Positions 1 through 64,000 of a stretch of 64,000 bases of DNA are shown piece after piece. The position numbers and the translations under genes were made by a program. This DNA comes from a virus (Duplodnaviria; Heunggongvirae; Uroviricota; Caudoviricetes): IMG/VR virus record IMGVR_UViG_3300043313_000558. One strand, given 5' to 3'. Under the pieces are notes generated by a model. That model did no database searches and had not been told where the DNA came from. It worked only from the letters and a program-made list of their open reading frames with translations. Numbering within the stretch: the stretch's first letter is position 1; the number at the start of each line of letters is the position of its first letter.

Positions 1-143
1 GCGGTCGGAACCGCGTAGCCCTCCTCGGCACCAGGATCCGGGGCGAGGTTGGGGTACCAGGTGGGATCGGTGTACCCCATGTCCTCCAGGGTCTGCTCTC
101 CACTGCCGTACGTCGACGGCGTGAACATCACCCCGGCCATCTG
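1..143 (-). CDS. hypothetical protein, 5' part only (gene continues past left edge)
   Basis: ATG at 143 preceded by purine-rich RBS (aggaagaag); reverse complement of 1-143 reads MAGVMFTPSTYGSGEQTLEDMGYTDPTWYPNLAPDPGAEEGYAVPTA without a stop. Confidence 0.4.
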
Positions 144-240
144 CGCTTCTTCTTCCTCTTGAGCTTGCGAGCCACCTTGCCGTTACCAAGGACATGCACG
201 GCGCTCTGGTCCGGCATGCCCTTGGAGATCCGGACCAGCT

Positions 241-477
241 TCACGACAGCTCGGGTGGCCGAACCGACTCCGCCTGGTGGGTGGCCCTCGGGTCCTTGTT
301 CGGCACCGCGAAGACGGCACCACCGGAGACCAGGGCGATCACCGCGGCGGTGACCCACTCGTTGGTCATCACCTTGGAGCCGCCGTCGCTGGTCTCCAGC
401 AGGGCAGCGCCGATGGCGGTCAGGAAGGGGACCAGAATCGCGGTTATGGCCTTGTAGTACGGGGCGATGGTTTCCAT
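241..477 (-). CDS. holin-like small membrane protein (78 aa, two hydrophobic helices)
   Basis: internal Met METIAPYYKAITAILVPFLTAIGAALL..VTAAVIALVSGGAVFAV of the 241..585 ORF; start lies 3 nt after the stop of the upstream M15 peptidase gene. Confidence 0.5.
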   Translation of the reverse strand: METIAPYYKAITAILVPFLTAIGAALLETSDGGSKVMTNEWVTAAVIALVSGGAVFAVPNKDPRATHQAESVRPPELS

Positions 478-479
478 GT

Positions 480-1064
480 TCAGCGTCCGTCCTTGTAGAT
501 CTTCGGGTTGGCCTTGGTCGCGCCGGAGCCCATGTCGATGTGCTTGACCTTCTTGGAGACCGAGCCGTAGCCGATGTGGGTGCACACCTGCCAGCTCTTC
601 ACCTTGGTGGTCGAGTAGTAGGGCTGGGTGTCACTGGCCAGCCCGGACAGGTGGCGCGAGGTGGCCGAGCCACCGATCGCCTTGTTGTGGCTGGCACACC
701 GGCAGGCCGAGACGACGGTGAAGCTGCGGCCACTCTTGGTGCGGTACTGCTCCATCATCTGGAAGGCCTTGCGCTTGTGCCAGATCCGCTGGCAGGAGGA
801 GTACTTGCCCCCACACCGGCAGCGGACCTCGGTGAAGGAAAAGTGCGCGCTGGCGGTCGGCTGACCCGCCTTACGCCGGGCCTCGGACTTCAGCAGGGCA
901 GCCGAGGTCTTCGCCCCCACGCTGCCGTCCACGCTGAGCGCGCTGCCCAGGTTCCAGCCCGCCTGGAAGTTCTTCACGCAGGTCTTGTACTCGCTGGTGG
1001 TACGAACCCGCCAGCCGAGGTTGCGCAGGATCTTGGTGGCCTGAGCTTGGGTGAGGTTGGCCAT
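480..1064 (-). CDS. endolysin: N-terminal peptidoglycan-binding domain + peptidase M15 (VanY/DD-carboxypeptidase-fold) domain
   Basis: N-terminus ATKILRNLGW..LSVDGSVGAKTSAALL resembles PG_binding_1; C-terminus ..ACRCASHNKAIGGSATSRHLSGLASD has the SxHxxGxAxD zinc-ligand motif of M15 peptidases. Confidence 0.7.
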   Translation of the reverse strand: MANLTQAQATKILRNLGWRVRTTSEYKTCVKNFQAGWNLGSALSVDGSVGAKTSAALLKSEARRKAGQPTASAHFSFTEVRCRCGGKYSSCQRIWHKRKAFQMMEQYRTKSGRSFTVVSACRCASHNKAIGGSATSRHLSGLASDTQPYYSTTKVKSWQVCTHIGYGSVSKKVKHIDMGSGATKANPKIYKDGR

Positions 1065-1072
1065 CAGGCGTC

Positions 1073-1240
1073 GTCTCCCTTCACGTGCGGGTCGACCTGA
1101 TCCACCAGGTCATCCAGGTCCTCGGTGTCCAGATCCTCGGGGATCTCCTCACCGGACAGGTCGAGCTCGCCGATGTCCTCCTGGTTGGGATCGGTGTGCT
1201 CGTCGTCGTCGATCACGTCGTGGTCGGGCTGGTCGCTCAT
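1073..1240 (-). CDS. small acidic protein (55 aa)
   Basis: MSDQPDHDVIDDDEHTDPNQEDIGELDLSGEEIPEDLDTEDLDDLVDQVDPHVKGDDA; ATGA overlap with upstream stop and TGATG overlap with lysin start; unlisted small ORF, hand-translated. Confidence 0.35.
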
Positions 1241-2637
1241 CGGCGGTCCTTCTTCTTCAGGGTCACAGTGGTCTCCGGATCCATCTTCTTGAGCAGCTTC
1301 TTGGTCGAGCGCTGGTTTTGTGGGAACTGGTTAGCTGCCACACCGCCGATCACACCGGCCGTGGTGCCCTCCATGATCCGCTTCACCGAGGTGGTCATGT
1401 TCAGCTTCTTGGCCACCAGCGTGGGCGCACCGACGAACCGGCCCGACTTCAGGTCCCGGGTACGTACTGAGGTCAGCGACTCAGTACGGGTGCTGTCGTC
1501 GTTGATCAGAGTCCCAGGCATCTCCATGAAGCTCTTGGAGACCGCACCGGTGGTGCTGGGGAGCTGACGAGGTCCGGTGCGCATCAGCTTGCGCTTGGGC
1601 CGCCGGGTGGTGTTCAGCACCCGCTGCGGGTTGCCCTGCTGCAGCTTAGGCAGCTCGGACAGGAAATGGATCGAGCCCCGGTGGTCGGTGATCGCCGCGA
1701 CACCCGGGATACGGGCTCCTTTGGCCATCGCCAGGTTCTTCTTGACGTGGGACTTGTTGCGGTTGATCTCGTAGCCGTGCTTGCCTGCCACACCCGCAGC
1801 AGCGATCCCGACCCCAGCCACGCCCACCTTGCGGGAGATCTTGGCCATGTCCCCGTAGGTCTTGGCGAAGTAGCGCTCCTGACCGGCTGATCCGTGCAGG
1901 GCTCCCACCTTGGCGGCGTGCTCCTTGGACCGACCAGCGAAGATCTTGTTCCGCTCACTGGCCAGCACACCGGTGGACTTCTCCGGCTTCACGTCCGGAA
2001 CCCGGTGCTTGCTGGGCTGGATCGTGTATCCGCCCGCCTTGGGGTTCATCTTCATCGCCTGGTGCAGGCTGGCTGCGGAGCGCTTGGACCACTTCTTGCC
2101 CTGGCGATCCAGCAGCGTGCTGACCCCACCACCGAGCACCGCCGTGCTGGCACCACCTGCAGTGATCGCATCGGCCTTGAAGTGGTCGCGCTTAGCGGCC
2201 TTGTGGACGCTCTTGCGCTTGCTGTGCTGGTAGGCCCCGGCCCCGACCAGCGCAGCACCACCTGCCAGCGCCACGTTGGAGGCCTTACGGCCGATGTTCA
2301 GGTGCCGGATGATGTCGGTCTCGGATGCACTGCGCCCGGCGAACTCCCCTTGCCGAAAGGCCTGCTTGCGGGTGGGGTTCTCGGTGCCCTTGGCCTTGGG
2401 CTTGAGGGTGAAGGTGTCGAACACGTGGTGAGCGTTATGCCGGTAGCCGAACTCACCAGCTCCGTAGGCCTTACCGGCGATCTTCGCCTTCTCCTTACGC
2501 CCTGAGGCGGTCTTGACGTCGGCCAGGTTGGCCCTGGACTTGGTGCCGGGAAGCCCACCGCCGACCAGACCGACCGTGCCCAGGGTGGTCCCGGCACCGA
2601 CCATCGTGCCGGAGTGGTCCTTCTTCTTGACAGGCAT
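1237..2637 (-). CDS. Lys/Gly/Ala-rich 466-aa protein; possible virion or head-morphogenesis protein
   Basis: long ORF immediately downstream of the portal-like gene; strongly basic and glycine-rich; no catalytic motif recognised. Confidence 0.45.
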   Translation of the reverse strand: MPVKKKDHSGTMVGAGTTLGTVGLVGGGLPGTKSRANLADVKTASGRKEKAKIAGKAYGAGEFGYRHNAHHVFDTFTLKPKAKGTENPTRKQAFRQGEFAGRSASETDIIRHLNIGRKASNVALAGGAALVGAGAYQHSKRKSVHKAAKRDHFKADAITAGGASTAVLGGGVSTLLDRQGKKWSKRSAASLHQAMKMNPKAGGYTIQPSKHRVPDVKPEKSTGVLASERNKIFAGRSKEHAAKVGALHGSAGQERYFAKTYGDMAKISRKVGVAGVGIAAAGVAGKHGYEINRNKSHVKKNLAMAKGARIPGVAAITDHRGSIHFLSELPKLQQGNPQRVLNTTRRPKRKLMRTGPRQLPSTTGAVSKSFMEMPGTLINDDSTRTESLTSVRTRDLKSGRFVGAPTLVAKKLNMTTSVKRIMEGTTAGVIGGVAANQFPQNQRSTKKLLKKMDPETTVTLKKKDRR

Positions 2638-4584
2638 CTACTTGCCCTTCTTCTTCGGCACGATCTTCTTCTTGGGTCCGACGGTCTTGGCGTTGGCCTG
2701 CTGCCGGGCCTGGGCTTCCTTGAGCTTGCCCAGGAACTTCTGACGGCGCAGGTCGGCGTCCTTGCCCTCCTGATCCCGCTTGAAGTCCTTCTCCTTGCCC
2801 TGCTGGTCGCGCTTGAAGTCGGCTTCCTTGCCCTTCTGGTCCCGCTCGTGGTCGACCTGCTTGAACTTGTTGTCGACCTCCTTGCCCTGAAGATCCAGCT
2901 CCTTGCCCTTCAGGTCCATCTCGTTGGTGGCCTGAGCGTTGGGGTCCTGGGCAGCCAGCGCCTGCATGTCGGCCTGGTGCTGCACCTCCATCGCCTGCTG
3001 CTGCTCCATCTGCGCCTGCTGGGAGCCCATCACCTCCGGGTCGACAGCGGCCCGTGCCTGCCCGCGAGCCTGGCCCACGGCCTCGTTCTCCATCTGGTCC
3101 TGGTGCGGGCTCTCAGAGGCCATCTGGGCCTGCTCTGGGGTCATCCCGCCTTGGACCATGCCGAACTTCTGGTTGGAGCCCATGAACTCCATCGCGGTCT
3201 GCTGCTGAGCCATCTCGCGCTTGGCCTCCAGCACCTCGTCCGGGATGGCAGGCAGGTGAGCGACCTCGCGCAGGAACTTCTCCATGTCCGGGTCGGGGAA
3301 GAACTGCATGCCCAGCCCGGCCATGGACGTCATGAACCCGGCCAGCTCGGCCAGGTTGGGCGGGTCCACATTGGTCGGACGCAGCTTGGGCAGCTCTTCC
3401 AGCTGCCAGTTGTTCAACTCGAACAGGCGGGGGATGGCGTGCCGGTTGAACACGTCCGCGATGGCCGTGGTGATGGAGTTCAGCGCAGAGCGGAAGATGC
3501 CGGTCTTGTCCACGTGCATCGCGTAGGAGCCGGTGCCCTCGTGGCCGAGCAGCAGGAAGTCGGCCATGGTGACCATCAACATCCGCTGCTCGTAGCGCTG
3601 GATCAGCTCGTTGGTGTTGAAGCTCTTACCGCCTGAGCTGCTCATCAGCTCGAAGCGGAAGAGCTCCTTGCCCTTCTCGTCGTACTCCAGGGGGAGAACA
3701 AGGCCCTCGTGTTCGTCGCGCCGAACGTTTTGGACCATTTTCTTGAAGCTCTTGTAGACCTTGTTCTCGTTGGTTCCCTCGGTCGCCTTCATGTACGAAG
3801 AAGGCAGCATGGCTACCGGCATGCCAGCGAGGTCACGCTCTACCCCGATCGCCTCGAACTCCTCTAGGCGCTTCTTGAAGAACCAGGGTCGGTACGCAGT
3901 ACGCAGGATCGAGGTGCCCTCGGGGTTGCCCTTGTGGATCCCGGTCCTAAAGAGCAGCGAGCGCTCGATCGGGATGACGCAGGTCTTGTAGTACGGGGGC
4001 GGGATCTGCACATAGGCCTTCACCCCTCCGCTCTCGTCGAAGACCCAGCGCAGGTGGGTCTCCTGAGCACGGATCGGGATCTTCCGCCAGCCGATCCGAC
4101 CGTCGGTGTACCGGCTGCGCTTCTTGGGGTCCTTCTCCTGCGGGCCGACCCGCTTCTTGTAGACGATCTCGTGCCAGGAGAAGCCGTAGACCAGCATCGA
4201 GAGGATCTCGGAGATCATGTCGTCCCAGGTGTGCGACATGTCCTCCATGCACTCTTCGACGAACTGGACCGCATCCGAGCTCTCCGGGGAGTTGTCGTCC
4301 CCGACCACGGTCCACTCGACCTGCCGGATCAGCTTCTCGATGGAGAACAGCATCGCCCCGATGATCGGGTCGTTCAGGGCCATCTCGCGGAACACCGCGA
4401 TGGCCTTGCGGCCGCGTAGCGCAGGCAGGAACTCCTCGTCGATCATCCCCGCAGCGCGCTTGACCCCGGTGACCCCGATCTCGGTCAGTGGGGAGACCCG
4501 AGTCGGCGCGGAATCCAGGTCGATGGTCAGGTCGTCGTAACGGGAGATGTCCCCGTAACGACCTTGGCCGGACGCGATGGTCAT
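2638..4584 (-). CDS. portal-like protein (648 aa) with highly charged repetitive C-terminal tail
   Basis: size, position downstream of terL in the transcription direction, acidic core and C-terminal D/K/E repeat region (DLKGKELDLQGKEVD..KRDQQGKEKDFKRDQEGKD) typical of portal barrel extensions; RBS acaggagg upstream; assignment is by inference only. Confidence 0.4.
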   Translation of the reverse strand: MTIASGQGRYGDISRYDDLTIDLDSAPTRVSPLTEIGVTGVKRAAGMIDEEFLPALRGRKAIAVFREMALNDPIIGAMLFSIEKLIRQVEWTVVGDDNSPESSDAVQFVEECMEDMSHTWDDMISEILSMLVYGFSWHEIVYKKRVGPQEKDPKKRSRYTDGRIGWRKIPIRAQETHLRWVFDESGGVKAYVQIPPPYYKTCVIPIERSLLFRTGIHKGNPEGTSILRTAYRPWFFKKRLEEFEAIGVERDLAGMPVAMLPSSYMKATEGTNENKVYKSFKKMVQNVRRDEHEGLVLPLEYDEKGKELFRFELMSSSGGKSFNTNELIQRYEQRMLMVTMADFLLLGHEGTGSYAMHVDKTGIFRSALNSITTAIADVFNRHAIPRLFELNNWQLEELPKLRPTNVDPPNLAELAGFMTSMAGLGMQFFPDPDMEKFLREVAHLPAIPDEVLEAKREMAQQQTAMEFMGSNQKFGMVQGGMTPEQAQMASESPHQDQMENEAVGQARGQARAAVDPEVMGSQQAQMEQQQAMEVQHQADMQALAAQDPNAQATNEMDLKGKELDLQGKEVDNKFKQVDHERDQKGKEADFKRDQQGKEKDFKRDQEGKDADLRRQKFLGKLKEAQARQQANAKTVGPKKKIVPKKKGK

Positions 4585-4689
4585 GAAGCCTCCTGTTCGG
4601 TCCCATTCTCTGACCGCAGTCGAGGGACCTTGCTGGTCTCGATAACCTTCAGGAAAACGAGGTGTGGGGGAAAAGTGGGCAAGGACGTC

Positions 4690-5013
4690 TTACTGCTGCT
4701 GGCTGTTGTCGTCTCCGGGGTGGTTCTGGCCTTCCTGTTCATGGGCTTCGTTCTGATCCCCGCTCTCGCTCTTCGCTGAGCCCTTCACCACCGAGTAGGT
4801 GGTGGTGGTGCCAGCCAGAAAGCCCGCCAGCAGGCCGATCAGGGTGTTGGTGATGTCAGCGATGTAGCGCGACGGGCCTTCCAGGTCGCTGGCCGGGTTG
4901 ATGAAAGCGAACACCCAGGAGACCACCGAGGTGAAGACCAGCCCGGCGCAGATCGTCCCGGCGATCAGGATTACCAGGATGTCCGCGGTAGGCCGGTCTC
5001 GAAAACGAGCCAT
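4690..5013 (-). CDS. 2-TM membrane protein with charged C-terminus (holin-like)
   Basis: ILVILIAGTICAGLVFTSVVSWVFAF and TLIGLLAGFLAG hydrophobic helices followed by an acidic tail. Confidence 0.45.
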   Translation of the reverse strand: MARFRDRPTADILVILIAGTICAGLVFTSVVSWVFAFINPASDLEGPSRYIADITNTLIGLLAGFLAGTTTTYSVVKGSAKSESGDQNEAHEQEGQNHPGDDNSQQQ

Positions 5014-5375
5014 CAGAAGCCAACGATGTCGCTCAGGTTGCGCTCAGATCCAGTTGGCACGCTGATGTAGACCGGAGCAGGATCCATCCCCTCCAGGTCG
5101 AAGGTCACTCGGTACTGCCAGTTCACCGGCTTGATGTCGATGTCGTCGGTGGCCATCAGGGTGATCGTGGCCTCGCCGTCCTCTAGGAAAGCGACCACTG
5201 GCCAGGCCGGGATGATCAGCCCGGCACCGGAGTGGGTCAGGAAGTCGGGCAAGGCCTTGAAGATCACCTTGCCCTGCACCGGGGTGGTCTCCATCTGGTC
5301 GTAGTCGTCCAGGACCAGCGAGTAAAGCTTGATGTGGATGACGCCCAGACCGACGCCGGTTGGTAGTGCAGCCAT
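5013..5375 (-). CDS. fibre-associated protein; paralogue of the N-terminal domain of 8660..9421
   Basis: VIFKALPDFL...LMATDDIDIKPVNWQYRVTFDLEG aligns with VYFTPTAEFL...LVATDNPNLEPVDYTYEVSFDLEQ of the 266-aa ORF. Confidence 0.5.
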   Translation of the reverse strand: MAALPTGVGLGVIHIKLYSLVLDDYDQMETTPVQGKVIFKALPDFLTHSGAGLIIPAWPVVAFLEDGEATITLMATDDIDIKPVNWQYRVTFDLEGMDPAPVYISVPTGSERNLSDIVGF

Positions 5376-5377
5376 GA

Positions 5378-7405
5378 TCAGGTCCCTATGTCTTCGACGA
5401 CGAACTGTCCGGGTGAGGTGGCGCTGCCCTGCATGGTGATCACGCCGGTGCCCGAGGCCCGGGCGACGGAGACCTTGAGGACGTGTGAGCCCGCGGTGAA
5501 CTGGCCGATGTAGGTGGCGGTCATGTTGAAGGCGGTGGTCGCCGGTGCCTGGCTGATCGAGGAGACCAGCGAGGTAGCGCCATCACGCAGGATCAGCTGG
5601 ATTCGGTCACCGGCCACAGTGGTGATGAAGTTGGCCCACACGTTCAGCTTGTACCAGCGACCCGCCACACAGGTGATCGTCGTGGTCAGCCCCGCGATAT
5701 CCACCGGGGTGGTGCTGTTGGCGGTGTTGGCGGTGTTCGCGGTGATCTGGCCCATCCCCATGATCCCCAGCGGACGGTAGTCGACCTCGGCGACCTTGTT
5801 GTCCACGTAGTTCTTGGTGGTGGCGTGGTCGGGGTTGACCGGGTCGGCCATCCCGTAGATCTTCTGGCCGTTCATGTTGAAGCTGACCCCGACGGTGATG
5901 TCGCCCATCCCCGCTGGGTTGTAGTCCAGCTTGGTAGTGCGGATCTCGGTCTTGCTGAACGGGTCGGGCGTGCTGCCCCCACTACCGCCACTGAAGGCCA
6001 CCCAGGCGTTGGTCGTACCACCGACCCAGATGTAGCTCAGCCCGGTGTCGGTCTCGTAGATGATCAGACCGTCCTGGACGAAGGTTGGCCGAGTAGAGCT
6101 GGTCACCGTCCACACGTTGGCGGCGCTGTAGACCCACTTCAGCCCGTCCCAGATCGCCAGGGCACGCTGGTTCTGGTTGTAGTACAGCTGCCCAGCCCCA
6201 CGCGGAGTGGGGAAGGAGAACAGCCCGCCGGTGTCGACATGGGTCTGGCAGCGCCAGGTCTGGGAGTCGGTGCCCAGCGTGGCCACCGGGTCGGTCTGGG
6301 TGAAGATCTTCATGTAGCTGGTGGTGCCAGCCAGCACCTTGACCTTGGCACCCTGGGTGACCTTGGCTGCGGTGTTCGCATCGGTAGCCCGGCTCCAGGC
6401 TCCGGCAGCTGCGACGTAGATCCCGTTGTCGAACGCGTTGGTCTGGTTCTTGACCAGGATCCGTTCGGTGGCGCTGAAGGCGTAGCCGTCGATGGTCGAA
6501 GTGCCGGACAGGGTGATGTTGGCGGTGGTCGCACAGGCGACCGGGGCCAGGTACCGATCCCCGCTGGCGGTGAGCACTGTCCCGTTGATCGTGGCCCCGC
6601 TGGCGGCCAGCTGGGTGAAAGTGGCCGCACCGGCCTGGGTGATCCTGGCGACCTCAGTGCCCGCGTTCTTCCAGGACAGGTCGGTGTACAGGATGTTGGC
6701 CTGGTACTTGTCCACCGTCGGCATCTCGTTGCCGGTCATCGGTCGGTCCAGGGCCCACTCGATCTCGCCCACCTGAGCAGCAGCACCAGGAGGTGCGGTC
6801 AGGGTGAACTCCACCTCGGAGAGCTGGTAGAAGCTGTTGTAGGCCTTCTGGATCAGCTGGTCGGGGCTACGGCGCACCTCGTCGACCGTGTTCAGGGTGT
6901 GCCAGCCCAGCCCATGCGGGGCGTAGTTGCAGTAGACCCGCACGCTGACCGACTCGGTCCAGGACACGTAGTAGTGACTGACGATGAACCAGCCGTAGGG
7001 AAAGCCGTAGAAGAAGCCGTTGAAGTTGACGTTGAGGACCACGTAGTTGTTCGCCGCGATGGTGAAGCCGCCCTCGTAGTCCCCGTCGAAGAACTGGTCG
7101 ACCTGGGCGTTGGACAGAGTGCCGAGCAGGGTCCCGCCGTTGCGGTCGTAGATCTTGGCGGTGACGGTCCAGCGCTCCCGGGCCTTGAACATCGCGTCGT
7201 TGAGCGCGCTTTGGTACAGGTGTCGGCCACCGAACGGGTTGGCGTTCATCACCAGGTCATCGTTGGACAAGGTGGCGTACCAACCGTTGCCGTTGCTGAT
7301 GTAGTGCTTGCCGTCGGTGGTGTTGAAGTAGGTGCTTCCGGCAGGCGCGATGGCAGGCGCGGTGGCATAGCGCTGCGCCCCGGTGATGCCGTATCGCTGC
7401 GGCAT
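5378..7405 (-). CDS. tail fibre protein (675 aa)
   Basis: real start MPQRYGITGAQRYATAPAIAPAGSTYFNTTDG at 7405 (ATGA overlap with upstream stop); the first 163 codons of the listed 838-aa ORF are R/H-rich out-of-context read-through; shares YFNT[AT]D and TKNYVD motifs with 7405..8652. Confidence 0.6.
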   Translation of the reverse strand: MPQRYGITGAQRYATAPAIAPAGSTYFNTTDGKHYISNGNGWYATLSNDDLVMNANPFGGRHLYQSALNDAMFKARERWTVTAKIYDRNGGTLLGTLSNAQVDQFFDGDYEGGFTIAANNYVVLNVNFNGFFYGFPYGWFIVSHYYVSWTESVSVRVYCNYAPHGLGWHTLNTVDEVRRSPDQLIQKAYNSFYQLSEVEFTLTAPPGAAAQVGEIEWALDRPMTGNEMPTVDKYQANILYTDLSWKNAGTEVARITQAGAATFTQLAASGATINGTVLTASGDRYLAPVACATTANITLSGTSTIDGYAFSATERILVKNQTNAFDNGIYVAAAGAWSRATDANTAAKVTQGAKVKVLAGTTSYMKIFTQTDPVATLGTDSQTWRCQTHVDTGGLFSFPTPRGAGQLYYNQNQRALAIWDGLKWVYSAANVWTVTSSTRPTFVQDGLIIYETDTGLSYIWVGGTTNAWVAFSGGSGGSTPDPFSKTEIRTTKLDYNPAGMGDITVGVSFNMNGQKIYGMADPVNPDHATTKNYVDNKVAEVDYRPLGIMGMGQITANTANTANSTTPVDIAGLTTTITCVAGRWYKLNVWANFITTVAGDRIQLILRDGATSLVSSISQAPATTAFNMTATYIGQFTAGSHVLKVSVARASGTGVITMQGSATSPGQFVVEDIGT

Positions 7406-8652
7406 CAGCCCACCACCACGACCCGGTAGCCAGCGCCCAGGTTGGGGCTGTAGCGCAGCACGGCGGTGTTGACCGTGGTGGCATCCCAGTCGACCTCCAC
7501 CGCGGTGTACGGGGATGCCCCGTTGAGCACGGTCAGGGAGATGTCGCGGGTGTTCAGGTTGTGGGTGACCGTCTCCGGGCTTGCTGTTCCGCTCAGGCCT
7601 GCAGCGAACTTGCGAGCTCCAGCTGCAGCAGCGATTGCCGCGTTCATCGAGGTGATCGTCGGGATCACTGCGGTGTCCACGGCCACGGAGTCCGCGGCCA
7701 CGGTGATACCGGTGCCTGCCCCCACGTCGAAGGTGTTGGCTGAAAGGGTAAGGCCAGCACCCCCGACGTAGGTTGCCCCACCGGTACCGAACTGGGCATA
7801 GGTGAGGTTGGTGGTGTCGATGGTGATCGGCAGGTTGGTGGTGAGCACCCAGGCGGTGTCGGCCTGGGTAGAGCCCTCCTGCACGAACACACACATGCCC
7901 GCGATCTCGTTAGCGCTGTCCACGTCGGTGGCCCGGTACCAGGCCCCGGACTGAACCACCCAGATCCCGTTCTGGGAGGCGGTGCTCTGGTTCTTCACCA
8001 GCACCCGGTCCTGCACCACGGTGGTGACCCCGTCGATGGTCAGGAAGCCGCTCAGCGCGGTATTGGCCGTGGTGGCCACCCGCACGGCGTCCTTCCAGGC
8101 CAGGCCGAACACGGTGGCGTCCACATAGTTCTTGGTCGCTGCGTCGCTGGGCACGTTGGGCTCAGCCAGGTTGGTGATCTTCTTGGAGTTGAAGGACACG
8201 TCCACGGACGGCACGGCCAGGGCGCTCAGCGGGATGGTGGAGTGCGCGGACGCATCGTGCGCGGGAGTGCCGTGGGTGTGGTCGCTACGGGAGAGCGAGG
8301 AGGCAGAGCCGTTGGCTGAGGCCAGCCCATAGGTGGTCTCGGCGGTGACCGAGCCGAACGCGGGCATCCCGTGCTTGTGGTCCTCGCGGGCGAAGTTGGC
8401 CCCGGTGCCTACTGTCCCGCCATCACCGATCGCCTGGGTGGTCACGGTGGAGGCCGGGGTTGCTCCAGCACCCGCCTTGGCGGCAGTCCAGATCGGCCCG
8501 GTGGTGTTGGTGCAGCAGTACAGCGTGGCGTCGGCGGTGTTGAAGTAGATCTGCCCCAGGACGGGGCTGGCCGGGGCACTGGACAGGTTCTGCACCTGGG
8601 CTTGGCGCAGCTCGTTCTTGGACAGGTCTACGGCCCCGTAGAAGGTCGCCAT
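7405..8652 (-). CDS. tail fibre protein (415 aa), paralogue of 5378..7405
   Basis: N-terminus ..ASPVLGQIYFNTADATLY and ..SDAATKNYVDATV motifs shared with the neighbouring fibre gene; Ala/Thr/Gly-rich beta-type composition. Confidence 0.6.
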   Translation of the reverse strand: MATFYGAVDLSKNELRQAQVQNLSSAPASPVLGQIYFNTADATLYCCTNTTGPIWTAAKAGAGATPASTVTTQAIGDGGTVGTGANFAREDHKHGMPAFGSVTAETTYGLASANGSASSLSRSDHTHGTPAHDASAHSTIPLSALAVPSVDVSFNSKKITNLAEPNVPSDAATKNYVDATVFGLAWKDAVRVATTANTALSGFLTIDGVTTVVQDRVLVKNQSTASQNGIWVVQSGAWYRATDVDSANEIAGMCVFVQEGSTQADTAWVLTTNLPITIDTTNLTYAQFGTGGATYVGGAGLTLSANTFDVGAGTGITVAADSVAVDTAVIPTITSMNAAIAAAAGARKFAAGLSGTASPETVTHNLNTRDISLTVLNGASPYTAVEVDWDATTVNTAVLRYSPNLGAGYRVVVVG

Positions 8653-8659
8653 GGTGCTC

Positions 8660-9421
8660 CTAGGACAGATAGGCCTCTCCGCCCAGGGAGGCGGAGAAGG
8701 TCAGTCGGATGGTGGAGGCACTCAGGTACTCGACGGTGCCGGGAAAGACCTGTTCCTTCAGGGAGTTGACCACGACCACGGAGGGCTGAAAGGTCAGTGG
8801 GTGGCTGATCGTCCAGGTAGTGGAGGCGCTGACCTGGTAGTGCGTGTAGGAGGAGGTGCCCCCGGCCACTGCGGAGACGGTGATGATCGCCTCGCCAGCA
8901 TCACCGAGGGTGACCAGCACCCCCTCACCACGAAAGTCCAGCAGGGAGGCTGCGGTCAGTACCGTGGTGTTGTCCTCCTGGACCATCACAGACCCACCGA
9001 CTCCGGGTACTCCAGGTGGCCCAGGAGGGCCCTGCACGTACCAGATCCCGTTGGCTGCGGGCACCGGGGAGATGTCGGCCAGCTGCCGGTCACTGCCCTC
9101 GGGAACGTCGATGTGAAAGCTGTCCAGGTGGACCTGCTCCAGGTCAAAGCTGACCTCGTAGGTGTAGTCCACTGGCTCCAGGTTGGGGTTATCGGTGGCG
9201 ACCAGCTCCACCTGGCCATCCCCGTTGGGGTCCAGGTAGGCGCTGTAGGCGTGCACCGGGTAGAGCACGTCGTTGGTCGCATCGCGCAGAAACTCCGCAG
9301 TCGGGGTGAAGTAGACCCGGCCCACCACGGGCTGGATCAGCTGCACCCCATTGACCGCGACGGAGTGGCGTAGCCGTATCCGGACGATCCCGGTGCCCAC
9401 GCCGATCGGGAGATCTGGCAT
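8660..9421 (-). CDS. tail fibre-like protein (~253 aa)
   Basis: internal start MPDLPIGVGTG preferred over the ORF start at 9460; contains GPPGPPGVPG triplet and Ig-like beta-rich C-terminus; N-terminal domain paralogous to 5013..5375. Confidence 0.5.
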   Translation of the reverse strand: MPDLPIGVGTGIVRIRLRHSVAVNGVQLIQPVVGRVYFTPTAEFLRDATNDVLYPVHAYSAYLDPNGDGQVELVATDNPNLEPVDYTYEVSFDLEQVHLDSFHIDVPEGSDRQLADISPVPAANGIWYVQGPPGPPGVPGVGGSVMVQEDNTTVLTAASLLDFRGEGVLVTLGDAGEAIITVSAVAGGTSSYTHYQVSASTTWTISHPLTFQPSVVVVNSLKEQVFPGTVEYLSASTIRLTFSASLGGEAYLS

Positions 9422-9463
9422 GTCCTCAGTCTCCCAGCGCACGCACCTGACCCTGAGCACAGC

Positions 9464-9499
9464 AAAGCGCCGGGCCCCCCTGCAAAGGCCCGGCGCTTT
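9464..9499 (-). terminator. 13-bp-stem hairpin downstream of the 193-aa gene
   Basis: aaagcgccgggcc / ggcccggcgcttt perfect inverted repeat. Confidence 0.4.
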
Positions 9500-9517
9500 A
9501 GCTGCAAATGCTACTGC

Positions 9518-10099
9518 TTACTTGCGCTTGCCCCGACCACGCGGGTCCACGACCGGAGGCTCGCCCTCGACCGGGATCTCGTTGGGAAGGGTGTTGTCGG
9601 GGTGCTCACCCGGATTGCCACCACCAGAGCCAGGGAGGGTGTTGTCCGGGTGCTCTCCGCCACCGCCGGTCTGCGGGTCGTTGGCCTCGAAGCCCGAGGA
9701 GAGGTCATCGAGGCGCTGCTTGGCGCTGTCGATGGTGGACACCAGGGCCTCGGAGTTCGCGACCTGGGCCTCCAGGGCGGCGTTGAGCTCGGTGTTCTCC
9801 GAGGAAGCCGCTTCGAGGGCGTCACGGGTCTCCTGCAGGTTGCGCTCGGCTTCCTGCCGAACCTGGTCGAGCTCGGTGGTGATCGCCTGCTGCAGGCGGT
9901 TGATGGACTCGTTGAGCGGTGCCATGTACTTCTCCAGTTCTGTAGAAACGTGTCGTTCGATGTGCCGTACCGCGGCCCGGATAGCCCGCAGCGTTTCCTT
10001 GTGCATTGCCTTCATGCCCTGCTGTTCTAGCCAGCTGACCATCCGCTCTCCTTGCTCTTGTAGCCAGTCTCCCAGGGCCTGCACGTCAGCCCTGCGCAT
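9518..10099 (-). CDS. coiled-coil protein with Gly-rich C-terminal tandem repeat; possible fibre assembly/chaperone protein
   Basis: heptad-like ELEKYMAPLNESINRLQQAITTELDQVRQEAERNLQE region; C-terminus GEHPDNTLP repeated twice (48-bp DNA period at 9585-9658). Confidence 0.45.
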   Translation of the reverse strand: MRRADVQALGDWLQEQGERMVSWLEQQGMKAMHKETLRAIRAAVRHIERHVSTELEKYMAPLNESINRLQQAITTELDQVRQEAERNLQETRDALEAASSENTELNAALEAQVANSEALVSTIDSAKQRLDDLSSGFEANDPQTGGGGEHPDNTLPGSGGGNPGEHPDNTLPNEIPVEGEPPVVDPRGRGKRK

Positions 10100-10307
10100 C
10101 CATCAGGACGTGCCCGAAGTCGTGGTCGGCCTTGACCGTGATGATCTGGGAGTCGATCAGCTTGGGCTCCCAGCCACACAGGCAGATGAACGTGGGCTGG
10201 GTGAACAGGCGTTGGTCGTTTGCATCCAGCACGACCGTCTTGACCAGGCCCTGCTCGGTGCAGCCCGACACCAGGCACTGGTAGATGTTCTTCAGGCGCT
10301 TCCTCAT
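10086..10307 (-). CDS. hypothetical 73-aa protein
   Basis: ORF between two fibre-module genes, overlapping the next start; no motif. Confidence 0.3.
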   Translation of the reverse strand: MRKRLKNIYQCLVSGCTEQGLVKTVVLDANDQRLFTQPTFICLCGWEPKLIDSQIITVKADHDFGHVLMDAQG

Positions 10308-10316
10308 GTGCTCCCC

Positions 10317-11576
10317 TTACCTCGTGGCCGCCTTGATGACGGTCCCGCTCAGGTTCTTGATGGTGACCCGGGGGTCATCACAGATGATCTGGCTCTCGCG
10401 GGCCACGAAGATCTCCCGAGGGGCACCACCGAAGGTGTTGTTGTTGCCCCAGAGCAGCACGCCACCGAAGTTGGACTCCAGGCGGGCCAGACCTCGGTTG
10501 CCGCCGAACATGCAGCTGTCCACGGAGATCTCGGTGTTGCCGCTGATCCCCTGGATGCCCTGGCCGCCCTTGAACGAGCAGGCAGTGAAGGCGAAGTTGT
10601 TCGCGCTGCCGTTGAAGCGCACCTGGTAGGACTCGGTGGGGTAGCCGTCCGGGGCATCGAACTCGGTGCCGATGCACCGGGAGTTGTGCCCGTAGGTGAC
10701 CTTGAGCTGGTAGCTCTTGCGCCGCGCACTGATCATCGCGGAGCCGATGACGGACTTGGAGCAGGAGAACTCGATGAAGGGCAGGTCAGCACCCATCCAG
10801 GTGGTGTTGCCGGAGTCCATGAACCCACCACCGAGGAACCACTTGCACTCGGATCCGCCCAGGGTGAGCGGGGTTGCTCCGGACATGGCCTGGAAGTTGT
10901 TGAACCCGCTCATGTCCAGGCCAGTGCCCCAGCCCTTGAAGATGTTGCGCCAGCCCACGAAGGAGCAGTTGTTGAAGTCCCAGTACCACTGCACGTAGTT
11001 GGAGTCGAAGCCCCCAGGAGCCCGAGGCAGGAAGTCCTTGTCACTTCCTGCGCTGAACTGGATGCCCGAGGCCACGAAGTCCCGGCTAACCCCGTTGGCG
11101 GGGTAGCTGTAGCCGGTGTTCTTGTAGAGCACGAACATCGAGGAGCCCGCAGGCCCGGTGTAGGTGATCGTGGGGGCCTTGCCGTACTCGAAGGCCCTGC
11201 CCTGGCTACCACGCCATCTACCAGGCGCAGTGGGGATCTGCACGTTGCAGTAGTGGTTGCGGAAGGCGAACTCCACCTCACCGGTCCAGCCCTGCTTCAT
11301 CTTGTTGGCCAGGTTGGTGAACCGCTCGTTGTCCGAGCTGCCCAGCGAGTCGAACGGGGTGCCGTTGCCGCTGCCCTGGGTGATCGTGCCACCAGAGCCA
11401 GAGCCAGCAGGTCCGGGTGGGCCCATCGGGCCTTCGGGTCCGGGAGGACCTTGTGGACCGGGAGGACCTGCTGGGCCTTGGCTGCCGGTGCCCACAGTGG
11501 GATAGGGCGGTAGGGGGACGAACTGGTCCAGATCGGGATCAAACACCTGCAGGTTGGCCATGCGCTTACCTTTCAT
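10317..11576 (-). CDS. collagen-like repeat + right-handed beta-helix (pectin-lyase-like) tail fibre/tailspike
   Basis: GSQGPAGPPGPQGPPGPEGPMGPPGPAGS Gly-X-Y run; C-terminal repeats with N/G/C-rich beta-helix turns (NNFAFTACSF, NTEISVDSCMFGGN). Confidence 0.6.
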   Translation of the reverse strand: MKGKRMANLQVFDPDLDQFVPLPPYPTVGTGSQGPAGPPGPQGPPGPEGPMGPPGPAGSGSGGTITQGSGNGTPFDSLGSSDNERFTNLANKMKQGWTGEVEFAFRNHYCNVQIPTAPGRWRGSQGRAFEYGKAPTITYTGPAGSSMFVLYKNTGYSYPANGVSRDFVASGIQFSAGSDKDFLPRAPGGFDSNYVQWYWDFNNCSFVGWRNIFKGWGTGLDMSGFNNFQAMSGATPLTLGGSECKWFLGGGFMDSGNTTWMGADLPFIEFSCSKSVIGSAMISARRKSYQLKVTYGHNSRCIGTEFDAPDGYPTESYQVRFNGSANNFAFTACSFKGGQGIQGISGNTEISVDSCMFGGNRGLARLESNFGGVLLWGNNNTFGGAPREIFVARESQIICDDPRVTIKNLSGTVIKAATR

Positions 11577-11590
11577 GGGGGTTGGTAGAG

Positions 11591-11950
11591 CTAAAGGTCC
11601 TTGTGCCGCTCCTCATCGTGGAAGATCTCGCTGCGCTCTCCTACGTAGGCGACATCCACCTCGGTTTGGCCCTTGTGCTGAGCAAAGCTGATCTCGTACA
11701 CCTTGGTGCAGCTCTCACACCAAAGCAGCAAGGTGATGGAGTGCCTGCGCACGCTGTGCCCATGAACACGCCCATCGTTGCGGATGTCGACGTCACCGCC
11801 AGCCAGGGCGATGTACACGTCCTTGATCGGCTGGTCCTCCATCCGGACCTCAGCATGGCAGTGATCGATGTGCGTGAAGGTCCCTTCGCACCCCGGACAT
11901 CGCAGCGCAGGGGGCGCGAACATGTTCGAGGAGTCGAAGGACAGGCTCAT
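11591..11950 (-). CDS. Cys/His-rich small protein (119 aa)
   Basis: RCPGCEG..HIDHCH...CESC putative metal-binding ligands. Confidence 0.4.
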   Translation of the reverse strand: MSLSFDSSNMFAPPALRCPGCEGTFTHIDHCHAEVRMEDQPIKDVYIALAGGDVDIRNDGRVHGHSVRRHSITLLLWCESCTKVYEISFAQHKGQTEVDVAYVGERSEIFHDEERHKDL

Positions 11951-12324
11951 GTGCTCTTGATCCTGCGCAGCTTGACCCGCTCATGGCCGACCAGGGAGCG
12001 CCAGTTGTGGATCGCGGTGTCGGTGTTGGAGGTGACCGGCTCGGCATGGGCCCAGTTGCCCTTGCGGTCCTGCACCAGGATCCAGTGGGTGGGCTTGGGT
12101 TGGGCTTCGGCCTCGGCCCTCCACCGGGCGTAGCGGGCCTCCTCGGCCTCCTTGAACACCCTGGAGTTCCAGGTGATCTTGCGGCCCTCGCACTCGATGT
12201 AGTCGAGGGACTCCATGCCCATGTCGGAGGCGTAGATCGCGGCCTCGATGGCCTCGGGCAGCGAGTCGAAGCTCTCCACCACGTACTGCCCGTAGACGTG
12301 GGCGAACTTCAGGGCCTTGGCCAT
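11947..12324 (-). CDS. hypothetical 125-aa protein
   Basis: ORF with ATGA coupling to both neighbours. Confidence 0.4.
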   Translation of the reverse strand: MAKALKFAHVYGQYVVESFDSLPEAIEAAIYASDMGMESLDYIECEGRKITWNSRVFKEAEEARYARWRAEAEAQPKPTHWILVQDRKGNWAHAEPVTSNTDTAIHNWRSLVGHERVKLRRIKST

Positions 12325-12512
12325 CAGGAGGCCTTGCGGTGCGAGATCTCGAAGTAGGTGTTGGTCAGGTAGCGGATCACCGCGCTCATCGACTCCATGT
12401 TCAGCTCCTGCTGCAAGGCCCGGATCCTGGCCTTCTCGGTCGGGCTCAACCTCACGAATACCAGGTCTGAGCGGGTCTCACCGTCGATGGTGATCTCCTT
12501 GCCTCGGGGCAT
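12324..12512 (-). CDS. ribbon-helix-helix (CopG/Arc-like) DNA-binding protein
   Basis: internal start MPRGKEITIDGETRSDLVFVRLSPTEKARIRALQQELNMESMSAVIRYL: beta-strand followed by two helices typical of RHH. Confidence 0.45.
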   Translation of the reverse strand: MPRGKEITIDGETRSDLVFVRLSPTEKARIRALQQELNMESMSAVIRYLTNTYFEISHRKAS

Positions 12513-12583
12513 CTGCTTCTCCTTTAGGTGGGGCTCCGCCAGGCCGCAGGCCCGCATCACGCAACGACCTGGCGGAGGTCTTG

Positions 12584-12787
12584 TTAGTGCCAGCGATAGT
12601 GCTCTGCCCAGTCGTACTCACTGTCGTGCTTGCGTCCAGTGAGCAGCAGCTGCTCATGGGTGGGCCAGGTGTAGTAGGAGTCGGTGAAGTTGGGGTGCAT
12701 GGCGCACCGGATCACCACCACGTTCTCGTCCCCCAGGCGCTCGTAGGCGCAGTTGAGGGCGTGCTGGGGGTCGTCGCGCTCACTCAC
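12584..12787 (-). CDS. hypothetical 67-aa protein
   Basis: ORF only. Confidence 0.3.
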   Translation of the reverse strand: MSERDDPQHALNCAYERLGDENVVVIRCAMHPNFTDSYYTWPTHEQLLLTGRKHDSEYDWAEHYRWH

Positions 12788-12975
12788 TTCTTCCTGCCCT
12801 TGAAGTCGTTGAACAGCTCGAAGCCCTCGATGGCCTTGGTCAGGGCCTGCGTGGCCTGGACCTGTGCTGCTCCCAGCAGGGCTTGGGCTGCCTGTGGGGC
12901 ATCCCGGTCGTACATCTTCTGGGCCTCGTTGAGCAGATGATCTGTGGTCATCGAGCTCCAGGGTGCCGGGATCAT
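12784..12975 (-). CDS. hypothetical 63-aa helical protein
   Basis: ORF only. Confidence 0.3.
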   Translation of the reverse strand: MIPAPWSSMTTDHLLNEAQKMYDRDAPQAAQALLGAAQVQATQALTKAIEGFELFNDFKGRKK

Positions 12976-13090
12976 CTGCTACCTACGCTTCCGTAACCTA
13001 CGCAGACGTAACTTTCGGTTGCGTAGGTTTGGTTTGGTGTGGTGGTGTATGCCGAAGCACCACTGCCGAAGCAACCACGCCAGGGGATCA

Positions 13091-13267
13091 CGAGATCACC
13101 TTGACCCGGATGACCACGATGCCCGGGTAGCGAGCCTGGAGTGCATACAGAGCTTGGTCGATACCTTCGTATACCGTGCTGGCCGCCAGGAGAGCTCCGC
13201 AGCCCTTGGCACCCTCGGTCACCCGGTACCGAAAGCCGTAGGGCAGCTGTTCCACGATCGCGCTCAT
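13091..13267 (-). CDS. hypothetical 58-aa protein
   Basis: hand-translated MSAIVEQLPYGFRYRVTEGAKGCGALLAASTVYEGIDQALYALQARYPGIVVIRVKVIS; ATGA overlap with the upstream gene stop. Confidence 0.3.
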
Positions 13268-13488
13268 AGCTGCTCCGCACTCACCAGCGGGTAGTTCCGG
13301 TTGGTGATGAAGTACTCGGCACGGGTGTACTCCTCATCCACTGGACTGAAGTAGTGCCACCGGTGGTCGCACACGCTGCAGATCCAGAACAGCTCAGTAC
13401 CTCGGTTGGGCAGCATCCCGATCGGTATCGCATCGTGGCCACACTCAGGACAGCTCGTCTTGGCGCTCTTCATCATCGACCTCCGCAC
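13264..13488 (-). CDS. zinc-ribbon small protein
   Basis: CPECGH...CSVCDH two CxxC pairs. Confidence 0.4.
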   Translation of the reverse strand: MRRSMMKSAKTSCPECGHDAIPIGMLPNRGTELFWICSVCDHRWHYFSPVDEEYTRAEYFITNRNYPLVSAEQL

Positions 13489-13687
13489 ACTTGTAGCCGT
13501 ACCAGAACGTTGGTGCCCATCCGGCTACCGGGACACCATCGATGAACGCGGTGAGGTTGCCTGCGGAGTCCACTTCCATCTCCTCGGCTTCGACCACGTC
13601 GTAGTCCTCCCTGGTGTTCACCTGCCAGGTCTTCACTTGTTCTTGGTCCCGATGTCCGCACCCACACTCGGGCTCTTCCGGTACCAC
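13445..13687 (-). CDS. acidic 80-aa protein
   Basis: ORF; CGCGH motif near N-terminus. Confidence 0.3.
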   Translation of the reverse strand: MVPEEPECGCGHRDQEQVKTWQVNTREDYDVVEAEEMEVDSAGNLTAFIDGVPVAGWAPTFWYGYKCAEVDDEERQDELS

Positions 13688-13763
13688 TCAGGTGTTGCCA
13701 GGTCATCCTTGCGCTTCGCGCTCTTCGGCTTCTTGGTTTCTTTCTTGGAGTCCTTGCCCTTGC

Positions 13764-14036
13764 TCACTTGCTGACCTCCACCCGGTCCTGGATGCTCAGG
13801 TCCTCCTCGCTGAACAGCGTGGATGCACCGTTGATCATCTCGTTGCTCTCCCGAAGCGCAGGGTGCGCCTGGTAGTAGCTGAGTATCTCTTCCTCGTTGT
13901 GCAGCTCGATCCGGGCTTCACGCAGCTCACGGTCCATCTGATCCACCTTGCCTCGAAGGCGTTCCACCAGCTTGCTCTGCTTATCCAGCTGTTCCTGAGC
14001 TCGCACAGCCATCTCCCGCGTTACTCCCTTGCTCAT
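13764..14036 (-). CDS. coiled-coil 90-aa protein
   Basis: internal start MSKGVTREMAVRAQEQLDKQSKLVERLRGKVDQMDRELREARIEL. Confidence 0.35.
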   Translation of the reverse strand: MSKGVTREMAVRAQEQLDKQSKLVERLRGKVDQMDRELREARIELHNEEEILSYYQAHPALRESNEMINGASTLFSEEDLSIQDRVEVSK

Positions 14037-14177
14037 CTGTTCTCCTCCATGATCCGCACCATCACGACCCGATGACCTTTCTTCTTGGCCTTGGCGGTCA
14101 TCACCTGGTAGCCCATGGACTGGAACTGCCTCCGTGCTGATGCCGCGTTGTTCTCGCTGTAGGTTTCTGCTACCCAC

Positions 14178-14516
14178 TCACCTGGATGTGCCTCCACCAT
14201 CTGCTGGAACTCGTTGATGTTCACGTTCGGTGGTCGTCCCACTCGCTTCGGCTTGTAGTTCGCTCCTAGTACTTCCGGCATCCGTGTTCTCCTCTGGGAT
14301 CTTTGCTTCAAAATCCGCTTGACCTGCTACTTCGTCATTCAGAGCGCTTAGCTTTGCTGCATGAACAGCGACCTGAGCACAGGTCTGGCAGATCGGGAAC
14401 CGCGGAACCTCACCGAGGAGGGTGTACAGCACCTTGGCGGTGGACTTGAAGTTCTCCTTCTTCCACCCGCACAGCGTGGCCGGTCGGTAGTTGTAGCTGG
14501 TCCTACCGCTGCTCAT
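14178..14516 (-). CDS. hypothetical 112-aa protein with CxxC
   Basis: internal start MSSGRTSYNYRPATLCGWKK..FPICQTCAQ of the 14178..14651 ORF. Confidence 0.3.
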   Translation of the reverse strand: MSSGRTSYNYRPATLCGWKKENFKSTAKVLYTLLGEVPRFPICQTCAQVAVHAAKLSALNDEVAGQADFEAKIPEENTDAGSTRSELQAEASGTTTEREHQRVPADGGGTSR

Positions 14517-14821
14517 CACCTGGCCAGAGGACTGGACCCAGATACAGATGTGGGTGACCTTGGTGGTCTGAAGGTAGGCGACGCTCTCCGCCACGGTGCT
14601 CTCTTCCCGGCGGCTTACAGGCCTGCCTCTGCTTGGACGTCGCACCCACACTTGTAGAGCTTGTCACCGAGCTCCCTGGCCAGGATGGGCGTCATGGTCA
14701 GTTCCACCGCATCGATCTTCAAGACGACCTTTCCGCCCTGCTTTTCGATGGTTACTTCCTTACCTTCTCCCTGCGTTCCCACTGAACCTACCTCCTCGGT
14801 GCAAGGGTTGTCAAGCCTGGT

Positions 14822-16327
14822 CTAGGTCAGGTTGTAGACGTCCTCGTCAACCTTGTGCACCTCGCCCTCACGCCAGGCCGTACCGGTGGCCAGCTGCTCC
14901 TTGTTCTGCTCGACCTGGTCGGCCATCCAGTTCCGCTCGCTCTTAGGGCTCGCCCAGGGGTTCACCGCCGGGAAGCGGTGCGAGACCAGCTTCCAGGCCA
15001 GTGCGGCGCTGCAGAAGCTGTCCGGGAGGTGGAAGTCCTTACCCCGGCTGTACAGGTCGTCAGTGGACGCGTAGAGGATCTCCCGGTAGAAGGAGCCGAT
15101 CCGGGGTGCAGTGATCTGACCCCGCTCCACCCCGGAGACGAACTCGGAGAGCATGTCGTCACGCTCACGTCCGGCCATCACGAAGTTGCGGACCCGGCTG
15201 TCCATCATGTCGGAGACCACCCGGCCCAGCCCGGTGGCGTCGTGGATGCCCGCCGCGTTGTAGCTCTTGGCCAGCTTGTTGAACCAGCCGACCATGTACG
15301 GGTAGGGCCTGCGCTGCATCCGGATGTAGTACACGCAGCGGATCGGTGCACTGGTCACGTCCCACACGGTGATCACGGTCCAGTCGATCGCCTGAGCCCA
15401 GTCCGCGGCGATCACGTAGTCGGTGTCGGAGCGCGGCTCCTCGTAGAGCACCTGTTCGAAGTCCCGGTCGGCCTTGATCGGCTCAGGGTTGGGCAGCGAG
15501 AACATCCGTTCTACTGCTTCGGAGTCGATCGCACGGTTGCCGATGCTGGGCTCACCGAGCTCGTACTCCACTCGCCAGCGCTCTCGGGACACCTCCAGCT
15601 TCTTCTGCTCGACGAACTCTTCGTCCAGCCAGCCGTCCCGGGCCCACATCGTGTCCTTGTAGCACCACTCGAAGATGGGCAGGCCCTCGTCCTTGAACCG
15701 GTGCATCTCCTTGGCCATGGTGCCGTCGGCGTACTGCAGCGTGGAGCCCATCATGGTCTGCTGCGGGATCCGCGCCCCCACGTGGTTGGGCTGCGGCATC
15801 GGCTGGCCCTTGGCGCTCTCCAGGATCTCGTAGTCCATCTCGTCGATCTCGTCCAGGATCAGTCGAGGTGGGTGAGGACCACGCACCGCCTTCTGGGACG
15901 CGGTCAGTGGGCGGATGATCGCCTTGTTGTGCAGGATCATCTTCTGGATCGCGTCGGTCTTGATCATCGACCGAGGTGCACCGGGGCTGTCCCAGGCCTT
16001 ACGCATGTGCTCCAGGACGTTCTGGGACTGGTTCTCGCTACCACCGACGATGTTGCAGTCGGTGCCCCAGATCACCGCGGTGGTCAGCCCGAGCAGGCTC
16101 ATCATCGCGCTCTTACCGCTCAGGCCTCGCGAGCCCAGGCAGAGCACCTGTGGGCTGCGGGCGAAGAAGCTGTGCGCGAAGGCGTCGAACGGGGCCTGGT
16201 GGTGGGCACAGTGCTTGTCCCGGGGGATGGTCACCCCCCAGAAGGCCTTGACCACCTCGTAGAGCTCACCGTCGTTGTGCGGCGGACGGGTCAGCTGATA
16301 GCTGGGCGGGACGGTGATCGTGCTCAT
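14822..16327 (-). CDS. terminase large subunit
   Basis: Walker A GSRGLSGKS, Walker B LILDEIDEM, and C-terminal RNaseH-like nuclease region with acidic residues (DWAQAIDWTVITVWD, GIHDATGLG). Confidence 0.8.
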   Translation of the reverse strand: MSTITVPPSYQLTRPPHNDGELYEVVKAFWGVTIPRDKHCAHHQAPFDAFAHSFFARSPQVLCLGSRGLSGKSAMMSLLGLTTAVIWGTDCNIVGGSENQSQNVLEHMRKAWDSPGAPRSMIKTDAIQKMILHNKAIIRPLTASQKAVRGPHPPRLILDEIDEMDYEILESAKGQPMPQPNHVGARIPQQTMMGSTLQYADGTMAKEMHRFKDEGLPIFEWCYKDTMWARDGWLDEEFVEQKKLEVSRERWRVEYELGEPSIGNRAIDSEAVERMFSLPNPEPIKADRDFEQVLYEEPRSDTDYVIAADWAQAIDWTVITVWDVTSAPIRCVYYIRMQRRPYPYMVGWFNKLAKSYNAAGIHDATGLGRVVSDMMDSRVRNFVMAGRERDDMLSEFVSGVERGQITAPRIGSFYREILYASTDDLYSRGKDFHLPDSFCSAALAWKLVSHRFPAVNPWASPKSERNWMADQVEQNKEQLATGTAWREGEVHKVDEDVYNLT

Positions 16328-16348
16328 GTGGGCATCGTCCCACCCGTG

Positions 16349-17374
16349 TCACACGTACTCGCGCCAGGTGAACTTCAGCCGCCCGCTGGTGGTTCCCTTG
16401 CCGTAGCAGATGTTGTAGTAGCTGCTCGTGGTGGACGTGGTGCCGTACATCATCCCGATGCCCCGGTACTCCCCGGACAAGAAGTTGTTGTGCCAGTCGC
16501 TCTTGAGCGTGATCGTCTTGCCCTCGCCACGGCCCAGGTCCACCGCGTTGTACTCACCGACCACCCGGTTCGACCCCGGCGAGCCGGAGGGCTGGGAGGT
16601 CAGGTCGTGGTGCCCGATCATGATGTTGCCGTCACCGGCGATGCCGTGTGAGGAGGAGGAGCGCTGCACGTAGAGCTCCACCTTGGTCAGGTCGTAGGCG
16701 TTCTTTATGAGGTTGTAGATGGCCGTGCCGTAGAACCAGAACCCCTGGAAGTTATCGCCACTACCTTGGTACACGTAGTTGTTGTCGGTACGCCATCCGT
16801 AAGAGCTGCGGTACGACGCACTGTCGGTGCAGGTGACGTACGCGGTCTTAGTGGTGAGCACCTTACTTGGTGCCGGGGGTAGCGGAGTGGTCGTGGTGTA
16901 CTGAGTCGGCGCGCTCCAGTTCCCGGAGGCATCGCGAGTCCATCCGGTCACGTAGTACTTGGTCCCCGAGCTAAGCGCGGGGGTGACCCGGGTGGTGGTG
17001 GACCCGGGTGCCCCGGTCCAGGACCAGTGCGGCTGGCCATCGGCTTGGGTATTGGTGAAGCTGTTGGCGTCGACCACGCCCGGGTTGGTCGGGTACGCGG
17101 TCTTGGACATCTTCAGGCAGCCACCAGTGACATCGACGTCAGCGGCCAGCTTGACCGTCACTGAGTAGGTCTTGGTGGTGGTGTTGTGTGCTCCAGCGCT
17201 GAAGACGATCACGCCCGGGGGCACCAGGTCGGCGTTGAACCGCTCGGTCCACACCGTCGGGGCGGTCTTCTCGTACAGGTGCACCACCGGCTTCCAGCTG
17301 GTGGCGTCCTTGGTGTAGAGCGGACCGGGCTTCCAGCCGTCTACGGTCTTGATGTAGATCGTGCCGAAGGCCAT
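16349..17374 (-). CDS. tail fibre/receptor-binding-like protein (341 aa)
   Basis: Thr/Ser/Gly-rich beta composition, SWTGAPGSTTTRVTP, YYVTGWTRDASGNWSAPTQYTTTTP repeats. Confidence 0.45.
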   Translation of the reverse strand: MAFGTIYIKTVDGWKPGPLYTKDATSWKPVVHLYEKTAPTVWTERFNADLVPPGVIVFSAGAHNTTTKTYSVTVKLAADVDVTGGCLKMSKTAYPTNPGVVDANSFTNTQADGQPHWSWTGAPGSTTTRVTPALSSGTKYYVTGWTRDASGNWSAPTQYTTTTPLPPAPSKVLTTKTAYVTCTDSASYRSSYGWRTDNNYVYQGSGDNFQGFWFYGTAIYNLIKNAYDLTKVELYVQRSSSSHGIAGDGNIMIGHHDLTSQPSGSPGSNRVVGEYNAVDLGRGEGKTITLKSDWHNNFLSGEYRGIGMMYGTTSTTSSYYNICYGKGTTSGRLKFTWREYV

Positions 17375-17703
17375 CAGGTCGTCTTCACGTACAGGTCACC
17401 CACCGTGCCCAGTGAGGAAGCCGGTGCGGCGGTGCCGCTGTAGACCATCGGCTGGGGCGGGTAGACCCGCTTCCAGGTGGTGCCGTCATAGACCTGGATG
17501 ACCTTGTCGGCAGTGATCCAGGCGACCTCACCGGCCACCGGGGTGGGCCGCTTGGTGGACAGGTCAGCGGACGTGGTGAACCGCTGGACGCTACGCAGCT
17601 CGGCGAAGATGCTGAGCAGGTAGAGCCAGTCGTTCATGTTGTTCATCGGCTCGTTGACGTCCGGGAACGGCCAGGCCTGGTTGGCCGTTGCACGCATGCT
17701 CAT
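17374..17703 (-). CDS. small fibre-associated protein (109 aa)
   Basis: C-terminus VYDGTTWKRV..GDLYVKTT echoes the GTIYIKTVDGWK start of the downstream 341-aa gene. Confidence 0.35.
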   Translation of the reverse strand: MSMRATANQAWPFPDVNEPMNNMNDWLYLLSIFAELRSVQRFTTSADLSTKRPTPVAGEVAWITADKVIQVYDGTTWKRVYPPQPMVYSGTAAPASSLGTVGDLYVKTT

Positions 17704-17711
17704 GAGATCTC

Positions 17712-18446
17712 CTAGGCGGGGTTGGTGCCGCCGATGTCGGCGATCGTGGTGGTCGGGGTAACGATCGATCCGGCCGGGCCGACAGGACCCTGTGGGCCGA
17801 TGTCGCCCTGGATGCCCTGAATGCCCTGGATACCTTGCACACCCTGCTGCCCGGCACCGGTCTTGTTAATCCACAGGTAGCCGGTCACGTTCAGCGTGGC
17901 GGTGTCGTTGTGGCTGACCTTGAAGTTGAGGATGTCGGTGCCCGAGGTGGAGCGCAGCGACAGCGGCAGGCGAATCACGGTGTTGACCAGGCTGTTGCTG
18001 GGGATTATGACCTCCCCGACGTTCACCGAGTTGTAGACGGCCTGGATGGCCCTAAAGCCGGTGCCGTTGACCGAGGTCTGCTTGAAGAAGTGGATCGACA
18101 CTTCGAGGTTGTAGTCCGACCCCGGGGCCAGCACGAAGTTGGTGGTGGAGGCCTGCGCACTGAGTTCATCACGCACCACGGTGCCGAAGCTGATCGTGGT
18201 CCAGGTGGTCGGGTAGTTGCTGGTGACCGTGGACAGCCCGATGCCCTGGGAGGAGGCGGTGAACTGAGAGCTGACCTGCTGCACCCCACCAGTGGGTCCT
18301 GGCACGCCCTGAGGGCCCGCATCGCCCTTCTCCCCCTTGGGGCCGGTAGAACCGGTAGGACCCTGTGGACCGATGCCCTGGATGGTGCCGGTGCGCACGC
18401 TCAGCGTGCCCCCGCTCTCCAGCCGAGTGACCTGTGAGCTGCTCAT
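17712..18446 (-). CDS. collagen-like repeat protein (244 aa), fibre-like
   Basis: GPQGPTGSTGPKGEKGDAGPQGVPGPTG and GVQGIQGIQGIQGDIGPQGPVGPAG Gly-X-Y runs at both ends. Confidence 0.6.
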   Translation of the reverse strand: MSSSQVTRLESGGTLSVRTGTIQGIGPQGPTGSTGPKGEKGDAGPQGVPGPTGGVQQVSSQFTASSQGIGLSTVTSNYPTTWTTISFGTVVRDELSAQASTTNFVLAPGSDYNLEVSIHFFKQTSVNGTGFRAIQAVYNSVNVGEVIIPSNSLVNTVIRLPLSLRSTSGTDILNFKVSHNDTATLNVTGYLWINKTGAGQQGVQGIQGIQGIQGDIGPQGPVGPAGSIVTPTTTIADIGGTNPA

Positions 18447-18829
18447 ACCGACCTCGTGATCCGCTTGTTGACGTACACGTTGCCCTGGACCAGGCGATGG
18501 ATCCTCGTGGCGTTGGTGTCCATGTTGTCCACGTAGGTGATGAACAGGTCGTACTGGTAGACCCCCGACGGGAAGCCCGAGGTGTCCTCGGCCGGGATGG
18601 TCAGCTGGATCAGCCCGGTGTCGGAGTTGTACAGGATGCTCTGGGACCCGGTGGTGTTCCCGTCCGAGGTGGCCAGGGTGTACATGGTGTTGCCGACGTC
18701 GTCGCGGATCTCCATCCGCATCGGGGCGAGCACGGTGTAGGGCTGCTGATCCATCGTCGTCCAGTAGAGCTGAACGCCGTAGTCAGCGCCCTGGTCGATC
18801 TCCAGATCGACGAGCGCAGCAGTACTCAT
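18443..18829 (-). CDS. hypothetical 128-aa beta-rich protein
   Basis: ORF coupled to both neighbours. Confidence 0.35.
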   Translation of the reverse strand: MSTAALVDLEIDQGADYGVQLYWTTMDQQPYTVLAPMRMEIRDDVGNTMYTLATSDGNTTGSQSILYNSDTGLIQLTIPAEDTSGFPSGVYQYDLFITYVDNMDTNATRIHRLVQGNVYVNKRITRSV

Positions 18830-19296
18830 CAGGCCTCCTCTTCCTGACCATCATCGCGTGCCGGGCCAGTCACCTGATGCTGCTCGCGACCTGCTCGAAG
18901 AGCCCGCTCATAGGCCTCCTTGCCACCGGAGACCACGATCACCTGGGTGGCGTTGGCCAGCTCATCCGGGCTGGGCTGGTCCAGGCGAAGCAGCTTCATC
19001 CGCTGGGCCATGATCTTGAGAGTGACCTCAGCCCCCTCCTTGTCGCCCTCGGTGCCCTGCACGTAGAACGGGATCATCATCTCGTCCAGGCGGGCCAGCT
19101 CCATAGCGATGATGTGGTCGCGCTCTTGCAGGGAGTACTCGCTGACCATGTCCACCATGTAGGCCCGGTAGCCCCGGATGCACTCGGGCACGGTCAGCTG
19201 CAGGCGCTCAGCGATCTCCTCAAAGGACAGCCCTGCGCGCTTGAAGTGGTAGATCTTCTTGTCGGTGTCGTCGACCGGGAACTGGATCACGCTCAT
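18829..19296 (-). CDS. small terminase subunit-like HTH protein (155 aa)
   Basis: internal start MSVIQFPVDDTDKKIYHFKRAGLSFEEIAERLQLTVPECIRGY (helix-turn-helix) followed by a helical oligomerisation-like region; lies upstream of terL in the same transcript direction. Confidence 0.4.
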   Translation of the reverse strand: MSVIQFPVDDTDKKIYHFKRAGLSFEEIAERLQLTVPECIRGYRAYMVDMVSEYSLQERDHIIAMELARLDEMMIPFYVQGTEGDKEGAEVTLKIMAQRMKLLRLDQPSPDELANATQVIVVSGGKEAYERALRAGREQHQVTGPARDDGQEEEA

Positions 19297-19712
19297 GCCG
19301 CCTCGATCCTGCGCATCGCGTCGTATACCTCCGCGATGGTGAGTGCGGCCGAGTCGACCGCTCGGAAGATCTCCTTCCGCTGTCGCATCGTAGTTCCGGC
19401 CCACAGGCCGTAGTCCTCGCGGTTGGTCAGCGCCTGGTACAAGCACTCATTGAAAACCGGGCACATCTCGCAGATGGCCCGGGCTTTGCGTATCGAGGTG
19501 AGCGTGTACGCGGGACGCTCCTCGGGGGTCGAGGAGCCAAAGAACACACTCTTGGAGGTGGTCCGGCATGCTGCCCTGGTGTGCCACTCGGGCATCAGGG
19601 AGATGATGGACCGGTACCGGGGGACATCGTCCACGTCGGCATGATCAGCGATGCTGAAAAAGTCATTGGCACTCTTCCAGTGTCCGTCCGTAGACGAAGA
19701 TCGCTGCAGCAT
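19293..19712 (-). CDS. whiB: WhiB-like Fe-S transcription factor
   Basis: four Cys: WHTRAACRTT ... CEMCPVFNEC plus the GLWAG turn. Confidence 0.65.
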   Translation of the reverse strand: MLQRSSSTDGHWKSANDFFSIADHADVDDVPRYRSIISLMPEWHTRAACRTTSKSVFFGSSTPEERPAYTLTSIRKARAICEMCPVFNECLYQALTNREDYGLWAGTTMRQRKEIFRAVDSAALTIAEVYDAMRRIEAA

Positions 19713-20118
19713 CAGTCAGATCCTGGTCTTGACCGCAGAGCGCTGCATAGTCTGGGTGCTCCTTACCTAGCCATAACGCCACATCATCCTTGCTCACGCC
19801 ACCTTTGCCAACTGTTGCTTTTTTCCAGCTGTCGACCGGGACCACGTGCACCCGGGCGTGTCGCGAAAGAACCATCCCCACCGTCTCGGCGATGAGGATG
19901 GTTGTTCGGATGTTGCGCACCCCTGCTAACACCGGTTCTTCCACGTAGATCACCGGGTCGGGGTCGGCCTCGATCAGCGTGTTGAGCCAGAGCTTCATGG
20001 CGTTCAGCTCGATGTTGCGGTTGGTCTTCTTGACCAGGATGTGGGCAGTGCGTGGCCCTGCCTCACCATCGGTGAACAGGGCCAGCTTCTTGGATGCCGG
20101 GTCGCAGCCCCAGATCAT
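19663..20118 (-). CDS. ruvC: RuvC-like Holliday junction resolvase
   Basis: N-terminal IWGCDPASKK (catalytic Asp), later IYVEEPV and VPVDSWKK acidic residues in RNaseH-fold spacing. Confidence 0.6.
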   Translation of the reverse strand: MIWGCDPASKKLALFTDGEAGPRTAHILVKKTNRNIELNAMKLWLNTLIEADPDPVIYVEEPVLAGVRNIRTTILIAETVGMVLSRHARVHVVPVDSWKKATVGKGGVSKDDVALWLGKEHPDYAALCGQDQDLTDAAAIFVYGRTLEECQ

Positions 20119-20561
20119 CCGAGGTTGGCGTCGTAGCGCTGTCGGGAGATGACGTCCTCCTGGGTAAGTCGGCGAGAGCCAAGGTCACAGTGCTTGCGAG
20201 CGGCTTCGATGAACGCTCGTAGTGGGCCCACGCGGACTCGATAGTACGGGTCGGACTTCTTCACCGCCCCGGTCCCCTCGCCCTCATGGATCAGCGCGTC
20301 GATCTCCTGAGCTCGGGAGTAGTAGGCCACCGCGCACTCCATCAGGCCCAGGTATGGGCTGTCGATCGGTGGGTCTACTCGTCCGAGGAGGACGTTCCAG
20401 TACTCGTGGAGCTCTCCCAGAATCTCTGGTACGTCTGGAAGACCTGCGGGGAGAGGGACCGAGGTGAGTCGTTCGCCGAACTGGACATGCGAAGGATGAC
20501 GGACCTCGCCTGGACTGCCGGATACGACATCTTCGGGCAGCTTGATGCGAACGGACACCAT
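20115..20561 (-). CDS. hypothetical protein
   Basis: ORF 20115..20588; its 5' part overlaps the 3' end of the RecB-like gene in another frame, so the true start may lie near 20342. Confidence 0.3.
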   Translation of the reverse strand: MVSVRIKLPEDVVSGSPGEVRHPSHVQFGERLTSVPLPAGLPDVPEILGELHEYWNVLLGRVDPPIDSPYLGLMECAVAYYSRAQEIDALIHEGEGTGAVKKSDPYYRVRVGPLRAFIEAARKHCDLGSRRLTQEDVISRQRYDANLG

Positions 20562-21244
20562 CGGTATGCGCCTTCTTTCTTCGTGCACTCCTCCAGCATG
20601 GGGAGCAGAGTCCTGTTGTCGGTGGCCTCGTTGAGCATCTCCAGGTCATCACGGACGGCAGCGACCTCGTTCTCGTCGCGCTCCACGAAAAACTCCAGCA
20701 GGTCGTTGGTGTTCTTGTTCTCGTAGACCACCCGGAAGGCGTCGGTGCCACTGGCCAGCATGTAGCTGTGGATCTGGTGCCGGTGCTCGGCCTTGGGCCC
20801 GAAAGCACGCACGCTGCCGAACCCGTTCTGGTTGATGCTCTTGTACTCCACCGGGATGCCCTTGGTGTCCAGGGCGTCCATGGTGCCGACCAGGTTCAGC
20901 TCGGGCAGGGTCACCGGCACCTCGGCATCGCGCAGGTAGCCAGCGCTCAACCCGACCACCTGATGGCGCAGGTGGACGTAGGTGCCGTTGAGGAAGATGT
21001 TCAGCCCGTGCTCGTCGGGGGTCTTACCGTCCATCCCCAGGTAGGAGAACTGACGTTGCCGCAGGCACTTGCCTGCCCCCGATGCTGCCCAGGACTGGGT
21101 GCGGTCACGCTCCGGGATGCCCAGCAGCCGATGCATATGGTTGCGCTCGGCTTCCACGTTGCGTGGGCCTGCCAGGTAGGCGGCGTAACGAGGTCGGATC
21201 CAGTCCATGGTCTTGGCGATCCGCATCGCCTCGCCGAGCTTCAT
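20375..21244 (-). CDS. RecB-family / Cas4-like PD-(D/E)xK exonuclease
   Basis: GTMDALDTKGIPVEYKS (D..E.K motif) and C-terminal Cys cluster CTKKEGAYRWCPFASSCP typical of Cas4/RecB nuclease Fe-S domain. Confidence 0.65.
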   Translation of the reverse strand: MKLGEAMRIAKTMDWIRPRYAAYLAGPRNVEAERNHMHRLLGIPERDRTQSWAASGAGKCLRQRQFSYLGMDGKTPDEHGLNIFLNGTYVHLRHQVVGLSAGYLRDAEVPVTLPELNLVGTMDALDTKGIPVEYKSINQNGFGSVRAFGPKAEHRHQIHSYMLASGTDAFRVVYENKNTNDLLEFFVERDENEVAAVRDDLEMLNEATDNRTLLPMLEECTKKEGAYRWCPFASSCPKMSYPAVQARSVILRMSSSANDSPRSLSPQVFQTYQRFWESSTSTGTSSSDE

Positions 21245-21576
21245 GAGGTCTTCTTCCCGTACTTGGAGGAGAGGTAGAGGTCCGGTCCGATGTAGAGCAC
21301 CTGATCTCCATCGGACCGGACGTACCCTTCGATGAGCAGCCCGGAGGATGCCCCTCGATTGTCTACCTCTTCGTGGTGCGCCCGGCAGAGCGCGAGGTGA
21401 TGGTAGGTCTCACCGGCTGCGTCCAGGACGGATCCACCTCGCCCCCGTGGGAGGACGTGGTGATCGTCCACAGGGGACTTGCCACACCTGACCCATGCTC
21501 GGTCGAGCCGGACCATGGCTTCGCAGTGGCCTTGAGACCTTCGTAGGACCTGTTCACGGATGTTCTCCTTCTTCAT
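21241..21576 (-). CDS. HNH endonuclease (111 aa)
   Basis: internal start MKKENIREQV..; VDDHHVLPRGRGGS...LALCRAHHEEVDN H-N-H core. Confidence 0.55.
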   Translation of the reverse strand: MKKENIREQVLRRSQGHCEAMVRLDRAWVRCGKSPVDDHHVLPRGRGGSVLDAAGETYHHLALCRAHHEEVDNRGASSGLLIEGYVRSDGDQVLYIGPDLYLSSKYGKKTS

Positions 21577-21893
21577 GTGCGGCGCTTCACGCCGGTCACG
21601 GCTTCGGTGTACCTGGCCATCTCGGCCGGGTCCATCTCGGTATCGATGGTCGGGCTCTTGGGGACCATCACGAACGGCTTGACTGGCTCTTCTTCCTGGC
21701 TGGCTGGTTCTGGTTCTTCGTTGGTCCGATTCAGCGCACTGTCGACCACCTGGTTGACGCAGGGCCATCCGCACACGTCGATGGCGATGCCCTCGCCCTC
21801 TTCCTCGACGAACGAAGCCGGGATGACCATCTCGATCATGTCGTCGCCGGGTCCGTAGTCCGTCCCGCAGACGTCGCACTTGATGATCCGCAT
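21573..21893 (-). CDS. acidic zinc-ribbon protein (106 aa)
   Basis: MRIIKCDVCGTDY ... IDVCGWPC. Confidence 0.4.
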   Translation of the reverse strand: MRIIKCDVCGTDYGPGDDMIEMVIPASFVEEEGEGIAIDVCGWPCVNQVVDSALNRTNEEPEPASQEEEPVKPFVMVPKSPTIDTEMDPAEMARYTEAVTGVKRRT

Positions 21894-21895
21894 AC

Positions 21896-24520
21896 CTAAC
21901 CTCCTACTAACGAGGCCATCGCCCCGGCGCTGTAGAGCACGGCGAGTTTGCCGATGCTCAGGTCCTTGTCCTCCAGGTAGGCGTAGACGCCGCTGACCTT
22001 TACGGGGTTGACCTTCTCGCAGAACTCATCGATGCTGCGATAGGGCTGAAAGGCCTCCACCTCCCGGGCTACCACCGGTCCGATCCCGTCGAGCGACAGA
22101 AGCCCCCTGCGGATAGCGCCGACGCTGTGGTCCACCGAGTAGGTGGCCCGGGAGCTGTTCACATCCGGCTTGAGCAGCTTGATCCCACGGTGCCGGGTGA
22201 CCCGCTGGTAGTGGGTCTCCTTGTCGGTGCCAGCGGCCACGGCCAGCAGCGCAGCGTGGAACTCCAGTGGGTGGTTCTTGATCAGCCAGGCGCAGTGGTA
22301 CGCGGTGATCCCGTACACGGTGGCGTGGGCCCGGTTGAACGAGTACTCGGCGAAGGCCTCCAGGGCCTTCCAAAGCCACTCCACGTCCCCGGCGGTCATT
22401 CCGGCCCTGTTGCACATTTTGGCCACGATCGGCTCATAGTGCTCCATCACCGCCTTGGCCCGCTCTACGCCCTTGTTGGAGGCCTTGACCGCCTTGAGGA
22501 AGGTGTTCAGGTCATCCGGGCTCATCCCCATCGAGCGCAGGATCTCGATCACCTGGTCCTGGTAGAGCAGGATGCCGAAGGTCTCGTTGGTGGCGTCGGC
22601 GATGATCTTGTGCCGCACTGGCAGTCGCTCGGTGCGGTTCTTGCGCTGCACGTAGGACTCCATCGCCCCGGAGTTCATCACCCCGGGCCGGAACAGGGCC
22701 ATCGCCGCGATCACGTCGCCGATCTTGGTCGGGTGCAGCCGCTTGATCTGTCGCTGGCTGGTGTAGCCCTCCAGTTGGAAGATGCCGTCCGTGTCCGCCG
22801 AGGCGATCATCGAGTAGGTGGCCCGGTCGGTGTACGGGATCCAGGACAGGCCCTCACCTGGATCCCGGCCCAGGTTCAGGATGGTCCGTCTCAGGACCGA
22901 GAGGGTCTTCACCCCGAGCACGTCCAGCTTGACCAGGCCGATCTCCTCTACGTCCTTCATGTCGTACTGGGTCACCCAGGTCTTGGACGAGGCGATCCAC
23001 TGCAGCGGCACGTACTTCTCTATGTCGGCCCGCGAGGAGGCCACCACCAGCCCTGCCGCGTGGGTGCCCGGCCCGGACACCAGGGACAGGGAGGAGAGCT
23101 GGTAGAGCAGCATCTTGTCCTCGGCGGTGGCGGTGGCCCAGTCCGCGCTGCCGGTGGTCTTGCGCTGCCGGGACAGGTACTTCACCCGCAGTGAGCCCTT
23201 ACCGGTGTCCCCGTCGATGCTGTAGGTCCCCCACGAGCAGATCTGGACCACCGCGTAGCGGGCCCCAATCCACTCCATCAGTTCCTTGCGTCGGTCGTGC
23301 TCGATGTCGATGTCGACGTCCGGGGGCTTGGTGCGGTCCTTGGTCAGAAAGCGGTCGAAGCGCAACTTCCAGGTCAGCGGGTCGTGGCTGGCGATCTTGA
23401 GCAGGTAGCAGACCAGTGAGCCCGCCGCACTGCCCCGGATCTGGAAGAACATCTTGACCTCACGCATGTGCTCACACACGTCGGCCACCATCAGCATGTA
23501 GTCGGCCATCCCGGCCGCCTTGATCACCGAGAGCTCTTCCTCCAGCCGGTCCTTGTAGACCTGCTTAGCAATCCCGAGAGCCTGGGCACACCGTGCCGCC
23601 AGTTCCACGTCGGGCAGCGGGTAGATCTGCGGGATCTTGAACTCGTAGGTGTCCATCTCCTCAATGGCCATGTCCCACTGGTTCAGCAGGCGTTGCAGAC
23701 CCGCGATCCCGGCCTCGAAGTGCTTGGGCTCGTGGTGCTCACGCATCCAGGCCTCGTCGACCATGTGGAAGCCGTCGCCGGGGAACTTGGCGTTGTCCGG
23801 CTCATCGGACCAGGAGACCAGTTCCTTGAGCGTGTCGTGGAACTCCTTCTCCTTCTCGTGCACGTAGTGGGAGTCCTGGGTGATCACCACCGGCAGGTTC
23901 AGTTCCCGGGCGATCCGGTACAGCAGACGGCAGATGGTCCGCTCGGACAGCCGCACATCGTGCTCGATGTTGTGGGCCTGGATCTCCACGTAGGTGTCGA
24001 ACCACAGGCTGAAGGTGGCCACCAGTTGCTTGGCCGCGGCGTAGCCGTCGTTGATCAGGGTCTGGATGACCATCCCGAAGTAACAGCCGGTGGTCAGTGC
24101 CAGGCCCTCGGTCTTCCCCTCCTGCGCCAGGTTGGCCAGGTCAGTCAGGTCCAGCAGTGGCCGGTGGTAGAAGTTGGCGTGGGAGAGCGTGGAGATCGCC
24201 ACCAGGTTGCGGTAGCCGGTCGTGGTGTAGGCCACCAGACCAGCGTGGTAGCGCTTCGCCTTCTTGTCGGCACGGTCCTTGACCAGGTACAACTCGGTCC
24301 CGGGCATCGGCTTGATGCCGACCTTCTTGCAGGCCTTGTAGAGCTGAACTGATGCGGCCATGTTGCCGTGATCGGTGATCGCCAAAGCGGGGTAGTGCAA
24401 GGCCGACGCCTGTGCCACCACTTCTGCCACCGATGGCAGCGCGTCGTTGAACGAGTACCGGCTGTGGGTGTGCAAAGAAAAGTAGCGGCTATTTGGCACG
24501 ATCCGTATCGACTGTGTCAT
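21896..24520 (-). CDS. dnaE: DNA polymerase III alpha subunit (DnaE-type) with N-terminal PHP domain
   Basis: HTHSRYSFNDALPSVAEVV..ALAITDHGNMAASV PHP motifs; 874 aa; C-family polymerase core layout. Confidence 0.8.
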   Translation of the reverse strand: MTQSIRIVPNSRYFSLHTHSRYSFNDALPSVAEVVAQASALHYPALAITDHGNMAASVQLYKACKKVGIKPMPGTELYLVKDRADKKAKRYHAGLVAYTTTGYRNLVAISTLSHANFYHRPLLDLTDLANLAQEGKTEGLALTTGCYFGMVIQTLINDGYAAAKQLVATFSLWFDTYVEIQAHNIEHDVRLSERTICRLLYRIARELNLPVVITQDSHYVHEKEKEFHDTLKELVSWSDEPDNAKFPGDGFHMVDEAWMREHHEPKHFEAGIAGLQRLLNQWDMAIEEMDTYEFKIPQIYPLPDVELAARCAQALGIAKQVYKDRLEEELSVIKAAGMADYMLMVADVCEHMREVKMFFQIRGSAAGSLVCYLLKIASHDPLTWKLRFDRFLTKDRTKPPDVDIDIEHDRRKELMEWIGARYAVVQICSWGTYSIDGDTGKGSLRVKYLSRQRKTTGSADWATATAEDKMLLYQLSSLSLVSGPGTHAAGLVVASSRADIEKYVPLQWIASSKTWVTQYDMKDVEEIGLVKLDVLGVKTLSVLRRTILNLGRDPGEGLSWIPYTDRATYSMIASADTDGIFQLEGYTSQRQIKRLHPTKIGDVIAAMALFRPGVMNSGAMESYVQRKNRTERLPVRHKIIADATNETFGILLYQDQVIEILRSMGMSPDDLNTFLKAVKASNKGVERAKAVMEHYEPIVAKMCNRAGMTAGDVEWLWKALEAFAEYSFNRAHATVYGITAYHCAWLIKNHPLEFHAALLAVAAGTDKETHYQRVTRHRGIKLLKPDVNSSRATYSVDHSVGAIRRGLLSLDGIGPVVAREVEAFQPYRSIDEFCEKVNPVKVSGVYAYLEDKDLSIGKLAVLYSAGAMASLVGG

Positions 24521-24555
24521 GCTGTGATCTCCAGGTTCAGAGCGCCTAGGACACG

Positions 24556-24587
24556 GAAGGCCCCCGGGTTGGTAGCCGGGGGCCTTC
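24556..24587 (-). terminator. GC hairpin between the 275-aa gene and dnaE
   Basis: gaaggcccccgg / ccgggggccttc 12-bp stem. Confidence 0.4.
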
Positions 24588-24598
24588 CCCTATGCCTT

Positions 24599-25426
24599 CT
24601 AGGACAGGGCGGCGACGAGCTGCTTGACCAGGTCGTCGTGGTCCTTGAAGGCGGGAACAGGGAGCTTCGCGATCCGGTAGACCTCGATGACCTCGTTCAC
24701 GTCCATTGCCTGGAGCTGTTCCATGGTGAGCTCCCGCTGACCCTCGTCCTGCTGGGCAGCGGGCTCAGAAGGGGGGTCGTCGGGGAACCTGTCCGCGTCC
24801 GCCATCGAGCGCGGCTTGTCCAGCGGCTTGAGGTAGCCCGCCGCCGTAATCGGCTCTTCCAGCCCGAACAGCTGACCACCTGAGTACTCCGGCTCGTCCG
24901 GCAGACCGCCCCAGACCTCCCGGAAGGCCTCCTTGAGCGCCTCCTGGTGGTCCTTGAGCTGGGTCTTGGCCTCGGTGAGGTCGGTGTCGGTCTTCTCCTC
25001 ACGGTCGATCGAGTACGAGGTCTTGTTGGCGACCTGGTCCTTGTAGATCGTGTAGGGCCGGTCCATGATCGTGCCGAACTTGTCGGACTGCCGCAGCAGG
25101 TCGTCGATCAGTGAGTACGGGATCTTGTAGAGGTCCACGTAGCCGGTCTCGGTGTTCAGCGCGTTGACGATGTAGCGCTTGGAGGCCTTGGCCTCGCGCT
25201 CGTTCTCGCTGTTGTGACCCGGGCAGGTCGGCCGGTCATCCGTGCACGGGTAGTCCCGGTTCTTGGTCTGGTTGAAGTGCATCCACACGCTGGTCCAGTC
25301 CTTGATCTCCTCCAGGAAGATCAGCGTGGTGGCCTTGTCCTTGAAGTACTTGATGTACGAGCCCTGGGAGCCGTTGGCCTCCGGGTCGTACGCAGGCTCT
25401 TGGGCCTGGGCAACACCGAACTGCAT
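24599..25426 (-). CDS. hypothetical 275-aa protein (possible ssDNA-binding/recombination accessory)
   Basis: internal start MQFGVAQAQEP; position within the replication module; CPGH motif; no definitive signature. Confidence 0.35.
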   Translation of the reverse strand: MQFGVAQAQEPAYDPEANGSQGSYIKYFKDKATTLIFLEEIKDWTSVWMHFNQTKNRDYPCTDDRPTCPGHNSENEREAKASKRYIVNALNTETGYVDLYKIPYSLIDDLLRQSDKFGTIMDRPYTIYKDQVANKTSYSIDREEKTDTDLTEAKTQLKDHQEALKEAFREVWGGLPDEPEYSGGQLFGLEEPITAAGYLKPLDKPRSMADADRFPDDPPSEPAAQQDEGQRELTMEQLQAMDVNEVIEVYRIAKLPVPAFKDHDDLVKQLVAALS

Positions 25427-25427
25427 G

Positions 25428-25739
25428 TCAGTCCTTTCGACGGGTGATCTTCGGGGTGAAGTAGTCCCGAAGCTCCTGAATGTCATCTGGGGTGTAGAGG
25501 TAGACCTTCATCTTGCCCTCCCAGACCTCGTGGGACGGGGCCTTCACCCTGCCCCGGTACATGGCCCGGCGGATCGTCATCTGGTCTTTCCCGAGGATGT
25601 CAGCGACCTCTGACAGGAGGTAATACTGCCCGTCCAGCGAGGACACCAGTCGGGCAGCGGGGGAGATGCCCCCGCCGGGCTGGTTGGTCCGCTTCACGAC
25701 TTCAGGAGTCGTCTGCGGCTCTGGTGCTGAATCGGACAC
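25428..25739 (-). CDS. helix-turn-helix DNA-binding protein
   Basis: YYLLSEVADILGKDQMTIRRAMYRG MerR/excisionase-like HTH. Confidence 0.45.
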   Translation of the reverse strand: MSDSAPEPQTTPEVVKRTNQPGGGISPAARLVSSLDGQYYLLSEVADILGKDQMTIRRAMYRGRVKAPSHEVWEGKMKVYLYTPDDIQELRDYFTPKITRRKD

Positions 25740-26142
25740 TGGGACGGTTCTTCCTCTCCGTGACGTGCTTGCCCACGGCGAACGGGTCGACCTCGCCGTG
25801 CTCCATACCCTCTTCGAGGGCTTTGCGGTCCAGAACGCGCTTGGTGAACTTCTCGTAGGTCTCCGTACCGAGCTCCTTCTCCAGGCCTACCTCGTCGATG
25901 ATCGGCGTGGTGGCCTGCAGAAACGTGGCGCGGTAGATCTTCCCGCCGTCCTGGACTTCGTGGGTCTTGATCTGCTGGGCCTCCATCTCGGCGGCCAGCG
26001 TCTTACGGACGGCTTCGAAGGCGTTCTGGGCGTCGGTCGCGGCCTGTTGCATCTCCGCGAACGACCCGACCAGCAGGTCCATCTTCAGCTTGGTGTTGTC
26101 GTCCATGACCCACACCCTGCCACCCTGGTCCACTCTTGTCAA
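25702..26142 (-). CDS. hypothetical 146-aa protein
   Basis: ORF; ATGA overlap with the primase stop. Confidence 0.35.
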   Translation of the reverse strand: MTRVDQGGRVWVMDDNTKLKMDLLVGSFAEMQQAATDAQNAFEAVRKTLAAEMEAQQIKTHEVQDGGKIYRATFLQATTPIIDEVGLEKELGTETYEKFTKRVLDRKALEEGMEHGEVDPFAVGKHVTERKNRPSVRFSTRAADDS

Positions 26143-26957
26143 GCGTAGGTCACTGCCAGGTGGTCGAACATCACCTTGCGGTCAGCGAGCGGGATCGCAG
26201 CCAGGTCCTTGTAGCCCTCCCAGACCAGGCGGTCCACCTTCACGTCGTGGCGCAGCACCTTGCGGACCTGCTCGGTGCCCGCGTGGCCCGCGTCGTCCTG
26301 GTCGTAGGCGACCAGCAGCACCTCCGGGTCGTAGGCCCGGATCAGGTCCGCCTGAGCCCGTGAGAGCCCGTTACGGAACGAGGCGACCGCGGAGGGCCAT
26401 CCGGCCTCCTCGGCTGCGATCGCGTCCGTAGCCCCCTCTGTGAGGATCAGGACGTCCCCCTCTGCCCGGTGCACGTTGTACAGGAAGCGGGAGATCGGCA
26501 CGTTGACCGGGTAGCGGTACTTGGGCCCGTGCCGAGAGAGCAGATCTCGACGGATCACCCCGTGCAGCTCCCCAGCCGGGTCCCGCACCGGGATGGTGGC
26601 AAACTGCCCGGTCATGTCCACCCCGAGCCGGTGGACCCGGCACAGCGCTCGGTTGAACCGGGAGAGCCAGTACTCCCCCGGTCCCAGCACGTCGTAGAAG
26701 TCCAGGTAGGACTCCGGCAGCGTTCGCACGTCCTCCTCCATCCGATCCAGCATGGAACGGACCGAGGCGGTGGCCTGAGCCGGAGTGAGCTCGGAGACCA
26801 GGTACTTCCCCTTGGCTCCGCACGCGTAGCAGAACCACAGTCCGGTCATCGAGTTAACGCTTGCCGAGGGGTTGGTGTCCCCGTGCACATGGCACCTGAA
26901 CTGCCGTTCCACCCCCTGGCCGTAGACCATCGCCTCAGCAAGTGAGCCGTAGCTCAT
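26139..26957 (-). CDS. DnaG-like DNA primase (zinc-binding + TOPRIM)
   Basis: CHVHGDTNPSASVNSMTGLWFCYACGAKG zinc ribbon; VLILTEGATDAIAAEEAGW and YDQDDAGHAG TOPRIM acidic motifs. Confidence 0.7.
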   Translation of the reverse strand: MSYGSLAEAMVYGQGVERQFRCHVHGDTNPSASVNSMTGLWFCYACGAKGKYLVSELTPAQATASVRSMLDRMEEDVRTLPESYLDFYDVLGPGEYWLSRFNRALCRVHRLGVDMTGQFATIPVRDPAGELHGVIRRDLLSRHGPKYRYPVNVPISRFLYNVHRAEGDVLILTEGATDAIAAEEAGWPSAVASFRNGLSRAQADLIRAYDPEVLLVAYDQDDAGHAGTEQVRKVLRHDVKVDRLVWEGYKDLAAIPLADRKVMFDHLAVTYA

Positions 26958-27081
26958 GCCACGACCTTGTCCAGCACGGCCTGACGGATCAGGTCCTGGA
27001 CTCGTTGATGATGCTCCTCCGCGGCGGCCCGGATGTCAGCGATTTCTTCCTCGGTGAAGAGGTCCTGGGTGTCGTCGGTGG

Positions 27082-28320
27082 TCATAGCCCGTCCTCGTCC
27101 CTGTCCTTGATCTCCTCCGCCTCGTCCTTGGTGATCTCGCGGAAGTCGCCGTGGTTGGCGTCGTAGAGGTTGAAGAACAGGTCACCGGAGGACCCGTGCC
27201 GGTTCTTCTCGATGGAGGACACCGCAGCGCCCTTGCCGAAACGCTTCATGGTGATCACCACGTCGCCGTCGTTGCCCAGGTGGTCGCTCTGGGCCAGGGT
27301 GTGCAGGGCTGGCGGACGCCACCGCACGCTCACTCCATCCCGGTTGATCTGGGAGGCGGCGATGATCGGGTGGTACTTGGCCAGACAGGTGGCTTTCAGC
27401 CCGTTGGAGATCTCGGCGATGATCCGGTAGTCCTTGATCGCAGGCAGGCCCTCGTCGTTGCGCATCAGCCCGACGTAGTCGATCACGGACAGGTCGAAGT
27501 CACCTGCGTGGCTGTTCACCAGGCCCGGGGTGACCAGCCCCATGGACATCTCGTGGATGTGCACCGAGCCGGGGACCTGCTCCTCGATGGACTGCAGCAA
27601 GTGCTTGTAGTCGGCGTGCGGCCAGGTCCGGCGCAGCATCGCGTTGGCATCGACCTTGTGCCCGAGGCGACGACCCAGCGCAGCGTGCAGACGGACCTGG
27701 GCCTGCCTGCGGGTCATCTCCAGCGAGTAGAAGACCACGCTCTTGCCGTGCACCGCCGCCTCGGCAGCCATGTCGAGCAGGAAGGAGGACTTGCCGTGGC
27801 CCTGCCGGGCGGCGAAGTACCACAGCTCACCGGCACCGATGCCGTTGGTCCGGGTCTCCAGCGAGTCCCAGGGGACCGGGATCCGGGGCTCTCGCACGTC
27901 CTCGTAGCCGTCCAGGAAGGCGTAGTCGACCAGGGCGTTGCCGGGCTTGGGGGATACCACGTTCATCTTGCAGTTCTCGAAGAGCTTGTAGGCCCCCTCC
28001 ACGTCGTCGCGGTCCAGGGCCATGGTGGCGTCACGCAGCCGTTGCTGCATCTTGCGGCGGTCGAACTTCATCCGGATCTCCCGGGCGGGCCAGCCTGCTG
28101 AGGCGTGGTCGGCCGCGTACGGGAAGGCCGGGAAGGCGGCCAGGAGTTGGGAGCCGGACGGACAGGTGCCGTACTGCCGGTAGTTGGTCAGCACCCACTC
28201 GTACTCGTTGCGGTGGCCGGTGAAGTGCTCGGGCCGCAGCCCGTAGGACTCCCCCAGACCGGGGTCGTTGCTGTTGACGATGGCGGAAATGAGCAGCGTT
28301 TCAGGAGTCGTCCGTGCCAT
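27082..28320 (-). CDS. dnaB: DnaB-family replicative helicase
   Basis: Walker A ARQGHGKSSFLLDMA; RecA-like C-terminal domain layout; conserved leader motif shared with dnaE. Confidence 0.75.
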   Translation of the reverse strand: MARTTPETLLISAIVNSNDPGLGESYGLRPEHFTGHRNEYEWVLTNYRQYGTCPSGSQLLAAFPAFPYAADHASAGWPAREIRMKFDRRKMQQRLRDATMALDRDDVEGAYKLFENCKMNVVSPKPGNALVDYAFLDGYEDVREPRIPVPWDSLETRTNGIGAGELWYFAARQGHGKSSFLLDMAAEAAVHGKSVVFYSLEMTRRQAQVRLHAALGRRLGHKVDANAMLRRTWPHADYKHLLQSIEEQVPGSVHIHEMSMGLVTPGLVNSHAGDFDLSVIDYVGLMRNDEGLPAIKDYRIIAEISNGLKATCLAKYHPIIAASQINRDGVSVRWRPPALHTLAQSDHLGNDGDVVITMKRFGKGAAVSSIEKNRHGSSGDLFFNLYDANHGDFREITKDEAEEIKDRDEDGL

Positions 28321-28353
28321 GCGGGGGTCCTTCCAGGTTCAGAGCGTCTGGCG

Positions 28354-28382
28354 AACCTAGCAGAGTTGCCTAGGGTTGACAA
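28354..28382 (-). promoter_or_regulatory. putative promoter upstream of dnaB (TTGTCA-17-TAGGTT on minus strand)
   Basis: plus-strand aaccta at 28354-28359 and tgacaa at 28377-28382 with 17-nt spacer. Confidence 0.3.
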
Positions 28383-28674
28383 TGGTCCGAACGGCCACAT
28401 CCTCGGGCCACACCCAGACCATCCGGGTCCTGCCCTGGACCTGCACTCCCCCGTTGTGCGGGCATGGCCAGGTGGTCTTGTGCCCACAGGTGGTACAGCG
28501 GGCATGGACCGAGGAGATCTGGCCGGAGAAGCAGGTCTTGCACAGGTAGGTGACCCGGAAGTAGGTGTCGTCGAGCTCACGAACAGGGCGGACGCGTCCG
28601 TCGTGCAGCTTGGGGCAGTCAGGGTGAGCGTGGACCGCGCCCTTGCGGAGCCGACCAGTGCCGTACCAGGTCAT
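28357..28674 (-). CDS. Cys-rich 105-aa protein
   Basis: internal start MTWYGTGRLRKGAVHAHPDCPKLH..CKTCFSG..CTTCGHKTTWPCPHNG. Confidence 0.35.
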   Translation of the reverse strand: MTWYGTGRLRKGAVHAHPDCPKLHDGRVRPVRELDDTYFRVTYLCKTCFSGQISSVHARCTTCGHKTTWPCPHNGGVQVQGRTRMVWVWPEDVAVRTIVNPRQLC

Positions 28675-28792
28675 GCGACCATCCTCCACCCGCAGGCGAG
28701 GCACCTGAAAAACGTTTTGGATTTTGACACAAAAATAGGACCAGAAGCCCCCGCCGAAGCGGGGGCATAAAGGTCCAGAAACACGAATATTT

Positions 28793-29188
28793 TCAGGAGC
28801 CCCCGTCCGCGAGGACGGGGGCATAGAGGGCAGGGCGGTACGACTTCAGTCGGTGACAGTTGGAGCAGAGGGTCTGTAGGTTCTCGGCACGGTGGTCAGA
28901 CCGGTCGCCGTTGATATGGTCCAGGTCCATCTGACACAGGTCACCCACGAAGCCGCAGCGCACGCAGGTGTTGGTCTTGTGGTCCTTGAAGGTGTTGCCA
29001 GCGCGGTCACGGTTCATCCGCTGCTGGTGGGCTCGATAGGCCACGTCACACCGGTAGGTGTTCCCGTAGACCTTGATCTTCACCGGCCCATCCACCGCGC
29101 ACACCGCGGTGAGGGCCTCGAAGTCCTTGTTGGTCAGCTTGTGTACTTTGACTCCCATGGGGACATAGTACACCCCACCCAAACGCAA
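28793..29188 (-). CDS. HNH endonuclease
   Basis: CVRCGF..DLDHINGDRSDHRAENLQTLCSNCHRLK canonical H-N-H. Confidence 0.7.
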   Translation of the reverse strand: MRLGGVYYVPMGVKVHKLTNKDFEALTAVCAVDGPVKIKVYGNTYRCDVAYRAHQQRMNRDRAGNTFKDHKTNTCVRCGFVGDLCQMDLDHINGDRSDHRAENLQTLCSNCHRLKSYRPALYAPVLADGGS

Positions 29189-29202
29189 AAATGGTCAGTA
29201 AG

Positions 29203-29238
29203 CCCTCCCTCGCGCCCCGGAGGTGGGCGCGGGGAGGG
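29203..29238 (-). terminator. long GC hairpin (about 15 bp, one mismatch) followed by a T-run on the minus strand
   Basis: ccctccctcgcgcccc / gggcgcggggaggg; aaaa run at 29186-29191 on plus strand. Confidence 0.45.
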
Positions 29239-29283
29239 ATAGGGCCGGTACTGCTGGCCCGATGGGTACTGTCCTCCGTGGGC

Positions 29284-29754
29284 TCAGAAATCCAGGACGG
29301 TGACCTTCTCGGTCTTCGCCTTGGGCTGGGCCATCGCGGCAAGGTCGCCGCCATTGACGGGCGCGTTACGCCCGGCGGTGCAGCAGTGGTTAGCTGCGTG
29401 CTCAGCGCCCTTACGGCCGTCGGCTCCTGTGCCGAACTGATGTGCTGAGCAGTGGTCGTTGTCGTAGGTGAACTCCTGACCACAGGAGGTACACCGGTAG
29501 CCCGAGCACTCGATCATGGTCCAGTCCCCTTGGTCAAGGAAACAGGTGCTGTCCTCGTTGTGACAGGCCCAGGTTGGAACTCCGACCAGGATCTTGGTCT
29601 CGCCCGCGAGGAAGGTATCGCCATCGTCATCGCGATACCCATTCGAGGTAACGAAGTAATGGCCCTTGCGAGGACCTTCTGACTCTTCGAAGTAGCAGTC
29701 ACAGCTGTTGCAGTAGTACTTGTGGACCCGAGTGAAGTGCTCGGCGTTGGCCAT
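29284..29754 (-). CDS. Cys-rich 156-aa protein
   Basis: CNSCDC ... CTSCGQ ... HCSAHQ multiple metal-ligand pairs. Confidence 0.4.
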   Translation of the reverse strand: MANAEHFTRVHKYYCNSCDCYFEESEGPRKGHYFVTSNGYRDDDGDTFLAGETKILVGVPTWACHNEDSTCFLDQGDWTMIECSGYRCTSCGQEFTYDNDHCSAHQFGTGADGRKGAEHAANHCCTAGRNAPVNGGDLAAMAQPKAKTEKVTVLDF

Positions 29755-29924
29755 TACGCTCTCACGCTCCTTACGTAGCTTTCAGCGATCTCACGTACCG
29801 CGTTTTGTAGCGCGGTTTCGAACACCCCCTTCCCTTGTGATCGGGCGATCCGACCGGCCGACGCGGTGAGCGCGATCAGCAGGATCTTGGCTGCGTTTGC
29901 CAGGGTGTTCAGCAGCTTTCTCAC
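29754..29924 (-). CDS. small single-TM protein (56 aa, GTG start)
   Basis: hand translation VRKLLNTLANAAKILLIALTASAGRIARSQGKGVFETALQNAVREIAESYVRSVRA; aaggaa RBS 7 nt upstream; TAATG overlap with the next gene start. Confidence 0.35.
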   Translation of the reverse strand: MRKLLNTLANAAKILLIALTASAGRIARSQGKGVFETALQNAVREIAESYVRSVRA

Positions 29925-29962
29925 GTACCACTTCCTTGCAGGGGATGAGGCGGATGGACCCG

Positions 29963-30002
29963 CGCCGTCCCCTCCCCGGACGTAGTGAGGGAGGGGACGG
30001 CG
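29963..30002 (-). terminator. perfect 14-bp-stem hairpin 25 nt downstream of the AAA ATPase stop
   Basis: cgccgtcccctccc / gggaggggacggcg with 12-nt loop. Confidence 0.45.
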
Positions 30003-30026
30003 GGAGTCCTGAGGAGATCTACCGGG

Positions 30027-31619
30027 TCAGACCCGGACAACCTCGTTGCGAACGGTGACGATCTCGCCCTTGAGGGTGATCCCGTCGCCCTTCAGCGTGG
30101 CCTGACCAGTGGTGTGACCGGCCATGGCGTCGACGATCGTGTCCTTGAGAACCGTGGACAGGCTGTCGCGGGTCCGGTCGTCGCTCTTCTCGGAGTGCAT
30201 CAGGTGCTGCGGACGCAGGATGTTGGCCGCGTTTACGAAGTCCTTGGTCCCGAGCTTGAACTTCCTCGGGTCCTTGGCTCCGCTGTCCGCCGCCCGGATC
30301 AGAGCCGCGGTCGCGGCCTGGTCGAACGTCTGCCGGACGAAGGCGGGCTCGAAGCCCTCCAGCGCCGTGTGCACCTCGGTGTAGTCGATGTCGTCCTCCA
30401 GGCGGTCCTTGCCGACCACCCGGCGGATCATCTCCTCCGTCGCCTCCCGATCCAGCGCACCGATCTCGATCATCCGATCGATGCGTCCGGCCCGGAGCAT
30501 GCCCTTGGAGAACTCGGCAGCCCGGTTGGAGGTCATCAGGAGCATGACCTTGTCCTCCTTGGACCCGAGACCGTCGAACATGTTGCTCAGACGGCTCTGG
30601 TACTGCGGGTCCTCGTTGGAGGCGTAGGTGTCGATGTCCTCGATCATGACCACCGACGGCTGGTAGAGCCGCGCTGTGGCGATGGTGCGGTCGAGGTCGT
30701 CGAGCGTGCCCTTGTTGGACTCGAACTTGAAGAAGGTCCACCCGTTGGCGTTGGCCACGCTTCCGGTGATCTTCCCGCACTCGGACTTGCCAGTGCCGTA
30801 CGGGCCGTGGAGCAGGACCCGGTTGTTCACCTTGCGGTTGTCGGCCGCCAGGATGTCGGCGTTGCGGATGACACCCCAGACGGTGTTCTCCAGGGCACCC
30901 ATGACCGCCTCGTTGTAGACGATGGTCTGGTCCTGGGCGGTGCCGATGAAGCGGATCTCGTCGATCCCATCGGCGGACTTGGACGTGCGCACGGACTTGC
31001 CCTTGTAGATGCTGTGCTCCTCCAGCTCACGCTGGATCATCTTGAAGAACCCGGCCACGCTGGCCCCGTACCGCTTGGGGCAGCTGATGGAGAGCTCGAA
31101 GAGCATCCCGTACTCGGAGTCCTGTGAAACCCCGAGCATGAGCAGGCCCTCGAAGGGGCTGAACTCGATGTGACCCCACGGAACCTGGACCGTTTCCGTG
31201 AGAGAGATCTCCACCTCCACCTGCTTGGGCGGGGTGGAGCCGAACATGGTACGGATCGGCACCCCCCGACCGGTGGTGCCGAAGAACTTGGACAGGACCT
31301 GGACCAGCGCGAACGCGCCGTCCCAGGGCCGGTACTTGAACACGCGCTGGAAGGTCTCCTTCTGGTCGAGCGCGATCGCCACGTCGGACAGGGCCTTGGA
31401 TCCCTGTGCCGGTGTCATCCCCTCCGGGAGGGAGATCTTGTTGGGCGGGTCGACGTGGTAGGCCACGCCCTGGTCCGCGGAGAACGTGTCGCCGTTGTAC
31501 TCGGCGAGGAGCTCCAGCAGGTGCTGCCGGAACTCCTTGGAGTTCACGTCGCGGAAGGGCTTGCCAGCCGGGTCGGCGGTGCGAGTTGCCACAGTGTTTC
31601 TCTTTCCCTGTTGGTCCAT
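30027..31619 (-). CDS. classical-clade AAA ATPase (530 aa) with ~270-aa N-terminal domain of unknown function
   Basis: Walker A LLHGPYGTGKS, Walker B VVMIEDID, sensor-1 LLMTSNR, second region of homology AGRIDRMIEIG. Confidence 0.75.
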   Translation of the reverse strand: MDQQGKRNTVATRTADPAGKPFRDVNSKEFRQHLLELLAEYNGDTFSADQGVAYHVDPPNKISLPEGMTPAQGSKALSDVAIALDQKETFQRVFKYRPWDGAFALVQVLSKFFGTTGRGVPIRTMFGSTPPKQVEVEISLTETVQVPWGHIEFSPFEGLLMLGVSQDSEYGMLFELSISCPKRYGASVAGFFKMIQRELEEHSIYKGKSVRTSKSADGIDEIRFIGTAQDQTIVYNEAVMGALENTVWGVIRNADILAADNRKVNNRVLLHGPYGTGKSECGKITGSVANANGWTFFKFESNKGTLDDLDRTIATARLYQPSVVMIEDIDTYASNEDPQYQSRLSNMFDGLGSKEDKVMLLMTSNRAAEFSKGMLRAGRIDRMIEIGALDREATEEMIRRVVGKDRLEDDIDYTEVHTALEGFEPAFVRQTFDQAATAALIRAADSGAKDPRKFKLGTKDFVNAANILRPQHLMHSEKSDDRTRDSLSTVLKDTIVDAMAGHTTGQATLKGDGITLKGEIVTVRNEVVRV

Positions 31620-31699
31620 CAGGAAAGCCCCCGGTCGGATACCGGAGGCCTTTGTGAGAGTGCTACTGGTTGTGCTGGTGGTGCTGGTGGTTCAGGACG

Positions 31700-31966
31700 T
31701 CAGAGCTCGTCCTGGCCGTCCTTGCGGTACATGCGCGGCATCGACTTCATCGACGCGCAGTCCCGGTCGTCCTCCTCGTGCTGGTGGATGTGCGATCCAC
31801 CGGCCTGGGCCTTGCCCTCGAACCCCATCGCGGGCAGCACCACGGCGACCATGTGGTCACCGAGGTTGTCACCCTGCTTGCGAAGGGTGTCCACGAGCTC
31901 CTCGGGGTCGAGCGTGCGGATGTCCGCGGTAACGCGAACGGTCTGGGGGTATCCGCCATCAGCCAT
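31700..31966 (-). CDS. hypothetical 88-aa protein
   Basis: ORF downstream of the 187-aa gene. Confidence 0.3.
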   Translation of the reverse strand: MADGGYPQTVRVTADIRTLDPEELVDTLRKQGDNLGDHMVAVVLPAMGFEGKAQAGGSHIHQHEEDDRDCASMKSMPRMYRKDGQDEL

Positions 31967-32522
31967 TTGGTTGTCTCCTCTTGCGTTGTGTTTCGATTTC
32001 TTGCTGGATATCCCGGCACATGCGCGTGATGTCGCCGAACATCCTCATATCCACCTGATCAAGGAGGGAGGTTGTCCACTTTCCATCGTTGTCCGGGATG
32101 TTCGTCTCCACGTCTCGCTCCATGCGGGAGATGACGATGTTGTTATCCGCCGAGATCGTGATGACGTACTTGGACTCCTTCTTCCGAACCTTCGTACCGT
32201 CTTCCTGTATCTCCCCGGCATAAGCACCGAGGTGAATGGATACTGCCAGGACTTTGCCGCCATGGAATCTGACGAACTCGGTAATCGGGATGTCGAAGAA
32301 GTCAGCGGGGGTGGTGTCCGTTACCCCCATGCTCACGTGGTCGATGAATCCTTCGTCCAGCATGAAGACGAAGGCGAACTGCGCGGTCCACTCGTGGTGA
32401 GCGGCCATGCAGGCCATGGTGTGCAGGTTGGAGACCTGCTCATCCTCACTGCGGCCTTCCCAGGCCTCAGGGTCAACGACCACCCTGGAGATCTCCAGGT
32501 CGATGTGATCAGGGTCGATCAC
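31959..32522 (-). CDS. hypothetical 187-aa protein
   Basis: ORF with protein-like composition. Confidence 0.4.
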   Translation of the reverse strand: MIDPDHIDLEISRVVVDPEAWEGRSEDEQVSNLHTMACMAAHHEWTAQFAFVFMLDEGFIDHVSMGVTDTTPADFFDIPITEFVRFHGGKVLAVSIHLGAYAGEIQEDGTKVRKKESKYVITISADNNIVISRMERDVETNIPDNDGKWTTSLLDQVDMRMFGDITRMCRDIQQEIETQRKRRQPNG

Positions 32523-32879
32523 GATGCCCGCAGCTCATCGATCAGAGCGCGGGTGGAGTCCGTGGGGACTCCGGTGCCGGAGTGGCGTACCTCCGGACCG
32601 CCTTCGGTATCGGTCACGATCACGGCGACGTAAGCCCCCGCGACGTTCCCGTTGGCGTTGAGCAGGTTGCTTTCGGCCCAACGCACCCGCCGATCATGCT
32701 CGGTGGCGGACATGCCCACGGTCTCCACGACCAGGGTGACCTGACGGACTGTTCTTTGTGCGTCTGCTGTCACTCTCCTTCTCTCCTCACCGATGTGCGG
32801 GGGCCCCCCTGCAGGAGCCCCCGCACACCTTTGTTGCCCCGGGTAGGGCCTTACTCTCGGAGGCTCGGATCCTCCAAGC

Positions 32880-33158
32880 TCATCGGTCCTTCTCCTCGGC
32901 CGCCTCCCACACCAGGTAGACCTTGCGACGACGGCCGTCGTGCCGCACGTGCAGGCCGTCGAAGTCGCAGACCTCGCCGGTGGTGAGGTGCCACAGCCCG
33001 TCGTTGTAGAACCGCTGGGCTGCGGTACCAGTGGGGGAAGAGACCATGACGATGGACCCGCGTGGCGGCTGTGGGTCACCTGCGTGCCACTGCCGCATCG
33101 TCGGCATCGAGACCACAATGGTCCCGTTACCGCGGTGCTTGTCCTCGACGGCGGTCAT
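32880..33158 (-). CDS. hypothetical 92-aa protein
   Basis: ORF; overlap with the upstream stop. Confidence 0.35.
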   Translation of the reverse strand: MTAVEDKHRGNGTIVVSMPTMRQWHAGDPQPPRGSIVMVSSPTGTAAQRFYNDGLWHLTTGEVCDFDGLHVRHDGRRRKVYLVWEAAEEKDR

Positions 33159-34318
33159 CAGAACACCTGAGCGAGGTCTCGGTAGACGAACGGGGTGGCG
33201 TCCCGCATCCCGCGCTGAACCGCACCGGCGATGTTCGGGTCGACGAACTTCTCGACCCAGTACGGAGCCTGTGCGATCGCGTGCTGCTTACGGATCACGT
33301 CAGCCAGCTCGCTGTTGATCTGGGTGGCCATCAGCGCACCCAGTCGGTACGCCTCGTCCTTGCCCTTGACGCCCAGCTTGAGCCGGGCATCCTTGTCGAT
33401 CGGCGTGCCGTTGGTCTCCTCGAAGTCCGCCGCCTTCTCGGCGACGATGCCCTCGAAGACGACGTCGTGAGCGGCCTTGATCTCCGGGAACTGGTCCTCG
33501 GAGGAGTACGCCTTGGCGTTGTGCAGGCGCATGGACGCTGCGTGCAGCATCATGTTCCAGCCGACGGCCAGGGTGTGCCGGAAGACCCAGTTGGTCATCG
33601 CGTTGACCCCGGAGGTCGCAGCGAAGATGTCGGTGTCCTTCTTGAAGGCGAGGTCGCGGAAGACGGCCACACCAAGGACACCGAGGTTCCAGGCAAGCCC
33701 AACAGCACCGGCGAGAACCCATGCCGGTGAGGTCAGGATCGCCGTCCACCAACCTGCCTCCCAGATGACGGCACGCTTGAGGCGACGCCACATCCGGTGC
33801 GGAAGGTCAACCAGCCACTGGCCGAAGGAACGGCGCTGCGGAGTGCGCTGAAGGCGCTCCAGCTCACTGACCAGCTCGTTGTGCTTGACCCGCTGCTCGT
33901 GGGCAGCGGCCTTAGCACCACCGTTGATGGTGCCGTTCATGATCAGCTCGCTGTGCAGCCGCTGGATGTCGTTCCCGCGACGCGCCTTGTCGATCACGTT
34001 CTGCAGGATGTCGACGGCCTCCAACAGCAAGATGTTGTAGCCGATCCCGCGCAGGAGGGCGGTACCGACCTTGGGGGCCATGGTGCGGATCGTGTCCGGG
34101 GCCATGGCAGCGCTGTAGTTGGCGCTGGCCTCGACCCAGGTGGCGGCGTCAGCAGCGCTGGCCTTGGTGACCTCAACGGCGTGACCCGCTGCGGCCTGGG
34201 CGGCCTCGGCGCTGTTGACAGCAGCGGCCTGGGCGGCGGCGGCCGTTCTGGCAGCGGACGCCGTGGTGATGTTGAAGCCCGCGGCGAGGCTTTCTCTGAA
34301 TGCTCGAAGCATGTTCAT
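33158..34318 (-). CDS. membrane protein (386 aa)
   Basis: Ala-rich N-terminus, central hydrophobic segments (AGWWTAILTSPAWVLAGAVGLAWNLGVLGVAVF). Confidence 0.45.
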   Translation of the reverse strand: MNMLRAFRESLAAGFNITTASAARTAAAAQAAAVNSAEAAQAAAGHAVEVTKASAADAATWVEASANYSAAMAPDTIRTMAPKVGTALLRGIGYNILLLEAVDILQNVIDKARRGNDIQRLHSELIMNGTINGGAKAAAHEQRVKHNELVSELERLQRTPQRRSFGQWLVDLPHRMWRRLKRAVIWEAGWWTAILTSPAWVLAGAVGLAWNLGVLGVAVFRDLAFKKDTDIFAATSGVNAMTNWVFRHTLAVGWNMMLHAASMRLHNAKAYSSEDQFPEIKAAHDVVFEGIVAEKAADFEETNGTPIDKDARLKLGVKGKDEAYRLGALMATQINSELADVIRKQHAIAQAPYWVEKFVDPNIAGAVQRGMRDATPFVYRDLAQVF

Positions 34319-34459
34319 GGTTGTCTGCTTTCTGCGTGGTTGGTTGGTTTACTGCGGTGGTTGGGCACTGCGTTTGGTGATGGGGCACTGATTTCCTGCA
34401 TGGCAGGCGAAAGGCCCCGGTCCTCCCCCACCAGAAGGAGAGCCGGAGCCAGTCGTCCG

Positions 34460-34615
34460 TCAGCGGAGAACGCCGGTGGAATCGGCTACCGCGAGGAGGT
34501 CCCGCTCGACTTGAGGAGCAAAGTCGCTCGGGAGGAAGGAAGCACAGACCTTGCACCAGATCCGGTCCTCCATGACGATGATGTGCTTGTGCTCGCAGTC
34601 CGGGTGCACGGCCAC
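34460..34615 (-). CDS. candidate 51-aa zinc-ribbon peptide (GTG start)
   Basis: hand translation VAVHPDCEHKHIIVMEDRIWCKVCASFLPSDF...; begins 2 codons after the upstream stop. Confidence 0.2.
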   Translation of the reverse strand: MAVHPDCEHKHIIVMEDRIWCKVCASFLPSDFAPQVERDLLAVADSTGVLR

Positions 34616-34618
34616 GAG

Positions 34619-35089
34619 CTACGCCTTGCCGATCTCAGCCAGGGCGGCGACGGCGTCGGCGGGGTTGCGGTACGGCCGAGCCGGGACGTCGCCCGACGGT
34701 TCGGGCACCGGAGTCAGCACGACGGTCTCGAAGAGCGCGGCATGCCGGGCCTTGTAGGAGCCGTCGTCACCGGCTCGGATCGCGTTGAGCCGTTCGGTGA
34801 ACTCCTCCTCGGACATCTGCGACCCGTTGATCGGGATCAGGATGTCGTCCTTGACCAGCTCCCGGATCGCCGGGGACTGCTCGATGGCCAGGATGTGGAT
34901 CTCCTCCAGGAACAGACCCAGTCGCTGGTTGTCACCCCCTGCTCGGTTGATCGCCATCCGGAGCAGGGCGTTCTCGATGCGGAACTGCTCGCGCTCGATG
35001 AGCGCGGCCTTGATCTGGTCGGGCGTCAGCTCGACATGGGACTCCGCAGTGTTGTCGGAGAGGGCTCGGGAAAAGACGTCGCTGTTCAT
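34619..35089 (-). CDS. hypothetical 156-aa protein
   Basis: internal start MNSDVFSRAL. Confidence 0.4.
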   Translation of the reverse strand: MNSDVFSRALSDNTAESHVELTPDQIKAALIEREQFRIENALLRMAINRAGGDNQRLGLFLEEIHILAIEQSPAIRELVKDDILIPINGSQMSEEEFTERLNAIRAGDDGSYKARHAALFETVVLTPVPEPSGDVPARPYRNPADAVAALAEIGKA

Positions 35090-35307
35090 TCGGTGCTGCC
35101 TTCCTGGGTGGGGTGGATACGGCGGTTGTTGTACAGGTCGCCCATCTCGGCGTTGCAGTGAGCACACAGGTGCGGGTGCCCATTGCCCGGGACGAACGCG
35201 TGCTGGTTGGCACGCCGGTCGTTGATCTTCTTCACCGTGCGCTGCTTCGGGCTCAGCTGAGCGCTCCTGGTGAGCTCCCGATGCGTCGGCGGGAAGCGGT
35301 TGGCCAC
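35086..35307 (-). CDS. zinc-binding 73-aa protein
   Basis: HPHLCAHCNAEMG. Confidence 0.35.
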   Translation of the reverse strand: MANRFPPTHRELTRSAQLSPKQRTVKKINDRRANQHAFVPGNGHPHLCAHCNAEMGDLYNNRRIHPTQEGSTE

Positions 35308-35308
35308 C

Positions 35309-36487
35309 TCAGACCGCCTCGTGGCCGTAGTGAGCCCTGACCAGCTCGTCGAGCTCGTCGTCGGTCATCGACTTCCACTCCAGCGGGATGACCGAAGCCC
35401 GGATGAGGCTCTGCAGGTCCTGCTCGGTCTCGGAGAACTTCAGGGCGGGAGAGAAGTCGCCCTGCAGTGCATCGAAGTACTGGACCGCCTCCTGCGACTG
35501 GTTGGGGTCGAACAGACCCAGGGTCCGGCAGATCCGACCGGGACCTGCGTCACCCTCGACGTTCAGCTGCAGCAGGTGCATGCCGATCTGCTCGCCCTTG
35601 CCGTACCGGTCGACCTCGACCAGGTAGACCGGGAGAGTGGACACCAGATCGCCCATCACCCGCTTCATCATCGAGATGGCGATCGGGTCCGACTTGGCCA
35701 GGTCCATCATGTCCTTGCCGATCAGGTCCTCCACCGTGGTGGACGCCCCGGCGTTGAAGGCCCGGTCCCGCAGGCCGGTGTGCTGAGCGGACGGGTGCCG
35801 CTGCATGGTCTCCGTGCGAGCCTTCTCCATCGGCTCGACGTACAGGAACCGGTGGTCCAGCACCTCCTCCAGGACGACCAGTGAGGCGTGCAGGAAGGCC
35901 TCCTCGTCGTCGTGCTCCTCGCCGGTGTCCAGGATGGCCATGATCCGTCGGTTCAGGACGGTCTCCAGCTCCTCCAGCTCGGTCTGGGACATCGTCTCCA
36001 GCTCCTCGCGGGCCAGCTTGACGTCGAAGTACGGGGAGTCCGCACCCGGCTTGAGCTCCAGCCCGTTGGCCTTGACCAGCGCCATGGCCTCCTCCCGGAC
36101 CTGGACCAGGCGGTCGAAGACGGTGACGTCACCCTCGGCCAGGTGTGCGGCCCACAGCTCGGTGCGGGAAGCACCGAGGTCGTAGGAGTCCTGCTTGCTC
36201 TCCTTGACCGCCTCGCGGATCTTCATGCCCGTCTGGTAGGTGGCGTAGCCCAGACCGAGCAGGTAGATCGTCGTGGAGATCTTGTTGCCACGCATGGTGG
36301 TCATCGTGTTGCCGAACTTGAACGAGCCCTTGAAGCCGAACTCGCGCATGGCCTTCACGGACAGGATGACCGCCGGGATGGCGGCGATGTTGGTGCCGAT
36401 CCGCGCCTTCGCGGTGCGGTCGAGCACGTCGAGGTCAGCGGTTGCAGCGGCGACGTTGGTAACGAAGTCGCGGAGGTGGAGCTTCAT
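35309..36487 (-). CDS. hypothetical 392-aa protein
   Basis: long ORF; acidic helical regions; N-terminal hydrophobic stretch. Confidence 0.45.
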   Translation of the reverse strand: MKLHLRDFVTNVAAATADLDVLDRTAKARIGTNIAAIPAVILSVKAMREFGFKGSFKFGNTMTTMRGNKISTTIYLLGLGYATYQTGMKIREAVKESKQDSYDLGASRTELWAAHLAEGDVTVFDRLVQVREEAMALVKANGLELKPGADSPYFDVKLAREELETMSQTELEELETVLNRRIMAILDTGEEHDDEEAFLHASLVVLEEVLDHRFLYVEPMEKARTETMQRHPSAQHTGLRDRAFNAGASTTVEDLIGKDMMDLAKSDPIAISMMKRVMGDLVSTLPVYLVEVDRYGKGEQIGMHLLQLNVEGDAGPGRICRTLGLFDPNQSQEAVQYFDALQGDFSPALKFSETEQDLQSLIRASVIPLEWKSMTDDELDELVRAHYGHEAV

Positions 36488-36565
36488 GACGGTTGGTGTC
36501 TCTTTCTTCTGGTTGGTGTTGGGTGCACAACAGTGGGGCCTCCTAATGCCAGGAGGCCCCGGGTA

Positions 36566-36739
36566 CTACTTCAGTCGCAGAGTTCGCAACCGTAGCCCTG
36601 CGGGTACGCGCTGGACTCGCCCATGTAAGCGAGATCGACGTACCGCACGACGTTGTTGAGCCGGACCTCAATGGCCCGGCAGCCGAGACACTGCCCGTAG
36701 ATGGGCTTGATCTCGACGTCTGCCTTGGTGTCGGCCATA
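36566..36739 (-). CDS. zinc-ribbon peptide (57 aa)
   Basis: hand translation MADTKADVEIKPIYGQCLGCRAIEV...GYGCELCD. Confidence 0.3.
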
Positions 36740-36747
36740 GCTCCCTC

Positions 36748-37116
36748 TCAGACGGCCCGCAGGCGCGGGCTGCTGTCGTCCTCGGCCTGCATCAAGGACG
36801 AGTAGAGCTCAGCGATCTTGCGCTGCTGAACCTCGACCATCCGAGCCAGGGCCCGGCTGGCCAGGTCCTGGTTGGTCGCGGCCACCACCTTGGCGGTGGC
36901 CTGCATCGGCAGCACGTCCTCCGGCTGGTTCAGGAAGTACCGAACCACCCCGGATAGCTCCGGGTGAAGGTGGACCAAGGTGTTGGCCAGGTTCCAACGG
37001 GTGGCGTGCACGACGTCGGTGCCGACGCCCTTGCACTTGACGCCCACAGCAACGCTGCAGGTCGGGCACTGGATGTCGGTGTACGAGCCGAGGACCTCGG
37101 CGTGGGCGATCTTCAT
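36748..37116 (-). CDS. 122-aa protein with N-terminal zinc ribbon
   Basis: internal start MKIAHAEVLGSYTDIQCPTCSVAVGVKCKG. Confidence 0.4.
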   Translation of the reverse strand: MKIAHAEVLGSYTDIQCPTCSVAVGVKCKGVGTDVVHATRWNLANTLVHLHPELSGVVRYFLNQPEDVLPMQATAKVVAATNQDLASRALARMVEVQQRKIAELYSSLMQAEDDSSPRLRAV

Positions 37117-37183
37117 GGTGGTACTGCCTTTCTGGTGGGTACAGCAGAAGGGGCCCCAGCGGTTGCTGGGGCCCCGGTGGTGC

Positions 37184-37396
37184 TCAGTTGGACATGATGA
37201 AGATGTTCGTGACCACGGTGGTGGAAGCAACCACCTGACCGTTCGCATCGAACAGGAACATCCGTCCTCTGATGACCTGGATCCTGGCCGCCTTGCGGGC
37301 CCAACCTTTGTCGTCGTGGATGAGCACGACGCCGACGTTGGGCCGGGCGATCACGGTGTAGCGCGACCCGGAGGCCGTGTCGACCGTTGCGCTCAT
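37184..37396 (-). CDS. hypothetical 70-aa protein
   Basis: internal start MSATVDTASG; first gene after the promoter/hairpin cassette. Confidence 0.35.
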   Translation of the reverse strand: MSATVDTASGSRYTVIARPNVGVVLIHDDKGWARKAARIQVIRGRMFLFDANGQVVASTTVVTNIFIMSN

Positions 37397-37497
37397 GTGG
37401 TTGGAGCACAGGATCGAGATGTCGGTGTTGCGGCGCACGTTCTGAAGCGCGGTAGTAGACACGGTGCAGTGTCCTTTCTGGTGGTGGGCATGAAAAA

Positions 37498-37543
37498 GCG
37501 GGCGGAGCCGTGTGCGTCTCTCGCAGGACACAGCTCCGCCCGC
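37498..37543 (-). terminator. 11-bp-stem hairpin followed by T5 on the minus strand, directly downstream of a TATAAT box
   Basis: gcgggcggagc / gctccgcccgc; plus-strand gaaaaa at 37492-37497. Confidence 0.5.
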
Positions 37544-37547
37544 TCCT

Positions 37548-37615
37548 TCTATTATAGGGCATTTTTGAGCCTTTTACCAACTATTTGGCCCCTTTTTGCC
37601 CCCTTTTTGCCTCCT
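37548..37615 (-). promoter_or_regulatory. conserved promoter-like element copy 1 (TCAAAAATGCCCTATAATAG on minus strand) with upstream GGCAAAAAGGGG direct repeats
   Basis: plus-strand attata at 37551-37556; second copy with the same core at 55172-55216. Confidence 0.45.
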
Positions 37616-38433
37616 TAGGCGTCGACCTTCGACATCTCCAGGAAGGCCCGCTCGACCGCCGCGAAATCGACCTCGGGGGCCTTCAGGTCCGCGAGCTCCT
37701 CGAAACGGTCGATGATCCGGTGCGCCTGGGACAGCAGCATCCGGTGCTGGATCTCCTTGCCCTGCTCGTCCCGGGCGAACAGGAAGTCCGCGTCGAACTC
37801 GTCGTCCAGGAAGGTGTCGAAGCAGCTGGCCATCTCGAAGACCTCAGAAGGCACCTTGGGCGCGTAGGCCATGGTGGCCGCCTCCCGGGCCTTCCAGACC
37901 CGCTCCTGAGCGTCACGGAGCAGATTCTGCCGGTTGATCTGGTCCTTGGCGGCGATCACCTCCTGACAGGCCTTGATCGTCTCCCTGGCCATGAAGATCT
38001 TGGCGTCGCGCTCACCACGACGGCGCAGCCGCTCCCAGTGCCGGACGTTGTTGACCAGCCGGTCGGTGAGGATCTGCATCCAGACCTCCAGGCCACCGTT
38101 GCCGACCAGGTAGGTGCCCACGGTGCGGTGGGCCAGGTCCAGGGCCTTCATCGAGCAGGCCGGGCAGAGCAGCCGGGCCTCACGCTGGACGACAGGGTCA
38201 TCCTCGCCAGGCCCGGTGGAGATCTCGTAGGTCTTCAGCTCGGTGTGCTTGCACAGCGAGTCGTTGACCCCGTGAATCATCCGGGCCAGGAACTTGTCGG
38301 AGCAGGCGGGCAGGTCGGAGATGTCCGGGTCGCCGGTCTCCCAGGCGATCACGTTCATCGCGCAGCCGTAGCCGGATCCCCTCAGGTGGGATCCGACGGC
38401 CAGGCGCAGGGGTTCGGTGATGGAAGTGGTCAT
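37615..38433 (-). CDS. hypothetical 272-aa protein
   Basis: internal start MTTSITEPLR; ATGA overlap with upstream stop. Confidence 0.45.
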   Translation of the reverse strand: MTTSITEPLRLAVGSHLRGSGYGCAMNVIAWETGDPDISDLPACSDKFLARMIHGVNDSLCKHTELKTYEISTGPGEDDPVVQREARLLCPACSMKALDLAHRTVGTYLVGNGGLEVWMQILTDRLVNNVRHWERLRRRGERDAKIFMARETIKACQEVIAAKDQINRQNLLRDAQERVWKAREAATMAYAPKVPSEVFEMASCFDTFLDDEFDADFLFARDEQGKEIQHRMLLSQAHRIIDRFEELADLKAPEVDFAAVERAFLEMSKVDA

Positions 38434-39239
38434 GAGTCGTCCTCGTCGTCGGGGGTGGGCATGTCGGGCGGGATCATGTTCTGCAGGATCCGGGTGATCA
38501 CCTCGGGGATCTTCTCCTCGGGGTCTCGGGTGTCCTGGCGACCGATCGGTCCCAGGTCGTGGGTAAACCACATTGCGCAGTCCTGGCCCCGAGCACCGGC
38601 GTAGTAACCGGCGAACAGGGCCTCGATGTAGACCCCGGTCATGATGGTGGCCATCGCGAACCGGGCGTCGTTGGGGTCCAGGACCAGGAAAGCTGCCTTG
38701 AAGTCGTCCATCTCGGCCATCGCACCGTCGGCGTAGCGCGCCATCCGGTTACCGATCGCGTCGATGAACTTCTGCCCGAGCATGATGTTCATGTACTCGG
38801 GCCTGGTCTCGTGGTAGTAGTACGTGTGCTGGATGGCCCGCAGGAACTGCTCGTGCAGCGCAGCGTCGGGAAAGGCCTTGAGGTCATCCATGATCGTGTC
38901 GTTGGTAGGACCACGCAGCGGGTCGAAGTTGAAGTCCATCAGGTCGGTCATGCTCTCGGGGTTGACCCGCATGGCGTTCTTGAACTCCTCGATCGCCGCG
39001 TTGCGCTCCTCGTCGGTCTCGGCCGCGGTCATCCTCGCCAGGATGGCGATGAACTCCTCGATCTCGGCGTCGGTGTAATCGTGCTCCTCTCGGTTCTCGA
39101 CCAGGTAGGCCACCGAGGCAGCAAAGCCCTCGATGTCCTCGTTGGTTCGTACCAGGCCGGGCTTTGCGTACTCCTTGTAGATCAGATCCCGGATGTGTTC
39201 CCGGAACTCGTTGGGGTTATCCAGGCAGGTCAAGCACAT
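38430..39239 (-). CDS. hypothetical 269-aa acidic protein
   Basis: internal start MCLTCLDNPNEF preceded by aaaggagag RBS. Confidence 0.45.
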   Translation of the reverse strand: MCLTCLDNPNEFREHIRDLIYKEYAKPGLVRTNEDIEGFAASVAYLVENREEHDYTDAEIEEFIAILARMTAAETDEERNAAIEEFKNAMRVNPESMTDLMDFNFDPLRGPTNDTIMDDLKAFPDAALHEQFLRAIQHTYYYHETRPEYMNIMLGQKFIDAIGNRMARYADGAMAEMDDFKAAFLVLDPNDARFAMATIMTGVYIEALFAGYYAGARGQDCAMWFTHDLGPIGRQDTRDPEEKIPEVITRILQNMIPPDMPTPDDEDDS

Positions 39240-39266
39240 TGCGTACGCTCTCCTTTTGAACGTAGA

Positions 39267-39312
39267 AAAGGCCCCCGGTTCACTCATTGGGTTGAGTTGG
39301 CCGGGGGCCTTT
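39267..39312 (-). terminator. intrinsic terminator: 12-bp perfect stem + TTTT on minus strand
   Basis: aaaggcccccgg / ccgggggccttt with 22-nt loop. Confidence 0.55.
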
Positions 39313-39811
39313 CGCGGAGTATCTCTGGAAGGACTTCTCCTCTGCTTCACTCACTAGCTGCTCGGGGAGCCTTTGAGCGAAACGGTTACAAGCGGGTCGG
39401 TGGGCCGCACTCTCGTGGCGACTCACAGGCGGTTATTCCCGCGTTGTGCTTCTATTGTATCACGGTTGTGTCAGACCTTCAAGCAGTCCTTTGATCGACT
39501 CCACGTGGTCCCCGGGAAGGCGGATCTCGTGGGAGGTCATCAGCACCACCGTGATCGGTTCACTGCCTCGTAGTTCGCGCAGGTACACACCCTCGACCTT
39601 CGAGGGGAACACCCACACGTGGTCGAAGATCTCGATCACCTCATACTCCTTATCTCCCGCTCCAGGGCTTCCACCTGGTGCCTCTTGATGTGCTGCCACG
39701 CGGAGGTAACCGCGTCGAGGTGTCGGTAGGCGTAGTCCGCCCAGCTCCCACACAAGCGACACGAGACCCGCCATCGGAAAGGCGGGAACGTGTAGTGCCT
39801 CCGGATCCGGA

Positions 39812-40084
39812 TCATCTTCCAAGTTCGGCTGGCTCTGCGGGTTGGTTCCAGGTCACCGCCACTACCGGGGAGGTGATAGTGGTGGGCAACGTGCCGTTTG
39901 GATTGATCCACGGCCACAGGATGACCAGGCCGATCTCGGTCTGTGCGAGTGCTTGATACGGCCTCCACTCGCCATCAACTCCCACTCGGGGGGTCGGGTC
40001 GTTGACCCCGCTCAGGCGGCGGATCCGGCGAAGTCGCTCGTCCACTTCGTAGAGCGAGTTCGCGGTCTGGTACCGGACGGTCAT
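39812..40084 (-). CDS. hypothetical 90-aa protein
   Basis: ORF. Confidence 0.35.
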   Translation of the reverse strand: MTVRYQTANSLYEVDERLRRIRRLSGVNDPTPRVGVDGEWRPYQALAQTEIGLVILWPWINPNGTLPTTITSPVVAVTWNQPAEPAELGR

Positions 40085-40393
40085 GGAGCTCCTTTCGGAT
40101 TGCGTTCAGGTCCTCGACGACGGTGTTGTGCCAGTCGTCGTGGACGTCGGTGTCGAGCACGAGCACCCCGCACTCCTGGCAGATCACGGTGATCTCCAGG
40201 GTGTAGGAGGGCTCGTAGCGGGTCAGCCCGGCCATCGCGAAGCCGGGGACCTCGCGGTGGTGGGTGTACAGGTGACCGTTCTTGGAGACCCAGCCCTCGT
40301 ACCCGCAGCCGCATCGACCCCGCGCCTTCTCGGTCACGGGGTCGATCCACAGGTCCACAGGACGCCGTGACGGGCACGGCGATGACCCGCGCA

Positions 40394-40726
40394 TCAGATG
40401 CCATGCGGAAGGTCTGGGGTGCGCTCAGAGAGCTGTTCCTGGAGCTTCAGGAGCCGCTCCCGCTGGTCGCTGGTCATCCCCTGCGGCGGGACCTTGCCGT
40501 CGACCATGTCCTCGAAGGACAGACCGCGCTGGAAGGTCTCGACCGCCTCGATCCGCTCGGTGGTGATCTGGAGCAACCCCAAGGTCACCTCCTGCAGCAC
40601 GGCCATCCGCTGCACCACGTCGGTCATCTTGGAGATCAACGTCATCTCCAGGCTGACCTCCTCCTCCAGGTTCTCTTCCTCGGCCATCAGTTCTTCCTCT
40701 CGACTTGGTGGTCCAGGTAGTTGCAC
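40394..40726 (-). CDS. acidic coiled-coil 110-aa protein
   Basis: EEE-rich N-terminus and heptad helices. Confidence 0.4.
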   Translation of the reverse strand: MQLPGPPSREEELMAEEENLEEEVSLEMTLISKMTDVVQRMAVLQEVTLGLLQITTERIEAVETFQRGLSFEDMVDGKVPPQGMTSDQRERLLKLQEQLSERTPDLPHGI

Positions 40727-40846
40727 ACGCAGGTCACCCGACGGTCGATGATCCGGTCGTAGGTGGTGCCGTCGCAGTCGGTGTGGTTACCGGTCTGGCA
40801 CTGCGGACAGATCATGTTGTTCAGGTCCTCGATGGTGACCGCCTCG

Positions 40847-41413
40847 TCATCGGGGGACACGGTCACCGTCTTCGCGGTCCTGGTGCATCGGCTTGGCCGC
40901 CTCCGCGGAGCCGATCGGGTGCATCCCGGCGTCGATCGGGCGCTCACCGGAGTCGATGGTGTAGTCCCCGGAGTCCTTGGCGATCACCGAGGACACCTCA
41001 GAGCTGCCACCGTGGATCACCCGCTCCTGCACCTCATTGGCCTTGCGCTGCTCCTCGGCGTCGTGGTCACGGACCATCTTGATCACCATCCGGGCCACCG
41101 AGGTGAAGGACTCGGTGACCCGAGCACCGGTCAGGCTGGCAGCCATCTTGGCGATCTGGTCACCGACCTCGTCGCGGAACTTCTCCTCGGCCGTGGGCCG
41201 GGACAAGATGGTGATGAACCGGATGTTCTCCCAGGGCACCCAGTAGCGCGAGACGTAGACCCCGCCGTTGTGGATCGAACGGTGGCCTTCCTGCATCGGT
41301 TCGATGCCGGTGATCCGGCCCTCCATCATCGTCTCGTCGAAGAGCTGGACCCGTGCCCGGTCACCGACTTCGAGCTGGTTGAACCTGCCGTGCAGGCTGT
41401 TCTGGTTGATCAC
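40847..41413 (-). CDS. hypothetical 188-aa protein (possible partner of the upstream toxin-like fusion)
   Basis: ATGA-coupled directly downstream of 41410..41907. Confidence 0.4.
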   Translation of the reverse strand: MINQNSLHGRFNQLEVGDRARVQLFDETMMEGRITGIEPMQEGHRSIHNGGVYVSRYWVPWENIRFITILSRPTAEEKFRDEVGDQIAKMAASLTGARVTESFTSVARMVIKMVRDHDAEEQRKANEVQERVIHGGSSEVSSVIAKDSGDYTIDSGERPIDAGMHPIGSAEAAKPMHQDREDGDRVPR

Positions 41414-41907
41414 GATGCTTTGCCTCTCATTCGCTTTGCCTGAGCATCCTTCTTCAGGAAGGAGGACCAGGCGTTGGGGATGGACCGGTGATCAGACGGG
41501 GTGACCGGCAAGCTCATCAGGAACTCGCCGGTGACCTTGTCCACCACGCGGTAGTGGGATCCGCCCATCTCGACTCGGTAGCCGTGATCGAGGATCCGCT
41601 TGACCAGCGCCTTCATCGTGGTGGGACCGGTCTTCCCGGCACCACCAGGCGCTTTGCTGCCTGCCCTTGACTCGTGATGGTGGTCAACCATCACGCTCAT
41701 GATCACCGGGCGCTTTGGCTCCCGGTAGCCCACGACCACGATGACGTCTCCTGCTCGATACCTCACGATCAGGTGACCGACCTCGTGGGAGCGTGGGTCT
41801 AACTGCGGGTTGGTCTTGTTGGTGACAATCAGTTCAACGTCGTCCGGGGTGAGCCCATAGGACTGCGCGTACTCCTTGGCGTCGTCGTGCCAATCAATGC
41901 TCGCCAT
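41410..41907 (-). CDS. two-domain toxin-like protein: N-terminal BrnT/DUF497 (RelE-fold)-like domain fused to C-terminal HicA(YcfA)-like domain
   Basis: N-terminus IDWHDDAKEYAQSYGLTPDDVELIV ... DPRSHEVGHLIVRYRAGDVIVVVGYREPKRPVIMSVMV parallels the BrnT FEWDxxKAxxNxxKHGxxFEEA...RLLVVVYTER pattern; C-terminus KALVKRILDHGYRVEMGGSHYRVVDKVTGEFLMSLPVTPSDHRSIPNAWSSFLKK parallels HicA ..GSH.....vtvP.H...l..gtl.sIlKq. Confidence 0.5.
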   Translation of the reverse strand: MASIDWHDDAKEYAQSYGLTPDDVELIVTNKTNPQLDPRSHEVGHLIVRYRAGDVIVVVGYREPKRPVIMSVMVDHHHESRAGSKAPGGAGKTGPTTMKALVKRILDHGYRVEMGGSHYRVVDKVTGEFLMSLPVTPSDHRSIPNAWSSFLKKDAQAKRMRGKAS

Positions 41908-41955
41908 GTGCGTTGCCTTTCGGGCATAGGGAAAGCCCCGGCCAATGAACCGGGG

Positions 41956-42279
41956 CTACAGCTTGCGGGTGATGATCTCCTTGTAGTTCATGTTGCTCCG
42001 GTGGCAGATCGCACACGCGAAGCCGTTCAAACCGTGGTGCACACAGCAGTGTGCGATCCAGCCCTGGATGTAGATCACGCAGGGCTCACAAAGCAGGATG
42101 GTGCACCCGCTCTGCGCACCGACATGAGAACCAAGCCAGGTGGCCGGTTCCTTGTGGTGGCTCTTGCAGCGCTTCTTGCGCACGTCGCACGGAACGGACT
42201 CGTCGAAGTCCTCCATGGTGATGGTGTCGAAGTCCAGACCCTCGTGGGTGAGCTCGTCGATGCCGGGGATCGAGGTCAT
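41956..42279 (-). CDS. Cys-rich 107-aa protein
   Basis: internal start MTSIPGIDEL; CKSHH..CTILLCEPC..HCCVHH..CAICH. Confidence 0.4.
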   Translation of the reverse strand: MTSIPGIDELTHEGLDFDTITMEDFDESVPCDVRKKRCKSHHKEPATWLGSHVGAQSGCTILLCEPCVIYIQGWIAHCCVHHGLNGFACAICHRSNMNYKEIITRKL

Positions 42280-42599
42280 GTCGGTTCTCCTTGGATGTCG
42301 GTTGGAATGTCGGAGAGGTCTACGTAGTCGGCCATGGGTGCCGTGTACTGGTTGAAGGAGGGGAACAGGTGCTCGGCCATGCACTGCATAACGTCGCACT
42401 GTTCTCCGTTCTGGAAGTCGTTGAACTGTTGGGTGACCTTGGCGATGAGCCGTAACCTGCACATGTCGCAGGCGAGGAAGACCTTCTCGCAGTCCCCGGT
42501 GAAGTCGGGCTTCGGGTGGAGGACTACGTACTGCTTTTCTCTGGGGGTCTCGGAGAAGTGCGAGCACGCTCCGAACGGTTCGAGGTACTGGGTCGTCAT
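42276..42599 (-). CDS. Cys-containing 107-aa protein
   Basis: GDCEKVFLACDMCRL. Confidence 0.4.
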   Translation of the reverse strand: MTTQYLEPFGACSHFSETPREKQYVVLHPKPDFTGDCEKVFLACDMCRLRLIAKVTQQFNDFQNGEQCDVMQCMAEHLFPSFNQYTAPMADYVDLSDIPTDIQGEPT

Positions 42600-42819
42600 C
42601 GAACTCCTTGGTGCTGGTGGCCACCGTGGTGGCCTCGGACTCCTTCGGAGCCTGTTCTTTTTGGGCGCAGCAACTCATTGGCATCAACAGCCCTAGAGCT
42701 CGCTACAGGGAAGTTAGGCCCAGTGAGTGCCACAGGCCGGTTCGCTCCACGCTGGTGTTCCGGTGCACCGCTGCCAGGCCCTGGCTCAGCGGTATGGGCG
42801 TCAGCACCATGCCCTGGCG

Positions 42820-43080
42820 CTACATGACGCCCTTGAGGAAGGAGGGCTGCTCCACTGGAGCACGCTCCCTGCGCTTGGCATCCCGCATGTTGCTGCGGTG
42901 CCCGTTACGGCGCTTCCAGGCCTTGAACCGGGCCTCGTGGACGTTGTGCCGACCTACGCCCTGGCACCGGTCTCCGGGCCAGGCGTTGCACTGCGGGCAC
43001 TGGACGTTGGTGGCCAGGTCCTTCTTGGTCTTCTTGCGGGCACCCACGATCGACATCGCGGCTCCGCGGCTTCCCTTCAT
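42820..43080 (-). CDS. basic zinc-ribbon protein (86 aa)
   Basis: CPQCNAWPGDRC followed by a Lys/Arg-rich tail. Confidence 0.4.
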   Translation of the reverse strand: MKGSRGAAMSIVGARKKTKKDLATNVQCPQCNAWPGDRCQGVGRHNVHEARFKAWKRRNGHRSNMRDAKRRERAPVEQPSFLKGVM

Positions 43081-43214
43081 TGGGCTTGGTACCTCCTGCG
43101 GTGTTGTGCAGCGCAGAGGGAGCCCGTAGGCTCAGCCCTGCGCGTCCGACAAACGCAACGTACAGCCCCCGCCAGGACCCGGTCAACACCGGCGAGCGGG
43201 GGCTGTACGGCGTA

Positions 43215-43463
43215 CTACCTGCTGAGGCCTCGTCTGAGACGCCGGTAGTCCTCCCGCGACCGGGAGTGTCGGCCACGGTCGCCCCAGTGGACCAGGTCGA
43301 TCCACATGAAGTGACGGCCGAGGCCGAGGTTGATGCGACGGTTCGGGCCTTCGCTGTGGACCGTGCCGTCGTCCCAGGTCCAGGTGCCTACGAAGGCCTG
43401 GCACTCCTTGTCCCACCCGCAGTAGTGCAGGCGGAAGAAGGGCCAGGGTGTGCCGATCTTCAT
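43215..43463 (-). CDS. hypothetical 82-aa Trp-rich protein
   Basis: ORF. Confidence 0.35.
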   Translation of the reverse strand: MKIGTPWPFFRLHYCGWDKECQAFVGTWTWDDGTVHSEGPNRRINLGLGRHFMWIDLVHWGDRGRHSRSREDYRRLRRGLSR

Positions 43464-43744
43464 CTTGTAGCCCCATGACCCCGGGGCGCGGGGATGGTTA
43501 CCCGCCCACGTCCAGCAGGACGCAGGCGATGATGAACACGATCGGGCCGAAGATCAGGACGATCCCCAACCAGAACCCGACCGGGTCCTCCTTCACGGGG
43601 TGGGTGGCACCCCGTAGGAGCGGTCCAGTTCCTCCCAGACGATGTGCTCGAAATCCTTGAGCAGAGCCCGGATGATGGTTCTGGCGGTGTCCTCAGTGAA
43701 CTCTGGGGGGTCCACAGGGGGCACCGCCTTCAGCCTGCTCTGCC

Positions 43745-44014
43745 TCATGGTTCCTCGACCCCTTCTTCGTTGGCGATCTGGGCGATCATGGCCGAGCCCA
43801 TCACCCGCCTAGCCAGGGCTATTGCACCCTCCTCGCGGGGGTGGCGCAAGCGACCCTTGTAGGTGGTGGGCTCGCTCTGGGTGGTTCCGAGCTGCCGCTT
43901 GGTGACCGTCCACTCGTACAGGTGGCCGTCCTTGTTGGACCGGTTCGAGAGCCGTACCGCCCGCCAGGTGACCAGGGTGGAGTTGTTCAACTTGATGTCG
44001 CCGGTCAGTGGCAT
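43745..44014 (-). CDS. hypothetical 89-aa protein
   Basis: internal start MPLTGDIKLNN; ATGA overlap with upstream stop. Confidence 0.35.
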   Translation of the reverse strand: MPLTGDIKLNNSTLVTWRAVRLSNRSNKDGHLYEWTVTKRQLGTTQSEPTTYKGRLRHPREEGAIALARRVMGSAMIAQIANEEGVEEP

Positions 44015-44226
44015 CAGGCGGGCTTCCCCCAGGGCCGCTTCTGCCCGGAGTTCTTGGGGATCGTGTAGAGCCCCTTGACCGCGTGGCAGTCCCGACAACG
44101 GTGCATGTCGTCCCAGTGGCCGATGGTGCCGCCGTCGAGGTGGTAGCCCCGACGCCAGCAGACCCAGTGGCCCTTGATGTGCCTGAACTCGATCTCCAGG
44201 CGCTCGCGGATGCTCTTCTTGTGCAT
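44014..44226 (-). CDS. His/Cys-rich 70-aa protein (HNH-like)
   Basis: HIKGHWVCWRRGYHLDGGTIGHWDDMHRCRDCHAVKG. Confidence 0.35.
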   Translation of the reverse strand: MHKKSIRERLEIEFRHIKGHWVCWRRGYHLDGGTIGHWDDMHRCRDCHAVKGLYTIPKNSGQKRPWGKPA

Positions 44227-44552
44227 CAGTCCTCCATGAACGACGTGAGCGACAGATCGAGGCGTGCGGCATTCATGCCGTCGCTCAACCCCATGACGTA
44301 GATGCGCCAGATCACGTTCCTGCGCCTGCCGTGGACGTAGCCCTGGTAGGGGAACGCGTCCCTGACCGTTTGGCAGGGCTCGCCGGGCTTGGCCTCGCAG
44401 ACCGGACAGAGCACCAGCTCGACGGCCTTCTTCATCAGCCGATCGCGGTGGTGCTCGACCAGGCTCTGGTGCTGGTCCAGACGCCGTTGCCGTTCGTCCT
44501 GAGCGTGCTCGATCTGCTCTCTGGTCCTGGTCCCGAGGTCGCTGATGGTCAT
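44226..44552 (-). CDS. hypothetical 108-aa protein with CxxC
   Basis: internal start MTISDLGTRT; LCPVCEAKPGEPCQ. Confidence 0.35.
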   Translation of the reverse strand: MTISDLGTRTREQIEHAQDERQRRLDQHQSLVEHHRDRLMKKAVELVLCPVCEAKPGEPCQTVRDAFPYQGYVHGRRRNVIWRIYVMGLSDGMNAARLDLSLTSFMED

Positions 44553-44845
44553 GCCGCCACCTTCTTGGCCTTGGCGAGCTCGAAGACGCAGCACTTCTCG
44601 CACCAGCCGATGGCGCGGGTGAGCTCCTTCTGGTCTCGGCCGTGCGACCACAGCGCGTCCAGTACCGCCCAGGGAAGCTTGATGGCGTTCTCTCCGGCGC
44701 ACGGGTTAGACGCGTGCATCACGTTGTTGGCCGATAGGAAGTGCAGCTCTTTCGGGTATCTGAGCCCAAACCGGTTCAGATCGCCGTAGTAGAAGTTCGG
44801 CCCGGGGGCCATGTAGATCTCGTGCTTCAGTTCGTCGATGATCAT
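44549..44845 (-). CDS. hypothetical 98-aa protein
   Basis: ORF, ATGA coupled. Confidence 0.35.
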   Translation of the reverse strand: MIIDELKHEIYMAPGPNFYYGDLNRFGLRYPKELHFLSANNVMHASNPCAGENAIKLPWAVLDALWSHGRDQKELTRAIGWCEKCCVFELAKAKKVAA

Positions 44846-45193
44846 CTGCCTTTTCTCTCCTTATTGATGAGCGCCCGCAGGTGCGGGCGCATGTCCTTGC
44901 CTCTCTCTCCGATGGGGACGCCGTCCTCATCGAAGCCCTGAACCCCGAGATCCCGTAGGCGGGACTCGGCGATCAGCTGGTCCCAGAGCGGGTGCCCTGG
45001 TCGCAGGTACTGCTCTGCCTGTGCTTCTGGACTTGGGTCCAACTGGGGCTGCCTTTTGCGCCTCCAAAGCCTCACAGGTCCTTCATCTCCTTCCGCCGAC
45101 GTACTCGTTGGCGTTGTTTACGTAACCGACGAGCGATTGCCCATCGGTGGTACTTGCCGCCGTAGCCGAACAGCCCGTCGTAGCCGGTGAGTT

Positions 45194-45544
45194 TCATGAG
45201 GCCAGGTAGGACGCGGTGTTGGCCGCGAAAGCACCTTGCCAGCCCCACTTATTGAGGACGTACTGCTCGAAGCTGCGCTCGTCGAGGTCGATGGTGTCGC
45301 CCTCAGCCCAGTCCACCATCGAGATGGCGGTGTCGTAGGACTCGGTGTAGTCCTGCGGCTCGGGCAGCCGGAAGGCCATGTCGATCTTCCCGCCCTCACG
45401 AGCCCGCTGTAGGCGGGAGTCCAACAGCTTGATGACCTCTTCGCGGTACACCTCCTGGGCGTCCAGGAACATCTGCCGATGCACCTTGCGGTTCTTTCTC
45501 AGCGTCTTGAGCAGGCGCTTCTTCTTGACCTTGATGATCTCCAT
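45194..45544 (-). CDS. hypothetical 116-aa protein
   Basis: ORF with basic N-terminus. Confidence 0.4.
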   Translation of the reverse strand: MEIIKVKKKRLLKTLRKNRKVHRQMFLDAQEVYREEVIKLLDSRLQRAREGGKIDMAFRLPEPQDYTESYDTAISMVDWAEGDTIDLDERSFEQYVLNKWGWQGAFAANTASYLAS

Positions 45545-45777
45545 CAGGCGACCTCCTTGGGGTTGTTCTCGTCGGTGATGTCGATGACCGGCTGCATGGT
45601 CGCCTCCAGCATCCTGCCGAGCTCACTACGAACCTCGTCCAGGTTCTCTCCGGTAGGCGGTGCGGGGTTGACCGTCCAGCCGATCTGACCTTCCGGGCCG
45701 TAGTAGACCTCCCGGATGGCGAACTCGACTTCACCGGCGAGCTCACGCCGGGTAACGCGGTAGTTCCAGTGGCTCAT
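45544..45777 (-). CDS. hypothetical 77-aa protein
   Basis: ORF. Confidence 0.35.
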   Translation of the reverse strand: MSHWNYRVTRRELAGEVEFAIREVYYGPEGQIGWTVNPAPPTGENLDEVRSELGRMLEATMQPVIDITDENNPKEVA

Positions 45778-45792
45778 CGGTTCACCTCCGTT

Positions 45793-46200
45793 TCACGTGA
45801 AACGCTCGATCAGCTCATCCAGCCAGCGCTCGTGCGCGGCCTCCATCTTCTTCTTGCGAGCGACCCGGCCGGCGTACCGGCCGGAGGTCTTCGCAGCGAA
45901 CCCCGGCATTGGCAGTCCGTCGTAGTACTTGGACTTCCAGCCGGGGAAGTAGTCGCATCCACAGCCCAGTGGGCCGATGGAGGTGACGATGGTGTTGTCC
46001 ACCGGGTCGATGGAGTACTCGCACCGCCCCCAAGGACATAGGACCTGGTAGGTCCGGTCCATCACCTTGCGGGCGTGCAGGTAGCCCTTCATGAACTCCG
46101 GGTCTTCCATCTGCTTGCGCAGGTAGTCGTCGAAGGTCTCCCGGTCCAGCCGCTCTGCCTCACTCACCGGGTTGCCTCGATCGTTGGATGGTGACCACAA
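45793..46200 (-). CDS. hypothetical 135-aa protein with Cys pairs
   Basis: CPWGRCEY..GCGCDY. Confidence 0.4.
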   Translation of the reverse strand: MWSPSNDRGNPVSEAERLDRETFDDYLRKQMEDPEFMKGYLHARKVMDRTYQVLCPWGRCEYSIDPVDNTIVTSIGPLGCGCDYFPGWKSKYYDGLPMPGFAAKTSGRYAGRVARKKKMEAAHERWLDELIERFT

Positions 46201-46655
46201 TGCCCGGGTCGTCGGTACGCTGGCCGACCGCGTAGGCGAGGGTCACCCGGTACCGCAACCCGTTCTGATCGGTGACGACGATCCGGTTCCGTAAGGCCTC
46301 CAATGCGTTGGCGGCCGCCACGACCTGCTCTCCTAGTTCGCTCATTTACTCTCCTCTGTCGTTCCAGACGATGACCGCGATCATCACGATGATGGCGACC
46401 GCGATGATCCCAAAGCAGCCGAGAACGAACGGGTCGTTCATCCACTCGGGCATCCACTGCGGTGGCCAAGGATCAGGTGCGGGTTCCATTGGTTCCCCTT
46501 AGGTGTTCTCCAAGCCTGCCCTCTCTTTCAAGGAGGTCTCCAACCCCCAGATGGCCATGTAGAGAGAGAACCACCAGGTGCCCTGCTGGATTGGGGGTGG
46601 GACCAGCCAGGTGGCCGTGTACGCCACCCCCAATGCCAACAGGATCTTGGTCTGC

Positions 46656-46925
46656 TTACTCAAGGCCCAGTTCTCGTCTAAGAGCCCGCACGACTTCCTG
46701 CGGGTCCGCGGCCCTGCCTGCCCCGCTCAGGATGGACGCGACGATCGCTGGTTGTCCTCCCAAGCACGGTATGCACTTGCTGTCGATGTTCGGGTCCACG
46801 AAGGCCTTCTCAGAGCCCGGGGACAGCCAGCACTGGTGACCGCAGCCAGCGGTCACCTCGTAGGCCTCCGGCACCCACTTGGCGTGGGTTACCGGGGACA
46901 GGACCAAGACGGCGTGCTCACTCAT
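46656..46925 (-). CDS. Cys-containing 89-aa protein
   Basis: GCGHQCW...CIPCLG. Confidence 0.35.
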   Translation of the reverse strand: MSEHAVLVLSPVTHAKWVPEAYEVTAGCGHQCWLSPGSEKAFVDPNIDSKCIPCLGGQPAIVASILSGAGRAADPQEVVRALRRELGLE

Positions 46926-47108
46926 AGCCCAGGTCCGTCAGGGCCTTGTCGAAGATGTGCCGCAGCACCGGGGCCACGGTGTCCTCGATGCTGGCCCCCT
47001 CCTCGGGAACCAGCTGGGCGACCACCTCGTTGCCGAAGAGGACCTCGACGAGGTCACCGTCGGTGTCCGGGACGGTGCGGGCGGTCAGCTTGGCCAGGTC
47101 GGTGTCGT

Positions 47109-47477
47109 TCATTCGTAACGCTCCTTGTTGAGTGCGGACTTCGCCTTGTGGCGGGCCCGTCGGTTCTGCCTTCTGCGGTAGTACTGCGAGGTGCACAGCT
47201 GGCACCCGCAGTCGCTCTTGATCCGGCCGTGCAGGCCGATGTACGGGTCCGGGGACCAGTAGCACTGGACCCGGTTTAGGTGAAACATCCCGTTCCACTT
47301 GGACTGCCAGATCCGGAACATGGTCGGCGGTATCGAGGTCGGGTGGTGCCCGGTCAACGGGGGCAGGTTGCAGTTCTTCGGGTCTGCCAAACACTCGCGG
47401 GAGTGCACCGGTTGGGCGGTGCGGTCTCCCTCAACAGCCTGCACCCGCCATGGGCGGGTCTTGTCGGTCTTACTCAC
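47109..47477 (-). CDS. small Cys-rich protein (122 aa), last member of tandem array
   Basis: CGCQLCTSQYY; basic C-terminus. Confidence 0.4.
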   Translation of the reverse strand: MSKTDKTRPWRVQAVEGDRTAQPVHSRECLADPKNCNLPPLTGHHPTSIPPTMFRIWQSKWNGMFHLNRVQCYWSPDPYIGLHGRIKSDCGCQLCTSQYYRRRQNRRARHKAKSALNKERYE

Positions 47478-47724
47478 TCTTCTCCTCTTTCTTCACCCCG
47501 CCTTCGGGGAACATCAGCGCCTGGTACATGGCGTTCTCGCTGCGCAGCGTGTACACCTGCTTCATCAGCTCGATGACGCAGTCGGGGCAGATCGCCTCGG
47601 GCTTGTGGTCCTTGCCCTTCCACGGGCCGATGTGCCCGCAGAGGCCGGTCACTAGGTGGCCGACCTTGGTGTCGTCGTCGACGACCTCGGTGATGTGGCC
47701 GAGCTCGTCGTTGGGAGTTCCCAT
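47470..47724 (-). CDS. small zinc-ribbon protein (84 aa), tandem array member
   Basis: internal start MGTPNDELGH; CGHIGPWKGKDHKPEAICPDC. Confidence 0.4.
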   Translation of the reverse strand: MGTPNDELGHITEVVDDDTKVGHLVTGLCGHIGPWKGKDHKPEAICPDCVIELMKQVYTLRSENAMYQALMFPEGGVKKEEKSE

Positions 47725-47726
47725 CG

Positions 47727-47984
47727 TCACGCTTCTCCTAGGATCGTCCAGTGGTTTTGGACTTGTAGCGGTCGGTTGCATTTGTTGCACCCGACGGTGA
47801 GCTCGGGCTTTCCTTCGTAGCTGCGGATCGTCGCGGTGCACTGCTCGCAGACGTAGACGACCTGGTAGTCGCCGCACAACGAGCAGTTGATCCGCATGAT
47901 GTGGGTGCCCCGGTGGATCGACGGGTCACCGTGGAAGTGGCACTTTTTGGGCAACGCCTCCTGACCTCGAACTACCTGGGCCAT
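47727..47984 (-). CDS. small Cys-rich protein (85 aa), tandem array member
   Basis: internal start MAQVVRGQ; CHFHG..CSLCGDYQVVYVCEQC..CNKCNRP..HWTILGEA. Confidence 0.45.
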   Translation of the reverse strand: MAQVVRGQEALPKKCHFHGDPSIHRGTHIMRINCSLCGDYQVVYVCEQCTATIRSYEGKPELTVGCNKCNRPLQVQNHWTILGEA

Positions 47985-47995
47985 CACCAGCTCCT

Positions 47996-48346
47996 TTACT
48001 GTGCGACGTCGCCGATGGTCTTCCAGAGCACCCGGGATTCGCTGACCCCATTGCAGTCCTTGCAGCGGGACCGCGAACCCGTGTTCTGCTGGTAACTGTC
48101 CACGTCCATGGCGCAGTGGGCGCACACCGAGACGATCTTGAAGACGCCGCACTTTTGGCAGTCGACTCGTAGGTACCGGCACGAGATCACCCCCGGCTGG
48201 CCGACGGCATCGTGGAAGTAGCAGAACTCACTGGGCTCCTTCTTCTTGCTGATGACGGTGACGATGTCGCCCGCGCTGCCGCTGGTGGTAGCGGTCCAGG
48301 TGACCCCGTTGCCGACGATGGTGAGGTTGTTGACGAGTACGGCCAT
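47996..48346 (-). CDS. small Cys-rich protein (116 aa), tandem array member
   Basis: internal start MAVLVNNL; CRYLRVDCQKCG..CAHCAM..CKDCNG..LWKTIGDVAQ. Confidence 0.45.
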   Translation of the reverse strand: MAVLVNNLTIVGNGVTWTATTSGSAGDIVTVISKKKEPSEFCYFHDAVGQPGVISCRYLRVDCQKCGVFKIVSVCAHCAMDVDSYQQNTGSRSRCKDCNGVSESRVLWKTIGDVAQ

Positions 48347-48615
48347 CAGGCCCTCCCGAGGATGTCCATGCCCACCGGCATACGGCGGTTCTTGTGGCAG
48401 CCCATGCATCTCCACCTGGGCCGTTGGTCCAGCGGCATCTCCCTGGCGAAGTTGTTGCGACGCTCGATGTACTCCTTGCAGTCGTCGCAGATCTCCAGCA
48501 CCTGGAAGTAGTCGCACTTGTCGCAGGTCCGGCGCAGCAACCACTTTGCTGGCTTCCGGTTGCAGACCGTGGTCCGCTGGCACATGCCCAGCGGGTTGTT
48601 GGCGTAGACGGCCAT
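48346..48615 (-). CDS. small Cys-rich protein (89 aa), tandem array member
   Basis: internal start MAVYANNPLG; CDKCDYFQVLEICDDC..CMGCHKN..MDILGRA. Confidence 0.45.
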   Translation of the reverse strand: MAVYANNPLGMCQRTTVCNRKPAKWLLRRTCDKCDYFQVLEICDDCKEYIERRNNFAREMPLDQRPRWRCMGCHKNRRMPVGMDILGRA

Positions 48616-48863
48616 TACTCCGCCACGCTCTCGTAGAGCGTCCAGGCCAGGTTCGCCTCCATCGACCGCTTGCACTTCGGGCACCAGGTGTAGGCACCCC
48701 AGCCCTTGTCGATGTAGGCCCGGAAGACCTTGGCGCAGGCGGTGCACATGCCGGTGATCGACATGTGCCCACACCGCGGACACGAGTGCCGCACGTAGTG
48801 GGTGATCGGTTCCAGGTTGCGTACCGGGTGGCCCTGACCTGCGATTTCACAGAACATGCTCAT
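48615..48863 (-). CDS. small Cys-rich protein (82 aa), tandem array member
   Basis: CPRCGHMSITGMCTAC...CPKCKRS. Confidence 0.45.
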   Translation of the reverse strand: MSMFCEIAGQGHPVRNLEPITHYVRHSCPRCGHMSITGMCTACAKVFRAYIDKGWGAYTWCPKCKRSMEANLAWTLYESVAE

Positions 48864-49120
48864 CAGACGCTCCCTAAGATCGCCCAGTAGTCCCGGACGC
48901 GGCCCTCGTGGTGGCAGTACGAGCAGTGCATCGAGGTGTTGGCCCTGATCTTCTCCTCGACGTGGTCACGGCAGGTTGGGCACAGGGCCTTGATCTTGTA
49001 GTAGCTGCAGCGCTCCGGGTGGTACGGGCAGGTGCTGCGCATGAGGACCACGGCAAACCGGTTGGAGTGGTCTGATCGGTAGGTGCAGTACTGGGGCTCC
49101 ATTTCTCTCCTTGCGGACAT
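48863..49120 (-). CDS. small Cys-rich protein (85 aa), first member of tandem array
   Basis: CPYHPERC..CPTCRDH..CSYCHHEG..YWAILGSV. Confidence 0.45.
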   Translation of the reverse strand: MSARREMEPQYCTYRSDHSNRFAVVLMRSTCPYHPERCSYYKIKALCPTCRDHVEEKIRANTSMHCSYCHHEGRVRDYWAILGSV

Positions 49121-49126
49121 GAAGAA

Positions 49127-49160
49127 GCCCCCTGGTCGAAGGCAGTGACGACCAGGGGGC
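49127..49160 (-). terminator. 12-bp-stem hairpin upstream of the Cys-rich array
   Basis: gccccctggtcg / cgaccagggggc. Confidence 0.4.
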
Positions 49161-49226
49161 CCCGAACGGGTGCAGCGGAAGATCGCGCTCCCGCTCAGGC
49201 CAACCTGGGAGGCATTTCCAGGTTGG

Positions 49227-50075
49227 TCACTTGGTGATGGTATTGGGGTCGGTCAGCTCAAAGTCCGCCAACGCCTCCTCCACCGAGGTGTAAACCGGTA
49301 GGTCAGGATATCTACTCCTGATCCTCTGCATCGCGTACTCATCCGGCTGGAAGGTGTGCGGGAACTGTCGCCGGATGTCGGCCATGAACGCCATCTGCAT
49401 GCTGTGGTAGCCGTTGCTGGCCTTGGTGTAGTTCCTCCAGCGGCGCTTGTGGACCTTGCCCACCACGGCCATCACCACAGTGCCCGACCAGCAGATCAAG
49501 GTCGGGATCGGAAACGGCAGCACCGTGGTGAAGGTCAGCACCAGCCCGAAGACCAGCAGGAACACCGCGGCGAACATCCCGAACCACAGCAGCCTCATGC
49601 TGGGCATCTTGGGCTCGCCGGGCTTCTCCTCGTACGCCGCGAGGGTGTCCTCGTCGTCGTAGGCCAGGGCCAGGATCTCCATCTTCTCGGAGCGGAAGCC
49701 CTGGTCACCGTAGGTGAGCCGACCGTAGGCCTTGACGATCGCGAAGACCCCGCCGACCGGCAGGTAGGTGTAGGCCCTCTTCTGGGTGAAGTAGGCGTAG
49801 AACCCACAGGAGCATTCCTGCATGGCCACCTTGTGGTCGACCAGCCCCTTCTCGGTGTACGCCTTGCCCATGTGGCCAACTCGGACCTGACGACGGACCA
49901 GCAGCCCACCGTCGTTGTAGTTGATGCAACCCGCCACGTTGGTATTGGTCGGGTTCCACACGAAGTGCTGCTGCGGGGAGTGGATGTACCCGCTGGCTGT
50001 GATCGTCATTGCCCTTATCCCCACCAGGTACCCCGGGTATACCGGGGCCGCGTGTCGGGAGAAGTAGTCCTCCAT
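49227..50075 (-). CDS. 282-aa protein with central transmembrane segment
   Basis: LLWFGMFAAVFLLVFGLVLTFTTVLPFPIPTLICWSGTVVMAVVG hydrophobic block between two soluble domains. Confidence 0.45.
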   Translation of the reverse strand: MEDYFSRHAAPVYPGYLVGIRAMTITASGYIHSPQQHFVWNPTNTNVAGCINYNDGGLLVRRQVRVGHMGKAYTEKGLVDHKVAMQECSCGFYAYFTQKRAYTYLPVGGVFAIVKAYGRLTYGDQGFRSEKMEILALAYDDEDTLAAYEEKPGEPKMPSMRLLWFGMFAAVFLLVFGLVLTFTTVLPFPIPTLICWSGTVVMAVVGKVHKRRWRNYTKASNGYHSMQMAFMADIRRQFPHTFQPDEYAMQRIRSRYPDLPVYTSVEEALADFELTDPNTITK

Positions 50076-50101
50076 TGTTTGCCTTTCGGTGCGAAAGGGA
50101 A

Positions 50102-50144
50102 GGCCGCCCCCAGGCCGGGGTCCAGTCGGGACCTGAGGGCGGCC
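50102..50144 (-). terminator. 8-bp GC stem hairpin between genes
   Basis: ggccgccc / gggcggcc. Confidence 0.35.
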
Positions 50145-50159
50145 GCTGGTGGGGTAGGC

Positions 50160-50480
50160 CTAGGAGACCTTGTTCAGCTCGCCCTTGAAGGTGAGGTCCT
50201 CGGCGGTGTGCTTGCCGTTGTCGGGGTCCTCGCACTTGCAGTAGTACTGGTCGCGGTAGCCGTACTGGACGCACCTCCAGCACAGCCGGACGGTGTGGTA
50301 CTTCTCCTTGTCGGCCTGCGTCTTGCAGCAGTCGGAGTTGTCGACCTCGACCATGATGATCGCCGGGACGTCGTCACCACCGCGGTGGTTGACGTACTGG
50401 CACTTCTTGCCGGTCTCGCGGTACGGGTCGAAGGCCTCGTCTTCGGCCATCCGCTCGACGTTCACCTTGTAGTTACTCAT
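50160..50480 (-). CDS. Cys-rich 106-aa protein
   Basis: SDCCKTQ..LCWRCVQYGYRDQYYCKCED. Confidence 0.4.
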   Translation of the reverse strand: MSNYKVNVERMAEDEAFDPYRETGKKCQYVNHRGGDDVPAIIMVEVDNSDCCKTQADKEKYHTVRLCWRCVQYGYRDQYYCKCEDPDNGKHTAEDLTFKGELNKVS

Positions 50481-50520
50481 CCTGTTCCTGCCTCTTCCTT
50501 TTGGTGGGGTGGTGCTGGGT

Positions 50521-51261
50521 CTAAGCGGGCCGGACCTTGTAGCCCATGGCCTCCAGGTCTGCGACCATCTCGTCCAAGGTCACGCCGCCGGGCATGGTGA
50601 TGACCGCTGCGGTCTCCACCTCCGGCAGCAGGAAGCCGATCTCGACGAACTGCTCGCGGGCCCACTCCAGGTCCTCAGCGGAGCCGCCACAGCGGCTCCA
50701 GAGGTCTGTGAGCAGCTTCAGGACGTCGTAGTCCTGGGTCTCCTCGTAGCCGTCCGCCGGTGCCGTCTCGGACAGCCCGGCCTCGGGCTCGGCAACAGCC
50801 CCGTCGGTGGCCGTAGGGGGCTCTGCAGGCCACGCAGGCGCGGTGACCAGCTGAGGGCCCTTGGAGCCCTCTCCGGCCCGCTGAGCGGCCTCGTGGATGG
50901 CCTCGATGACCTCCTTGGGCTGCTTGGCTACCGCCGCCTTCTTGGTGCTGCGACGGCCGCCTTCACGGTCCGGGGGCGGGTCCTTCAAGCCCAGGTCCTT
51001 CATGATCCGGTCCCGCAGCTGCAGGACGTCCACGTGGGCTGGAGGACGGACCTGCTTGGGCGTGATCTTGGTACCCGTCGGGTTCTGGAAGCTCTTGGGT
51101 ACTTCGGTCAGCGAGTACGTGAAGCACCTGCCGTCCTTGGCGATCCAGACCCGGTACTCCGGGGTGTAGATGTGGTACGTCTTCCGGTTGGTTTGGTAGA
51201 CGTAGCCCTCGTAAAACCGCTTTCCTTCCATCAGGTGATGGCGGAAAGCGGTGGTCTTCAT
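50521..51261 (-). CDS. hypothetical 246-aa protein
   Basis: internal start MKTTAFRHHLMEGKRFYEGYVYQT; acidic C-terminal half. Confidence 0.4.
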   Translation of the reverse strand: MKTTAFRHHLMEGKRFYEGYVYQTNRKTYHIYTPEYRVWIAKDGRCFTYSLTEVPKSFQNPTGTKITPKQVRPPAHVDVLQLRDRIMKDLGLKDPPPDREGGRRSTKKAAVAKQPKEVIEAIHEAAQRAGEGSKGPQLVTAPAWPAEPPTATDGAVAEPEAGLSETAPADGYEETQDYDVLKLLTDLWSRCGGSAEDLEWAREQFVEIGFLLPEVETAAVITMPGGVTLDEMVADLEAMGYKVRPA

Positions 51262-51586
51262 GATCGTGGCGCGGTTCACGCTCGACTCCTCAAATACTTG
51301 GTGGTCATCAACGCGCCCATGATCAGGCCGAAGAAGACCCAGTTCTCGGTGGCTAGTGCTGCGAACGCACAGACGGCGATGAAGCACCAGAAAAACAGGA
51401 AGGCCCCCACCAGGGCCGCGAACAGTTGGAAGAACAGCATTGGCTGGCCCTTCTAGGCGGGGACCTTTTCAGGCTCCTTGACGGGCTCCTTAGCAGGAGC
51501 AGGCTCAGGCTGGGTTGCCGGAACCTCGATGGGCTCGAACTCGACCTCGTGGGGGTCCTCACCGATGTTTCCCATGGGGCTGCCTT

Positions 51587-51862
51587 TCAGTTGGAGAGGG
51601 AAATAAGGGTGAAGATCACCCAGATGAAAAAGATCGCCGTGCCTCCGAGCACGACGACGATCAGCCACCATTTGGCGGCTGTTTGGAGCCAGGGCTTGGC
51701 CTTGGGATCTTGGCGGACCATGTTCTGGGAGGTCATCCGGCCCTGGTCGTTGATCTGCACCTCGGACTTGAACCGGGGCTTGGACCACCACAGGCGGACT
51801 ACTGCCGCGCCCATGGTGGTGATCGAGGCCAGGACCGCGAAGAACGGCGCGATAACCCTCAT
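51587..51862 (-). CDS. 2-TM small membrane protein (91 aa)
   Basis: internal start MRVIAPFFAVLASITTMGAAVV; second helix WWLIVVVLGGTAIFFIWVIFTLI. Confidence 0.4.
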   Translation of the reverse strand: MRVIAPFFAVLASITTMGAAVVRLWWSKPRFKSEVQINDQGRMTSQNMVRQDPKAKPWLQTAAKWWLIVVVLGGTAIFFIWVIFTLISLSN

Positions 51863-52098
51863 CGGCCGACCTTCTTCCCGGTCACGACCTCGTAGATGAT
51901 GACGCCGACCCAGCCCAAGATGACCAGCAACGTGCCGACCATCGACAGCAGCCCGATCAGCTCGAACTGGTCGGGCGCGACGAAGAAAGCGATCATCACG
52001 CAGAGCTGGAACAGGGCCAGGGCGCACAGCCCTAGCAACAGCGGAAGTGGCATCCCGGCGAACCACCTGACCAGGCGGTTCATCGGTTCATCTCCCAC
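51859..52098 (-). CDS. 2-TM small membrane protein (79 aa)
   Basis: PLPLLLGLCALALFQLCVMIAFFV and LLSMVGTLLVILGWVGVIIY. Confidence 0.4.
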   Translation of the reverse strand: MGDEPMNRLVRWFAGMPLPLLLGLCALALFQLCVMIAFFVAPDQFELIGLLSMVGTLLVILGWVGVIIYEVVTGKKVGR

Positions 52099-52448
52099 AG
52101 CAGGAGGTTGCCGATGGCGAGACCCACGAGGATCCCGCCCAAGATGGCCGCCATGTACTTGGCGACCGAGTGAATGCGATCTCTCATGTGGCCTCCAATG
52201 CCAGGTAGATCATGCAGCCGGTCGAGATCAGGATGCAGATCGTCAGAACGATCCCGATCAGGAAGTCGACCAGGTCGTCGGGCTTCTGCTTCTTGCTCAC
52301 GTGAGCGCCCAGGCCATGACGCCGAGGATGGCGACAACGGCGACGAGGGCGACGAACTGGAGTTCTCCATCGGTCATGCCCCCCTCACTAGCACAGCGGC
52401 GAACAGGACGACGATCACGAGCCAGGCACCCAGAGCCAGGTGCATGAA
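52080..52448 (-). other. cluster of three to four tiny (25-40 aa) single-TM peptide ORFs
   Basis: hand translations MRDRIHSVAKYMAAILGGILVGLAIGNLLLWEMNR; VSKKQKPDDLVDFLIGIVLTICILISTGCMIYLALEAT; MTDGELQFVALVAVVAILGVMAWALT; MFMHLALGAWLVIVVLFAAVLVRGA. Confidence 0.3.
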
Positions 52449-52653
52449 CATCTCGAAGCGGCGCTGCGACCGCTCCTCGTTCAAAGCTGCTCCAGGACGT
52501 TGTAGAGCTGGTTGATGCCGGTTCCCAGCAGCACCAGCCCGTAGCTGCGCATCTCCCGGTCGGTCATCTCGCCGGAGTCGAGCGCCCGAGTACAGGCGGC
52601 ACATCGAGTCCGACAGTGACCTAGTTCCAGGACCCCTTCCGGGTCGATGTGGT

Positions 52654-52926
52654 TCATAGCGCCTCCTTACAGGTCGGGTCGTTCGGCACGACGCTGATCG
52701 CGTCGTTGCTGGCCGTCTGGTAGATCCGGTTGCCGTGGTCGCAGGTGGTGGCGATCTTGGCGAACCCCGTGGGCATCAGGACGATGTCCCCGCTCTTGGT
52801 GGAGGTCTGACCCTCCTCGGAGTGCGGGTACTCACCGCAGGCCACCAGGGTGGCTCCGATGACGAAGATGACACCGGCGATCTTGAGCCGCTTGATGTCC
52901 GATCTGGTGAACAGAGGGCGCTTCAT
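52654..52926 (-). CDS. small lipoprotein (90 aa)
   Basis: signal peptide with lipobox IGATLVACG. Confidence 0.5.
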   Translation of the reverse strand: MKRPLFTRSDIKRLKIAGVIFVIGATLVACGEYPHSEEGQTSTKSGDIVLMPTGFAKIATTCDHGNRIYQTASNDAISVVPNDPTCKEAL

Positions 52927-53205
52927 GGGAGAAACACCTCCGCCAGCGCGTAGCCGAGGGCTACGAAGAACGCGATCCGGAAGGGCAGCATCTTCCTGCT
53001 CCAGAACCAGTTCATGAGTCCTCCCGGATCTCCAGCTGCCAGCGGTCCCCGTTGTAGACCAACGAGACCTCCTGGTCGCGGGTGTTCTCGGTAAGCCGGA
53101 CCTCGCTGCGCACCAGGAAGCCGAGGCCGTTGGCGGCGTCCTCGATGGCCTGCTGGGTCTCTACGGCCTGCCGGGCCAGCTCGAAGGGCAGGATCGCGAT
53201 GGTCC

Positions 53206-53496
53206 TCACGACTCCTCCTCGACGGGCTTGATCTCGTCCTCGTCGGTGAGGGTGACCTGGAAGACGGTCTTGTCGCCGATCGCCTTCTTGGCGGCCTCGA
53301 TGTCTCCCCACCAGCACTGGAAGCCCCAGACGCCCTTGCCGTCGTCGAGCAGGATGTAGGGGTTCTTGATCCCCAGCTCCTTGAATGGGCTGACGTCCGG
53401 AACGCGGTTACCGACGTAGGTGCCCTCGCCGAACACGTGGACGGAGACGTCGGTGGACTTCTGCATGGCCATCACCTTGGCCCCGACGGCGGTCAC
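53206..53496 (-). CDS. hypothetical 96-aa protein
   Basis: ORF. Confidence 0.35.
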   Translation of the reverse strand: MTAVGAKVMAMQKSTDVSVHVFGEGTYVGNRVPDVSPFKELGIKNPYILLDDGKGVWGFQCWWGDIEAAKKAIGDKTVFQVTLTDEDEIKPVEEES

Positions 53497-54413
53497 GGGT
53501 TCACCAGCGCGTTGCCGTAGGTGGGCTGCCAGGGGTTGATCCCCTTGGCGACCGCCTGCGCCTTGGCCCAGGCCTCGGCACCGCCGTAGCTACGGATCTC
53601 CGCAGCTCGGATCTGCGCCTCGATCTGGGCGACCTTGAGCTCGGCCTCCTTCTGGGAGACCTGGCTGTTGGCTGCCGCCTCCGCAGCCGAAGCGTCCGCC
53701 TTGGCCTTGGCCTCGGTGGCCTTGGCAGCGGCGATCGCCTCCTCCTGAGAGCGCACTGAGGCGACCAGGGACTCCGGGGCGATCGGCTGGGTGACCAGCA
53801 CCGAGTAGCCCTGGAAGAAGTCCTCCTGGCCCTCCATCTGCTGGTTGATCAGCCGGGCGATCGTCTCGTTGACGTCGGCGTTGATCTTGTCCTTGATCGA
53901 CGGATCGGAGCGCAGCTCGTTCCAGGTGTACTGCTTGGCGAGCCGGTCCAGCGAGGCGTCCAGCGGAGGTGCCATGTAGAGGTTGAGCACCTTGGTCCAG
54001 CCGTCACCGGTCTGGTTGTCCTCCATGTAGGCCCGGTACCGGTTCCCGATCAGGTCGTGGAACCGCTGCAGGACCTTGCAGTCGGTGTTGAGCACGAAGC
54101 TCAGCGTGCCCGGGATGGTCAGGGTCTGACCGTCCTTGGACACCACCTCGAAGGGCCCACGGTCGCTGCCGTTGACCCCGCGGAAGTCGAAGACCCGCTG
54201 GTTCTGGGGGTAGGCGTAGTAGTCGTCGCCCATCCCGGTACCCCAGTTGATCTGTCGGGTGGCTGCCGGGACGCAGCCCTTGTCCTCGTGGCCCTCGGAG
54301 ATACCGGAGCCCTTGTGCACGAACACCTCGTCAGCCTGGGTGCTGGGTGCGGAACACCCGGCAAGCGCCAGAGCTGCGAGGATGCCGCCTGCAACTGCCT
54401 TATTCATCTTCAT
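53493..54413 (-). CDS. lipoprotein (306 aa) with Ala/Glu-rich coiled-coil C-terminus
   Basis: lipobox LALAGCSAP; C-terminal ..AAAKATEAKAKADASAAEAAANSQVSQKEAELKVAQIEAQIRAAEIRSYGG coiled coil, reminiscent of SPFH/band-7 tails. Confidence 0.5.
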   Translation of the reverse strand: MKMNKAVAGGILAALALAGCSAPSTQADEVFVHKGSGISEGHEDKGCVPAATRQINWGTGMGDDYYAYPQNQRVFDFRGVNGSDRGPFEVVSKDGQTLTIPGTLSFVLNTDCKVLQRFHDLIGNRYRAYMEDNQTGDGWTKVLNLYMAPPLDASLDRLAKQYTWNELRSDPSIKDKINADVNETIARLINQQMEGQEDFFQGYSVLVTQPIAPESLVASVRSQEEAIAAAKATEAKAKADASAAEAAANSQVSQKEAELKVAQIEAQIRAAEIRSYGGAEAWAKAQAVAKGINPWQPTYGNALVNP

Positions 54414-54804
54414 TCTCTGCCTCTTCTTCTGTGATTGGAGTCAGTTGCGACTCGATGATGTGCGGTGTTTTCAACGTCTCAAGTGCCTCTTTGTGGCCCT
54501 CAAGCGCTTCCTGCTCGTTCGTGTACCGCCTGCAGTAGACCGAGCTGCGGTCCTCGTCATCAGGCATCCGAACGAAGATCATGGTTTCGAAGATGACCGG
54601 GTCACCTTCGTGGCTCCAGTTGTGGTTGATGCCGAGCCAGATGGTGGAGACGTCGAAGTCCCCGTACTGGTCGAAGGCCACCCGCCGGTAGTCCATCCAG
54701 TTCTTGGAGTCCCCAAGCAGCTCCACATACTGCTGGAAGCTGATCTTGTTGCCCTCACGGTCGTAGATGTCCATGTCGGGCAGGTCGGGGTACTTACGCG
54801 CCAT
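54400..54804 (-). CDS. hypothetical 134-aa acidic protein
   Basis: ORF. Confidence 0.4.
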   Translation of the reverse strand: MARKYPDLPDMDIYDREGNKISFQQYVELLGDSKNWMDYRRVAFDQYGDFDVSTIWLGINHNWSHEGDPVIFETMIFVRMPDDEDRSSVYCRRYTNEQEALEGHKEALETLKTPHIIESQLTPITEEEAENEDE

Positions 54805-55093
54805 CTCCGGTCTCCTCGGGGTCCGCGTAGAAGACCCCCAGGCAGCCCTGGGGGTGGGTGGTGACCTTGAAGCGCTGGGCGTCCAGGTCGTAGTGGTCGT
54901 AGATCATCGACCAGGTGGTGCCGAACAAGGACCAGGCCTCGGTGCGGGCGTCCTCCTCGTTGTCGGCCACGATGATGACGTACCCGTCTGGGTGCATGCC
55001 CAGGGGGTGTGGGTGGGTGCGGTACTGCACCCCGAAGGTGACGTAGAAGACGTGCTCCCGCGGGGTGGAAGCGGGGATCATCGGCTCTGCCAT
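54794..55093 (-). CDS. hypothetical 99-aa protein; first gene downstream of the promoter/hairpin cassette
   Basis: ORF with gaaaggg RBS. Confidence 0.4.
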   Translation of the reverse strand: MAEPMIPASTPREHVFYVTFGVQYRTHPHPLGMHPDGYVIIVADNEEDARTEAWSLFGTTWSMIYDHYDLDAQRFKVTTHPQGCLGVFYADPEETGDGA

Positions 55094-55124
55094 CGTGCTT
55101 CCCTTTCTGTTTAGGGCAGCAAAA

Positions 55125-55166
55125 AGCGCCCTGCTCCCAGGCCGGGCGTGGCCTGAAAGAGGGCGC
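55125..55166 (-). terminator. compound hairpin + T5 on minus strand, 18 nt downstream of a TATAAT box
   Basis: outer stem gcgccct / agggcgc, imperfect inner stem caggcc / ggcctg; plus-strand aaaaa at 55120-55124. Confidence 0.45.
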
Positions 55167-55171
55167 GAAAA

Positions 55172-55216
55172 CTTGCGTACCCCTATTATAGCAGTTTTTG
55201 ACCCGTTTTTACTACT
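55172..55216 (-). promoter_or_regulatory. conserved promoter-like element copy 2 (GGTCAAAAACTGCTATAATAG, extended -10 TGnTATAAT)
   Basis: plus-strand attata at 55185-55190; the core matches copy 1 at 37548-37600. Confidence 0.45.
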
Positions 55217-55582
55217 TTATGGCAGTGATATTGCCAGCGCAGCCGAGGGCACCGAGAACTTCTTCCCGGCCAGCACGGGCTGTGCTTGGGGCAGCGGAAC
55301 CGAGTACTCCATGTCCCCGTTGTACTGGGCGTTCCAGCCCACCACGTGAGTGACCCGGGTAGCGGGCATCCCGGTCCAGGTGATGTCCGAGGTGTTGAAG
55401 ATGGCCCGTCCGTCCGGGTCACCGAAGACCACCTTGATCCGGGCATAGGAGCCGCCGAAGACCTCGGAGGCGTAGGCCCCGGCGATGTTCGGGTCATCGA
55501 AAGCCAAGCCCAGCCAGAGCGTGGTCAGATCAGCCAGCCACAGGTTGATCCGGTAGTCGGAGAACAGTCCTTGTGCCGCCAT
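55217..55582 (-). CDS. small tail protein (121 aa), last gene of tail operon
   Basis: coupled to the 724-aa tail gene; beta-rich composition. Confidence 0.4.
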   Translation of the reverse strand: MAAQGLFSDYRINLWLADLTTLWLGLAFDDPNIAGAYASEVFGGSYARIKVVFGDPDGRAIFNTSDITWTGMPATRVTHVVGWNAQYNGDMEYSVPLPQAQPVLAGKKFSVPSAALAISLP

Positions 55583-57756
55583 CAGGCACCTCCTTCAGCA
55601 TGGAACAGCCTGCCCAGGAAGTAGACCGGCTTGGTGCCCTGGTCGTCGCAGTAGATCATGATGTAGCCCAGCCCAGCGAGCTTGTCCTTGCGGGTCTTCT
55701 CGGCCCGGTACCGGTCGAACTGGGTGGCTCCGGTGGTGTCGAAGGACCAGGTCTGCTCCTCGGAGAGCAGCCCGGTCTTGACCCCTCCACGGGACTGTCG
55801 TCCCGGCCAGTAACCAGCACCCTCGTAGGCGTTGCCGAAGCCCACCCACAGGTCAGAGCCCTCGGCGACCAGCCGGGCCGGGTTGTTGGTGTCGGTGCCG
55901 TCCTCACGCTTGGCCTCGAACGCTCCCGGATAGAACGGGTAGTGCATGGCCGCCTTGTAGTAGGGCTTACGTGGGCCGTACTTACCATCCAGCGAGGCCG
56001 GGATCGAGGGCATCGCCTTCACCGTGGTCCCGTTGTTGCCGTAGAAGGACACGTGGAAGCGGCAGGGCAGCACGTTGCCGTTCTCGTCGTAGGCGGCGAT
56101 CTGGGTCAGCCGGATGTTGCCGGACTGGCTCATCCGGATCGGCAGCGAGGCCCAGTACAGGCCCTCCTTAGTCACCCCGGACCAGTTCAGGTTGGCGTCG
56201 GTGCTCTGCTTCGGGATCTTGATGTAGTAGCCCGGGTACTTCTTCGGCGGGTACTTGCGGGTGGTGTTGGTCCAGGGGAACTTCTCCTCGGCAGGCATCT
56301 TGGTCAGGAACAGCTTGGAGGCGTCGAAGGCCCCACCGCCGGAGGGGATGATCCCGGCCCCGTGGCTGTAGCTCCAGGGCAGGATCTGGTCCTGGACCTG
56401 CACCGAGTAGGCCCCGACCTTGAGCAGCCGGACCGGGTCCAGCGCATCGCGGGTCATCGCCCGGACCTCGTAGACCGTCTTGGCGTCGCGGTACTTGGTG
56501 TCCAGGGTCAGCGAGACGGTCATGTCCATCGGGGAGACGTTGGACTCGGTGATGTGGAAGAGCATGTCGGCTCCGCGCACCCCGTGCACCACGATCCCCT
56601 GACCAGCCCGGATCAGGAGCCGGTTGTACGGGATCCCACCCCGCAGCGGGTCAGTGCTCAGCCGTAGCTGCCCGGTGTACCCCGGGTCAGCGAACTTGCG
56701 CAGGTGACCCTCGGCGACCGTCTTGGCCTCCAGCTGGCTCATCCCGGCTGGGAACTCCAGACGGGACTCGTTGCGCCGGATCTTGTCGTTGACCCGCGGG
56801 TTGTCCGCGGTGGCCGGATACACGCTGGGCAGCGCCGCGAACGGCTCGTAGTAGGTGGTCGACCCGTCCCGGGTGACCTGCTGGCCGGAGAACGCGCTCC
56901 CCGCCAGGTCGGAGCCAGAGCCGAAGATCACGTTGGTGGACTGGGTGAAGTCCCGGGACAGGCTCAGCTCCACGCTAGGAGCCCCGTACCAGACGTGCAG
57001 GGTGTCCTCGGTCGGGGCGGTGATCTCCGGGCGGATCATCAGCACCGGGGTGCGGCCGGTCTCCTTCTTGACCGTCCACTGGCCACCACCCTCGGTGTAC
57101 ATAATCGAGAGCAGGGTCTGCACGAAGCCGGTCAGCAGCGGGTCCCAGGAGCCGGTGTTGCGGGTGGTGAACCCGGTCCACTTCGCTCCGGGCTTGATCC
57201 CCCACGGGGTCAGGTACCAGAAGTTGGTGCTGCGCTCCTTGGGCACCACCTGGCTCCAGTCCGCTGGGAAGTCGATCCGCAGTGGAGAGGTCCGCAGCCC
57301 GATCCGCATGTTCGGGTCGAAGGAGTCCCGGATCAGCAGTTCGTAGGGCACCGGGCGCTGCGGGTACCAGGGCTTGGCCTTGTAGTTGTCGAGCTCGAAC
57401 AGGGCCCCCTTGAGGGTCAGAGCCAGGCCGTCGTTGCTGATCTCCTCGGAGACCATGAACCCTTCCCAGACCCAGGTGGTCGGAGAGCCGTCGTCGTTGT
57501 ACCAGGCGATGTCGACCATCACCCAGGGCACCATCCACCACAGGTCCCCGTAGCCGGGCCGCTCGAACCCGCTGACCTGCGGGAAGTTCAGCTGGGCGGT
57601 GGCGTCCCCGAACGGGTCCACCGAGCTCATCGAGTTGATCTGGATCGGGGAGCCCCGGAACTTGGTGATGTCCACCAGCTGTCCGTTGGGCGCGTGCACC
57701 ATGACCCGGAAGTACCCGGAGCTGCCGCGGATCTGGTCGATCCAGGGGGTTGCCAT
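55582..57756 (-). CDS. large minor tail protein (724 aa), tail tip/endopeptidase-tail-like
   Basis: size, position after distal tail genes, Trp/Tyr/Gly-rich beta composition. Confidence 0.55.
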   Translation of the reverse strand: MATPWIDQIRGSSGYFRVMVHAPNGQLVDITKFRGSPIQINSMSSVDPFGDATAQLNFPQVSGFERPGYGDLWWMVPWVMVDIAWYNDDGSPTTWVWEGFMVSEEISNDGLALTLKGALFELDNYKAKPWYPQRPVPYELLIRDSFDPNMRIGLRTSPLRIDFPADWSQVVPKERSTNFWYLTPWGIKPGAKWTGFTTRNTGSWDPLLTGFVQTLLSIMYTEGGGQWTVKKETGRTPVLMIRPEITAPTEDTLHVWYGAPSVELSLSRDFTQSTNVIFGSGSDLAGSAFSGQQVTRDGSTTYYEPFAALPSVYPATADNPRVNDKIRRNESRLEFPAGMSQLEAKTVAEGHLRKFADPGYTGQLRLSTDPLRGGIPYNRLLIRAGQGIVVHGVRGADMLFHITESNVSPMDMTVSLTLDTKYRDAKTVYEVRAMTRDALDPVRLLKVGAYSVQVQDQILPWSYSHGAGIIPSGGGAFDASKLFLTKMPAEEKFPWTNTTRKYPPKKYPGYYIKIPKQSTDANLNWSGVTKEGLYWASLPIRMSQSGNIRLTQIAAYDENGNVLPCRFHVSFYGNNGTTVKAMPSIPASLDGKYGPRKPYYKAAMHYPFYPGAFEAKREDGTDTNNPARLVAEGSDLWVGFGNAYEGAGYWPGRQSRGGVKTGLLSEEQTWSFDTTGATQFDRYRAEKTRKDKLAGLGYIMIYCDDQGTKPVYFLGRLFHAEGGA

Positions 57757-58688
57757 CAGGAAGCTCCGTAGATGTCGGCCATTGCGGTGATGATCTGCTC
57801 GGGGGTCATCTCCCCATTGAACGCGTACGGGAAGATGGTCAGCTCGAACAGGTTCAGGTCCAGCGTGGTGTTCCCGGACAGGTCTTCACCCAGGATCACG
57901 TTCAGCGACCGAGTGGCGTCCTTGTTGGGGATGCGGACCTTGTGGATCTGGGTGATCCCGTTGCTCACCCGTAGCTCGGTCTTCTCCGGGTCGTTGATCA
58001 GCACCAGGTAGAACGGCTGCATCTGAGCCGGGTGGACCAGTGGAATCAGGGTGGCGGTGCCGTACTGGTTGCGCAGGTAGAAGTTCTCGTCCACCTCAAC
58101 GATCACCGAGTTGCCCACGGTGTCGCCGACCCGGATCAGCGAAGCCCGCTCGGAGGAGTTGATCGTCCCGGCCAGCGCGATCATGAACGAGGAGGCGTCA
58201 TCCAGGCCGGAGTTGAACGCGGAGATCAGCGAGGTCTCCTCCTGCAGACGCACCGAGGAGAACTCGTAGAACAGCTTGCCGATGGTGTAGTCGATGGTGT
58301 CCAGGCGGGGCTCTACGCCGCCCAGGGGGTAGCTGAACGAGTAATCCACCCCGGAGGTGTACAGCGGCAGCCAGCGGCCCCCTATCGGGTCCCAGAGGTT
58401 GTCCATGGCCACGAAGCGGGTGTGCGCTCCGCTGAACTCCCCTTCCCAGGGGTAGACGCCCTCGTCGACGTGCAGACCCTCGGTGCTGATCAGGTAGTTG
58501 CTGCTCACGTGCAGCATCGGCTCGTAGGGGAAGCCGTCCTTGAGCACGTACTCCACCGGACGCACCGAGGAGGCGATCAGCGGGGTCCGGCTGTCGTCGA
58601 TCGGCTTCCCGGCGATGTTGCGACGTCGGGTTCTGGCGATCGGTCGAAAAACCTTGGACGCGCCGATCGTGATGTTGCGGGTGGTCAC
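57756..58688 (-). CDS. minor tail protein (310 aa)
   Basis: position in tail operon; beta-sandwich-like composition. Confidence 0.45.
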   Translation of the reverse strand: MTTRNITIGASKVFRPIARTRRRNIAGKPIDDSRTPLIASSVRPVEYVLKDGFPYEPMLHVSSNYLISTEGLHVDEGVYPWEGEFSGAHTRFVAMDNLWDPIGGRWLPLYTSGVDYSFSYPLGGVEPRLDTIDYTIGKLFYEFSSVRLQEETSLISAFNSGLDDASSFMIALAGTINSSERASLIRVGDTVGNSVIVEVDENFYLRNQYGTATLIPLVHPAQMQPFYLVLINDPEKTELRVSNGITQIHKVRIPNKDATRSLNVILGEDLSGNTTLDLNLFELTIFPYAFNGEMTPEQIITAMADIYGAS

Positions 58689-59113
58689 GTGACCTCCCGC
58701 CAGCCAGCCAGCTCGATCGACAGGCTGATCGACCCAGGCGGCAGGAAGGTCTGGTCCCCCAGCGAGATGTCGTACATGTCGGCGTCTCCGGCGTAGAGCA
58801 CCCGGCCTCCGACCTCGGAGTCGCAGATCACCCAGCCGACGATCCCAGCCCAGTCGTCCACTCCGGGAATCGGAAAGGTGATCAGCACCGTGTTGCTGGC
58901 CGTGCCGTACGCGATCGTCCAGGACTCCGGGCCGATGCTGATCGGCACCCGGAAGTAGTCGCCGCTGGTCGGCTCGGAGATGCTCTCCCCGGACTCCGAA
59001 GCTCCAACCGCCTCAGTGACCAGCCCGATCCAGTACTCCGGCAGGATCTCCTCGACCCCGGTGAACAGCGACATCAGGTAGTCGGCACCGTCGGTGGTGA
59101 TGAACCCGGCCAT
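58685..59113 (-). CDS. minor tail protein (142 aa)
   Basis: position; ATGA coupling. Confidence 0.4.
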   Translation of the reverse strand: MAGFITTDGADYLMSLFTGVEEILPEYWIGLVTEAVGASESGESISEPTSGDYFRVPISIGPESWTIAYGTASNTVLITFPIPGVDDWAGIVGWVICDSEVGGRVLYAGDADMYDISLGDQTFLPPGSISLSIELAGWREVT

Positions 59114-60570
59114 CAGATCACCTCGTAGCTGACCTGGGGCAGCCGGGGAACCTGCAGCCGCATCATCGCCCGAGTGTTGTGCATGTTGATGTGCCCGCGC
59201 TGGATGGTGTAGTCCGCGCTCTGGCAGGACCAGGTCTCAGCGTGGTCGCCCATGGTCAGCCGGATCCGGAACGAGGGCTGGGAGATCAGCTCTTCGAGCA
59301 GCAGCATGTTCTCGGTGACCTGGTTCTGCGAGGAGCCCAGGATGCCGACGACCAGGCTCTCCTGGACGTTCTCGCGCACTGAGTGCACCAGATAGGTCCC
59401 GTCGTAGAACGGGGAGGAGGCGGTGACCCGGCGCAGCACCTGGGCCTTGTCCCCGAAGTCCTCGGCACTCATGTAGAACCGGTAGCCGTCGGTCAGGCTG
59501 TACCAGGAGGTGCCCGAGGAGATCGCCACCTCGAAGTTCTCCAGCCGATCCCCGTCCCGCTTGATTCGCTCCGTGTGCCGTGGCGAGAAGGTGCCTACCG
59601 GCTCATCGACCACCGAGTTGAAGTCGCGGAAGTACAGCGTCCCGGCCGTCTGCATCGGGTCCGGCCGGGTGGCGTAGACCACCGCGAAGTCGTCGGCATA
59701 GGCGAACACGGAGGCTCCAGCGCCAGCGTCCAGGCCCTGGCTGAAGGTGCCCCGGCGCACGAAGGTGTCCCCGTCGTAGAGCATCCAGGACCACTGGCCC
59801 TGCGCGGGGTACAGGGTCTGGTCCTGGTAGATGATCCCCAGGTCACCCCCTGCTGAGACGATTCCCGGATCTCCGGTGCCGTCAATAACAGGCAGGGTAG
59901 GGCCCCAAGTCCCGGTGGACAGGTCTCGGGTGGTGTACAGGATCCGGTCGCTGCCGCTGAAGGTGAAGTACGGGCCCTCGCGCATCACCAGGTGAATGGT
60001 GGAACCGACCACTGCGATCCGCGGGTGCACGTTGTCCATCGTTGTCAGCTGGCTGGCCAGGCCCAGCGAGGTCCAGGTGGTCAGGTTGGTCGAGCTGTAG
60101 AGCTTGGCCACGTAGGGGGAGTTGGTAGCGGTCTTGATCGTGACAGCCAGGTAGTAGGTCCCGTTCGCGAACACCAGGTCGGAGACCACCGAGTGGAAGT
60201 CAAGCAGCGGGATGCTGGTGAACGCGGTCCATCCGGTGATTCCGTTGGGCGAGGTGACGTGCAGGTTGTTGTTGATCCCACCGGGCACCCCCATCTCGCC
60301 CAGGGTCATGACGAAGTTGGACCCGTTGTGCACCACTCCGCCCAGGCGGTAGTCGTAGCCCGGCACCCCGTCCCAGACCGACACCGGGGTACTCCACGAG
60401 GTCCGGTTCTGCGAGGTGGACACCATGATGTCGGAGGGGGAGGGCTTACCCAGATCGGGGGCGGTCCGCCAGTACGCGTAGATGGTGTCCCCGACCACGC
60501 AGGTACGGACCGCTTCAGCTCCGACGACCTGGGCGATCAGCCGGTTCTCACCGATCATGTGGAAGCTCAT
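59113..60570 (-). CDS. tail protein at distal-tail (Dit) position with Asp-box/BNR beta-propeller repeats
   Basis: repeated S-x-D/N-x-G-x-T-W-like boxes: STSQNRTSWSTP, SPNGITGWTAF, SSTNLTTWTSLG, RDLSTGTWGPT; immediately follows the tape measure gene. Confidence 0.5.
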   Translation of the reverse strand: MSFHMIGENRLIAQVVGAEAVRTCVVGDTIYAYWRTAPDLGKPSPSDIMVSTSQNRTSWSTPVSVWDGVPGYDYRLGGVVHNGSNFVMTLGEMGVPGGINNNLHVTSPNGITGWTAFTSIPLLDFHSVVSDLVFANGTYYLAVTIKTATNSPYVAKLYSSTNLTTWTSLGLASQLTTMDNVHPRIAVVGSTIHLVMREGPYFTFSGSDRILYTTRDLSTGTWGPTLPVIDGTGDPGIVSAGGDLGIIYQDQTLYPAQGQWSWMLYDGDTFVRRGTFSQGLDAGAGASVFAYADDFAVVYATRPDPMQTAGTLYFRDFNSVVDEPVGTFSPRHTERIKRDGDRLENFEVAISSGTSWYSLTDGYRFYMSAEDFGDKAQVLRRVTASSPFYDGTYLVHSVRENVQESLVVGILGSSQNQVTENMLLLEELISQPSFRIRLTMGDHAETWSCQSADYTIQRGHINMHNTRAMMRLQVPRLPQVSYEVI

Positions 60571-63500
60571 CAGTGCCGACCCTTCAGCGTTTCCAGGGCC
60601 TTCTTGGCCTGAAGCTTGCGCAGCATCTCGTCAGGGTCCTGGGACTGCACGGTGATCGGCCCGGTGATCTGGGTGCTCTTGTCGATCCGTGAGTAGTAGC
60701 TCACGGTGTTGCCCTGAAGCGGAACTCCTCCGGACGCCACCAGAGCGCGTTTGGAGTCGGAGGAGTTCCGCTTCATCACTTCGAACAGGAAGTCCACACC
60801 GCGTTGGTTAAGCGGCAGGACAGCCTCCGGGCCGTTCTCGCCCACCCCGATCTGCTGCTTGCCCCCGAAGACCGCGCCCTCGCCGTACCAGTGCGGGGTG
60901 TGGCTGTTCCAGAAGTCCCAGGCCTTGCTCGGGTTTCCGTAGCGCTGGGCGATGTACTGCAGCCCGTACTTGCCCTGCAGGGTGGGGTCGGAGGTCTTGT
61001 GCCCACCCACGCCCTTCCAGGTGGAGTTGAGGAACTGGAACAGGCCGTACGCGCTGGAGGTCGGGTTCTGGGCCTTGGGGTTCCAGGAGGACTCGTGCGC
61101 GACCAGCTGGTCCAGGTCCCGCCACTGGTTACCGGTCCAGCCCCGCTGAGCAGCCAGTTGCTGCACGATCGCCTTGGCCGAACCGCCACCGGTGGGGTTG
61201 TAGTCGAAGTCGACCGCACCGCCGGGGGCAGCGCTCATCACCATCCCCACCTTGGCGATCTTCCTGGCCAGCCAGTCCTTGCCCATCGCGTTGGCCCCGT
61301 TGAGGTCGTTGGCGTCCATGGCCTTGGAGAACTTCTGCACCGAGGCCAGCTTCTGAACCAGGTCGACCAGGCCCTTCTCGGTGCCGTCCCAGCCGCCACC
61401 GCCACCCACACCGGCTGCACCGGCCAGGCCGTTCATCGACTGCATCGCCCAGTGCACGTGGTTCCAGTGGTCGCCCTTGGTGACGCTGTCCATCTTCCAG
61501 GGCTTACCGCGCAGGATGGTCCGGCCATCGGCGGGTGCGTAGAAGAGCTGGTGGATCTTGTTGCCGAAGGCGGACAGGATCGTGTTGAAGGTGTTCATGC
61601 TGGGTGCGAGGTCGAGCGCCTTGCCCTGGGAGTGCATCGAGACGTTGCCCAGTGCGGTGATCGCGCCAGGCCGATAAGAGCTGGTGATCTGGACCTTGGG
61701 CAGGTTCTTGCCCAGCCAGGCTTCCATCTGCTTGTAGACCATGCCGCCGTCGGCGAACTTGGGGAGCTTGCGGTCCTTGACCGCGTCCATGAAGTCCTTG
61801 CCGTAGTACTGCACCGCATCCACCGGAAGCATGTACTCCCCGGCCGTGGCCATGATCGGGATGTTGTCGGCCCGCTTGTGCGGGGAGCGACCACCGATCT
61901 CACCACCGGCAGCGAACTGCCCGTAGTTGTAGGTCTGGCCGCCGACCTTGACCGTGCCGGTCATCTTCTTGCCGCCACCAGGAGTGGTCAGCGCGCCGCC
62001 GGTGTCGATCCCCAGGGACTGGAACAGCGCGTTGACCTCACGGGCGCTGGTCCCCGTAGCCGCAGTGATCGAGGTGGACAGGGAGTTGATGTTGTCCAGG
62101 ACCGCGGTCAGCTGGTCCTTGGCAGCCCCGGACAGCCCGGCCAGGGCTTCCTTCTGCAGCTCTGCGAAGGTGCCGGTCACCTCGGTCATCGAGCGGTTGA
62201 AGGCGTCCGCAGAGCGGTCCATCCCGGTGTCGTACGCGGTGGCCTGCCGGTCCATCGAGTTCTCGAACTGCTCAGCCTGGCGGGTCATCGCCTGGTTGTA
62301 GTCCTCTTCGCCCTGGTCCATCGAGCGCTTGAACTGGTAGCGCATCTCCTGCCACTGGGTGTTGGACTCGTCGGTGTTGATTTGCCCAGCGACCGCGTTG
62401 CGCTTCTTGGCCATGTCGTTGAACGCTTTGACCATCTTCGGGTCATTGGCCATGTCGTCAGCCAGGCGAGCGAGCTGTTGCATGTTGGCCGGGTCGTTTA
62501 GACCCATCTGCTCGATGGTGGCGTTGGACATCCCGGCCCTACGCAGCCGGTCCAGGTTCTTTTGCTGGTCCTCCAGGTTCTTCTGCTGGTCGGCCATGTT
62601 CTGGTACAGGTTGGCCGCGTCCCAGGTCCGCTCGGTGGTCTGCCGCTCGTAGATGTTGGTCATCGTCTTGGCCGTGTTCTTGGCCATCGTCTCGACCTGG
62701 TGGTTGAAGTTCTGCTCAGCCCTCAGCCGGTTCTTGGTGTAGTCCATGAAGGCCCACTCGCGCTGCCGGGCGAAGTCCTCCTCGGCATACCCACGCTGGA
62801 GCTGGTAGTCGTCCTCAGCCTGCTGGCGCGAGATGTTGAACTCGCGCATCGAGTTGACCATCGTCTTGACCCGCTGGAACTGCTCCTGCTTGAAGGCCTC
62901 GGCCGCAGCCCGGTCCTCCTCGCGGTGCGCTCCGGTGACCTCGGAAGGCCGGGACAGGTCCGCAGCCAGCGAGGTCCGGTAGTTCTGCATGAGCTCAGCA
63001 CCACGGCCCGCCGTGGTCATGTAGCCCATCTCCTCGGACTGGGCCTGACGAGTGCGGGCTCGGGCCTGCTGAGCCATCGCACCGAGCTGGGTGGCCGCTC
63101 CACCCGCAGCAGCGGTCATCTCGTCCAGGTGGACCGACGCCTCACCGAAGGACTGGGTCAGCCCGATCGAGACGTCCGACAGCGTCTTCATCGCGGTCCA
63201 CTGGGCTGCGACATCGTTCTCGTTGGCCAGCGCCCGCTGAACAGCCCGTCCAGGTCCACCGGTGCCGCTGCCACCGAAGACCGCGGTGGCGGTGGCGTTC
63301 AGGTTCCCCTGCTGGTAATCGACGTAGCCCGGCGTTCCCGGCCTTGCGTCCTTGTAGTCCACCCCGCGCAGCCGGTTCAGGGCCATCTGGTCGATGCCTG
63401 CGGTACCTGCCCAGCCGGACTGGTAGGTGCGCATGTTGGGCAGCGTCGTCGCCGCCATGTTGTAGCCCGGGCCAGCAGCAGCCTGTGCCGCCTTGAGCTC

Positions 63501-63995
63501 AGCACCGATCCTGGTGTCGCCCTGAGTCAGCTGACGCTGAACACCGATCGGGTCGCCCTTGTTGTCCATCAGCGCATCGGCGATGGCTCTGACGCTGTCC
63601 TCGTCGACGTTCTCGCCCAGGATGCCCTTGGCGTAACCGCGGGCCGCATTGCGCAGGGCCAGCTGGTTGCGGTTGTTGGCACCGGAGCCACCAGGGCCAG
63701 CAGGCCCGGCCTTGACCTGGCTGGCAGTCAGCGCGTTCAGCGAGGCGATCGTGGTCTGACCGGCCTGCTTAGTCCCCGGCCCGGACAGGGCGATCTGCTC
63801 CTGGATCGTGCTGGCCACTCCAGCGGAGGCCGCGATCGCCTGGTCGTTGAGCTTGAACTGGTTGGCGAAGCCCTGACGGCGGTAGGCCTGCTGGAACATC
63901 CCGGTCAGCTCTGGCGCATTGGCCATATTGCCGGTGTTCATCACGTTCTCGACCCGAGCCAGGCCAGCCGCGTCGGACCCGTAGAGCCGGACCAT
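60570..63995 (-). CDS. tape measure protein with embedded M15-family peptidase and SLT lytic transglycosylase motifs (N-terminus may extend beyond window)
   Basis: 1141-aa Ala/Gln-rich helical protein; ITSSYRPGAITALGNVSMHSQGKALDL (SxHxxGxAxD-type M15 motif) and LVAHESSWNPKAQNPTSSAYGLFQFLNSTW (SLT E-S...GLMQ motif) in the C-terminal third. Confidence 0.65.
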   Translation of the reverse strand: MVRLYGSDAAGLARVENVMNTGNMANAPELTGMFQQAYRRQGFANQFKLNDQAIAASAGVASTIQEQIALSGPGTKQAGQTTIASLNALTASQVKAGPAGPGGSGANNRNQLALRNAARGYAKGILGENVDEDSVRAIADALMDNKGDPIGVQRQLTQGDTRIGAELKAAQAAAGPGYNMAATTLPNMRTYQSGWAGTAGIDQMALNRLRGVDYKDARPGTPGYVDYQQGNLNATATAVFGGSGTGGPGRAVQRALANENDVAAQWTAMKTLSDVSIGLTQSFGEASVHLDEMTAAAGGAATQLGAMAQQARARTRQAQSEEMGYMTTAGRGAELMQNYRTSLAADLSRPSEVTGAHREEDRAAAEAFKQEQFQRVKTMVNSMREFNISRQQAEDDYQLQRGYAEEDFARQREWAFMDYTKNRLRAEQNFNHQVETMAKNTAKTMTNIYERQTTERTWDAANLYQNMADQQKNLEDQQKNLDRLRRAGMSNATIEQMGLNDPANMQQLARLADDMANDPKMVKAFNDMAKKRNAVAGQINTDESNTQWQEMRYQFKRSMDQGEEDYNQAMTRQAEQFENSMDRQATAYDTGMDRSADAFNRSMTEVTGTFAELQKEALAGLSGAAKDQLTAVLDNINSLSTSITAATGTSAREVNALFQSLGIDTGGALTTPGGGKKMTGTVKVGGQTYNYGQFAAGGEIGGRSPHKRADNIPIMATAGEYMLPVDAVQYYGKDFMDAVKDRKLPKFADGGMVYKQMEAWLGKNLPKVQITSSYRPGAITALGNVSMHSQGKALDLAPSMNTFNTILSAFGNKIHQLFYAPADGRTILRGKPWKMDSVTKGDHWNHVHWAMQSMNGLAGAAGVGGGGGWDGTEKGLVDLVQKLASVQKFSKAMDANDLNGANAMGKDWLARKIAKVGMVMSAAPGGAVDFDYNPTGGGSAKAIVQQLAAQRGWTGNQWRDLDQLVAHESSWNPKAQNPTSSAYGLFQFLNSTWKGVGGHKTSDPTLQGKYGLQYIAQRYGNPSKAWDFWNSHTPHWYGEGAVFGGKQQIGVGENGPEAVLPLNQRGVDFLFEVMKRNSSDSKRALVASGGVPLQGNTVSYYSRIDKSTQITGPITVQSQDPDEMLRKLQAKKALETLKGRH

Positions 63996-64000
63996 GTCGG

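Follow-up and report, generated by a model that had tools for sequence, protein, structure and literature searches.

What is a block of very small membrane proteins, set beside two lipoproteins, doing next to the tail genes of a phage? The block lies in a 64-kb stretch of DNA (64,000 nucleotides, here called the window) from an uncultured actinobacterial phage, where 16 close-packed genes, g1 to g16, occupy positions 51276-55093 of the minus strand. A first-pass annotation of the sequence had reported two lipobox proteins and at least six ORFs of 25 to 91 amino acids (aa) that are mostly transmembrane (TM) helix, and had assigned them to an early operon. All of these ORFs are present where it placed them, on the minus strand. 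The lipobox proteins are g3 (306 aa, LAGC) and g7 (90 aa, LVAC), and the small TM ORFs number eight (g6, g9 to g14, and g16), each of 26 to 91 aa with one or two TM helices.

Gene content and coding status of the block

The genes, in order of reading and with the evidence for each, are as follows.

54794..55093, minus strand: g1, 99 aa, soluble, first gene past the promoter-like site (GC3 0.94)
54400..54804, minus strand: g2, 134 aa, acidic, soluble (frame-specific GC3)
53493..54413, minus strand: g3, 306-aa SPFH/Band_7 lipoprotein (Pfam PF01145, phrog_200, AF2 model)
53206..53496, minus strand: g4, 88 to 96 aa, soluble, start overlapping the g3 stop (GTGA) (GC3 0.96)
53012..53209, minus strand: g5, 65 aa, soluble, ribosome-binding site GAGGAGGAG (frame GC3)
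52923..53015, minus strand: g6, 30-aa single-TM peptide, ribosome-binding site GGGAGG (GC3 0.87-0.90, frame switch, independent call)
52654..52926, minus strand: g7, 90-aa small lipoprotein, lipobox LVAC (homologue alignment)
52481..52657, minus strand: g8, 58 aa, soluble, Cys-rich N terminus, ribosome-binding site TAAGGAGG (frame GC3)
52374..52484, minus strand: g9, single-TM peptide, 36 aa (TTG start) or 25 aa (ATG at 52451) (GC3 frame switch)
52297..52377, minus strand: g10, 26-aa single-TM peptide (frame GC3, independent call)
52184..52300, minus strand: g11, 38-aa single-TM peptide (MSKKQKPDDLVDFLIG...) (GC3 0.90, homologues)
52080..52187, minus strand: g12, 35-aa single-TM peptide (frame GC3)
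51859..52083, minus strand: g13, 74-aa two-TM protein, alternative GTG start at 52098 (GC3 0.89)
51587..51862, minus strand: g14, 91-aa two-TM hairpin protein, candidate SPFH partner (homologues downstream of SPFH genes)
51453..51575, minus strand: g15, 40-aa acidic, Pro-rich peptide (MGNIGEDPHEVEFEP...EPEKVPA) (homologues)
51276..51440, minus strand: g16, 54-aa two-TM protein (GC3 0.82)

TM proteins are encoded by 9 of the 14 automatically called genes in the block and by 6 of 96 in the remainder of the window (Fisher p=1.6e-6), which bears out the membrane character first ascribed to it. The genome has a GC content of 64%, and a GC3 frame plot gave values of ~0.85-1.0 in the coding frame, with a change of frame at every proposed gene junction. 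The starts of most block genes overlap or abut the stop of the gene before, and GGAG-type ribosome-binding sites precede several of them. Identical tiny ORFs were predicted by independent gene callers in other assemblies of the same phage, and for g7 and g11 to g16 homologues occur even where the SPFH protein of the other phage is just 60-85% identical (for g12, a 26-aa match in locus L014 only).

It is very improbable that the sub-60-aa ORFs are chance hydrophobic ORFs within a GC-rich spacer. Such a reading could draw on g9 and g10, for which a search for diverged homologues returned only near-identical copies, on a family search that gave no match for any tiny ORF, and on dN/dS values for g11 and g12 of ~1 or >1, at saturation. 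Against it, GC3 is 0.81-0.97 precisely in the predicted frame of each ORF and switches at each junction, no noncoding space separates the ORFs, and g6, g11, g12, g13, g15, and g16 are independently called or kept in diverged phages. Because frame switches, ribosome-binding sites and start/stop overlaps, independent calls, diverged homologues, and TM enrichment place the tiny ORFs beyond chance, the block genes are real genes, g9 and g10 less surely so than the others; g10 is the weakest call among them.

Several of the remaining genes recur in related phages. g1 matches phrog_29337 and phrog_13997 (neither with a known function) and has homologues in L006, L015, L078, and L079, while the g2 homologue occurs in L078 only, in a slot upstream of the SPFH gene that varies. 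Homologues of g4 follow the SPFH gene immediately in L006 (43%) and L016; family searches of Pfam and PHROG gave no match for g4. No homologue of g5 was found beyond near-identical copies. g8 has an 81% homologue between the SPFH and g14 genes of L017, g9 is called as 36 aa in L003, and g12 matches L014 at 61%, with a 35-aa ORF at the equivalent position in L078. At matching positions lie a 55% identical 74-aa homologue of g13 (L078) and homologues of g15 that are 51-75% identical (L006, L078, and L079); g16 has homologues in L006 and L078 (dN/dS 0.2-0.5). By eye, g6 resembles a 30-aa ORF of L079 and a C-terminal extension of the L078 SPFH protein (AxGYxL motif); blastp found no link between g6 and either.

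Two elements lie upstream of g1, in a 123-bp gap (55094-55216).

55185..55193, minus strand: extended -10 promoter-like element TGCTATAAT, inside the conserved GGGTCAAAAACTGCTATAAT (sequence motif)
55121..55166, minus strand: leader hairpin, GC-rich, 17 bp, with UUUUU after it, lying between the promoter-like element and g1 (RNA fold)

TGNTATAAT has its sole perfect copy here in 64 kb on both strands (0.09 expected), and CTGnTATAAT is unchanged in L006, L078, and L079. These three also carry a hairpin and T-run at the equivalent place, with different stem sequences; the window's gap folds at -50.1 kcal/mol (z=-3.95). The hairpin and U tract, which together with the promoter-like site separate the block from the adjoining tail operon, may be a terminator of that operon, an attenuator, or a 5' stabilizer. 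Lying between the promoter-like site and g1, they could limit block expression. A unique TGnTATAAT followed by a hairpin and U tract, conserved in three diverged relatives, agrees with the early-operon placement: the block is probably the promoter-proximal end of an early operon read by host RNA polymerase, and its expression would be early. Annotated SPFH homologues also lie in early regions, after cro/xis in GuuelaD and among RecT/SSB genes in PSonyx.

The SPFH lipoprotein and the genes that accompany it

The first-pass annotation held that no protein of the block resembles a characterized family. For g3 this is wrong, since it matches Pfam PF01145 (E=2.4e-10; 41.2 bits against a cutoff of 23.6) and phrog_200 (E=3e-21). 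The earlier description, a coiled coil reminiscent of SPFH/band-7 tails, was too weak: g3 is a full SPFH/Band_7 protein. Its N terminus (MKMNKAVAGGILAALALAGC|S) holds a signal peptide and the LAGC lipobox, followed by SPFH1/2, a 62-residue Ala/Glu-rich coiled-coil helix (214-275), and a conserved C-terminal GLNPxQPTYG. Homologues form 76 clusters; of 31 homologues compared, at least 90% keep the lipobox Cys, and C47 and C112 are invariant. From the lipobox, g3 is predicted to be extracytoplasmic and lipid anchored, and the C47-C112 pair probably stabilizes the exported protein. In the AF2 model (pLDDT 85), SPFH1/2 is followed by CC1, CC2, and the tail. Its top Foldseek matches in the PDB are erlin, HflK/C, prohibitin, stomatin, flotillin, and QmcA, all of them cage-forming SPFH proteins aligned over their full length (~270-320 aligned columns). 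By sequence, no similarity to PDB chains was detectable, and the structural alignments are 10-17% identical. Like these structural relatives, g3 may form an oligomeric cage.

The first-pass annotation missed that the block is more than a loose assortment: it holds a conserved cassette, in which g14 accompanies g3. A g14 gene lies downstream of the SPFH gene in the window and in L006, L008, L014, L017, L078, L079, and L080, that is, in all loci with an SPFH protein at least 60% identical and sufficient flanking sequence. The consensus is MRVxAPFFAVLAS..VRLWWSKPR, a variable loop, and PKAxxWLxTAAKWWL..GGT. AF2 predicts two helices (4-27 and 57-90), and the TM helices are better conserved than the loop, which is probably cytoplasmic because it is rich in K/R. 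As g14 would then be almost unexposed on the side of g3, any contact between them would be intramembrane. In a large database g14 forms 16 clusters, and at least 7 of these come from contigs equal in length to contigs with SPFH matches. L010 has a 76-aa two-TM ORF with a weak blastp link to g14 (E<0.01) that two profile searches missed.

Two further genes often accompany this pair. Homologues of g11 (38-42 aa) lie between the SPFH and g14 genes in L008, L014, and L080; the backbone of L008 and L080 is an unrelated ERF/PDDEXK operon, in which the cassette is reduced to SPFH-g11-g14. The lipoprotein g7 ends in a domain with the pattern MPxGFxxxATxCDHGNRxY...VVPNDPTC and two invariant Cys residues, and it has no match in Pfam or the PDB. 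Its distant relatives number 59; one is an 850-aa multidomain match, and the others are 64-168 aa long. Across the family alignment the lipobox is kept and C62, Y69, D83, and C86 are invariant. g7, a predicted disulfide lipoprotein, belongs to an unannotated "CDHGNR" family of its own. Members adjoin SPFH genes in L006, L014, and L047, the last with an SPFH protein only 34% identical to g3.

These neighbors could instead be unrelated, "moron-like" membrane genes, with the TM ORFs, g7, and g3 gathered independently at a hotspot where the early operon begins. The content between SPFH and g14 does differ in each relative (1 to 10 ORFs), g5, g9, and g10 are without diverged homologues, the gene upstream of SPFH changes between phages, and the SPFH lipoproteins of Mycobacterium Cluster L phages are without TM neighbors, so that a partner need not be general. 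We nevertheless consider the hotspot unlikely, given a g14 gene after SPFH in 8/8 informative loci on two unrelated backbones, g11 on both backbones, and g7-family lipoproteins beside SPFH proteins as diverged as that of L047. Fixed SPFH and g14 ends around a variable interior resemble a cassette, not random accretion. As judged from these comparisons, SPFH and g14, with g11 and g7 in some loci, form a conserved, horizontally mobile cassette, and g3 may interact physically with g14 and the peptides.

Candidate functions of the block

Lysis timing, one of three roles first suggested, would make the small TM proteins holins or antiholins, with the SPFH lipoprotein tuning holin triggering or acting like a spanin. 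Actinophage lysis cassettes usually lie directly downstream of tail genes, as the block does; several of its one- and two-TM proteins are of holin size, and the L008/L080 cassette abuts a convergent Amidase_2 endolysin gene. However, a separate lysis pair is present in the window, at 241-1064.

480-1064: 194-aa endolysin, Peptidase_M15_3 / phrog_894 (family match)
241-477: 78-aa two-TM holin-like ORF after the M15 endolysin (position, TM count)

Since this pair lies 50 kb away, the block is probably not the lysis cassette. Family searches found no endolysin inside or near the block, and a holin family search gave no match. The L080 amidase has its own flanking TM proteins (47 and 51 aa) on the opposite strand, and the hairpin/U tract and promoter-like site divide the block from the tail operon. 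We therefore judge a lysis role quite improbable.

Superinfection exclusion is the best supported of the three suggested roles, by association: in L079 the SPFH gene has a Pfam Lipoprotein_Ltp gene (E=8e-19) as its immediate upstream neighbor. The association is seen at one locus, where Ltp occupies the variable slot. Lipoproteins are also found among the known phage exclusion proteins, for example T5 Llp, produced soon after infection, and TP-J34 Ltp, from a temperate phage. We tentatively favor, at somewhat less than even confidence, an early-expressed envelope-remodeling cassette with an extracytoplasmic SPFH cage at its core, for superinfection exclusion or envelope protection. Exported g3, lipid anchored through its lipobox, would sit on the outer face of the cytoplasmic membrane, where its SPFH domains, coiled coil, and C-terminal tail would assemble into a ring or cage fencing a membrane patch, as in its relatives. 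The g14 hairpin, often with g11 and other tiny TM peptides, would be its in-membrane partner or client, and g7 a second extracytoplasmic component. Made first after infection, the assembly would alter the membrane surface so that DNA delivery by later phages is blocked. Against this reading, PADLOC returned no match among the block proteins, and in the literature we found no experiment that ties a phage SPFH protein to exclusion; the role of the phage protein has been termed unclear (PMC13239085), and mild toxicity upon overexpression of LeBron gp49 is the only phenotype found for a phage SPFH protein (PMC13148394).

By analogy with HflK/C, the g3 cage might instead enclose or shield an FtsH-type protease or other host membrane complexes, so that phage membrane microproteins are stabilized or turnover of host membrane proteins is reprogrammed. 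Tiny TM peptides, abundant in the block, are the substrate type cleared by FtsH-type quality control. The highest TM-scores of g3 are to HflK/C-FtsH complexes (TMq 0.41-0.45), its predicted topology, with an extracytoplasmic SPFH domain, is that of HflK/C, and HflK/C regulates the degradation of membrane proteins by FtsH (PMC12048511). Nostocoides and Mycobacterium carry cellular homologues 35-50% identical to g3 in unremarkable chromosomal surroundings, so the phage gene may be a captured host housekeeping function. Yet there is one SPFH gene and no HflK/HflC pair, a lipid anchor replaces the FtsH-contacting N-terminal TM helix, and the block has no FtsH-related gene or motif. FtsH binding by actinobacterial SPFH lipoproteins would be an analogy, and the neighboring Ltp and g7 lipoproteins are left unexplained. 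Proteostasis thus appears doubtful.

Comparison with known systems

SPFH lipoprotein genes are already known from many phages, and SPFH genes have also been noted among T4-like and N4-like phages. g3 belongs to the same Pfam/PHROG family as the actinophage "band-7-like membrane protein" (PHROG 200), whose annotated members include LeBron gp49 and GuuelaD gp51 (Mycobacterium Cluster L), Rhodococcus phage E3 gp172, and Corynebacterium phage PSonyx gp94. By tblastn they are 27-34% identical to g3, none covering 80% or more of the query. The two examined, GuuelaD gp51 and PSonyx gp94, have an N-terminal lipobox like that of g3, and the annotated genes are nonstructural and lie in early regions, as here. 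The present clade has g14, g11, and g7, which the Cluster L phages lack; PSonyx has a different two-TM protein upstream of SPFH.

Among cellular systems, HflK/HflC-FtsH, stomatin, prohibitin, erlin, flotillin, and QmcA-YbbJ share with the g3 model the order SPFH1/2, coiled coil, and tail. The SPFH domain is extracytoplasmic in HflK/C and, by prediction, in g3, which differs in being a single gene with a lipid anchor in place of an N-terminal TM helix. SPFH-NfeD operons likewise link SPFH to small membrane-protein genes; an NfeD-type partner is missing from the block, where g4 and g14 have no Pfam match. SPFH proteins of Nostocoides/Tetrasphaera (45-50% identical) and Mycobacterium (~35%) align with g3 over the full length and share its C-terminal motif. 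Those of Mycobacterium are also lipoproteins (LSGC/LTGC), whereas those of Nostocoides use an N-terminal TM anchor and have no lipobox. The cellular Actinomycetota copies lie among housekeeping genes, not in prophages, with no g14-like gene downstream.

TP-J34 Ltp (PF07553) and T5 Llp are small phage lipoproteins that act at the cell envelope and are expressed early or from the prophage. g3 and g7 match neither PF07553 nor any exclusion family, so their likeness to Ltp and Llp is one of functional analogy only; the sister phage L079 has a true Ltp-family gene adjoining its SPFH gene. New here, besides this neighbor gene in L079, is that a g14 gene accompanies SPFH on two unrelated backbones, at eight independent loci, often together with g11 and g7.

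Genes of the block and its promoter-like site

Within the minus-strand block at 51276-55093, the stretch 51280-54413 had been described, from the sequence by itself, as an early operon of tiny transmembrane (TM) peptides and two lipoproteins. Because GC3 in coding frames is ~0.9 in this genome, we examined the block with a GC3 frame plot. From 55093 to 51276, the high-GC3 frame shifted exactly at the start and end of each small gene, and inspection of start sites gave an unbroken chain of 16 genes, designated g1 to g16 in transcription order. Most starts overlapped or abutted the preceding stop, several were preceded by GGAG-type ribosome-binding sites, and the same tiny ORFs were called by gene callers on other assemblies. 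Genes with TM segments accounted for 9 of 14 in the block and 6 of 96 elsewhere in the window (Fisher P = 1.6e-6), with counts resting on a crude automatic ORF tiling. dN/dS was <1 for g13 to g16, a figure given little weight because extreme GC3 bias constrains synonymous sites.

Genes of the block with a lipobox or consisting of nearly pure TM helix (n = 8 for the latter)
g3: 306 aa, lipobox LAGC
g7: 90 aa, lipobox LVAC
g6: 30 aa, TM helix
g9: 25/36 aa, TM helix
g10: 26 aa, TM helix
g11: 38 aa, TM helix
g12: 35 aa, TM helix
g13: 74 aa, TM helix (two)
g14: 91 aa, TM helix (two)
g16: 54 aa, TM helix (two)

All of the ORFs named in the first-pass annotation are present, and frame switches, start/stop overlaps, independent gene calls, and TM enrichment bear out its description of the block. 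It is thus very improbable that the ORFs of fewer than 60 aa are non-genes; g9 and g10, which have no diverged homologues, are the weakest calls. The locus illustrates that GC3 periodicity can validate ORFs of 26 to 40 aa. Searches of 50-56 kb against Rfam and a search against NCBIfam returned nothing, and a repeat scan of the region found only chance-level short repeats.

The window has 64% GC, and every credible gene lies on the minus strand. It matches an 82.8-kb contig from a metagenome (JGI sample 3300067032), along with a number of shorter, near-identical contigs. When the region was compared by Megablast with 50,697 phage genomes, no match was obtained, and the 724-aa tail protein had one weak match; the phage is only distantly akin to anything deposited. 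IMG/VR contained only 2 related loci. In transcription order, a tape-measure protein and tail genes come first; a gap of 123 bp separates them from the block, after which ~20 kb is taken up by small genes of unknown function. Genes for a DnaB-like helicase, primase, DNA polymerase, and Cas4-type exonuclease come next, then a weak terminase match (phrog_9, E = 1e-7), fibre/decoration-like proteins, the portal, and, at the low end of the window, a small lysis pair. Just downstream of the block, g18 and g19 are kept in the related phage loci L006, L078, and L079 (35 to 63% identity) and matched no family; the membrane-protein theme may extend past the region first delimited.

Features flanking the block
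To 55217, minus strand: tape-measure protein (1942 aa in total, extending beyond the window edge), then tail genes
50160-50480, minus strand: g18, 106 aa, Cys-rich
49227-50075, minus strand: g19, 282 aa, two central TM helices

The gap (55094-55216, minus strand) contains TGCTATAAT, the only perfect extended -10 element in the window (0.09 expected by chance), within a 20-mer occurring nowhere else in the window. A 17-bp hairpin (z = -3.95) with U5 behind it lies about 20 nt downstream, before g1. CTGnTATAAT is unchanged in three relatives despite identities of only ~50 to 67% in the flanking proteins; this supports a real host-type promoter from which a separate transcription unit begins beyond the tail genes. 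A hairpin and T-run are also present at all three relatives' sites, with different stem sequences.

Leader counterparts in the three relatives
L006: 7070-7154
L078: 4466-4577
L079: 3597-3726

The hairpin may be a terminator of the tail operon, an attenuator of the early transcript, or a 5′-end stabiliser. Because the order of promoter and then terminator-like element is kept in four diverged phages with differing stems, a leader with a regulatory or stabilising role seems more likely than a simple terminator. Annotated homologues have early-region positions as well: that of GuuelaD comes after cro/xis, and that of PSonyx lies among RecT/SSB genes. The unique, conserved TGnTATAAT and these early-region homologues agree with the early-operon placement first proposed, and the predicted early timing of the block is well supported by position.

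The SPFH lipoprotein and its relatives

The first-pass annotation held that none of the block's products resembles a characterised family, a statement that fails for g3, which matched Pfam, PHROGs, and known structures. The protein scored 41.2 bits against PF01145 (gathering cutoff, 23.6; E = 2.4e-10; profile positions 25-176 of 176), and most of its homologues carry a precomputed match to the same family. It also matched phrog_200 ("lipoprotein") over residues 2-272 (E = 3.2e-21). tblastn with g3 recovered 118 phage records at 27 to 34% identity, mostly Mycobacterium Cluster L phages plus Rhodococcus phage E3 and Corynebacterium phage PSonyx, where the gene matched carries one of three annotations: band-7-like membrane protein, lipoprotein, or hypothetical protein. 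In a large protein database, homologues formed 76 clusters (46 to 100% identity). g3 belongs, as a diverged member, to a phage gene family that is known but has no characterised function.

In the alignment of homologues, the lipobox Cys is present in ≥90%, C47 and C112 are invariant, and a C-terminal GLNPxQPTYG is kept. An AF2 model of the monomer, with the homologue alignment as input, had a pLDDT of 85 and comprised strands and helices at 29-207, corresponding to the SPFH alpha/beta region, a 62-residue helix at 214-275, a short helix at 279-289, and the conserved tail. The top 29 Foldseek matches in the PDB were full-length chains of cage-forming SPFH proteins (erlin, HflK/C, prohibitin, stomatin, flotillin, and QmcA), followed by structures of isolated SPFH domains. 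The SPFH profile of g3 had no match among PDB sequences.

Lipoprotein signals were assessed by a positively charged n-region, a hydrophobic h-region, and a lipobox of the form [LVI][ASTVI][GAS]C. The N termini of both g3 (MKMNK-AVAGGILAALA-LAGC) and g7 (MKRPLFTRSDIKRLK-IAGVIFVIGAT-LVAC) fit this pattern, and the lipobox is conserved in each family. Membrane attachment of g3 is thus predicted to be by a lipid anchor, a variant with respect to the TM segment or hairpin of SPFH proteins.

Full-length cellular homologues of g3 (one genome per species) were 45 to 50% identical in Nostocoides (Tetrasphaera) and ~35% identical in Mycobacterium.

Cellular SPFH loci
Nostocoides: L055, L057, L058, L060, L061
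Mycobacterium: L063, L066, L070, L071

Their neighbours encode an acyl-CoA ligase-type enzyme, GPP34, DUF520, CoxE/XdhC, RNase H, and GH6. Since these are ordinary cellular genes, we regard the chromosomal copies as host genes; a prophage origin was ruled out by the housekeeping flanks. By the same context, the phage SPFH gene appears to be a captured actinobacterial gene, and its identity to the Nostocoides proteins hints at a probable actinobacterial host resembling Intrasporangiaceae. An N-terminal TM anchor is found in the Nostocoides proteins, and a lipobox in the Mycobacterium proteins and most phage copies, so the anchor type has been swapped within one family.

One copy departs from the usual ...QPTYG end: the SPFH protein of L078 (P0006, 335 aa, 5672-6679) continues into a TM segment, RTRVLAMLLAAAAGYGLMEIVDRMFLS, that resembles a separate 30-aa ORF of L079 (6912-7004), MRGWTRVLVLLLATVAGYGLMTIITQVYLS. 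This extension is either a natural fusion of SPFH protein and peptide or an artefact of an indel in the long-read assembly; a natural fusion would argue for a physical SPFH-peptide partnership.

A cassette with fixed ends and a variable interior

Contigs carrying diverged SPFH homologues were compared ORF by ORF. Eight loci have g14 downstream of SPFH: those of the window, L006, L008, L014, L017, L078, L079, and L080. They comprise every phage locus with an SPFH protein ≥60% identical and enough flank. At L010, a 2-TM positional analogue overlaps the SPFH stop and shows only a weak blastp link; a g14 HMM did not recruit the 2-TM proteins of L010 or L019. L008 and L080 belong to a different phage type, in which the cassette closes a rightward ERF/PDDEXK operon converging on tail and Amidase_2 genes and has shrunk to SPFH, one to three tiny ORFs, and g14. 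Of the 16 g14 clusters in the large database, at least 7 come from contigs whose length equals that of contigs with SPFH matches.

An AF2 model of g14 consists of two helices without a soluble domain. Because its TM helices (invariant A12, S13, T16, A19, W58, W66, G73, and T75) are far more conserved than its variable K/R-rich loop, the pattern fits an in-membrane interaction surface. Both backbones have g11 (38 to 42 aa) in the interval from SPFH to g14 (window, L008, L014, and L080); g13, g15, and g16 are conserved in closer relatives, and g4, g5, g8, g9, and g10 occur sporadically or in this phage only. The cassette thus appears to have fixed ends (SPFH...g14) and a variable interior of micro-TM genes. 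Such an interior is what a hotspot of unrelated accessory genes might contain; with both ends kept and g11 shared across backbones, we consider a mere hotspot unlikely.

A second family recurs with the cassette. Exhaustive search found 59 relatives of g7 (word-indexed search returned g7 alone), bringing the family to about 60 small lipoproteins, which share two invariant Cys and the motif ...CDHGNRxY...VVPNDPTC. The family had no Pfam match, and a PDB profile search gave one insignificant match (E = 0.61). Its members adjoin SPFH genes in L006, L014, and L047, the last with an SPFH protein only 34% identical. The locus documents g14 and the "CDHGNR" lipoprotein g7 as two unannotated small-protein families. 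What is new here is the conserved SPFH-g14(-g11) cassette, together with its mobility from one phage backbone to another, the companion lipoprotein family that recurs with it, and its position at a conserved early promoter-like site.

Three further observations concern the surroundings of SPFH genes. First, g15 (51453-51575, minus strand) encodes an acidic, Pro-rich protein of 40 aa (MGNIGEDPxEVEFEP...EPEKVPA) with no TM segment and no family match; with counterparts at L006 10169-10291, L078 7271-7390, and L079 7286-7408 (51 to 75% identity), it ranks with the best conserved of the small products encoded immediately past the cassette. Second, at 7001-8585 of L019/L020, on contigs of 89 to 161 kb, a 48%-identical SPFH protein has a signal anchor and no lipobox; the next genes encode a 2-TM protein of 74 aa, unrelated to g14, and a lipoprotein of 93 aa, so the SPFH/2-TM/small-lipoprotein architecture recurs with non-homologous parts. 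Third, genes for Ro60/TROVE-like RNA-binding proteins lie 0.3 to 3 kb from SPFH in three phage contexts: L010 (3627-5264), L014 (5028-6650; 37% identical to that of L010, E = 1e-104), and GuuelaD (L076, 6801-8231; gp54, annotated as Ro-like). The window contains no such gene, and the proximity may be a coincidence of early-region content.

Candidate functions and comparison with known systems

Lysis timing had been among the functions first suggested. The endolysin and a 2-TM ORF lie far from the block, at the low end of the window.

Probable lysis pair
480-1064, minus strand: endolysin candidate, 194 aa (Peptidase_M15_3, E = 6e-14; phrog_894 endolysin, E = 1e-17)
241-477, minus strand: 78-aa 2-TM ORF following the endolysin, ending ...GGAVFAVPN; holin-like by position and topology only, with no family match

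With the M15 endolysin and its 2-TM ORF at 241-1064 and neither in the block, a lysis cassette was rejected, and the small TM peptides are quite unlikely to set lysis timing. No endolysin was found in or beside the block, no block ORF matched a holin family, and the window contains no Amidase_2 or PG-binding homologue. The amidase of L080 has small TM neighbours of its own, on the opposite strand. The location of the lysis pair, downstream of the portal and far from the tail genes, is unusual. A spanin made of a coiled-coil lipoprotein and a small lipoprotein was likewise rejected: g3 has an SPFH fold, the block is not beside the endolysin, and actinobacteria are the probable hosts. So was an SPFH-NfeD operon (PF01957), as g4, g5, g13, g14, and g16 gave no Pfam match at E ≤ 0.1. 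Ten proteins (eight of the block plus g17, a downstream gene, and g19) had no match in PADLOC-DB at E ≤ 0.01.

SPFH proteins form rings or domes enclosing a patch of membrane (PMC12624060, PMC11348225, PMC12048511). Because its fold and domain order are homologous to theirs, g3 would be expected to build likewise on the cytoplasmic membrane, with its lipid anchor fixing it to the outer face. The peptides, g14 and g11 among them, would be candidate in-membrane partners or contents of the assembly, and g7 could be a second surface component.

For the block as a whole, we tentatively favour superinfection exclusion or envelope protection, a role that is possible by analogy: its genes come first after the early promoter-like site, it encodes surface lipoproteins like Llp of T5 and Ltp of TP-J34, its interior is hypervariable, and in L079 an Ltp-family gene lies directly upstream of SPFH. 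All of this support is association. Among published accounts, the only phenotype reported was mild toxicity of LeBron gp49 (PMC13148394), SPFH genes were noted in T4-like phages (PMC1524935), and the reason why phages carry them was called unclear (PMC13239085).

A bolder and rather doubtful proposal is that SPFH and g14 (with g11 and g7) make up a self-contained mobile system, an outer-face, lipid-anchored cage corralling phage micro-TM peptides. If true, viruses would encode a membrane-microdomain device of a new class, one that closes an infected cell to injection of further DNA or hijacks host membrane proteostasis, and a first function would be assigned to the widespread phage SPFH genes. 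Actinophages, T4-like phages, and N4-like phages all include carriers of SPFH/Band-7 genes, and recent papers leave their presence unexplained. The locus offers a testable minimal unit, an SPFH lipoprotein, a 38-aa peptide, and a 2-TM hairpin found on unrelated backbones; it sits behind the apparent main early promoter and, in one relative, beside a true exclusion-family lipoprotein. An exclusion or membrane-proteostasis device, if proven, would assign a function to phage SPFH proteins and add a viral example to the fast-growing structural biology of SPFH cages.

Among known systems, HflK/C gives g3 a fold-level likeness without a sequence-level match to the PDB chains. HflK and HflC are paired paralogues with N-terminal TM helices, associated with FtsH, whereas g3 is a single gene with a lipobox; we regard HflK/C-like control of host membrane proteolysis as an improbable role. 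The exclusion proteins Llp and Ltp are surface lipoproteins. Neither g3 nor g7 matched the Ltp domain (PF07553), which occurs only in the L079 lipoprotein upstream of SPFH. The 152-aa lipoprotein at 5089-5547 of L079 has two Lipoprotein_Ltp repeats (PF07553, E = 8e-19) and the lipobox LTAC, and it shares its family with the superinfection-exclusion protein of TP-J34.

Follow-up and report, generated by a model that had tools for sequence, protein, structure and literature searches.

The minus strand of the window, the 64,000-nucleotide stretch of phage DNA analyzed here, carries two closely matched cassettes, sites 1 and 2, in which GG[G/C]TCAAAAA-N4/5-CTATAATAG is followed by a long GC hairpin, a T5 run, a ribosome-binding site (RBS), and a gene start. 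What looks like a consensus promoter thus stands directly in front of what looks like an intrinsic terminator, and the layout is kept in related phages. Our tentative interpretation, which we hold with somewhat less than even confidence, is that each cassette is a dual-use, promoter-proximal intrinsic terminator that would end the upstream transcription unit, attenuate its own promoter, and remain as a 5' hairpin on the read-through mRNA. This suggests that early and middle gene expression is throttled or switched at a stop signal rather than at the promoter.

The window has a GC content of 64%, and all of its genes with a coding signal lie on the minus strand. Read from position 64000 downward, that strand begins with the tape measure protein, which is cut by the window end (1942 aa in full), followed by tail genes, a Gp80-like 121-aa gene, and then site 1. 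Downstream of site 1 come ~45 small genes, hardly any of which could be assigned to a family and many of which encode Cys-rich, zinc-finger-like proteins; an SPFH gene also lies downstream of this site. A third cassette at 39.4 kb is followed by two genes and then by site 2, downstream of which lie genes for a zinc-finger protein, an AAA ATPase, an HNH protein, DnaB, a Toprim primase, and Pol III alpha; beyond these replication genes are a WhiB-like protein and a small HTH protein and then terminase and portal. Site 1 is the end of a late structural operon (~44 kb) and the start of the small early genes, and site 2 is the end of the small early block and the start of the replication genes. A new functional block therefore starts at both sites, as the initial annotation had proposed when it described each cassette as leading into the first gene of a new operon.

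Proteins identical to those of the window were found on 82.8- and 83.7-kb contigs from several soil-type metagenomes, and the window therefore represents about three quarters of an ~83-kb phage genome. The part of that genome outside the window holds head and tail genes and no further cassette. Samples in which the phage is present include ERZ27257245, SRR26457777, and JGI 3300067032 and 3300075532. A nucleotide search of isolated phages returned no match to the window. The closest Pol III alpha proteins among isolates (~35% identity) come from Gordonia and Brevibacterium phages. Relatives of the gene that directly follows site 1 occur in Arthrobacter, Microbacterium, and Curtobacterium phages. 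These relationships and the WhiB gene point to an actinobacterial host. No RNA polymerase gene was recognized in the phage, so that the host enzyme is presumably used. Transcription runs in one direction through a genome with many intergenic hairpins. A tRNA scan of the window found nothing, and a PDB sequence search with the first gene after each cassette returned nothing useful. The features of the three cassettes are collected in Table 1.

Table 1. Predicted features of the three promoter-then-terminator cassettes, listed in the direction of transcription
Feature	Position	Strand	Details
Site 1, stop codon of upstream gene	55219-55217	minus	
P1 upstream region	55191..55216	minus	Phased A-tracts; conserved GGGTCAAAAA at 55204-55195; TG of extended -10 at 55193-55192; GG[GC][TC]CAAAAA kept in six orthologous cassettes
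Site 1, TGc of extended -10	55193-55191	minus	
P1 -10 hexamer TATAAT	55185..55190	minus	Invariant in six orthologs, always preceded by TGn
Site 1, discriminator and leader (18 nt)	55167..55184	minus	18-19 nt in six orthologs, four different sequences
T1	55121..55166	minus	Putative intrinsic terminator at end of late structural operon; hairpin 55166-55126, T5 55125-55121; score 29.8
Site 1, start of 99-aa first gene	55091..55120	minus	Conserved GCTGCCC; RBS GAAAGGGA (~55107-55100); ATG 55093
P3	39454..39482	minus	TTGAAG-17-TGaTACAAT (TGaTACAAT 39462-39454); orthologs in L169 and L173
P3 leader (~145 nt)	39310..39453	minus	Non-coding, no GC3 coding signal until ~39265; conserved structured 5' domain
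T3	39266..39309	minus	Terminator-like; hairpin 39309-39270, GGCCCCCGG..CCGGGGGCC followed by TTTT; 14 pairs; score 14.8
Site 2, stop codon of upstream gene	37617-37615	minus	
P2 upstream region	37557..37614	minus	Five A-tracts phased by 10-11 bp, including two GGCAAAAAGGG repeats; TTGGTA 37580-37575; GCTCAAAAA 37570-37562
P2 -10 hexamer TATAAT	37551..37556	minus	Kept in L169 and L173
T2	37493..37544	minus	Putative intrinsic terminator; hairpin 37544-37497, T5 37497-37493; starts 6 nt after -10; score 31.0
Site 2, start of 92-aa first gene	37460..37492	minus	Conserved CATGCCC; RBS GAAAGGA 37477-37471; GTG 37462; gene called identically in L169

The two near-identical minus-strand elements of the initial annotation, quoted there as a 21-mer and a 22-mer, are exact, and the 20-mer pattern that they share, with up to 3 mismatches allowed, gave 2 matches against 0.05 expected. 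TATAAT itself occurs only twice in the 128 kb formed by both strands of the window, at sites 1 and 2. TANAAT occurs three times across the two strands together, against an expectation of 10.1 +/- 3.2, and all three occurrences are intergenic and on the coding strand; at all three, a hairpin and U run precede the first ORF. The cassette had been reported as present twice: both sites are real, but there is also a third, looser version at 39482-39239 on the minus strand, in which an RBS (AAAGGAGA) and the real start codon, ATG 39239, follow T3. The -35 element and spacer of P3 lie within the upstream ORF, whose TGA stop codon falls inside the P3 extended -10.

The extended -10 that had been assigned to one of the two elements is found at site 1 only. 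In the site-1 cassettes of the window and five orthologs, TGnTATAAT is always present and there is no good -35, whereas P2 lacks the TG and instead has a -35-like TTGGTA 18 nt from TATAAT (10/12 matches). The presence of TGn at one site and TTGGTA at the other is the usual extended -10/-35 trade-off and so fits real promoters. The A-tracts upstream of P1 number three and are phased. The element GG[GC][TC]CAAAAA sits 2-5 nt upstream of the -10 and is kept in all site-1 and site-2 cassettes while the neighboring bases diverge; P3 does not have it. P1, P2, and P3 each combine a near-TATAAT -10 with TGn or with a -35 at 16-18 nt, the sequence pattern of a sigma-70/sigmaA promoter. With their consensus -10 boxes, their extended -10 or -35 elements, the phased A-tracts upstream, and their conservation in relatives, P1 and P2 look like real promoters of the sigma-70/sigmaA type. 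From the spacing, assuming initiation 7 nt after the -10, the P1 start is predicted to lie near A55178. Two further candidate signals were rejected. An antisense promoter was considered because TTGACC occurs in the reverse complement of GGGTCAAAAA, but the hexamer most like a -10, TATGGC from the stop-codon region, is separated from it by no more than 13-14 nt in three phages and is missing from L168. The sequence CAGAAAGG, considered as a repeated start-associated motif, is no more frequent than expected by chance.

The T1 and T2 hairpins greatly exceed shuffled sequences in stability. The T1 hairpin has 17 pairs and one bulge (-32 to -34 kcal/mol; z = -5.4) and that of T2 has 19-22 pairs (-37 to -40 kcal/mol; z = -8.2); none of 200 shuffles reached this stability in either case. 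This agrees with the strong GC hairpin and T5 run first described after each -10. No other hairpin-plus-T-run element on the coding strand is as stable as T1 or T2. The terminator scores in Table 1 combine hairpin energy with the T-tail, using a formula that is reportedly that of d'Aubenton Carafa et al. from 1990; among five other intergenic hairpins scored, those at 50159, 43214, 36570, and 24598 were negative, having no U run, and that at 9517 scored 8.1. A U-rich tail lies at the stem base in all 12 cassettes (six from site 1, three from site 2, and three from site 3), even where it has no A-rich partner, as at T3 and in L130. T1, T2, and T3 thus each show the sequence pattern of a canonical intrinsic terminator, a GC-rich hairpin and a U tract on the transcribed strand. 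If transcription starts 7 nt after the -10, the U run of site 1 would span roughly +54 to +58 and that of site 2 roughly +48 to +52, which agrees with the earlier estimate of a terminator within 25-60 nt. With purified mycobacterial RNA polymerase, even an imperfect U-tract is enough for termination at a hairpin, whereas hairpins that lack a U-tract do not terminate transcription, and NusG helps termination at suboptimal terminators in mycobacteria (PMC3993855).

The pattern of substitutions bears on whether the hairpins act as RNA. Across three phages, 3 of the 24 pairs of T2 show compensatory double changes and 4 show one-sided, G.U-compatible changes, with 0 broken in the core; at T3, 3 of 14 pairs show compensatory double changes. 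In T1, the window and L166 differ at two neighboring pairs, where U.G and U-A are exchanged; of the three hairpin types, two have GC/GC at the foot of the stem and one has AU/UA. (In the MAFFT alignment, the 3' arms of the different hairpin types are offset by one column, and pairing in the six site-1 hairpins was therefore checked by eye.) In 7 of 8 T1/T2 hairpins, the sense RNA folds more stably than the antisense RNA, as would follow if the transcribed strand were the only one on which U.G pairs are tolerated; T1 contains such sense-strand U.G pairs. These compensatory changes and sense-strand G.U pairs indicate, at the level of predicted folds, that the hairpins have been selected as RNA structures. 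A search of the whole window against Rfam gave 0 matches at the gathering score and only chance-level, miRNA-like matches on the T2 hairpin.

Several simpler or competing uses of the hairpins were rejected. A start site inside the hairpin, which would give own transcripts that lack the 5' arm, does not fit stems that begin 6 and 18 nt after the -10, so that the whole stem would be transcribed. Nor did we find a competing antiterminator fold: at full length, the leader folds merely lengthen the terminator helix. Bidirectional termination does not apply, as no plus-strand T run follows the hairpins and there are no plus-strand genes. Finally, abortive transcripts can bring about antitermination at T7 Tphi, but for this they must pair with the terminator's 5' half (PMC2952870); abortive RNAs of the cassettes match the 5' arm and would pair with the 3' half instead.

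Orthologous cassettes were recovered from metagenomes through the flanking proteins. For site 1, the 99-aa protein is 81% identical in L166, 73% in L167, 66% in L129, 62% in L168, and 47% in L130 (the same as L001/L162); L169 and L173, in which the flanking protein is 71% and 35% identical, respectively, yielded site 2 and the third cassette. The distance from the -10 to the stem is 18, 18, 18, 19, 18, and 18 nt in the six site-1 phages, although the leader exists in four versions and the hairpin in three unrelated versions, and it is 6 nt in all three site-2 phages. L132 and L136, which are more distant and carry the same 99-aa first gene, have the ordinary order, with the hairpin and T run followed by TTGACG-18-TAGAAT, a short leader, and the same ACAGAAAGG RBS context, and the 88-kb Gordonia phage ChisanaKitsune has no promoter-then-terminator cassette. 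Judged by this spacing, fixed while the sequences around it have been replaced, and by the ordinary order in distant relatives and the lack of a cassette in the Gordonia phage, the promoter-then-terminator order is a derived, maintained feature of this phage lineage and is not general to such genomes. Motif scans of IMG/VR returned only chance matches in AT-rich phages and one known relative. Separately, in the distant relative L170, hairpins lie flush with promoters and have no U run.

In our preferred reading, the first half of the cassette would be a strong housekeeping-sigma promoter, marked by its consensus -10, its extended -10 or -35, and curved A-tract DNA upstream, and the second half, a long GC hairpin and U run, would act in the coding-strand RNA as a canonical intrinsic terminator. 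The hairpin would then have three roles, all of which follow from the position of the promoter upstream of the terminator. It would end the preceding unit: at site 1 this is the late structural operon of ~44 kb, and at sites 3 and 2 it is the block of small early genes. It would stop part of the polymerases coming from its own promoter, so that the downstream operon would be fed by read-through and the hairpin would be an attenuator and a possible control point. And it would stay on the read-through mRNA as a stem-loop flush with the 5' end or within ~2 nt of it, where it should block decay by RNase E, RNase J, and RppH. The initial annotation had treated operon-end terminators only as an alternative that would refute its proposal; the hairpins do appear to end the preceding operons, but the arrangement suggests both roles at once. 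We infer the promoter activity, start site, termination efficiency, read-through fraction, and stabilizing effect of the cassettes from these sequence features.

Transcripts with a base-paired 5' end are known to be protected from attack by RppH, RNase E, and RNase J. If P2 transcription starts 7 nt after the -10, its RNA would begin at the first paired base of the ~20-bp stem in all three phages. At site 1, the predicted RNA begins with ACGCAAG, of which GCAAG pairs in folding with the U run and GC; four of the six site-1 cassettes share a conserved ACGCAA where the RNA is predicted to begin. On the same assumption, the 5' end is paired or at most 2 nt from the helix in 3/3 cases at site 2 and in 3/6 at site 1 (the window, L167, and L166). 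In L168, L129, and L130, which have site-1 stems of only 11-12 bp, a helix flush with the 5' end is weak or missing. The P3 leader is 95-215 nt long, and the 5'-protection role therefore cannot apply at P3 without processing.

The known 5'-terminal stem-loop stabilizers, such as the E. coli ompA, T7 gene 10, and B. subtilis aprE leaders, resemble the cassettes in that the predicted transcript starts flush with a stable helix, but they have no U run and do not double as terminators. In actinobacteria, the whiB7/wblC leader is a leader-terminator attenuator with the same succession of promoter, leader, intrinsic terminator, and gene, and with expression set by read-through; such leaders use a long leader with a small ORF or a ligand-sensing fold, however, for which sites 1 and 2 have no room. 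TerR of plasmid pLS20, which stands at the end of a very long operon, has a 15-bp stem and is resistant to antitermination (PMC10325885). The likeness lies in the long stem (17 and 19-22 bp here) and in an upstream purine/A segment that pairs with the U run, and the window T1 and T2 combine stems of ~14 bp or more with a U tract at an operon end and may share this resistance. In contrast to the cassettes, TerR has no promoter before it, and the 11-12-bp stems of L168, L129, and L130 fall short of the TerR type.

Of the other explanations, we consider processive antitermination that depends on a factor, like that of lambda Q, AlpA, or N, or on an RNA such as put, to be possible but unlikely. 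According to this explanation, constitutive promoters would make transcripts that almost all end at the hairpin until the polymerase is modified; a phage-made or virion-delivered factor, or the structured P3 leader RNA, would then give read-through of T1, T3, and T2 and of the many downstream hairpins, producing early, middle, and late timing on a one-direction genome. The architecture of promoter, terminator, and operon at all three consensus promoters is in its favor, as are the very strong terminator scores, the placement of all genes on one strand with many intergenic hairpins, and the dozens of early proteins without assignable function, many of them Cys-rich and zinc-finger-like. If T1 to T3 are as efficient as scored, moreover, they would yield mostly RNAs of ~50-190 nt, and the best promoters of the phage would be wasteful unless read-through were raised. 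The Q-binding element of lambda lies in the promoter spacer, and GG[GC][TC]CAAAAA is conserved at that position in the spacers of P1 and P2 and could be a loading site.

The cassettes do resemble lambda pR'-tR'/Q and Pseudomonas AlpA systems, in which a strong promoter is followed by an intrinsic terminator within tens to ~200 nt and then a long operon, and in which only a short RNA is made without help. Against this, a family-level search with Pfam and PHROGs of nearly all ORFs between 54.8 and 10.3 kb, plus the tail genes, found no Q, 21Q/82Q/AlpA-type, N, NusG-paralog, or sigma-like gene, which is how the check for a Q- or N-like antiterminator proposed in the initial annotation turned out. 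Reading the initial transcribed regions directly (18 nt at site 1 and 6 nt at site 2), we found no -10-like, sigma-dependent pause element (TANNNT) in AGGGGTACGCAAGTTTTC or in AGAAGG and the stem. The lambda terminator tR' lies at +194, whereas the cassette terminators start at the transcription start or 11-12 nt after it. The downstream genes are of early or middle type, not the late genes that Q controls, and the hairpin also appears to end the preceding operon. With no phage gene upstream of a terminator, at least one cassette must leak at the start of infection. The lack of a phage gene between any of the three promoters and its terminator implies that some read-through is factor independent, unless the virion delivers a factor. 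Stems of at least 14 bp made the pLS20 terminator resist processive antitermination (PMC10325885).

The likeness to lambda N/nut and HK022 put, which also place a structured RNA right after early promoters of a genome transcribed through many terminators, breaks down at the level of the RNA. The nut and put sites are conserved in sequence between left and right sites and have no U run, whereas the P1 and P2 hairpins share no sequence and look like canonical terminators; the differences among hairpins between sites and among orthologs exclude a shared RNA site. A nut site consists of boxA and a small boxB hairpin recognized by the arginine-rich N protein, in contrast to the 17-22-bp hairpins with U runs and the lack of an N-like match here, and put is a two-stem RNA of ~65 nt without a U run, in contrast to the single terminator hairpins of sites 1 and 2. 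A put-like position is found for the P3 leader (39453-39310) alone, whose conserved multi-helix domain begins directly after the start and whose inner hairpin shows 3 compensatory pairs; this counts in favor of antitermination and makes the structured domain the best candidate for a put-kind, cis-acting RNA. Control of the downstream operons by processive antitermination or attenuation, as first proposed, was thus a reasonable reading of the promoter-terminator order, but membership of the cassettes in the lambda Q/qut, N/nut, or put families is not supported.

Read-through could also depend on where the polymerase started. Sigma is retained in early elongation, and a polymerase from the cassette's own promoter would reach the U run within ~50-58 nt, still tending to hold sigmaA and not yet carrying NusG or NusA, while polymerases from the upstream operon would be sigma free and NusG loaded and would terminate. 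The terminators would then select by origin, with own-promoter polymerases largely reading through. This idea, which we regard as doubtful, builds on the fixed promoter-hairpin spacing, on sigma retention, and on NusG-stimulated termination in mycobacteria (PMC3993855). If it is true, one hairpin would insulate consecutive units, each of which would restart at full strength without a phage-encoded factor, and the new mRNA would receive a protective 5' stem-loop cap.

Three further explanations appear improbable, each to about the same degree. In the first, the cassettes would be genes for short non-coding RNAs of ~57, 50, and 190 nt, each with its own internal promoter, that share the terminator of the upstream operon (3'-UTR type), with the downstream operons using other promoters. 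A small-RNA gene has just such an anatomy, a promoter and a terminator that enclose no ORF, and the fit is closest at P3, where the -35 and spacer lie inside the upstream ORF and the leader structure is conserved, and the retention of ACGCAA in four of the six predicted site-1 RNAs would also fit. However, the bodies of the site-1 and site-2 RNAs are the terminator hairpin alone, the hairpin sequence has been replaced wholesale (three types at site 1), which is unexpected with a sequence-specific target, there is no Rfam family match, and the 13-20 nt between hairpin and RBS contain no alternative promoter.

The second improbable explanation holds that the hairpins are ordinary operon-end terminators and that TATAAT is weak, silent, or incidental AT-rich DNA, the downstream genes being expressed by read-through or from unrecognized promoters. 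Both hairpins do follow directly on the gene that closes a functional block. Promoters of actinobacteria often belong to a loose TANNNT type, and others of this kind probably exist on the phage genome, a candidate being TTGACA-18-TAGGTT at 14808-14779; the downstream operons may then not depend on the cassettes. This explanation has to contend with the conservation of the TGn -10, the A-tract element, and the hairpin spacing in phages with flanking proteins only 47-81% identical, with the absence of TANAAT from the rest of the 128 kb, and with the extended -10/-35 trade-off described above. The third, to which we likewise give little credence, sees the hairpins chiefly as elements that process or stabilize RNA and cause little termination, for example an RNase III site (as in the T7 early region) or a 5' stabilizer, the U run serving only to pair with the purine-rich leader; 17-22-bp stems suffice for RNase III, the leader does pair with the U run, and the L170 hairpins have none, but a U-rich tail kept at the stem base in every cassette in a 64% GC genome, even without an A-rich partner, and terminator scores that are the highest among the hairpins scored argue against it.

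The cassettes therefore come closest to a promoter-proximal terminator/attenuator, a function that we infer from a pattern that is clean and conserved; their nearest textbook counterparts are lambda pR'-tR'/Q, AlpA, and leader attenuators. To our knowledge, and in the literature searched, no antitermination or attenuation system has been described in actinobacteriophages, and we found no description there of consensus promoters flush with canonical terminators; papers on actinobacteriophage expression signals report a few SigA-like promoters and separate terminators. The transcription programs of these phages are poorly understood, with few promoters or terminators mapped. If the cassettes merely reflect tight packing of an operon end against the next operon start, they would be an annotation detail. 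If they are functional, they may be a route to a new antiterminator or a position-dependent terminator and could supply parts for high-GC hosts (a strong promoter, an insulator, and a 5' stabilizer), and they would offer a compact model for how early, middle, and late units are separated on an ~83-kb genome transcribed in one direction.

TANAAT hexamers, which resemble the −10 element, occurred only 3 times on the two strands of the whole window against 10.1 ± 3.2 expected, and the plus strand of the window held none. This depletion suggests that stray −10-like elements are selected against.

The third cassette, a promoter followed by a leader and a hairpin-T4 terminator, was compared in the window and two metagenomic relatives, L169 and L173. 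In all three phages the leader is noncoding, with a length of 95 to 215 nt, and compensatory base changes were found both in its 5′ domain and in the terminal hairpin. The unit matched no Rfam family. For the gene that follows it, the annotatable start is ATG 39239, as opposed to the GTG at 39350 that opens the longest ORF.

Immediately 5′ of the promoter of site 2, the similar cassette ahead of the replication gene block, lie direct repeats of GGCAAAAAGGG, which could be either iteron-like repeats of an origin or curved DNA upstream of the promoter. In the distant relative L170, an inverted repeat, TGTCA(GT)..(AC)TGACA, follows each of two promoter-like sites at a distance of 5 to 6 nt. The two promoters have its sequence in common, and for this reason the repeat could function as an operator and not as an RNA element.

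The HNH endonuclease gene of the window (ATG 29158 to 28793, minus strand) has a hairpin and a T5 run upstream and a TACTAT box of its own 6 nt 5′ of the ATG, a distance at which its transcript looks to be leaderless. On its 3′ side lies a canonical terminator (GCCCCCGC..GCGGGGGC, with T5 at 28735), and an AT-rich GTGTCAAAATCCAAAACGTTTTT segment comes next. An extra HNH_3 gene sits among the head-tail genes, on the strand opposite to them, in L143, one of the near-identical genome copies, and is absent from the others (L144 and the JGI contig). Part of the length difference between contigs of 83.7 kb and 82.8 kb probably stems from this homing endonuclease, which is polymorphic for presence and absence.

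Strong GC hairpins that have no U run stand at many gene junctions on the minus strand of the window. Their terminator scores were negative or low; they may form structures that serve as RNA 3′ ends or in processing, or they may mark sites of weak pausing.

Coordinates of the features described
Feature	Location	Strand
Early block (site 1 to third cassette), many small Cys-rich proteins with CxxC pairs	window 55100-39500	(-)
Third promoter-to-terminator unit	window 39482-39239; L169:3160-3465; L173:1520-1695	(-) in window
GGCAAAAAGGG direct repeats, two and a half copies	window 37613-37581	(-)
Promoter-like sites TGaTAGAAT and TGgTAACAT	L170:10480-10574 and L170:4480-4545	
HNH endonuclease gene region	window 29283-28700; L169:13400-14000	(-) in window
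Extra HNH_3 gene	L143:1230-1631	minus strand of locus
Junction hairpins without U run	window 50159-50076, 49226-49121, 43214-43081, ~41960-41908, 36570-36488, 34459-34319, ~32850-32780, 31699-31620, 30026-29950, 24598-24521, 9517-9461	(-)
WhiB-family gene and small HTH-like protein gene	window 19712-18829	(-)
Collagen-like Gly-X-Y repeat proteins, two predicted	window 18446-17712 and 11576-10317	(-)
Terminase gene	window 16327-14822	(-)

The terminase gene is flanked by the collagen-like proteins, one upstream and the other between terminase and portal. Just downstream of it, the region 13600-14800 contains the GC minimum of the window (0.56 to 0.60), with GC skew and AT skew both strongly negative, and several very small basic ORFs; this region could be a genome end or a packaging region.

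Among the encoded proteins, two Cys-rich products of the early block and a 166-aa protein after site 2 matched the Pfam family Phage_zn_bind_8, a putative DNA-binding zinc finger. The WhiB-family gene (E = 1.5e-19) and its HTH-like neighbor adjoin the collagen-repeat proteins and terminase on their upstream side, and their products are candidate regulators of late transcription.
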